From: Ostrea edulis
Taxonomy: Eukaryota
Direction: 5' to 3'
Length of the DNA: 64,000 nt
Assembly (NCBI RefSeq): GCF_947568905.1
Contig: NC_079164.1
Location: forward strand, 82,398,001 to 82,462,000
Below, piece after piece: positions 1-64,000 of this stretch. The first letter of the stretch is position 1, and each line of letters starts with the position of its first letter. The translations under genes and the position numbers were made by a program. The notes beneath the pieces are model-generated. The model was not told where the DNA came from. It was given only the letters and a program-made list of their open reading frames with translations, and ran no database searches.

Positions 1-14200: not shown

Positions 14201-17200
14201 AGAGGTGACACACTTGGGCCATTCTGAGGACTGAAGATCTTACTGCATCCTTGGTGACAACAGAGTTAAAGTACTGGTAAAAAATGCCCCAATCTGGGTC
14301 TGATAAGGCACTGTTGGGTGATTGGGGGAGGGGAAAGATGACAGAAACACAATGAAAGAGCCCTAACAGTAGTATCTGATCATTATCTCAATATCCAAAT
14401 TACCAAGCAATGATTAATCACTCTTCTGAGTCTGATCGTGTGTGTCATACCAGTTGGACAACAGTTCTAAATTGCATGTATAGTATACATCTTTAAATAT
14501 CCTCACACGCTGCCTTGTTTCTTAATGAAACATGCACTGCCTAGAGGCTAAGACACTTGTAACAACATTCAAAGCAAACACCTAACAAAAACCATGATGA
14601 ATTGCAAACCCCTTAATTTAATTTAGATCTAAAAATAAGATTGAAATATGGCATCAAGAAGGGCAAAAAAAGTCCACAATATCAAGTACAAAAAAAAGTG
14701 CAATTAAAATCAATTACTGCAAATAATGTGCAATTCATATCAATTATTGTAAAAAAAAAAAAAATCAATATATGCACCCAGGGGTGCATAAGCCGAGTTG
14801 CATGGGATACATTGTAAAGTCAGGAATGATGTGGCATATTTATAATTGTGAAGAACTAATTTCAGTTTTAAACTTTTCAAGTTACTGTCCAGAAACCATA
14901 TTTGTCTGAAGTTTTCATTCTATTTTCGGTCACTGTGAATTTTTCTCAAAAATCAATATGGGTCTTCCTTACCTGGTACCCAACAATATATCAAAGTTTC
15001 ATTTGATTAGATTGTAAACTTTTCGAGTTATCATCCGGAAACCAATTGTTAACGCCCAACCGCCCACCCGCATCACCAAACCAATAGCCGAGTTCAACTT
15101 CGTTGCAACTCGGCTAAAAATGTGCAATTCATATTAATTATTGCACAACCTATATCAATTATTGCACAAAAATGCACAACTGACATCAATTATTGAACCA
15201 AAAAATGCCAAATTTCAAATCAAATATTGCACACTATCTACCTGTCTGAACACAACTCTCTATTGAACACAATTGTATATTTAACACAATTCAGACACAG
15301 CTGTTTATTGAACAAACCTGTCTATTACACACAACTGTTCATTGAACACAAATGTATATTGTAACAAGATTTATTTCAAAAACTCTGGGCCCACAGGCCT
15401 TATCGGTCACCTGAGTACATGTATTAGTTCAAAGCATCACTACTCCCGAGGGTTATGAAATCTAGAAAATATTTCCTGTTCTGAATATCTAAGCTAAATT
15501 CTAATATTCAGCAACAGTATAAAACAAGATGTGTTCTCAAATCAAAAAATGCCCTCAAAAGTGCCTATACTGATGAAAGGCTTTACATAATATATGTAAA
15601 AGTTACACAAAATGACAAATTTGGACCTGTCCTAGAATAAATAATCTGGTGTTGTGAAAATCACAATTTTGGTACATCCTTTTCTGCCTTTTCTAAATAT
15701 GCATTTAGTTTTTATACTGTATCAGTAAACTTAAAGAAGTCTTTCAAATGATAAAGACTATAATCACTATGATAATTTTCGCTCCACCCTTGAACCCTTA
15801 TCCCCAAGGACCATGAAATTTACAATTTCAATAAAGGACTACCTACTCCTTCTAAATGTCTATTCAGTTTCAATTTAGTATTAATAGCATTAAAGAAGAT
15901 ATAATTCAAATGTTTTACACATATACACTATGTATAAAAAGTTTGGCCCCACCCTGAAGTCATAAATCATGAAATTTATAATTTTGGTAGGTCTTCCTGC
16001 TTTACTTCACTATGCATTTAGTTTTTCTTAGAGATATGCAGTTGTAGAGAAGAAGATTTTTAAAAAATGGTCAATTCTTGGCAGTTTTTGCCCTGCCCCT
16101 AAGGCCCCAGAGGAGCAAGAGTCCTGAAATTTACAATTTATGTCACCCTTGTTCTGAAGATGCTTCATACCAAATCTAAAAAGAATTGGAATGGTAGTTA
16201 TCAAGAAGAAGTTAAAAATGTTCAATTGTTACTGTCTATGAACACAAATTTCTATTGAACAAAATAGCATGGACACAAATGTCTATTGAATTAAACTGCC
16301 TACAGAACACAACTTGAATACAACTATTGACTGCAGACAAATGTCTACAGAAGAGAACCATCTATTGGACACAATTTGTACATAAATGTTTACCGACAAC
16401 AACTGTCTATCGAACACAAATGTCCATTGAACACAGCTGTCTATTGAACATGACTATGACTTGGACACAACCAGCACCTGAACAACCATCTGTATGCCTT
16501 ACCTCCCATTTCCCAGTGTTTCTGGCAGATCTGATGGCCGACAGTAGCTGGTCCACATCATGGTTTAGATTGGAATGTTCATCCCGAATTCTTGCATTAC
16601 TCTCTTCTTGGCGATGGATTCTCTGTTGTAAATCCTAGAAAAGCACAACAAACATAAAAGAAATTAGTAAACTACGACTACCTAGAATACGAAGGATTTG
16701 TATATATTACAGCAATTTATTTTTTCCAAACCAAAATCCTAGGAATAGTGTATTCATGTCTATATGGCCATGTCTGTACATGATTTATTACAAACCTGTC
16801 CATTCAATTTACAGTAATTCTGTGTGTGAACATTCCTAATACACATGATTCTAGTTCATATTAACTAGACATAATTGATCTTTTTTCAACATGGTAATGT
16901 ATGAAGTTACATTGTGCAGAAACAGACATGCCTAAGATGACTTCACAAATACTGTACAATAAGTAGTTTCCATGTTTTGCAAGTGCCCATTTTAAAAAAA
17001 AGCAGATCTGAATTTCTATTCATGCAGTTTAGTAGCCATGTCATTTTGAATCCCCAGTTGTGAACAGTCTGTTGTGATCTTTGGTAAGAAGAGAAGGATG
17101 CCTGCTGTATGGAGGGCATTCTAGACAAGAATCGGAGTCTGTCTGTAAACACCAGCACTAGCTTCTTACACAAACAATTTCAGTCTGATTTTTTAAAAAT

Positions 17201-20200
17201 GTAAATACTATATTGGAAGGTATATACAGTGTATTTGCAACAACCTTTCAGTTAAGAAAGAACATAATTCTTATTTTATACGAGTACAATCACAGTTCTG
17301 TAGACGGTATCAGCTTATTCACCATTGGTACCAATGTTTACCATTCAATTTGGTAATTTTCCTTGGTTGCCTATTTTGCAGGTCAACTAGATGGAATTTT
17401 CAGTATTTAGTACCTTCTTTCAAAATGTTGACTGGTCAATGCATCATGACACATTTATTTCATGTCATTTGTTCACAACTTATAATACCACTACAGATAA
17501 GCACTAAATATTAAACTTCCTTCATTAGGATGAAAGTAAATATACATATCTGATCCTAGGTAATATGATAGAAGGACTAACTTTTCTGAATTTGCATAGT
17601 ATATTTTAAATAACTGGCTATATTTACACAAATTTCTTCTTATAATTAAGAATTTCAGCGGGGAACTACTCATTGCTATTGGTTAACCTTGGTTGCCAAA
17701 GATAGCTATTTTGACATTGGGTGCGTTCAGAGTAAACCCAATGGTACCATCACCGATTTGCCAATGATAAATATTTAAGTCATTGGTACCATTGGATCCT
17801 TGTGTACTCTGAACGAGTTTGGGTTACAAATGGTGAGAAATCCAACAATGGTACCATTGGTGTACTACTAGCTGATCAGTTAGTACGAAATGTCCGAGAT
17901 ATTCGCTCATATCACCTTTGTGAATAATTTGTACCAAGAAGACGCGTTTAGAAAAATGTTTTTAAGTCCTATTAATTACTCTCTCCAGCAGATTATTTTC
18001 TCCATCTTCGCTAGCCTAGAGTTTTCGGTCCATAAATGTGAAGCTGAGTGGACCAAAAACCCTTTGGCTAACGAAGATGTAGTTTCTCTTGTAAAACATC
18101 ATGAGTATAGATCATCTGATGAAATGATTAGACTGGGAGATTACTATACCATATCACTTACACTTGATGTTTTTAAAACCCATTTCCGTCTATGCAGGGG
18201 TATGTTTGAAGCAATTTGTCGGAAATTGTCTTTAGTTGATGTCTGTGAAGATTTATAAGGGGGAAAGATGTGATACAAAATCGGTTTCTTTCAGTGGGTA
18301 AAGTGTGTACGTAATGCCCGCCACTTTTGATTACGTCATAAATAGAGTTACCAATGCTAACAGAGCTCTAGGTTGTCTGCAGAAATGTTTAACATTGGTA
18401 TATTTTATTGGCAAACATTGGTACCATTGTTGTACCAATGGAAAAAAAATTTGCCAATGGGAACTCATATCAACCAACGGTAGTACATGTAATCCATTGG
18501 GTGCATTCAGAGTACTACCACTGGTTGACAAAAGTTACCATCGGCAGAATTTTTACCATTGGTATGACAATTGTACCAATGTCTGCCATCAAGAGTTATC
18601 AATGGAAAACATTTCTGCAGACAACCTAGAGCTCTGTTAGCATTGGTAATTTTATCAAAGACATAATCAAAAATGGCGGGCATTTTGTACAGGCTGAAAG
18701 CAAATGATTTTGTAGCACAGCTTTTCCCCTTAAATCTTCATAGACATCAAATGAAGACAATTTCAGACACATTGTTTCAAACATATCCCTGGAGAGATAG
18801 AAAAGGGTTTTAAAAACATCTGAGTGTATATGATGGCATAGTAATCGCTCACTCTAACCATTTCATCCAATGATCTGCTATGTTTTGTAGTGGTTTTCAG
18901 TCCACTATGGTCCTCATTTATGGACCAAAAACTCTTGTCTAGCGAAGATGGAGAAAATAATCTGCAGAAGAAAGTAATTAACAGTACTTAAAAACATATT
19001 TCTAAACGCATCTTCTTGCTGCAGAATTATACATATAGATATGAAGATATCTTTGTTTGACATTTCTAATGCTAACTGATCAGCTAGTGGTATACCAATG
19101 GTACCATTGTTGAATTTCTTACCATTTGTAACCCAAACTCGTTCTAAGTACACAGGGATCTAATGGTACCAAAACTAAAATTTTTACCATTGGCAAATTG
19201 GTGATGGTATCATTGGGTTTACTCTGAATGCACCCATTGGTTAGCAAATACTATTCACACTTTCAAAGATATTTAAAATGGCAAGCATTGGCACCATGGC
19301 AGCCAATGGTAAAATCGGCATTCTACCATACAGAAAATTGTGAACACACCCATACTGGCATAGTTCAAAAGTTATGACCAACGTTACAGCTGAGAACAGA
19401 CAAATAGACAGATGAAAAACAATTCATCCCTACATCTTCAATATTGGGGACATAAGAGCGAACAGCCGGTATATAATAAAGACAGGTGTATAACAAGAGT
19501 AACGCCAACAGTACATAATACGTCTGTGAAGAGCTAATATAGGGTGTTTATCTTACATCATGATTTGTAGAACTTGGCTTCAGGTAGTATCAGCAATCAT
19601 CAGGGTGTGACTTTCTTTGCATCGTAAAAACAGACAAACCATGTACTCTCTATGTAATATTTACACTTTGCATAAGGTATATGTGTGCCAAGTTTGATGG
19701 TCCAACAGTTCAGTTTGTATCCTGCTACTAGCTACGACCTTGACCTTTGACTTTGAGAAACAATAGGCATCCTCCACTTGGCATAAGGTGTATGTGTACA
19801 AAGTTTAACAGTCCTAGCCCCAACAATTCAGTCTCTATACTGCCTACAAGGTTTTCCAATTAAGTGATACTGCAGCCATGACCTTTGACCTTGAAAACAA
19901 TAGGCATCCTCCACTCATCATGGTGATCAAATGTACCAAGTTGCAATATCCTGGAACTTTGGTTTGGTCTGCATCCTGCCTACAAGGTTTTCCTACTAAG
20001 CAATACTGCAACCGTGACCTTTGACCTTGAAAAACAATAGGTATATTCCTCTCATCATGGTGATCAAATGTACTAAGTTGCAATATCCAGGAGCTTATAG
20101 TTTGGTTTGTATCCTGCCCACAATGTTTCCCTTCTTAGTGATACTACAACCTTGACCTTTGACTTCTGACCTTGAAAAACAATAGGCATCTTCCTCTTAT

Positions 20201-23200
20201 CATGGTGATCATATATACCAAGTTTTAATATCCTGGAACTTATGGTTCAGTATGTATCCTTCCTACAAGGTTTTCCTACTAAGTGATACTATGGTCATAG
20301 TATTTTGAACCCTTGGTTCAATACTTTATAGGAGGTTCATTTTATCGTAGTGATAGTTTGAACCCGGGTTCAAAATATTGCAGGGTTAAATATATTATAT
20401 GACACTGGTTTTGGCTTGGTTCTTTTATCTAGAAGGTCAGAGCGGTTACAGTTTTGTTTACCTCCAATAAGTTTTCTGCTCGGGTTTTCTCAATGGTAAG
20501 AGCACGGAGCTCTCTCTCCAGTTCCCTAGTTTTAGTGATGTGATCCTGCAATAAAGTAAGAGTGTTTATGTATAACAAAAGAGCCATAAATGAAACATGA
20601 TTATTCAACCTGTTACCAACATATCAAGTTCATAAAATATTAAAACTTTGTTGACGTTCATAATCAATACAACATACCATCTAACCAGAAAATCAGACTT
20701 CAGATAACTAAGAGAGCTTCAATTTTGTTAATAATTACCCAAATTAAGCATCATATTGACACCAAACATTAAAATGCTATAAATCACAGGCAAACAATAT
20801 TGGCATAGTAAGATGCTTTGTAGGAACAGTGTTGAGATATATGTGTACACATAGTAACTTATTACATGAATGACTTGCATTGATAACTTTTTGTTTCACA
20901 ATAATGTACTCTTCCTAACAAACAGAATGAATTGTTGAATATTCTATTCAAATGATGCTTCTACTTTCTCATTTACAGCTAATTATGGAGATGGATAAAA
21001 ATTTCTAAAATCAAATGATTTGAAGACTACAGCCTTCTATGGTTAAATAACACCGCATGTCTAAACATGAAATAATCCACCAGTCAATAGGCAGAGAATT
21101 AGTAACTCAATGAACATTTGTACAGACACACTCCTTCACATGTAATCCTCTTTTAATAATGTTTTTTATCTTTAATTGAGACTTCAATATTAAAAAAAAA
21201 AAAATAATGTGTAAGATCTAACATATAAAGAGTCTATTGGCAGACACATCGTCTCTCCATGATTGCAAGTCGCCCTGCTTCAAAGACCGCTGTTTTACAA
21301 TTTAAAAATCTTTGAACATGCTAAATACAAAATGATCTGGTTTACCATATTCTAAATATTTTGAACTAATTGAAATCCACAAACTAAAAAACCTAACCAT
21401 AACAAGAAAACAAAGAAAGAGAAAATACAATAGACTATTATGCAGAAAAAAATCAACTCTATTCATAATTTCACACCAAGTGCAATTAAAGACCCCTAAT
21501 TATACCTTCTTACATAACATACTTCAACAGAATTTTTTTTTTAATTCTGAACAATCATTGTTGAATAATAAAGTAATCTAAATTTAAGATCCATGGATAT
21601 CATAATGAATGCTTTCAAAAGCATTTTATTTTGGATCTCAGAGATAATCTGGTTTCTCTTGGAGTTTAGTTTGCTTTCTGTTTGTGCAGATTGAAACTAT
21701 AACTGACCAAAAAAAAAAAAATCCTGAATTGGTGACCACCTTTCATTCATAGATTTCTAAAAATACAGGAAATCTGTAGCAAGTCATATATGAGCTATAT
21801 AAATCTACATTTCAAAGCTTACAAGATTGTGTACATATATATGTACATGTAAATGTTATAGCTTTAAGACGGCTGGGATCAAATTTGGGTGGTCAGTTGG
21901 TAGGTACCATGCCATTTTTTCCAGACTGAGCTACAGTCCTGAAATTTGCACACTGAGAAATCATGCAATATGAAGTACATGTACCTCAAATAATCCTTAC
22001 AAGATGAAAACAGGACAGAACACAAAACCTTCAACAACACGACAGAAGAACAAGAACAAGAGTACCGCAAACGGTACATAATACGCCCGTGAAATGCTTA
22101 CATAGGGTGTTTTTCTTGTGCTATAATTTGTATAACTTTGCTTCAGGTAGTACCAGCCATCATGAGGCTGTGACAAACTTTCATATCAACAAAGGGTCTT
22201 AGCTTAAAAATTGAGATTTCCCCAAAATGGACCAAGTTCAACAACCTGCAATTTTTTTCAAAAATGGAAGAAAATCAAAACCCTTCACCAGATGCACATC
22301 TTCAGTACCTATACAAACACTCCACAAAATAAGAAGGTCCTCACTTGAAAACTGTGGGAGGAGTTGGGCAGACAAATTATGTACCCTTCATAGAAGATTA
22401 ATTTCTAAATAGACTAAGCTTCAACAACCTGTAAATTTCTCAAAAATTGTAGAAAATCAAAATCCATCCCACATGCACATTTTCAATACCCATACAAACA
22501 CTCAACAAAATAAGAAGGTTCTCATTTGAAAACTGTGGAAGAATTATGTACCCTCCATATAATAATTATTTCCAAATAAGGGGGCAAAACTCCTGGAAAA
22601 AAGGTCGAAATGGATCAAAATTGCAGTATGATCCAGAGTGACCCACAAAGAAGCTACACAGCAAGTTTCAGCATGATATGTGGAAGGGAAATGAAATTAT
22701 AAAGAGAAAACCGCGAATGGACGGACGGACTGACGTACAGACATCGCTGTACCATAATACGTCCCGTCTAAAGACGGGCATATAAAAAGTGTACAGTGCT
22801 ACATACAATGAGAGTCACATGACTGCTCATCATCTTCATTCACTATATATGCTGAAGATTAGAAGAAAAGAAGTTAGACTGGGTAACAGGGTTTCACCTT
22901 GATAAACCACCTACAAACAAAGACCTAATAAAATCATTTAGCTAGTGACCCAAGAGTGATAAGACTGTTTGGAAAGGACTTCTAATCAAATAAACACCTC
23001 TGCATGAGAGAGTCCCATCACTTTATCAATATTGATTATAGTGTATACCTATATGCAGTTTTTATCCATCAATCAAAATTTTTGTAAAGTTGTTTTACAA
23101 TTAAGTGACCAAGAAAACATTATATCAAAGTTGACAAAATACAAGATGCATGTGTTTTATTTGCTGAGTGTTGTAATGTATCTATGGATACCTAATAAGT

Positions 23201-26200
23201 CGACCAGAGTTTTTGTTAATTTTTGTAAACTTTGTAAGAAATTGATTAACACTGTGCAGTTTTGGAAGAAAATCAAACTCTATATGTGTAAAAGCCTTTT
23301 CTTCAGATAGCAATTAATGCTCTCAGTCCAAAATTAAATTTGTGTCAAAGAAATTGTGTAACAAATACTTGATTCCAACAAACTGGAAACCACATATATC
23401 AGATAATGAATACAAGAGGCCCAGTATCAAAACAAAATCAAATTCCTTTTACAAATGTTTAAATGTTTCTTTTATATCAAAGCACCAAGTCCCCAATCAA
23501 ATACCTCATTCAATAATATCGGGCCTTTATCAAACAAAATGTATCCAAATAAGAGGCAACCGGGTGTGCTTAAAACTGAGAATCTATGTTGTAGATTTAG
23601 CTCAAATTTCATTAGCATTAATGCACCCAGTTACTCTACACAACAAAGTATACCAGGCTTCTAACAATTTAATACAATTACAAATTGTTCATTGAAATAT
23701 TCTTCATTCTATACAAGATAAAAAAAAACTTCTAAATGGCAATCAGTTCTTTAAACTTACTTTTATAGGACTTTTTTTGGACATGGTTAATTTTCCTCAA
23801 CAGAAATATGCAAGATCATGCAGAATTCATTATTTCACACACACACATCCATTTCTAGAGTTCCTTACAAGTTCAAAGATCCAGTTTCACAAAGACAACA
23901 CTTTATAATCCAGATACTTATATCATAATTGATTAATCTATTTTCATAACCGTGAGAACTCCATTTGTTCCCATCCATTATCTATCATGGCCCTGTAATT
24001 TATGTGTTTGACCAGAAAGAGATTCGGAAACATGTCTGCGGTTTTAACCTTGGATAAGCTTGAGTCAACCTATCTTGGATCTTTCTACCCCGGCACACTT
24101 TATCAGGGTCTTCCAACTCATTCTGAGCCAAAAGACTGCTATTGACACTTTTTGTAGCATTACCAGATCTCAATGATACATTAATGAATATAAATGTAAA
24201 CATTACTAGGGTCATGTACAGTGATAATTAGCAATTCAATTGCATAATTAAGTAACATTTAACTGTAGAGCGAGTCGGATGATTTGCAGACGTCTTATCA
24301 AAATGAATGAAAAAAAAGCAATTTCTTTTACATGCATAAAATAAGATATTCCCCCTTGATATTTCTATAACTTTGTGTTCAGCATGTACAGTATACTATA
24401 GAGTTGAACTACAGTGTTAGTATCTTATCTATTCTGCCATTTTGTAACCCACAAAACATGATATCTTCTAACATCATCATTGTGCATTACTAGATTCCAT
24501 ATACATGTATAAAGATGTGGAAATATAATCAGGGGATCCACTATTGACACATCTGCATTAGCGCTTGACACACACAAATTATACCGCTCCCCCAATTCCT
24601 CCACCCACCCATCCACCCAATAACAGACCATATGTATGTTTCAGTGATTAGATATCTGAACAAGTGAAATTTTTCTCATTTCAATAAATTAATCTAGATT
24701 AATGAAAATTTCTAAATGATTCATGTTTGCAAACCAAATCAAAGTTTGTGGTAAAACAAGGAGAGATCCTTACTGCTGCCTGCTGACCATGTTGAGTCTG
24801 GTCTACTGGTTCTCGCCAAGTCACCTTCTTGTTGGACACTGGGCTCCTGGAGCGTCCAGGATAGCTATATACCCCTCCCCTATCCATGCCTGGATGGATA
24901 GGATAGTATATCCACACTCCAACACAAAATAATCCTCACATTACACACTGAAACATTTCACACAATCCTCGGATGTAAACATGTCTATTCAAACTGATGA
25001 CTACATGGAACGTCTCCAGTTTAATTTCAGAACTTCAGCAGAGCCATAAAACATGCATATTAATAACGCACGGTAAATCCTCTTTTCACTCACACGACAA
25101 CAAAAGAACAATATTTGAACAGCTTAATGTCTGCAATAATCCCAAGGTTCACAGGGGTATATATTCAAAAAGCACCCTCACAAAAGACACCTAAGCAAAA
25201 CTGTTCAGCAAGAAAAAAGATGACTTGAATAGGGAAATAGTTTCATGAAATAAATGAAATTAAATTGAAAGTTAGGTTTAAACTTCATAGAGACTGCATG
25301 GATGAATATGAATTGTTTGTAAAAATGTTATCTCTGTTTTCACTGGGGCGGGAAGTCTGTACGCGCATAGCCGGGCATGCTGCTACACGCCATTCTTACA
25401 CTGCCCGCTGCCGAGGAGTGTGGCTTACCTTTAAATCAAGGAACAATGTGGGGAACAAACAATACCCATTAATGTAATGCCTTTTAAACTGGTCAGAAGA
25501 CTATTTGGGTGACACAAGACTAATTACCTTCTTGGGTTTTTAAAATTCCTATCATCGTTCGTTTTATCACTGTATATTTTGTTCATTTAATCATTTACAA
25601 TTAATAAATAAACATAAATAAAACCAGTAACACAATCCTTTTAGTAAATTATCTAGATTTTGTCTCATTCTAATCTATAACATTAATCATTATCATTAGA
25701 TGAACATATAAAATCTTCAATTTTGGTGAACCCAAAACAAGCAATGTCAACCTTAAATCATAATTATAATTTGTTTTTGGTAAAAAAAAAAGTCTTCCCA
25801 GCTCCCTAAATTGAAAGTGCTCCAAATTACAGCCCCCTTCCCTTAATGTTCTGCATGGTATAGTGGAGAAAGCATGAGCAAGAACATAGACATTATAAAC
25901 TGCACTTTGTGCATTGAGGAAAAAGATGGAGAAAAGATTCAACATCTATGTGACCAATGTCATTGTTGTATATGACTGTTATGCTGAAGTACCCATAGGA
26001 ATGTGAAGATACCTTTGTATATATGAAAAAGCTATTAAACATTCCTCTTTGATCCACTGTAAATTGTAGGAAAATATTAGATCCCTTGTCAGAACAATGT
26101 GAACATCATTAATTAAAATGATAATGAAGTAGTGTACAAAACAAGGCTATCCAATAAGCAATATAGGAGAAGTGTTCACAAGCTATTTCACATCCTCCAC

Positions 26201-29200
26201 CCCTTTTAGATCCACTATAACTTTTAGGAAAATAATTGGATCTTCATGTCCCAACAATATGCACATCTACAAAATGGCAATGAAGCATTGTACAAAGTTT
26301 CAAGTCTATCCGATAAGCCATACAGGAGGAGAAGTGTTCACAAGATTTGTGACAGACAAACAGACTAACAGAAAGTACTAAACAATGTTTACCCCTGGAC
26401 TTAGAGATCTGTCGGTAACATCTCCGGCTTGGCTCCCTCTCAGGTGTGTGTGTGTGGGGGGGGGGGGGGGGGCAGGGTCGGGCTATTGCGGCAAATCCAG
26501 CAAACGCCTGAAGAGGTTTAGAGTGTGCTCTCTCAATGTGAACACCCTGAGAGGAAGAGTATGCGAGGTGGTGGAAGCACTCTCTCGCCAAGGAATTGAT
26601 GTTGGTTGTGTGAAGGAAACCAGATACCGAGGTGGACAGTGTCGCACTATCAAGGGGAAGGATTCCAAGTACAAGCTCTTCTGGTCTGGAAATGACAATG
26701 GTATGGCTGGGGTGGGAGAGTTCTTGGCTGAGGAGTGGATCGAGAAGGTATTTGAAGTGCAGCGTGTCTGACAGGATCATCCTAGTGAAGCTTGTGGTCA
26801 GCCATTTGTCAGTCTATGCACCTCAAAGCGGTCTCAATGATGTGCAAAAAGATCAGTTTTACGACTAACTACGTGCAGTGACTGTCAAGATCCCGGCATC
26901 TGACTTCCTTATCCCATGCGGAGATTGGAATGGCCATGTTGGTAGTATTGGCACCGGATTCAGAGAAATGCATGGTGGTCTAGTGTATGGCAGACCAGAT
27001 CCTGATACAGAGGGTGAGAGGATCTTGGAGTATGCACTGGCTTTTGATCTCTTTGTCGGCAACACTTGCTTCAAGAAACGTGAAAGTCACCTAGTGACAT
27101 ACAAGTCTGGAAGCGCAGCTACACAGATCGACTTCATCCTGTTTCGTAAGAATATGCGCAAACTTGTCACAGATGTAACGGTAATCCCTGGTGAGGAAGT
27201 TGCTCTACAGCATCAGCTCCTAGTTTGTGACATATTGATTGACATGCCAACCAAAGCCAGGCACAAGTTCACACCTTGTCTGAAAGTCTGGAAACTCAAG
27301 GATCATGCAACTTGCAGATACTTCCAGGAAGCATTTGAATCGCATGTATCGGCCTCAGCAAGCCGAAGCCACTACCGAGGAAATCTGGTCTAACCTCAAA
27401 ACAGGTTTACTGAAGACAACTGAGAAGGTGTGTGGCATAACACGATCCCACCGATGGCGACGAGAAACTTGGTGGTGGACAAACCTTGTGGAACAGACCA
27501 TCACAGCAAAAAGGTTAGCTTACAAGGCCTGGAAGTCCAGAAATGGCAGAAGGGCAGAGTATGATGCAGCCAAGTGTACATCTAGACGAGCAGTTCATCC
27601 TGCTCGCTATGAGGCAGAAAAGCAGATATACGAAAACGTAGATACCAGGTCTTCAGAGGTGTACCGCCTTCCAAACCAGATGTGAAGGGAGAATGTTGAT
27701 GTTGTGGGTGACAAACCAGTAAAGAATGATGCAGGTGAGATGTCATTGAACCAAGAAGCAAAGGAGAAAGCTTGGCTAGAGCACTATGAAAGGCTCCTAA
27801 ATGTTGAATTTGAATGGGACCCTGAACACTTAACCGATGAATCACCAGTGGAAGGGCCACCTGTCCCAATCTCAATTGATATGGTGAAAAAGGCCATCTC
27901 CAAGATGAAGTCAGGTAAAGCGGCAGGACCATCGGGAATAGTAGTGGAGATGATCAGAGCCGCAGGTGACACAGGTATATCCATGATCCGTGATCTTACA
28001 TCCTCAATTGTCTGTGATGGCAAGGTCCCCACTGACTGGGAGCAGAGTTTCATTGTCTGCCTCTACAAGGGCAAGGGTGATGCTCTGGACAGGGGCAACT
28101 ATCGGGGACTTGAACTGACAGAACAAGTCATGAAAGTCCTGGAGAGGATTGTGGACAGCCTTATTTGGCAGTTAGTGACAATCGATGACTCCCAATTTGG
28201 CTTCGTCCCTGGCAGAGGTATAACTGACGCAATATTTGTTGTTTGGCAGCTGCAGGAAAAATATCTCGCAGTAAACAAACGGGGCTATATGGCGTTCGTG
28301 GACCTCGAAAAGGCATTTGACCGTGTCCCTTGGAAGGTTATCTGGTGGGCACTGCGAAAACTTGGTGTGGAAGAGTGGATTGTGCGTCTAGTGCAGGGGA
28401 TGTATGCCAATGCTCGTAGCTGTGTTCGCATTGGTGATGGCTACAGTGAGGAGTTTGCTGTGAGGGTCGGAGTTCATCAGGGGTCAGTACTCAGCCCTCT
28501 GCTTTTCATCATCGTACTCGAGGCTCTTTCACGCAAATTTCGCACCGGTGTTCCCTAGGAGGATCTGTATGCAGATGACCTGATTATCATTACTGACTCG
28601 TTGGATGAATGTGTCGAGAGTCTTCTGACTTGGAAAGAAGCTATGGAAAGGAAAGGACTGAGAGAGAATGCGGGCAAAACCAAGATCATGATCTGCGGTA
28701 CGGGTCTTGACCTACTTCAGGACTCGGGCAGCTTCCCATGTGCTGTCTGTCATATAGGTGTAGGCAACAATAGTATTTTCTGCAATGGCTGCAAGCACTG
28801 GGTGCACAAGAAATGCAGTGGGCTCATGCGCCTGTCTGTGGACCCTGACTTCAGATGTTCAAGATGCAGGGGAACGGCTCGCCCTCTTGACGGCAGGCTG
28901 CAGAGTGATATCCAAGTTGGTCTAGACAAGTTGGAGGTTGTAGGCTCCTTCTGCTACCTCAGAGACATGCTTTCCGCAGCTGGTGGCTGTGACCTTGCAA
29001 CCACTACGCTTGTGAAGACCGCTTGGAAGAAGTTCAGGGAGTTGCTACCAGTCCTGACATCACGCCACCTGTCGTATAAGACCCGTGGTCGAGTGTATAA
29101 CACCTGCGTATGGAGCGCTATGCTCCATGCCAGTGAGACCTAAGCAATGACCAAGCCAAATCTTCATCGCCTACTACGCAATGACAGGGCCATGATAAGA

Positions 29201-32200
29201 CAGATCTGTAACATCAAGCCTGAAGATATGGCCACTGTAGGTTCAACTGAATTGCTGGGGCGGCTTGGCATCGATGACCTCGACCTCATCTTAAGGGAAA
29301 GGAGACTCCGCTGGTATGGCCACGTTGTCAGATCCAGCAGTGCAGTCAAGTGCGCTCTAAACATACAAGTTCCTGGGAGACGTAGAGTTGGTCGGCCAAT
29401 GCTATCATGGAGAGAGCTGACGGAGAAAGATTGTAGAAAATGGAAGCTCTCTACTGCCGACCCTCAAGACCGGAAAGAATGGAGATCTGAGGCGAGATCT
29501 GCCATGCGTGCAGCTAGCCAGATACCTGGAAGGGGCCCACTAGTGTGGACAATACCCGTAATCCTGCACGGAAATAAAAAGGAACCGACAACAACAACTG
29601 GAAGAGGGGAGACATAATTCCCACTGCAAGATAGTATACTTCACCTGTAGTTACAATACTTGCTCTAATAAGTAGTCTGGGTACTAAAGGATCTTATGGG
29701 TTGTTAATTCTAAGTATTACCATCACGTACAAAAGGAGTCAGATGATACATAATTTTCTCACATTATCACCAGTGTGAGATCGACTTTACCCATGTGAGA
29801 CTTTTCTATCTCACACTACTGCAACATCATTTGATTTTGACGTCATATATTTTCTATGATTTACGTTACACGGTGAAGATTTACGTTACAAGGTGAAGTA
29901 AAAATATTTTGCATTGTTACTTACAGCGTAAACCATTTTCGGGTATGCTCTTTCTGCCTATCTAATTAATTTTTACATCGAAGTTCAAATGAGGATATCG
30001 ATAATTTAGAATTTTCTCAAAGCTCCTAAATCTATGCACTAAACTGTAGGTAAAATGTGAGAAAAATAATCCTTCATTATTTACTCGTGTGGAATAGGGA
30101 AATTCCACCTCTGGAACAAGATTGGCTGTCTAGGACGAGACTTTGCCACATCCTAGACTGCGAATCTCATCCCCTCGGTGGAATATCCCTATCCCACACT
30201 CGTACTAATGAAGGATTCTATTAATCTTCATCCCTCAGCTCTTATTCTGCCAAAACTTATTTTTTCTATAAACTGACAAAATCAAGAAATGACTTCCATT
30301 TTCACACATACCTGTACCTCAGTCACATAGTAAAGTTCAAATCATGCTGGCTTGTACAATCGTTTCTCCACATTTGTTGTCAAACCAGAATATCAGTAAA
30401 ATTGATGGATGCTCCCCTACGCACGTTTAACAAATGAACTGCTTCATATGATGAATGACTCACACAATGATCAGTATGTTTGTAAAACATATATGCCCTC
30501 GTGGTGCAAAATTGAAAAGGGTTATACACATGCATCATTTAATTGATAGTGGTGCCAAAACAATTCAAGATATTGAGCAGACAATATTTTCCTTGTCCAG
30601 AGTGGACTGACCCTTGACCTTTGACCATGTGAACTAAAAATCAATAGGGGTCATCTACTCCTTAGGATATATCAGTGTACCAATTTTGGTGTCAAATCAA
30701 GCAAATAATTCTTAAATATGGGAAACAATACATTACTGTGTCCAGTTTGACACTTGACCTTTGACCATGTGAACCAAAATTAATTGGGGTCATCTGTTCC
30801 TTAAAATGTACCAGTGTACCAAGTTTGATGTCAAGCAATGGGTTCTCAAGATATTGAGCAGAGAGTATTTTCCTATGTCTAGAGTGGATTTACCCTTGAC
30901 CTTAAAATCAATAGGAGTCATCTACTTTTTAGGATGTACCAGTGTACCAAGTTTGATGTCTGTCAAGCAAAGGGTTTTCAAGATATTGCAAAGTTGTTGA
31001 AAACTGTCAGTCCTGTTGGCAAGGCAGGCAAAAAAAAGATAAATTACTGAACCTTGACCATGTGACCTCAAAATCAATAGGGGTCATCTACTCCTTACAA
31101 TGTACCTGAGTACCAAGTTTGATGTCTGTCAAGGAAAGGGTTCTCAAGATAATGATCAGACAGTATCTTCCTATGTTCAGAGTGGATAGACCCTTGACAT
31201 GACCTGAAGAAACTGCTGCGGTGGCCTAATGGTTAGAGCGTTCACCCCGCATGCGGAAGGCCAGGGTTCAAATCCCAGCTGCAACGTACCTAAGTCGTTA
31301 AAACAGGAAGTGACAGTTCCATCACCAAACGCTTGGCATCAGGTGTGAATGTCATGGGTCCTCGGAGATGACCTTAAAAATCAGAGATGTCCCATGTTAC
31401 AGTAGGTGTGGCACGCTAAAGAACCATCACTGCTCAATGGCCGTAAACGCCAAGTAAAGGTCTAAATTTGAAGCCCTTCACCGGTCTTGGTGACATCTCC
31501 ATATGAGTGAAAATTCTTGAGAGAGATATTAAACAAGATACAATCAATCAATCATGACCTGAAATCAATAGGGGTCCTCTTCTACTCATAACCAACCCAA
31601 ATATGAAATATCATTACGATCAAGTGAATGGTTCTCAAGATATTGAGCGAACAATATGTGGTCTTCCAACAGACAGAACCACAGGTGCAAAGCATTATGC
31701 CCCTCTTCTTTGAAAGGGGACATAATAACTGTTGAAATATTGCTGAAATGAAGGGTGCTTTTTTTTTCATATATAAGGTATATGTTGAGTGACATGACTT
31801 TTAGAAAATGACCTTCAATGACCTTTGTCTAAAAGTCATTTGCCCGTTACTTATTTGAGTGATATATGTTCAACTGTTGAAATAAACTTTTTCCTTATAT
31901 TAAGGTACATGTATATCTTCTGAGTGATCTTGACCTTTCCAAAATGGTGATGTTCCAAAAGTCCCTGTCCCAAGGAATATTTATGATCAATTTCTGATGA
32001 AAGTTTGGGAGATGGAATTTTTATATCAAAAACTGTTGAAATAAGGAAATTTCATATGTTCTGAGTGACCTTAACCTTTCCAAAATGACCTTGAGAGACC
32101 TTGGTCCAAAAGTCCTTGTCTCAAGGAACATTTGTGATCAATTGTATCAATTTCTGATAAAAGATTTAGGAGATAGGAGCTCGGACAGATACTGCAGCAA

Positions 32201-35200
32201 TTATATGCTCCCCTGATTTTTTTCGTTCACCCGTTTTCAACAAAGAACCTTGTCCATTATTAACACATGCATGCAAAGTTGACTGTTTCTAAGTGCAAAG
32301 TTCCATCTTTTTAAATAGTACTAGTGAGTTTTAATGGAAATATAAAATTTAATCAATGAGTCAACCATTGACACACACAAACACACACATGATTTAAAGC
32401 TTCGAATTCTAATTTTATTTTGCATGTCAAGAATTTTCAAACAGTTGTGAAGTCAATATTTCTGCCCCCCCCCCCCCCCAACTTGCTGTTCAAAGTATGG
32501 GGGGGGGGGGGGATGAGTTCATACATGAGAAGAGGTTTATCTGTGTAATTTAAACCATCTTGAAATACAGAACGATGAAAATCTTGAAATCTTAGCCCTA
32601 TGAAATTAAAGCCCTTTACAGTACCCTGTTTATAAATACTAGTATTTATCTAAAGCTTAGGACTGCAATGATAAATGCATAAATCAACAAGAGGCCCAAG
32701 GGCCTAGAATCACTCTTCTGATAAATTGTACAACCCCACCATTTCTATTCTTAGTCTCTTAGTATTCTAAATCTTTAGTTAAATCCTAAGAATTCAAAAA
32801 AAGTAGGTCAATGTGACCTACTTTTTGGTTTACACATTTTGAGAACCCAAGAAATATCAACTGAGAAAGTTTGATGATATTAAGCCAATTAGTATCTGAA
32901 TATTGAAATATAGCTGTCAAATTCCAATCGTAGGTCATGGTGACCTACTTTTTGGTCAGCGAACTCCGAACATGCAAGACCCATCAACTGACAAAGTTTG
33001 ATGACTGTAGGTCAAATAGTATCTGAAATATATAAATATAGCTGTCAAATTCCAAAAGTAGGTCAAGGTGACCTACTTTTTTGTCAACACCCTTCAAACA
33101 TGCAAGACCCAACAACTGACAAAGTTTGATGACTGTAGGTCAAATAATATCTGAATTATATAAATATAGCCGTCCAATTCCAAAAGTAGGTCAAGGTGAC
33201 CTACTTTTTGGTCGAAACCCTTCGAACATGCAAGACCCATCAACTGACAAAGTTTGATGACTGTAGGTCAAATAGTATCTGAAATATATAAATATAGCCG
33301 TCAAATTCCAAAAGTAGGTCAAGCTGACCTACTTTTTGGTCGACACACTCCGTAGACTCAAGATGCATCAACTGTCAAAGTTTGATGATTGTAGGTCAAT
33401 TAGTGACTGAAATATATAAATATAACTGTCAAATGCCAAAAGTAGGTCACAGTGACCTACTTTTTGGTCGATACACTCCGAAGAATCAAGATGCATCAAC
33501 TGACAAAGTTTGATGATTATAGGTCAAATAGTGTCTGAAATATAGTAATTTAGCTGTCAAATACCAAAAGTAGGTCACGGTGACCTACTTTTTGGTCGAC
33601 ACAAACCGAAGACTGAAGACACATCAACTGACAAAGTTTGATGATCCTAGGTTTTACAGTGCCCAAAATATGCATCTAAAATTGAAAATGTGAAATTTGA
33701 ATATCTGCAAAATTCAAAAAGTAGGTCATTGTGACCTACTTTTTTATAAATATGTTTCAAGGCCTCAAGATGCATCAACTTACAAGATTTGATGACTCTA
33801 AACCTCTCGGTATTTGAAATAACAACTTAAAATATAACTATAAATGATAAGCCATAAAATTCAGAAAGTAGGTCACAGTGACCTATTTTTTAGTTGACGC
33901 ATTTCAAGGTCCCATGATCCACCAACTGACAAGTTTTGGTGATCATAGGCTTCAAAGTGTCCAAGATATGCATCAAAATTAATTTTAAAATAAATACCTG
34001 CAAAATTCAAAAAGTAGGTCACCGTGACCTACTTTTGAGAGAACTTGACACAAGGTCCTAAGATGCATCAACTGTCAAAATTTGATGATCCTAGTCCTTA
34101 TAATGACTAAAATATCAAAGATTTAAGGAAATATAAATTTAGGTCAACTTTGAAGTGACCTTGAGACCACGCCCTTTGCCCCAGGGTAATGCCTTGAACA
34201 ATTTTTAATCTACAACATATCCTCATCCTTATGTGTAAGTTTGGTGATAATCTGCTTAGTGGTTCTTGAGAAGAAGATTTTTTAGCAACCACTACTTTTG
34301 TTTGTATTTTCCTGATTATCTCCCCTTGTTAAAGGGTCACATCCCTCTATTTAGTATGTATGAAAGCCCTTGGGCCAATGATACCCTGTAACAAATTTGA
34401 AAAAAATTGGCCAAGGGGTTCTTGAGTTATAGCCCTTTTTCTAAAAAGTTTACGCACACCGCACAAATGGCCATAGCATTAGCTCTTTGAGCCTTCGGCT
34501 CAGAAGAGCTAAAAATCGCTAAAACGCATCAAAGATGTATATGGCTGAGTTGCAGTTTGGAATGTGTTCATTGGAATGACCCTAATTTGTGAATGTGAAG
34601 GTGAACATTTCCAATAAAATTATGCATGCTTGCATTCATGAAGTAAAAACATGCACATATTTAATATAGTTTATAAATATGAAGCTTTGAATGGCCGCAA
34701 TAGCTATTTAGTGTAATAATGACCTTGACCTTTGGATTTCAAAAGCAACATGAATATTGAATGTCATCAGGATTTGAAGTCTGATAAACATGCACCAGCA
34801 AGTACATGTATAAAAGTTAGTGGCAAGCTCAAATCTACAGTACATGAAAATAGTGAAAAAGAGACCTTGACCTTAAAATAAATAGGAACCTTCATCTTTT
34901 GGATGTGACCAAAATATGCAAGTCTGACAAAGACGCACCAAGTAGTATGAAAGTTAGAGACCGGACAAGCTCAAATCTATGGCATTTAGTGACAAAGAGA
35001 CCTTGACCTTTGTCCTTTTGACCTCAAAATAAATAGGAACCTTTCTCTTTCGGATGTGATCATGTTATGTAAGTCTCACAAAGATGCACCAAAAAGTATG
35101 AAAGTTAGAGACCAGACAAGCTAATTGTGGATGCCGCCCGCCCGACTGGACACCCATTCTTCGCCAATTTAAAAGCAGAGATTTGCTACGCAACTCAGCT

Positions 35201-36574
35201 AATTAGATGTATCTGCATGACACAAATGCTACCGCCTGCAGTAAAGTCAAATGGAGGAAATTCATCGAAACATAGCATTGAATGTGGTATTCATATTGCA
35301 CATTAGACAATTAAAAACTCATCAACAATCCTTTATAAGTTTTAACAGCCATGAAATAAATACAAGTCCATAAAAAATCAACGAACTGAAACAAAACTCA
35401 AACTCAGTCCGTAACTCATCAATATACATCTTTATACAAAAACTCAGTTCAATATCTCAAGGCGTTTAGGAAAAAGTCTGGAAAACTGGTTGTAACAGCA
35501 ATTTGGGCACAACTACATAAAAACAACTCAACAAACCGGAACAAAACTCAAACTCGATCTGTAACTCATAAATATACATCTGCATTTAAAAAACCCAGGC
35601 CAATAGCTCTAGTTATTTAGAAAAAAAAGTTCAGAAAACTGGTTGTAACAGTAATTCTTATACGTTAAAGGGGCACAACTCCATCAAAAATCAAAGAACT
35701 GGAACAAAATTCAAACTCTATCTGTAACTCATCAATATACACCTGCATACAAAAAATTAATTTAATATCTCAAGGCGTTTAGAAAAAAAAGGTCTGGAAA
35801 ACTGGGTGTCACAGAAGGACTGAAGGAAGGACAAGGGTAAAACTATATGTCCCGACCACTTCATGGTGGCGGCATATAAATAGGTCAAACTCAATCTGAT
35901 TAAAATACAGATCTCTCAAATAGCGCTATTTGAGAGATCTGTATTTTAATCAGATTGGGTCAAACACCAAGGTGATGATCATGAGGTCAAACATTTTGGT
36001 ACCAAAAGAAAGGTCTTGTCACAAAAAATACTCATTAGAAATATGAAAGTCCTAGCACTAAGCGTTCAAAAGATATGGCCAAGGTTAAAGTTTTTGTGGA
36101 TAAACAGGCAAACAGACCAAAAACTATATGCCCACCAATCTCTAACTATGGGATTATTACGACGTGCAGTTTTTGGAATCAATTTAGCATGTAAACAGAT
36201 ATTTCCGAACAACATATACATAATGCATATTCTATGTTTGCATACTCAAAGTCATAAGCTGTGACACTGTCATTGAACCTTAAGAACCAAAGTCAAATGT
36301 GACAATGTCAAAGTTTGATGATCTTAGGCCTCATAGTGTGAAAGATATGACCTAGAAACAATTTGACTTTGGAATGCAATTCAAAAGTATGTCACCATAA
36401 CCTACTTTTGGATCATGACACACCACCACCACCACCCCTAGCAAGATGCATTCACTGACTAAGTTTGATGGTCCCAGGCCTCACAGTGCTCAATATACAT
36501 GATCCAGACATGATTTGAATATGTATAGCCATAAAGTTCCAAAATTATGCCACAGTGACCTATCTTTAGGTAGC

Positions 36575-36617
<43 letters not shown>

Positions 36618-39600
36618 AGAATGCATCAACTGATCAAATTTACTGGTCCTATATACTTCACAGTGTGCAAGATAGGATCGGAACACAATTTGAGTATAAC
36701 CTTAAAATTCCACCAAGAAGCCAGTATCTATTTTTCAGATCACAACAAACCTCCCAAAATACATGACTAGGTTTGATTGTCCTGGGTAGGTTTGTGTGAA
36801 AAATATGTTATGCCCGGAGTATGGACATGAAAAAATAACAAACTGACGGACAGGAAAGCCCATAATATGGCCCATCAAAGACAGGTGTGTAATTACTTCT
36901 CATTGCAATTTGAAAAATTATCAATTTATCATTCCGAAAACTCTGTTCATCTCCTGTGTTTTTGATCCTCCAGATTGTTATACACTTCTTGAACAGCAGT
37001 AAGCTTGAAAGAGTTGCTCCCCTTTTATTTAGAGTCATTTTGATTTGAGTTCATCATAATTTCAGACATGACTTGATTTTATTTCTAGATAATTATAGTA
37101 AAACTTCTCCAAACTGGCCCCTCAGAAAACCAGTCTTTCCTAAATATCGGCCGATTTTAAAGTCCCAGCAGAAATCTTACCATTTGCTCACAAAACTGGC
37201 CACCCCTGAAAACCAGACACCCCCAATATTTTTTTAAAGGTATCAGGTAACAAACAGGTGTAAGACAAGAATTGGCCAGATGGGAGATCCAAAAGGGCTT
37301 GGTGTGAAAATTACCAGCTGAAGGTGTGAAAAATGCAAATGGCCTGAAGGATTTCTATTGTTTACCTGTAATGTGAAGGTGATATTATCACCTGGATGTA
37401 ACCTGTCTAAATTCTGTACAAAATCTAATAAACAGGTATTGAACATGAAAGAATAGAATATCAAACACCATATTGTTGCACTAAGGTTTTTTTTATGGAT
37501 ATATAAATAACATTAACATAATAACTTTATGTTTAAGAGTTAATGATAATTATCAAAAGATATGTTAATTTTCTTGATTTATGTACACTGGAAATATTCA
37601 AATTACAATTATATATTTACAACTAAACATTTCACAAACATTTGAACAAATCTGTTGATTTCATAAACAATATAAACAGAGTTTAGGTAGAATGTTGACA
37701 TAGAAACCTCATTTCTTTGTGTTTTCAGCTATCAGATCCGCCAGTATCTTTTAATTCAAGAATGAATCCTTCTAACAGGATTGTGGGATTCATTAATAAG
37801 GATGAACTTCATACCTCTGGTATTAGTTAGCTAATAATTAGATGTCTGCTAATAATTTTTCAAGATGACAATTTCATATCAACAGGATCAATGTACCTAA
37901 AATCTGTGTATCCTATCTACTCTATCAGTTGGAGGATGATTACCGCAGTGTCATTGTCAGATACCCACGGCTGATCTCGTCCTCTACCGGGTGATGAGTA
38001 GAAGACAAGGTCAGCTTTGGGTATCTGATGATGCTGCAATGTTACAGCTTGTACTTATCTTCAAACTTAATTAACTCATCATCAAAAGCTCTTTTTTTTA
38101 AATTGGTTTTACACAAAGATAAGAGTTTGTTTTGTTATTAAAACATGGTATGAAGAAAACATATCTAATGATAATTGAGATAAAGTATGATCACTATATT
38201 CTAAATTCTTGTTAACTGGCCATCCCTCTAATCCAGCCATTTCATTCAATCCACTAGCTGGCCAGTTTAGAGAAATTTCACTGTATATTTTGTCCAGCAC
38301 AGTTACGTGACCTTAGATTCACACCACGTCTATGGATGATAATAATTTGATGGTGACCCCTTACAGTACTTAGGTGATTTTGTTTCTGTTTCAGACAATC
38401 CATTCAAAACTCAAATGTTCACAACTATATATATAAGCACATCTCCTGACGTTAGCAGAGTATCTCATCATTCCCTAGCCTAATTACTCTTCTCAAGATT
38501 CTCTTGATCTGAATTGTTTATAACTGTCACAAAATTAATATTGAAGTATACAAATAGAAAACCTAGATGGTTTCAGAGAAGATGTGTCTTCTGGAAGATA
38601 CTGCTGACAAAAAATTCAGATTCACAGACAAAAGTGATCCTTTTAGATGCTACTTCTGCTCAACAATATGGACTAAAAAAAATCCATTAAAACTAATGAT
38701 GTCTAGCCATTTGAGAGATTGATGCAGTTTAATTCCCTGAGTGATAGTTTGTGATATTAGAGTTTACCCCTGTGATATTAGAGATTTATACAATTTGGTT
38801 CGAGGGCGTCTTTATAAATCAATACTACATATCTTTTCTACCTTCTTATCTAAAATGTCTATGTAAATCTGATCATTTGCACACTTCATCAGACTGATGT
38901 GCTGAGGTCTGATGATAGGGATTATAATCCTAAGTCCTTTGCTGTCTTACCTTGCTGGATGTTGTAGATTTTTTCAGTTCTTTTTCCAATAAAGTGACTC
39001 GCTCTTTCGCCTCTTTCTCAAGCTCTTCCAAAGTGGAAACAAGAACATCATTCTGTTCGCTAAGGTCATTCACATAGGCCTGTAGAATGCGGACACGAGT
39101 CTACAAAACAGGTCTTTACATTTAATCCCGTGAATTTTTATTCAACAGACCCAATGCTCTTTCAAATGAAAGATGATGTCCTGATGCTCTGATAGAGAAA
39201 CATGCTTTGTAAAACACATAAATTTCTTGACTTAATAGTGCAGCTTATAATAATCCAATCATTTACATATTGTAGATGCAGTTTCAAAAATTGTTACTCT
39301 CAAACACAGGGCTTTCAATAAGAACCAGCAGGTGAATATCACTAGTTAGATTCTAATAGATGTTGAGGATTCAAATTCAATACCCCACCCTTCATATCAT
39401 TAGTTATCCAGATTCAATCAAGGGTGTACAGAGATTTACCCTGGATTGTATGCATTTCATTCATCCTAAAGCCACAGGCCAAAGGCTGTATGGAATGCAA
39501 CCTGAGGTATATCCTCCTACTACTCCCTTGATTGAATTTTATTTTCTATGTAACCAAATGATGTTACAATGTATTATTTAGTGATTAAGATATAAGGAAA

Positions 39601-42457
39601 TTCATGTCAGATACTTTATGTGTTTTACGAGAGCCTGGGTAACTAACATGACACAATATATTGAATCATTGATGAATATGTTTTAAGGAACAAATCAATG
39701 GTACTATTTTTTTCTTTGCATGCAAAGAAACAAAGCATTGTGACACCATGTTATTTACCCCTAGCTTCAGCTGGTGTACAGAAATTTACACCCACCTTGT
39801 TAACCAATCAAAATTAGCCTTACAAGCTACATACGAAATAAAGAGCTTTGCTCTTCAATCTGCCTTCTGCAGCTTTGGTCATTTAAAATTTCAGTTTCAC
39901 AAATTCAGCTCTAATTTACTAAAGACTCTGCTAAGTAAATTAGTAAACAAGAAGTCAAATATAAATGTCATTTCATCATTTTCATAAAATACCCATGCAT
40001 GCAATCTTTTATTTTCATGAGTGTTCCAATTCATACTATCAGGAGATAAACGGTGAATTTTTTTTCTCATAGTATCTTTCCCCGAAACTTAGGTATTAAT
40101 GAAACCAGACATATAAAATGTTATACGTATTGTTCATGGAACTGTCAGTAATCTTATTTTTTTATTCCCAACATATCGGTACATGTATATCTTCAAACAT
40201 CAACAAAATCTAAATGTTTATAAAAATGCTGAAGTGGAGTTTGAAAGTCATGGCATGCATATGCTTGTATCTAGCTGACATATCTTCATTAACATGAAAG
40301 ACTTAAGAGACCAAATAGAACTTCTCTTAAGTAAATACATTGTATTCCATAAAACAGAAGTCAGACCTTTATATCAGCAGGGCAATCCAGTGTTGGCAGC
40401 CTGGAACTTACCTGTAATTTCTCTTATTCTCAAACAATTTCAATGCAATTCAAATGAAAAAATGGGTAAACTTTATGACAGACACATCCCTTACAATCAT
40501 AAATGAAATATTACGGCCGCACAGTGATATTTTCAAGTTTCAGTTGCACTTTACAACTGTTTGTTACAATGCAAACACTGCGGCATACAGGAGTGTTGTA
40601 ACAAAAGAGGCGTCAGTTATTCTAATTAATTCAATTTTAATTCAAGCTGGTATATACTTATGATACTCCAATTTTCAAACCATAGTTTATGGTGAAATAT
40701 TTCTGCCATCACTTATCAGATAATGTTGACTTGTATGATAGATATGTTGATTTGTCAGTTAATTATGTCAACTTGTCAGAAGATTTCGACCACTTGCCAA
40801 GTAATAAGAAGTAAAACAAAAGCCCCATGGGCCACATCGCTCACCTTGGGTCTGCCTTTGTTCAGCTGTTTTGATTTTTAAAACATTTTTTTTTATCTAT
40901 CTTTATTCCCATGAAAATTTTGACCCCATATTGAGGCCTCCACCTGGCCCCAAAGGATCACATCATAACTGCAAATGAATTCACATATCACAGAGATGCC
41001 TCAACACCAATATGACTAACATGATCTTTAATGCTGTTCTGGATAAGACCAAGGTCACACATCATATTCATATGATATTTTGTCATAAGAAATCTATATA
41101 CAAAATATGAAAGCTCTATCTCAAATAGTTCAGGAGATATTGAATAGGTCAGATTTTTATTAAAAGAAGGTTGAACTTCCATGTCAAGGTCAAATAACAA
41201 AGTATAACAAGGCTTTGCCATAAAGAATATCTACACAAAATATGAAAGCTTTACCTTAAATAGTTCAGGAGATATTGATTACATCAGGTTTTTAAGAAAC
41301 TGGGCCAAGGTCATATGATAAAATATAATTGTATCACAAAGTATTGTCTTCAAGAATCTATATACAAATTTTAAATATGAAAACCCTACCTTGAATAATT
41401 CTGAAGATATTTAACAGATTATGTTTTAATTTTAAAGTAGGTCCAATTCCAAGGTCACAAGGTCAAAGGTCATAGTGTGAAATGAAAGGTCTTGCCATGA
41501 GAAATCTATATACACAATACGGAAGATCTACCTTAAATAGTTCAGGAGATATTGAATAGGTCAGAGATTTAAAAAGTAGGTCCAACTCTGAAGTCAAGGT
41601 CACAAAATCAAACTTCACGAAATAGTAAGGTCTTGTCATACAGAATTTAAATACAAAATATGAAAGCCTTGCCTTAAATAGTTCAGGAGATATTCAATAG
41701 GTCAGGGTTTTATTAAAAAGCAGGCCAAACTCAATTAAAGGTCAAAAGATCAAACACCATTGTATATTAAGATCTTGCCATAAAGAATCTATATATACAA
41801 ATAATGAAAGTTTCACCTAAAATAGTTCCGGATACATTTAAAAGGAGATGTTTTCATAAAAATAGGCCAAACCCCAAGCACAAGGTGAATGGCCATGATC
41901 TAATATGAAAGATCTTGCAATAAGAAATATTCATAGAAATATGAAATATCTACCTCAAATACTTCACAACATACTGAATAGGTCAAATTTTTTATTAAAA
42001 GTAGATCAAACTTTCAGTTCAAAGTCATAAAATCACAAACCATTGCATTACATGAAAGGTTTTTCCATAAAGTATGTAATACACAAAATATGAAAGCCCT
42101 AGCTTAGATACTTCTCAAGATATTTTCAAAGATTTTTCCTATAAATCAGCATATAACACTTTGATCCCCTATTGTGGCCCCACCATACCCTTAGGGACCA
42201 TGATTTTCACACAATTGGATCTTCTCTATGTCAGGAAGCTTTCATGTAAATTTCCACTTTTCTTGTCCAGTGTTTTTTTTTTGAGAAGAATTTCCCAATA
42301 TACTTGCATGCAAAACTTTGATCCCCTATTGTGGCCCCATCCTATCCCCGGGGCCATGATTTTAACAAATTTGAATTCACACTATATGTCAGGAAGCTTT
42401 GATGCAAATTTGAACTTTTTTTGGCCCAGTAGTTCTTGACAAGTCAACAAAATTATA

Positions 42458-42488
<31 letters not shown>

Positions 42489-44302
42489 ATAGTTAAATCT
42501 AGCTATCAATAATTTGTGTACAATTAATGTATGGAGGTTTAATATGGTAGTCATCAAATTACATGATGGTGACAGATTAAAAATCCACCAAATTCATCTG
42601 CAATCATTCAGATATTCTAACGGTGCACAAAAGTTTAAATGCCTCCACTATTCAGATAATATATCCTCACACTTTATTTCTCTCAGTGTACGAGACAAAA
42701 ATACTTAAGATTCACAGTTTGAATAAAAAGGACCTTATACAGTTGGCACACTAAGATTTGCTTCCCACTTCCTTTTCAAATATTACGATAAATCAGATTG
42801 TCAGACTTGCATGCACGGTTACTAGCTATTTGCTGCTGATAGCTCTGAACAAAATCAGAGTTTGAAGTATAGATTTATAGTAACTAATTGTCAATTCAAT
42901 CTCATACTCCAATCACTTTATACTGAAAAAATTAATGTTGTTTCCCTATCAAATATGAATTTATGTACAATGTTGTGATTATGTGATACAATGATATATA
43001 GTTCTACATAATTTCCATGCAACACAGGACAATGAAGTACAAAATGTTTTTCATTTTTAAATAGTTTACCATGTTTACAAACATGCCATGTGTATTTTTC
43101 TTAAGAAGGGATTATTGGTTTACAAAATCTGTCTGTTTCAATAAATAGTGAATACATGCACTAATTCTTAATTTTGTTAGCTGTGATCATTCACAATTTT
43201 TCAAAAGAGAAGTAAGAAATTTTTAATTCATATTCATATATGCTGATAACTTAAAAGGATTCCAATACCTGGGATTGTCCAGTTCGTTTACTCTCATCTC
43301 CCATGAGATCAGAGTAAGTGAATCAGACACTTGGCTTGTGAAGATGAATACCTGGCTGTGAGTTGTCTTTCATGACTTGGACACAGCTTCACTGTTTTAA
43401 TACGAATTGGACTCAAGTGCCCATGCAGTAAATCATTCATGTAAACTTTTTTACTAGCCTGCTGGGACTACTGAATCAATATGTCTTTATCTGCAGTAGA
43501 TCTACCTTTTAGTGTACAGAATGACAAAGAATATAATAAAATTATTTCACTACAACACTAACTAATATAAAGACTTGTCAAATTAGTTATTTACAATTTA
43601 TCATGTGAGTGAATCATATTGACATTTAACATTAAACAATGTATAATTACAGAAATTAATTCTTGGATGTGGTCAGAAAAATTCTGATACTAAATGGTTT
43701 TGAATCTTATTTAGATATTTTAACAATCGGCACAGAGTTGTGAATATCAGCACATGGATTAGCAATTGGAACTAGTCAATACCAAAAAAATACCAAAGGA
43801 TCAACAAAATTACACCATTTCAGGCATTTGTGATCACAATATTATAAGGTTCAAGACGAAATCCATTTTCTTCTAGTATGTCCTCGCTTTAAAGTTCAAA
43901 AACTTGAAATCAATGAAACATGTAATAATAAGTGTCAGCACTTCCAGTATCTATGTATGATTAATTTATTTCATTTAGTGGTTTACTAGATAATTCCTTG
44001 AAAAATCTTTCTTATAAATCTTCCAGGAAATTTCACATAAATAATTCATGCATTGCATCTCCTGTGTAATTAATATATATAACTTAACTATATGTACATG
44101 TGTATTTGTATTTTCATTGACTGTACAAACTCAGAATACCTGTTAATCTTAACACTATTTTCCGTACCTTTAATGTATCTTCACCCGATACCTCGGCTTC
44201 ATCTAACCGTTTGAGACGTCCCTCGTATAATCCCTTAAACTCGCCAAGAAGAGAGTGCATCTGTCCGCTTCGGGCCCCTTCGATCGGAAAAGATTCTGCC
44301 AT
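2261..44302 (-). CDS. Long coiled-coil protein, family not identified; at least 14 coding exons, 501 aa reconstructed, 3' end probably beyond window start
   Basis: Exons joined by GT-AG with matching phase: 44168-44302 (MAESFPIEG...EDTLK), 38951-39100 (TRVRILQAYVNDLSEQNDVLV...), 20462-20545, 16503-16634 (...LLSAIRSARNTGKWE), 13623-13696 (IDNVRFRELSKEQVFG...), 13183-13294, 12665-12784, 12231-12377, 11339-11422, 9159-9242, 8591-8749, 8003-8065, 7356-7439, 2261-2335 (IQKLTNSLQKLQISSKDTRDCLTSE then GTAGGT). The frame is open throughout and E/K/Q/L/R-rich with heptad character. Confidence 0.85.
2441..2540. repeat. 50-bp tandem duplication
   Basis: TCAAAGACATTTATTTGGGATATTTYTCAGTTAATTTACTTTATTAAACA at 2441 and 2491, one mismatch. 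Confidence 0.95.
3008..5551. mobile_element. Non-autonomous DNA transposon/foldback with long (about 400 bp) TIRs, superfamily uncertain (Mutator- or Merlin-like)
   Basis: GGCATACTATAAAACCTGGCC at 3008 is inverted at 5551. The TIRs are built of TGGCC repeats and homology continues inward (about 3440 vs 5110). Flanks TTTTGGTT / TTTTGAGTT resemble a decayed 8-9 bp TSD. Confidence 0.8.
12804..12979. repeat. 44-bp minisatellite, 4 copies
   Basis: TACATAAAGTAGCTGTCACATGAACGAAAGCAACCAATCAGCTG at 12804, 12848, 12892, 12936. Confidence 0.95.
14766..15120 (+). mobile_element. Short Helentron/HINE-type non-autonomous element
   Basis: Subterminal inverted repeat AGCCGAGTTGCA (14791) / TGCAACTCGGCT (15104-15115), C-rich microsatellite-like tract, 3' hairpin and A-run. 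Confidence 0.65.
15362..16235 (+). mobile_element. HINE-type repeat, 3'-truncated; same family as 56138-57056
   Basis: Shares CCTTATCGGTCACCTGA and TTCCTGTTCTGAATATCTAAGCTAAATTCTAAT and the downstream core repeats with the copy at 56138. Confidence 0.7.
17719..19235. mobile_element. 1.5-kb foldback element with arms carrying a Harbinger-like transposase N-terminal relic
   Basis: GGGTGCRTTCAGAGTAAACCCAATG at 17719 is inverted at 19235 with ATT on both flanks. Arms of about 670 bp align in inverse orientation (about 17719-18390 vs 18607-19235). The left arm encodes DVFKTHFRLCRGMFEAICRKL, resembling the F..FRM.R..F motif of Harbinger/HARBI1 transposases. Confidence 0.7.
19492..20285 (+). mobile_element. 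HINE-type element with about 4 core repeats of about 140 bp
   Basis: AACAAGAGTAAC start shared with the 22055 element; tandem units TGACCTTTGACCTTGAAAACAATAGG...TGTACCAAGTTG. Confidence 0.65.
22055..22788 (+). mobile_element. Complete HINE/pearl-like element
   Basis: AACAAGAG start, two core repeats, GACG/GACA microsatellite, terminal hairpin CCCGTCTAAAGACGGG (22763-22778) and A-run. This modular layout matches bivalve Helentron-derived elements. Confidence 0.75.
25340..25420 (-). promoter_or_regulatory. Candidate internal promoter (GC box, CpG-rich patch)
   Basis: GGGGCGGG at 25345-25352 and several CpGs (ACGCGCATAGCCGGGCATGC) in AT-rich intron DNA, about 460 bp upstream of the candidate alternative first exon 24774-24887. 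Confidence 0.3.
26400..29597 (+). mobile_element. RTE-clade LINE, near full-length ORF (APE endonuclease, RT, PHD-like Zn finger), inactivated
   Basis: APE motifs (SLNVNTL, VKETRY, CGDWNGHVG, TQIDFIL), RT motifs (QFGFVPGRG, FVDLEKAFDRVP, GVHQGSVLSPLLF, LYADDL at 28565-28582) and CAVC...CNGCKHWVHKKC...CSRC. Several frameshifts and stops. (ACA)n tail and possible CTGGA TSD (26395-26399, 29598-29602). Confidence 0.93.
30068..30217. mobile_element. Small inverted-repeat element of 150 bp
   Basis: AATCCTTCATTA...GGGAAATTCCACC is inverted as GGTGGAATATCCC...TAATGAAGGATT; no clear TSD. Confidence 0.6.
30460..31730 (+). mobile_element. HINE-type element with diverged core repeats, interrupted by the SINE
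   Basis: Repeated TGACCTTTGACCATGTGA...TCAATAGGGGTCATCT...TGTACCAAGTTTGATGTC units and terminal CCCCTCTTCTTTGAAAGGGG hairpin; same family as 45500-46105. Confidence 0.65.
31209..31552 (+). mobile_element. tRNA(Ala-like)-derived SINE, full length
   Basis: Pol III box A (TGGCCTAATGG) and box B (GGTTCAAATCC) in a tRNA-like head, about 270 bp body, (CAAT)n tail and exact 11-bp TSD CATGACCTGAA (31198-31208, 31553-31563) that splits a HINE core repeat. Confidence 0.9.
32686..34515 (+). mobile_element. HINE-type element containing a 128-bp satellite array of about 10 units
   Basis: AACAAGAGGCCC start, units at 128-bp period from about 32800 to 33700 then 146-151 bp, terminal hairpin TTAGCTCTT-TGAGCCTTCGGCTCA-GAAGAGCTAA and A-run. 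Confidence 0.85.
34544..35202 (+). mobile_element. HINE-type element related to 14766-15120
   Basis: Subterminal inverted repeat GCTGAGTTGC (34544) / GCAACTCAGC (35190), core repeats and GCCC tract. Confidence 0.6.
35892..35957. repeat. Perfect 66-bp spacerless palindrome, probably a collapsed MITE
   Basis: CAATCTGATTAAAATACAGATCTCTCAAATAGC followed directly by its exact reverse complement; GGTCAAAC on both flanks (35883-35890, 35958-35965). Confidence 0.9.
36577..36615. repeat. Poly-C tract of 39 nt
   Basis: Direct reading of the sequence. Confidence 0.95.
40812..42440 (+). mobile_element. Composite HINE-type repeats with diverged tandem cores
   Basis: CCCCATGGGCCACATCGCTCACC start; repeated AAATATGAAAGC...AAATAGTTCAGGAGATATTGAATAGGTCA units. 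Confidence 0.65.
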
Positions 44303-44460
44303 TTTTGAAACAAAAAGAGAAATCTCGACAACTTTACATTACAACATCATAGCTGAATATTCTGTCAGTTTCCCAGCTCTCACCAACGGAAATCGTTATC
44401 ATTCTACCGCACGCGTATTGAAGCTGCCGCATGATTGGACAAAGGGAAAGTCACATGAAA
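44303..44460 (-). promoter_or_regulatory. Probable 5'UTR/core promoter of the coiled-coil gene
   Basis: Locally CpG-richer stretch directly upstream of the ATG at 44302 (CCGCACGCGT...GCCGCATGATTGG) with a CCAAT box. Position-based inference only. Confidence 0.4.
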
Positions 44461-45114
44461 TAGTCATCCAACCGTATTGCCTGTACTTTCTTTGTTATTG
44501 TTTGGGTCATGAGCACATGTTTCATTGAAAATTACACCAATTAAATATTAAATTCCAAAGAATAATTATTGATTATACGAAAACTATGATAAAGAGATCA
44601 TGAAACTTATGTTTTAAAACTATACTCCCTCGTACATATCAGGAAAACCGTGAATAACATTGCGGGAAACATGACTAAACTTGCCGAGAAAGTGAAAGCA
44701 TTTTTTAGATGGGCGGATCGAATTATATCGTGTAAGCAACAAGAGGCCCATGCGCCACGTCACTCACATGATTCACCTTGGTCCTGCTGTTGTTCAGTTA
44801 CTGTGACTTTGAAAGAGTTTTTGCAATCTTTATTCCAATGATTTTTTTTTACCACTTTAAGAAACGTTAACTTGTGCTAGATACCCTTGAATAGGCCACA
44901 AGTTAAAAAAAATATCAGTCTAGCTACTGTTTACAGTCCAGACGATATATTGTCATCTTCACCAGTCGAGGGTTATTGATTCGTTACCTCAAAATAGGGG
45001 TCAATCACCTTGATTTGTGAAGATGACGATATTGCATAAGTGAATGTTTCTTAAATCAGTCAAAATCCAAGATCAAGGTATAATCTTTGGTACGTACCTG
45101 ATAGAAAGGCATTG

Positions 45115-45116
<2 letters not shown>

Positions 45117-45155
<39 letters not shown>
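45117..45155. repeat. (AT)n microsatellite
   Basis: Direct reading of the sequence. Confidence 0.95.
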
Positions 45156-45161
<6 letters not shown>

Positions 45162-45499
45162 CACTCACCATTGAAAAGTAATATGAGCAGGTAAATATTT
45201 AGATTAAAGTTTTAAAATTTTGGTCAAAATTTCAAGGTCACAAGGTCAAACATGGCATCAAATGAAGTTTCTTAACATAATTAGGAATCTTTATATTAAA
45301 TATAAAAATCCCTACTTTAAATAGTTCAGGAGATATGATCAAAGGTAGATTTTCTTAAAAGTAGGTCAAAGATCAAGGTCACAAGGTTAAAAATTTTGGT
45401 ACCAAAAGAAAAGTCTAAACTCTTGTCACAAGCAATACTCATATGAAATACATGTATGAGAGCTCTATCACTCACCATGCATTCAAAATGTTCAAGTTT

Positions 45500-46105
45500 C
45501 AGACAGACAGGACAAAACAAAATCTCCCCTCCTCAAAATCATAGGGGTCATCTTCTCCTGAAGATGTACCAGTGTACCAAGTTTGATGTCTGTCAAACAA
45601 AGGGTTCTCAAGATAATGAGTGGACAGTATGTTCCTATGTCCAGTTTGACCCTTGACCATGTGACTTCAAAATCAATAGTGGTTATCTTCTCCTGGAGAT
45701 GTACCAGTGTACTAAGTTTGATGTCTGTCAAGCAAAGGGTTCTCAAGATATTGAGCTGACAGTATATTCCTATGTCCAGTTTGACCTTTGACCATGTACC
45801 TCAAAATCAATGGGGTCATTTACTCCTTGGGATGTACCAGTGTACCAAGTTTGATGTCTGTCAAGCAAAGAGTTCTCAAGATATGTAGCGGACAATGTCT
45901 TCCTATGCCCAGAGTAGCTTGACCTTTTACCTTTTGACCTGATAAACAATAGGTGTCCTCTTCTACTCATAACCAACCCACATATGAAATATCATTATGA
46001 TCAAGTGAATGGTTCTCAAGATATTGAGCGGACAACATGTGGTCTACCGACACACCTACCGACTGACCGACCAATAGGTGCAAAGTAATATGCCCCTCTT
46101 CTTTG
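45500..46105 (+). mobile_element. HINE-type element with about 3-4 core repeats
   Basis: Tandem AAATCAATAGGGGTCATCT...ATGTACCAGTGTACCAAGTTTGATGTCTGTCAAGCAAAGGGTTCTCAAGATA units, GACC microsatellite and terminal motif as at 31650-31730. Confidence 0.7.
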
Positions 46106-47019
46106 AAAAATTTGAATCTGTACTATCTGAAAATGCTGGTTTATTAATATGATTAATTCTTGGGAAAAATATTTTTCAAACATTTATCCTATATATCCCC
46201 TTTTATAGGAACTGATTCAAGATTTTCCCTAAAATTTTGTTTTCACTCCTAAAGATCAAAATCTACTGTCTGATGTGTTGCAAAGGTTTCACTAAAAAAA
46301 TAAGGTTATACATTATGACAGAAGTTCATTGTAGAGAGTTTGGTATTTGTTGTGTAAACACAAATTAAGGTATGTTAAAAGTTGAATTTGTGTTTGTGCA
46401 AAATTAAAATGCTTTGAATTTCATTGCATTGTTTGTAAACATAAGAAATATCCTAGTCTTGTTTACATAACACAGAGTTAAGGCTAAAGTATTGCTCTTA
46501 TCCTTGCATTAAGAAGGTCCAAATTTTGTTTGTCGACTTTAAATGATTTCAATGTTTAGCATAAAAACTGAAAATGATTTTTTACAAAAAACGTGGACCA
46601 GTCCCTTTAAAACTTTGATACTCTAATGTGGTCCCATCCTACCCCCGGGACACAGGTGCTTGTGGACATGACTTCTGGTAAACAACAAACCCCAACCCCC
46701 TCTTTTTACTTTTGAATGTTCAATTCCTTGGGTGTATTTTTGATAAAATATGTAACTTCAGAGTCTTTTTCAATTGAATACATAAAAGTCACATAGAAAC
46801 CGTTTTTAAAATGTTATATAACCGATTATAATCTATTATGATCAGTGATATGACATTTTCAAAAATGGTTTCTCTGTGACATTTGTTTATAAATTACTTC
46901 CAAAGATATTTAACAGGTTATATTTTTTTAAAAGTAGGTCAAATACAAGGTAAAATGTCATAGAATAAAATGAAAAGTCTTGCCATAAGAAATTGATATT
47001 CAAAATATGAAAGATCTTA

Positions 47020-48230
47020 CAAAGATGCATTGCTGTATCTGGTATATGTTATATGATCCAGTAAATGTTCTACCAAGCCCCTATCTTTGCTCCTCACGAA
47101 AATATTGACTGTGAAGGAGAAAGTTCAAACGTACTGTGCCACTACATGTGCCAGAGGTGGTGTAAATCAAGTGTGGATTTTGGAAGGTCCTAGAGAGCTT
47201 TTGGTGAGTAATCAGAGTTTGGATCATGGGGCTTTTCTTGGATCATCAGCGTCGGAGCGTATGGCTTTTCAACACTTTGCACGACCATTCCTCACGATAG
47301 GATGGAGATTGCACTTTTTGACGTCGTGGATGATTGCTTCTTCGACAGAACGGAGGTGTCCGTGTCTGATGACCAGTCATCAAAAAGGGTTGCTTTGTTG
47401 GATGCCACTTTGGTTCCACGTGCAGGTGAAATTGAAGATATGCTGGGGTTCTTCATTGGTGGTGTCTTCGTAGTCCTTGGTGATCAGGTCTTCCAACAGT
47501 CTGTTGGAATTCCCATGGGCATGAATTGTGCTCCTTTGTTAGCTGACTTGGTTAGGGGTTCTTATGAAGCAGAATTTGTTCGGGGACTTCTACATGAGAA
47601 GAGAGGATCTCTTGCTGTGGCCCTGTGAACTTGAAATAAAAAACACCAGAGTTGTTTACTTCTGTTTCATACTTGAATATTTTCTTGAAAATAGATATTA
47701 ACAGCAAACTAACAACTCAACTTTATGATAAATGGAATGATTTCAGCTTCTCCATCATCAGCTTCCCATATTTATGTAGCAGTATTCCATTATCATCGTC
47801 ATATGGTGTTTATATTTCTCAACTGATTCGATATGCAAGTGGTTGTTCTGAGTATGATTAGTTTTTAAATCGAAGCAGGCTACTGACAAACAAGTTGATG
47901 GTGCAGGGATTCAACAGTCTTGTTTAAAGTCAGCATTTCGCAAATTCTATGGTCGTTATAACGATCTAGTTTGCTAATACAAACCTATCATTGGGTCAAA
48001 TGCAGTCTGACGTGTTTCATATTGATTGTTGGGCTTGACACCCTGATTTTGAGTACGGATAACTCTGTTTACTTGATCAAGATATAGGGCTCACAGCGGG
48101 TGTGACCAGTCAATAGGGGATGCTTACTCCTCCTAGGTACCTGATCCCACCTCTGGTATATCCAGGGGTCTGTGTATGCCAAACTCTCTATTTGCATGTG
48201 ATTGATCACTGTTCGTTATTTTCTCCTTTC
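47020..48230 (+). pseudogene. 5'-truncated Penelope-like retroelement (RT plus 3' end), defective and A-to-G hypermutated; Naiad/Chlamys-like affinity is an inference
   Basis: Fragments YGFSTLCTTIPH (motif DFSTLYTTIPH), FQQSVGIPMGMNCAPLLADL, SYEAEF, ELEIK, TQLYDKWNDFSFSIISFPYLCSSIP, YGVYISQLIRYA and KFYGRYNDLV match PLE reverse transcriptases. The YIDD segment is deleted. Confidence 0.85.
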
Positions 48231-48456
48231 ATCAACATTTTAATAGTTCAGGAGATATTGAATATATCAGATTTTTGAAAAGTAAGTCCAACTCAAAGAT
48301 CACATTATAAAACTTCGTGGAATGAGGTCTTACCATAAAGAATTAAATAGTTCAGGAGATATTGAATAGGTCAGGGGTTGTTTTAAAAGTAGATCAAACT
48401 CCAAGGTCAAACGATCAAACACCATTGTCACATGATCTTGCCATAATAATATAGTT

Positions 48457-48502
48457 GGGCAAACACAGGACCCTGGATATACCAGAGGTCGGATCAGGTG
48501 CC
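48457..48502 (-). mobile_element. Inverted fragment of the same PLE 3' terminal sequence
   Basis: Reverse complement GGCACCTGATCCGACCTCTGGTATATCCAGGGTCCTGTGTTTGCCC matches 48137-48181. Confidence 0.85.
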
Positions 48503-50366
48503 GAAGAATGTGATCAGAAAAGCTCTCTTTAGCCTTCAGCTCAGGTGAGTTAGTGATTAATTATGACACTGCTGTACTTGGGAAGATTTTTTAAGATTTA
48601 TCCCATATATATCACCATGTAAAACTTTGATCCCGTTATGGCCCCATCCTACCCCCAGCACCATGATTTGAACAAACATGAATCTACACTATATATCAGG
48701 AAGCATTCATATAAATTTCAACATTCCTCATCTAGTGGTTTTTCAACATTTTTAAATGACCCTACACCACTTTTGCCTTTTCTTGAACATCTCCCCTTTG
48801 GAGGGAGCATGGCCCTTCTTTTAAAAACTTGGAATCTCTTTAACCCAAGGATAATTTGTGCCAAGTTTGATTGAAATTGGTCTAGTGGTTCTTGAGAAGA
48901 TTTTAAAAGGATGGCCACAAAATTTTTACTAATTCTTGATTATCTCCACTTTAAAACGGGCATGACACTTCATTTGAACAAATTTGAATCTTGTGTACCC
49001 AAGCATGCTTTGTGGCAAGTTTGGCTAAAATTAGCCTTGTGGTTCTAGAAAAGCAGTCAAAAATGTTAAAGTTTACACTCTTCAGACATCAAACAACCAA
49101 TAATGAAGTGAAATTCATGGCTCACTTTGTTTTGCTCTTCATTGTTGGCTGTTTGATGTATGAAGAGTTAAGAAAAAAATGTTTTTAAAATCATAATTCA
49201 TATAGTTTGAAAAACATTTTATTCTGGACTCCTGGACATCACACAACCAATCGGAATACAAAGTATATTCAATGAAGAGCAGGACATCTTCAGTTAATCC
49301 TTAGTTGGTGAATCTACACAAGTTTGAATGATAGAGTGCTAATACTCGAGTGGTTATACACAATCAAAAAACTGTTGTCCATAGATGCCAACACTAGGGG
49401 TATGGTAACAATAGCTCTCCGAACATTCTGTCCTAGCGAGCTAATAAATAATTCTTAGATGAAGAATCGTAAATAAAGTAAAATTTCCCAATTGTTCAGG
49501 CGCATTTGTCCATTCTCTGTATATAAATATCGTAGACATAATTTGCTGTATTTCTTTCCATATTTCCTACTCAACCAAAAATATTGATAGCCGACAGTGT
49601 TCATCTTACTGTCTCCTAATTACACGGTTTATCATGGACAAAAGGAAACAACTGATACTGCAGCTGCAATATCAATCGCTACATAATTTGTATGCAACCA
49701 GATACGGTAAATGTTCAGCAATACACATTTATTGTATCTCTGTTACCACACAAACAAACACACTGCTTGTCTAGCTGCAGTTGCAGTATTCTTTATCATT
49801 CATGAAAAACCTTTTTAAAATGGTCTGCTGCAGGAGCAAAACAGGAAATTGTAATGATGAGCTTGAGTTGTTTCCCTTTGATTATAAGATTGTGCACATA
49901 TGTCAGATAATAAATACTTTCAGCTATCAATGTTCAGTTACAAAATAAAGACCAGTATTAACACAAACAAATAAAAAGTGTATTCAAACTATTCAATAGC
50001 ACATTTGATATTCAAATATAATAATTCTGCATTGGAATGTACATTGTGTCTTAGGAGATCTTCAATACCCATACAAAGTATGACTCACATTTAATCAAAA
50101 TATCCCAATTTCACATAATTTATTCAGTGTTTCCACCAGAAAATGACTTTGGTCATAATTAGATAAGCAAACCAATACAAAATGAAATATATAGCACCAT
50201 AATATCCAACAACACCAAATAAAATGCAAATTATTCTTTACATGATTAGATTTTCATTTAAAAAAGTAGAAAAGAAAGATTTTGTGATTGTTGTAAACAT
50301 GATCTGGAGTAAATGAATGTCTGAGTGAATGACTTTGTGATTTATTACTTTATTTTTTACATAATT

Positions 50367-50864
50367 TCAAAGTTCATCTCTAAGTCTCATTTGGAATGAC
50401 GTTAAAATATTGAGTCTGTCATTCAGCTGTTCTTTCTTTTTGTCACTAACTTTACCATCTTTTAATTTTTCAACCCTTTTAATTTCAGTATCTACAAAAT
50501 CTGGTGTTTCTACTAGTTTCTTCAGAGTTTTGACATAGACTTCTGCCGATTTCTTATCCTTTTCTGTTGTATATGTGTTGGTTAGTTCTTCTGCCTTGGC
50601 CAAGATATCAGATTTTTTATCTTTTGGAGCTTTGTGAAACTCTGCAACCAATTTGTCAAAATCTTCAAGACAACTTGGTAGTCCTAGCCACAAACCTGAA
50701 AAGAAAATATCTTCATTTAATAATGGAGTACTGATTTATACATTCGGTTTTTTTTTAGATCTGGTTTTTAGTGCAGTCTGTCCATGTGTGAATATGCGCA
50801 TTCTACAAACTTCATGACCTATTTCATAGCATCGTTGAAATTGTTGGAAAATGTGTTTTCTGGC

Positions 50865-50898
<34 letters not shown>

Positions 50899-63065: not shown

Positions 63066-64000
63066 ATGGTTCATCGTAAAAAAAAATAATAACCACCCAA
63101 TGCTAAACCTAAAGAGCATATTAAACCCAAAATAAAGGTATCTATGCAATATCAAATTTTAAAAAAAATAACGTTATCTATGCAACATCAAATTTGATAA
63201 AAACCCAAAACAAAGGTATATATGAAATATCAAACAAACAAACAAACAAAAATCGATTTACAATTATATTCATCGGCTGGAAAACCATGTATTGCTCTGT
63301 ATTCTTCATAACGTGTAACCCTAGGGTAAACACATCACACTGGAAGTATTTCATTTGTGGTTCTATGAATAAAAGCATCCCCAAAGTCAATGATTTATTT
63401 ATAACATCATTATATTTATAAACATGAAGCTAAATGCTATTGAATTTTGTTAACCTTTTTATCTGTAAGCATTTTAGAGATTTTATAAAGTACCGCTATT
63501 ACAATGTGACATTCTTGCCCCTGTCATATTTTAATTTCCATAAGAATTTTAAAAAAAAATACAATAGAACATATTTTGGGTGTAGGAGGGGAGATAAATA
63601 AGTGATTTAGATTGGATGCACTGAGAGTTTTAATGATGGTGACATGGTTAACTGGGAGTAAGGATTCTGGGGAACATTTCTGGATCCGCACCTGTATATA
63701 TGATTAGATCCTGTTATTAAATTCTTATGCCATCTTTTAAGTTTAAAAAAAACTGCTAAAAAATGTTTGTAAGTTCTACTTAAAGTCATTCCACCCTCCT
63801 GTGATGTCATCAGATTTTGCAAAATCAATGATTTCTTTACATTTATGCGTGATAGGAACATACATTTTGTTGGAGTCTTTCCCGATAGTTATTGTAAAAA
63901 ATCTTGTTAAAAACAAACTATTTCAAAAGTCTAAATTATAGATGAATAATCAATAATACGTTTTAAAATATTGAATCCAAGGGCAATAACTCTGTTTCTA

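What the first reader, a model, noticed from the sequence alone, without database searches (positions are those of the whole stretch)
32805..34030. Satellite array of ten perfect ERE-type palindromes with invariant half-sites and variable spacers
Seen: AGGTCAnnnTGACCT at 32805, 32932, 33060, 33188, 33316, 33444, 33572, 33723, 33870 and 34016. Spacers are ATG, TGG, AGG, AGG, AGC, CAG, CGG, TTG, CAG, CCG (8 different), yet all 20 half-sites are intact, even in the three diverged 146-151 bp units. Most extend to AAAAGTAGGTCA-N3-TGACCTACTTTT. Established: IR3 AGGTCA is the estrogen response element, AAAGTAGGTCA fits the ROR/Rev-erb monomer site, and mollusc ER orthologues are constitutive ERE binders. 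Inference: a transposon-borne multimerised nuclear-receptor platform. A stem-conserved DNA/RNA hairpin used in rolling-circle replication would explain it equally well.
Basis: partly seen in the sequence, partly recalled or inferred. Interest (0 to 1): 0.7.

Follow-up and report, generated by a model that had tools for sequence, protein, structure and literature searches.

The report
Transposon-borne hairpin repeats mimicking oestrogen-response elements
The ten perfect "oestrogen-response-element" palindromes are real, but they are the conserved hairpin box of the tandem repeats inside a young, very abundant rolling-circle-type (Helentron/HINE-like) transposon of a flat-oyster genome, and once a copy has inserted they decay like neutral DNA, so this is an ordinary mobile element, not a host hormone-receptor platform.

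Summary
Observation confirmed. All ten AGGTCA-N3-TGACCT sites lie at the stated coordinates (10 found, 0.01 expected).

They are the cores of 12-13 bp-arm palindromes, one per 128-151 bp unit of a tandem array. The array is the centre of a ~1.83 kb non-coding element (window 32686-34515). That element has more than 1,700 first-look matches in the 895 Mb genome, which holds 8,161 perfect 27-nt palindromes.

Read on the minus strand, the ends fit the HINE (non-autonomous Helentron) layout:
- T-run, 5' subTIR and its IR hairpin;
- 3' subTIR, short palindrome and a TT end;
- insertion into T-runs without target duplication.

The "variable spacers" are position-specific and inherited from the source element. 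They are not local mutations.

Key test on 48 copies:
- Private (post-insertion) substitutions hit the stems at the background rate (ratio 1.08, CI 0.78-1.48).
- Variants shared between copies are absent from the stems (0 of 166 columns, against 43 of 772).
- No compensatory changes were seen.

So the constraint acts on elements that propagate, not on inserted copies.

The closest precedent is DTC84/pearl/Cg_HINE of bivalves: ordered repeat variants with a conserved palindrome in each repeat. This is a new member of a known kind.

The parts
32686..34515 (-). Whole non-autonomous element (about 1.83 kb; this copy has 10 full units, the commonest form has 11). The minus strand is the Helentron-convention orientation.
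   Evidence: blastn against 29 other genomic copies gives 94-96% identity with sharp ends at about 32686 and 34515/6. Termini stacked across copies. No ORF of note. Nothing in Rfam reaches the gathering score.
34511..34515 (-). Terminal A5 on the + strand, which is the T5 string at the 5' boundary in Helentron orientation.
   Evidence: Constant in 20 of 23 copies. Paralogous empty sites show insertion inside A-runs.
34481..34510 (-). 5' subTIR (34497-34510, GGCTCAGAAGAGCT on +) with its complementary IR (34481-34493). Together they form the 5'-end hairpin.
   Evidence: DNA fold -13.6 kcal/mol, z = -4.35, 0 of 200 shuffles fold as well.
32712..32721 (-). 3' subTIR. The family consensus is GCTCTTCTGA on +; this copy has A for G at 32712. 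It is inverted relative to 34500-34509.
   Evidence: Stack of 29 copies and family consensus: 10 bp perfect, 12 of 13 with one mismatch.
32692..32705 (-). Short terminal palindrome, AGGCCC-AA-GGGCCT, 6 nt from the 3' terminus in Helentron orientation.
   Evidence: The fold gives a 5-bp stem, but its energy does not differ from shuffles.
32799..34036 (.). Ten palindromes with arms of up to 12-13 bp and an AGGTCA-N3-TGACCT core. The 27-nt spans are 32799-32825, 32926-32952, 33054-33080, 33182-33208, 33310-33336, 33438-33464, 33566-33592, 33717-33743, 33864-33890 and 34010-34036.
   Evidence: Each folds as a 10-12 bp hairpin in single-stranded DNA; unit z-scores are -2.8 to -4.5.
32858..34088 (+). 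Second conserved box, CAACTGACAAAGTTTGATGA, once per unit, about 40 nt after each palindrome. It is itself an imperfect inverted repeat (ATCAAC...GTTTGAT). Ten copies: 32858, 32985, 33113, 33241, 33369, 33497, 33625, 33776, 33923, 34069.
   Evidence: 10 matches, 0.01 expected. Inter-unit alignment. Same private/shared variant pattern as the stems.
34141..34161 (.). Degenerate 12th unit with AGGTCA-N9-TGACCT.
   Evidence: row u12.
34162..34480 (-). Non-repetitive inner part of the 5' module in Helentron orientation. It contains a motif (AGTGGTTCTTGAGAAGAAGAT) that is common in other repeats of the window.
   Evidence: 1,763 first-look candidates for window 34100-34516, which spans this stretch; the best 40 are 99-100% identical..

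Best explanation
The array is the central tandem-repeat module of a young, high-copy, non-coding DNA transposon. Its ends have the architecture of HINEs, the non-autonomous partners of Helentron rolling-circle transposons. In bivalves this kind is known as pearl, DTC84 or Cg_HINE.

Each repeat unit carries two conserved boxes: the 27-nt palindrome whose core happens to equal a consensus ERE, and CAACTGACAAAGTTTGATGA. Both are kept invariant in the lineage of elements that actually propagate. They then decay neutrally in every inserted copy.

The most likely mechanism is inferred, not shown. The boxes would be cis-acting signals for mobilisation: repeated recognition sites, probably presented as hairpins on the single-stranded transposition intermediate, for the Rep/helicase of an autonomous partner. 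They would be comparable to the terminal hairpins and subTIRs. The loop is unconstrained, so it is not a nick site.

The number of middle units varies between copies through unequal exchange or slippage.
For: Shown:
1. Dispersed family. One unit gives 881 first-look candidates and the flank gives 1,763, at 98-100% identity. There are 8,161 perfect 27-nt palindromes genome-wide, against 0 for the reversed control.
2. Ends. T5 plus subTIR plus IR hairpin at one end; subTIR, short palindrome and TT at the other; no terminal inverted repeat; no coding capacity. Three paralogous empty sites show insertion inside A/T-runs without target duplication. This matches the criteria in PMC4067079 and PMC7492417.
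3. The order of loop variants is fixed across copies, while only the number of middle units varies. The same was described for DTC84 (PMC3879986).
4. Among the 11 consensus units, 19 of 24 stem columns are invariant and 0 of 3 loop columns are, while the rest of the unit diverges strongly.
5. In 48 aligned copies, using the CNV-free units, private substitutions are 49/7752 cells in the stems (0.63%) and 212/36318 in other array positions (0.58%). The ratio is 1.08, CI 0.78-1.48. Shared variants are 0/7752 cells against 123/36318 (p = 8e-11). By columns they are 0/166 against 43/772 (p = 3e-4).
6. Box 2 behaves the same way.
7. The genome holds at least 74 Helitron_like_N matches, many in open frames of 1,200-2,100 aa, so candidate autonomous partners exist.
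Against: - No autonomous partner with the same termini was identified.
- No microsatellite, a usual DINE-1/Cg_HINE feature, was found.
- The subTIR is only 10 bp perfect.
- No compensatory stem changes were seen: 0 of 77 mutated palindromes, and 1 double genome-wide against 0.75 expected. Hairpin formation is therefore plausible from energies but not demonstrated by covariation.
- Read-through or termination at a palindrome is rare: only 3 junctions fuse an element end to the first palindrome.
- The terminal region is not detectably homologous to the units.
- The 48 copies are the most similar ones, not a random sample.
- A modest constraint on the inner 12 nt cannot be excluded (rate ratio 0.70, CI 0.46-1.04, against array positions).
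Confidence: 0.72

Rival explanations
1. Host-exapted platform. The arrays are multimerised binding sites for oyster ER, ERR or ROR-type nuclear receptors and are maintained by host selection as regulatory modules.
For: The core equals the consensus ERE (IR3 of AGGTCA), and the 5' extension AAAGT-AGGTCA fits the monomeric ROR/Rev-erb type site (consensus from established knowledge). Ten to fourteen sites per element would give high avidity.
Against: Private substitutions hit the stems at the background rate. 16.6% of palindromes in near-identical copies are already mutated, and only 26 of 48 copies keep all cores intact. There are more than 1,700 dispersed copies. The symmetry extends to 12-13 bp per arm. 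A second box unrelated to receptors is equally conserved.
Confidence: 0.04
2. The transposon exploits a host receptor. The selection seen at the level of propagating elements is for binding a host nuclear receptor, for example the constitutively active mollusc ER in the germ line. The receptor would help the element by opening chromatin or by tethering.
For: The constraint is sequence-specific rather than structural: there is no covariation. It acts only in propagating lineages. That pattern is what a protein-binding site needed for mobilisation would show, and the sequence is a perfect ERE.
Against: Nothing links the element to receptors beyond the motif match. The conserved arms are twice as long as a half-site. 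Box 2 needs a separate explanation. A non-coding DNA element needs no transcription of its own.
Confidence: 0.08
3. By-product without function. The palindromes are recombination or slippage hot spots, as proposed for DTC84. Their uniformity would come from homogenisation among units, not from selection.
For: Unit number varies greatly between copies that differ by only about 0.6% in sequence: lengths run from 1,447 to 2,449 bp in otherwise intact copies. DTC84's authors proposed the palindrome as a hot spot for array-length change.
Against: Conversion tracts that kept both 12-nt arms identical in all units would also homogenise the 3-nt loop between them. Yet the loops stay position-specific and stable across copies. 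The edge units are 30-50% diverged outside the boxes.
Confidence: 0.1
4. A different transposon class: a cut-and-paste MITE (as pearl and DTC84 were first described, with an AA duplication), or a SINE-like retroposon with a short A-tail.
For: The + strand 3' end is A5 and many copies begin with AA. DTC84 was originally read as a MITE with an AA target duplication.
Against: There are no terminal inverted repeats. The A-run has a constant length. The empty sites show no duplication beyond the A-run itself. The subTIR/IR/palindrome layout matches HINEs.
Confidence: 0.05

Closest known systems
[quoted passage not shown]
   Same: Flanking modules with short subterminal inverted repeats enclose a short array of ~130-160 bp core repeats. 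The order of repeat variants is fixed whatever the copy number. A conserved palindrome in each core repeat lies in a low-variability segment. Copy number is high and array length is variable.
   Different: The palindrome here is 27 nt (12-nt arms, 3-nt loop) with an ERE-like core, not the 12-nt TTGTCCGGACAA. It lies at the start of the unit as TRF phases it. No microsatellite was found. The arrays are longer, mostly 8-11 and up to 14 or more units, instead of 1-6. There is no detectable sequence similarity.
Cg_HINE elements of Crassostrea gigas and HINE/DINE-1 non-autonomous Helentrons (PMC7492417, PMC4067079)
   Same: 5' subTIR plus IR. 3' subTIR followed by a short palindrome. T strings at the boundaries. 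Insertion into oligo-T without target duplication. Central satellite-like repeats always in one orientation. Non-coding and in high copy number.
   Different: None of the diagnostic 8-10-mers of this family occurs in the held C. gigas supplements, so it is a different, probably Ostrea-lineage, family. The 5' module is long (about 350 bp) and lacks a microsatellite. The partner was not identified.
Consensus oestrogen response element, and transposon-borne receptor sites such as those described in mammalian Alu and MIR elements (from my own knowledge, not checked here)
   Same: The 15-bp core is a perfect IR3 of AGGTCA, and it is spread through the genome by a mobile element.
   Different: There is no evidence of receptor binding or of host constraint. 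The symmetry extends well beyond the half-sites.
Origin hairpins of HUH-Rep rolling-circle replicons (geminivirus, circovirus and plasmid double-strand origins; from my own knowledge)
   Same: A stem-loop in an element thought to move through single-stranded DNA made by an HUH nuclease.
   Different: In those origins the loop carries the conserved nick site. Here the loop is the most variable part of the whole element, so the palindromes are not nick sites.

Membership tests
HINE / non-autonomous Helentron | No coding capacity | tested here: met
   Only one 61-aa ORF overlaps the 1.83 kb element.
HINE / non-autonomous Helentron | Subterminal inverted repeats of about 11-15 bp, close to the 5' end and some tens of bp from the 3' end | tested here: met
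   GCTCTTCTGA / TCAGAAGAGC is 10 bp perfect, or 12 of 13 with one mismatch, in the consensus of 48 copies. It starts right after the T5 at one end and 36 nt from the other end. It is one base short of the 11-bp rule used to define families.
HINE / non-autonomous Helentron | IR complementary to the 5' subTIR (DINE-1 and Cg_HINE type) | tested here: met
   34481-34493 pairs with 34497-34510. The fold is -13.6 kcal/mol, z = -4.35.
HINE / non-autonomous Helentron | Short palindrome between the 3' subTIR and the 3' terminus | tested here: met
   AGGCCC-AA-GGGCCT at 32692-32705, 6 nt from the end, is present in all stacked copies. Its fold energy alone does not differ from shuffles.
HINE / non-autonomous Helentron | T strings at the boundaries, insertion into T-rich or TT sites, no target-site duplication | tested here: met
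   Three paralogous empty sites (L055 against L012 and L067 at 96%; L072 against L054 and L063; L038 against L064) have an A-run on the + strand at the insertion point and no duplication. The sample is small.
HINE / non-autonomous Helentron | Autonomous Helentron (Rep-helicase-endonuclease) sharing the termini | not tested
HINE / non-autonomous Helentron | Microsatellite next to the central repeats (typical of DINE-1 and Cg_HINE, optional in mite HINEs) | tested here: not met
   TRF reports no microsatellite inside 32686-34515.
pearl / DTC84-type tandem-repeat-carrying element of bivalves | [quoted passage not shown] | tested here: met
   The loop series and the edge units are fixed in 51 copies, and only the middle units vary in number. 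The palindrome is invariant across the 11 consensus units. The definition comes from PMC3879986.
Functional oestrogen / nuclear-receptor response element | Sequence match to IR3 AGGTCAnnnTGACCT | tested here: met
   Ten perfect matches in the window and 8,161 perfect extended palindromes in the genome.
Functional oestrogen / nuclear-receptor response element | Maintenance by host purifying selection at inserted sites | tested here: not met
   The private substitution rate ratio of stems to array is 1.08 (CI 0.78-1.48). A halved rate is rejected at P = 1e-6. The inner half-sites alone give 0.70 (CI 0.46-1.04) against array positions and an odds ratio of 1.17 against the flanks.
Functional oestrogen / nuclear-receptor response element | Receptor occupancy and reporter activity | not testable with these tools
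   This needs EMSA, DAP-seq, CUT&Tag and a reporter assay.
HUH-Rep origin hairpin with nick site in the loop | Conserved loop sequence | tested here: not met
   0 of 3 loop columns are invariant among units. The loops carry the highest density of shared variants, 1.4-3.4% of cells.
Structure-selected hairpin (RNA or DNA) | Compensatory changes that keep pairing | tested here: not met
   0 of 77 mutated palindromes changed on both arms. Genome-wide there are 158 single-arm changes and 1 double for one G:C pair, with 0.75 expected by chance.

The most novel reading that the evidence does not exclude
A single Helentron-type family has recently seeded the flat-oyster genome with about 10,000 perfect consensus EREs in clusters of 8-14. 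The sequence-specific constraint seen only in propagating copies would exist because the element depends on a host nuclear receptor (the constitutive mollusc ER or ERR) for mobilisation. That would make the family both a receptor-dependent transposon and a large, evolving reservoir or sink of receptor sites.
Probability: 0.07. Interest if true: 0.7.

Novelty: new member of a known kind. Interest (0 to 1): 0.25.

Why it matters
It removes a tempting false lead. A perfect, multimerised ERE array in a mollusc genome turns out to be the conserved box of a transposon's central repeats.

It adds a small positive result for the biology of mobile elements. Private and shared variants differ sharply in the two boxes. 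This shows that boxes inside the "satellite-like" central repeats of a HINE-type element are constrained in the propagating lineage and neutral afterwards. That argues the central repeats are not mere cargo and contribute to mobilisation. For bivalve HINE, pearl and DTC84 elements this had only been suggested from reduced variability.

The family is young, with about 0.6% private divergence, and abundant. It would therefore be a good substrate for finding an active Helentron and for testing what its hairpins do.

Tried and rejected
1. Alternative termination at the palindromes. I asked whether the palindromes serve as alternative rolling-circle stop sites. A junction fusing the element's end to the first palindrome occurs only 3 times genome-wide, two of them in one locus. 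Not supported.
2. Array born from the terminal hairpin. AGGCCC-AA-GGGCCT and AGGTCA-N3-TGACCT differ by two apparently compensatory pairs. But local alignment of the terminal 85 bp, or of the other flank, against the units scores no better than shuffles: 127 of 500 and 178 of 200 shuffles reach the observed score. Rejected as unsupported.
3. Covariation. None was found.
4. Known RNA families. There are only sub-threshold chance hits to bacterial sRNA models, caused by the hairpins.
5. Identity with published C. gigas Cg_HINE or satellitome sequences and Helitron boxes. Diagnostic 8-10-mers are absent from the held supplements. The O. edulis satellitome supplement is not held, so I could not tell whether the 128-bp unit is one of the published OedSat families.
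6. Loop hypermutability. The private rate in loops is 1.0% against 0.6%, which is not significant (p = 0.13). The loops look unconstrained, not demonstrably hypermutable.
I did not try to get them another way.
Full report
**The observation**

Shuffles of the window give 0.01.

Tandem Repeats Finder reports a 128-bp period over 32799-33644 (6.6 copies, 86% matches). Three further units of 151, 147 and 146 bp follow.

The inverted-repeat scan shows that the receptor-like core is only the inner part of a longer palindrome. The arms are 12-13 bp (AAAAGTAGGTCA / TGACCTACTTTT) around 3 central bases, or a single one. Eight of the ten reach 12 perfect pairs.

The ten sites are copies within one array, so they are not independent.

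**What surrounds it**

A single unit finds 881 first-look candidates in the window's own 895 Mb assembly, and the best are 98-100% identical. The non-repetitive stretch 3' of the array (34100-34516) finds 1,763, and the best 40 are 99-100% identical.

blastn of the region against 29 other loci gives 94-96% identity that begins sharply at about 32686 and ends at 34515/6. Stacking the junctions shows unrelated DNA beyond both ends.

The array is thus the centre of a ~1.83 kb dispersed element. It has no ORF of note, and nothing in Rfam reaches a gathering score. The perfect 27-nt palindrome occurs 8,161 times in the genome, and the reversed control occurs 0 times.

The genome size (894.8 Mb) and its ten large chromosome-scale pieces match the published Ostrea edulis assembly (PMC10979132). 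This is an inference from size and chromosome number.

**Which kind of element**

There are no terminal inverted repeats. On the minus strand the element begins with T5, followed directly by a subTIR (AGCTCTTCTGAGCC). Four bases later comes its complement, and the two form a strong hairpin (-13.6 kcal/mol, z = -4.35).

The element ends with the inverted copy of the subTIR (10 bp perfect, 12 of 13 with one mismatch), 6 nt, a short palindrome (AGGCCC-TT-GGGCCT), and then CTTGTT.

This yielded three paralogous empty sites. In each, the insertion point is an A-run on the plus strand, which is a T-run in this orientation. No target duplication is seen.

This is the layout that defines HINEs, the non-autonomous Helentrons. 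The criteria are subTIRs, an IR, a 3' palindrome, T strings at the boundaries, insertion at TT without duplication, and optional central repeats (PMC4067079). The same layout was found for the eleven Cg_HINE families that carry the satellite-like repeats of Crassostrea gigas (PMC7492417).

Two things are missing. There is no microsatellite.

**The spacers are inherited, not mutated in place**

In 51 distinct full copies the loops follow the same ordered series: ATG, TGG, then one to ten AGG/AGT units, then CAG, CGG, CTG, CGG, CCG. Only the number of middle units varies, with element lengths of 1,447-2,449 bp and a mode near 1,960 bp (11 units).

The window's copy has 10 units and three private loop changes: AGC, TTG and CAG.

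[quoted passage not shown] Two conserved motifs per monomer are known for the BIV160/Cg170 group (PMC5139131).

**Where the constraint lies**

The 11 consensus units were aligned with each other.
- 19 of the 24 stem columns are invariant.
- None of the 3 loop columns is invariant.
- A second box, CAACTGACAAAGTTTGATGA, is nearly invariant. It occurs ten times in the window.
- The rest of the unit diverges strongly, most of all in the last three units.

Homogenisation among units cannot explain this. A conversion tract covering both arms would also homogenise the loop between them.

I then aligned 48 copies and separated two kinds of variant. Private variants are seen in one copy and arose after insertion. 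Shared variants are seen in two or more copies and were therefore carried by an element that propagated. CpG columns were left out.

In the units whose number does not vary (1-2 and 7-11):

| Class | Private variants | Shared variants |
|---|---|---|
| Stems | 49/7752 cells (0.63%) | 0/7752 cells |
| Other array positions | 212/36318 cells (0.58%) | 123/36318 cells |
| Flanks | 0.41% | 45/21453 cells |

- For private variants, stems against other array positions give an odds ratio of 1.08 (p = 0.63).
- For shared variants, stems against other array positions give p = 8e-11, and stems against flanks give p = 1.5e-6.
- Counted by columns, which is more conservative, shared variants occur in 0 of 166 stem columns, 43 of 772 other array columns (p = 3e-4) and 15 of 449 flank columns (p = 0.015). 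Private variants occur in 46 of 166 stem columns and 197 of 772 other array columns (p = 0.56).
- A halved substitution rate in the stems is rejected at P = 1e-6. The rate ratio is 1.08 (CI 0.78-1.48). For the inner half-sites alone, over all units, it is 0.70 (CI 0.46-1.04) against array positions, and the odds ratio against the flanks is 1.17.
- Box 2 shows the same contrast.
- 77 of 464 palindromes already carry a stem change, and only 26 of 48 copies keep every core intact. The window's fully intact copy is therefore unremarkable.

The constraint acts on elements that propagate and not on inserted copies.

**Structure or sequence?**

None of the 77 mutated palindromes changed on both arms.

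Genome-wide, one G:C pair shows 158 single-arm changes (TGACCT to TGATCT or its mirror), scattered over chromosomes and unit types. It shows one compensated double, where 0.75 is expected by chance.

Single-stranded DNA folds of the units place the palindrome in a 10-12 bp hairpin, with z-scores of -2.8 to -4.5. But there is no covariation to show that pairing, rather than sequence, is what matters.

The stems are identical in all units, so the constraint is sequence-specific, as expected for a protein-recognition site. The loop is the least constrained part of the element, with shared variants in 1.4-3.4% of cells. This excludes a nick-site loop of the kind found in HUH-Rep origins.

**Mechanism**

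Shown:
- a HINE-type architecture;
- recent massive amplification, with about 0.6% private divergence;
- two boxes per unit that are constrained only in the propagating lineage;
- the potential to form hairpins.

Inferred: the boxes are repeated cis signals for the partner's Rep/helicase on the single-stranded intermediate. They would be analogous to the terminal hairpins, and to the multiple subterminal transposase-binding motifs of other DNA transposons (the analogy is from my own knowledge).

Tried and not supported:
- Use of the palindromes as alternative stop sites: only 3 fused junctions.
- Origin of the units from the terminal hairpin region: no significant similarity.

**Rivals**

- A transposon that depends on a host nuclear receptor is not excluded. 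It would produce the same private/shared pattern, but nothing beyond the motif match supports it, and the conserved arms are twice as long as a half-site.
- A pure recombination hot spot explains the variation in unit number but not the intact arms around free loops.
- A cut-and-paste MITE or a SINE is unlikely given the ends and the empty sites.

**Comparison and novelty**

The closest known elements are DTC84, pearl and Cg_HINE.

This family is distinct in sequence. Its diagnostic words are absent from the held C. gigas supplements. I could not check the published O. edulis satellitome, whose sequences are not held. That paper reports eleven Helitron-related satellites making up 3% of the genome (PMC11136912), so the 128-bp unit may already be catalogued there.

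I rate it a new member of a known kind. Its interest is low to moderate and lies mainly in the clean evidence that boxes in the central repeats are constrained at the level of the element.

Noticed in passing
window 35889-35960: A 72-nt spacer-less palindrome (36-nt arms, 97% complementary) lies 1.4 kb downstream of the element.
   Followed up: no
window 32465-32512: A run of about 15 C faces a run of about 14 G across about 17-20 nt, some 170 bp upstream of the element. It could be a G/C homopolymer hairpin or an assembly oddity. A separate C39 run lies at 36577-36615.
   Followed up: no
window 34258-34278 and seven other sites (48884, 54130, 54296, 57165, 57370, 62801, 62968): The motif AGTGGTTCTTGAGAAGAAGAT, from the element's non-repetitive module, recurs with up to 3 mismatches in other repeats of the window (8 matches, 0 expected). 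By eye it resembles a stretch of a C. gigas CL1 (Cg170/HindIII-type) monomer printed in a supplement. This suggests a motif shared among oyster Helitron-type repeats.
   Followed up: partly
window 19836-20290, 35378-35656, 41479-41886, 45531-45912, 57261-57596: There are five more short arrays of 135-172 bp units, probably central repeats of other HINE-type families. The 145-bp unit at 19836 contains TGACCTTTGACCT, a direct repeat of the same hexamer.
   Followed up: no
L006 (G000:C3:51699708-51702835): At least three head-to-tail copies with a period of about 1,721 bp lack the 113-bp end module. The A5 end of one copy is fused to the A-run of the first palindrome of the next. Only one other such junction exists in the genome.
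   Followed up: partly
genome-wide; in the held copies, stem position 18 of the 27-nt palindrome: TGACCT to TGATCT is a recurrent change. There are 158 sites genome-wide against 8,161 perfect palindromes, and it accounts for 7 of the 77 palindromes with a stem change in the 48 copies. It is not a CpG site. The stems also mutate slightly faster than the element's flanks (0.63% against 0.41%, p = 0.015).
   Followed up: partly
window 33007, 33135, 33263, 33391 (+ strand): Units 2-5 of this copy carry a third, lone GTAGGTCA about 60 nt after the palindrome. A sixth-unit copy at about 33519 has decayed to ATAGGTCA. So the octamer occurs up to three times per unit.
   Followed up: no
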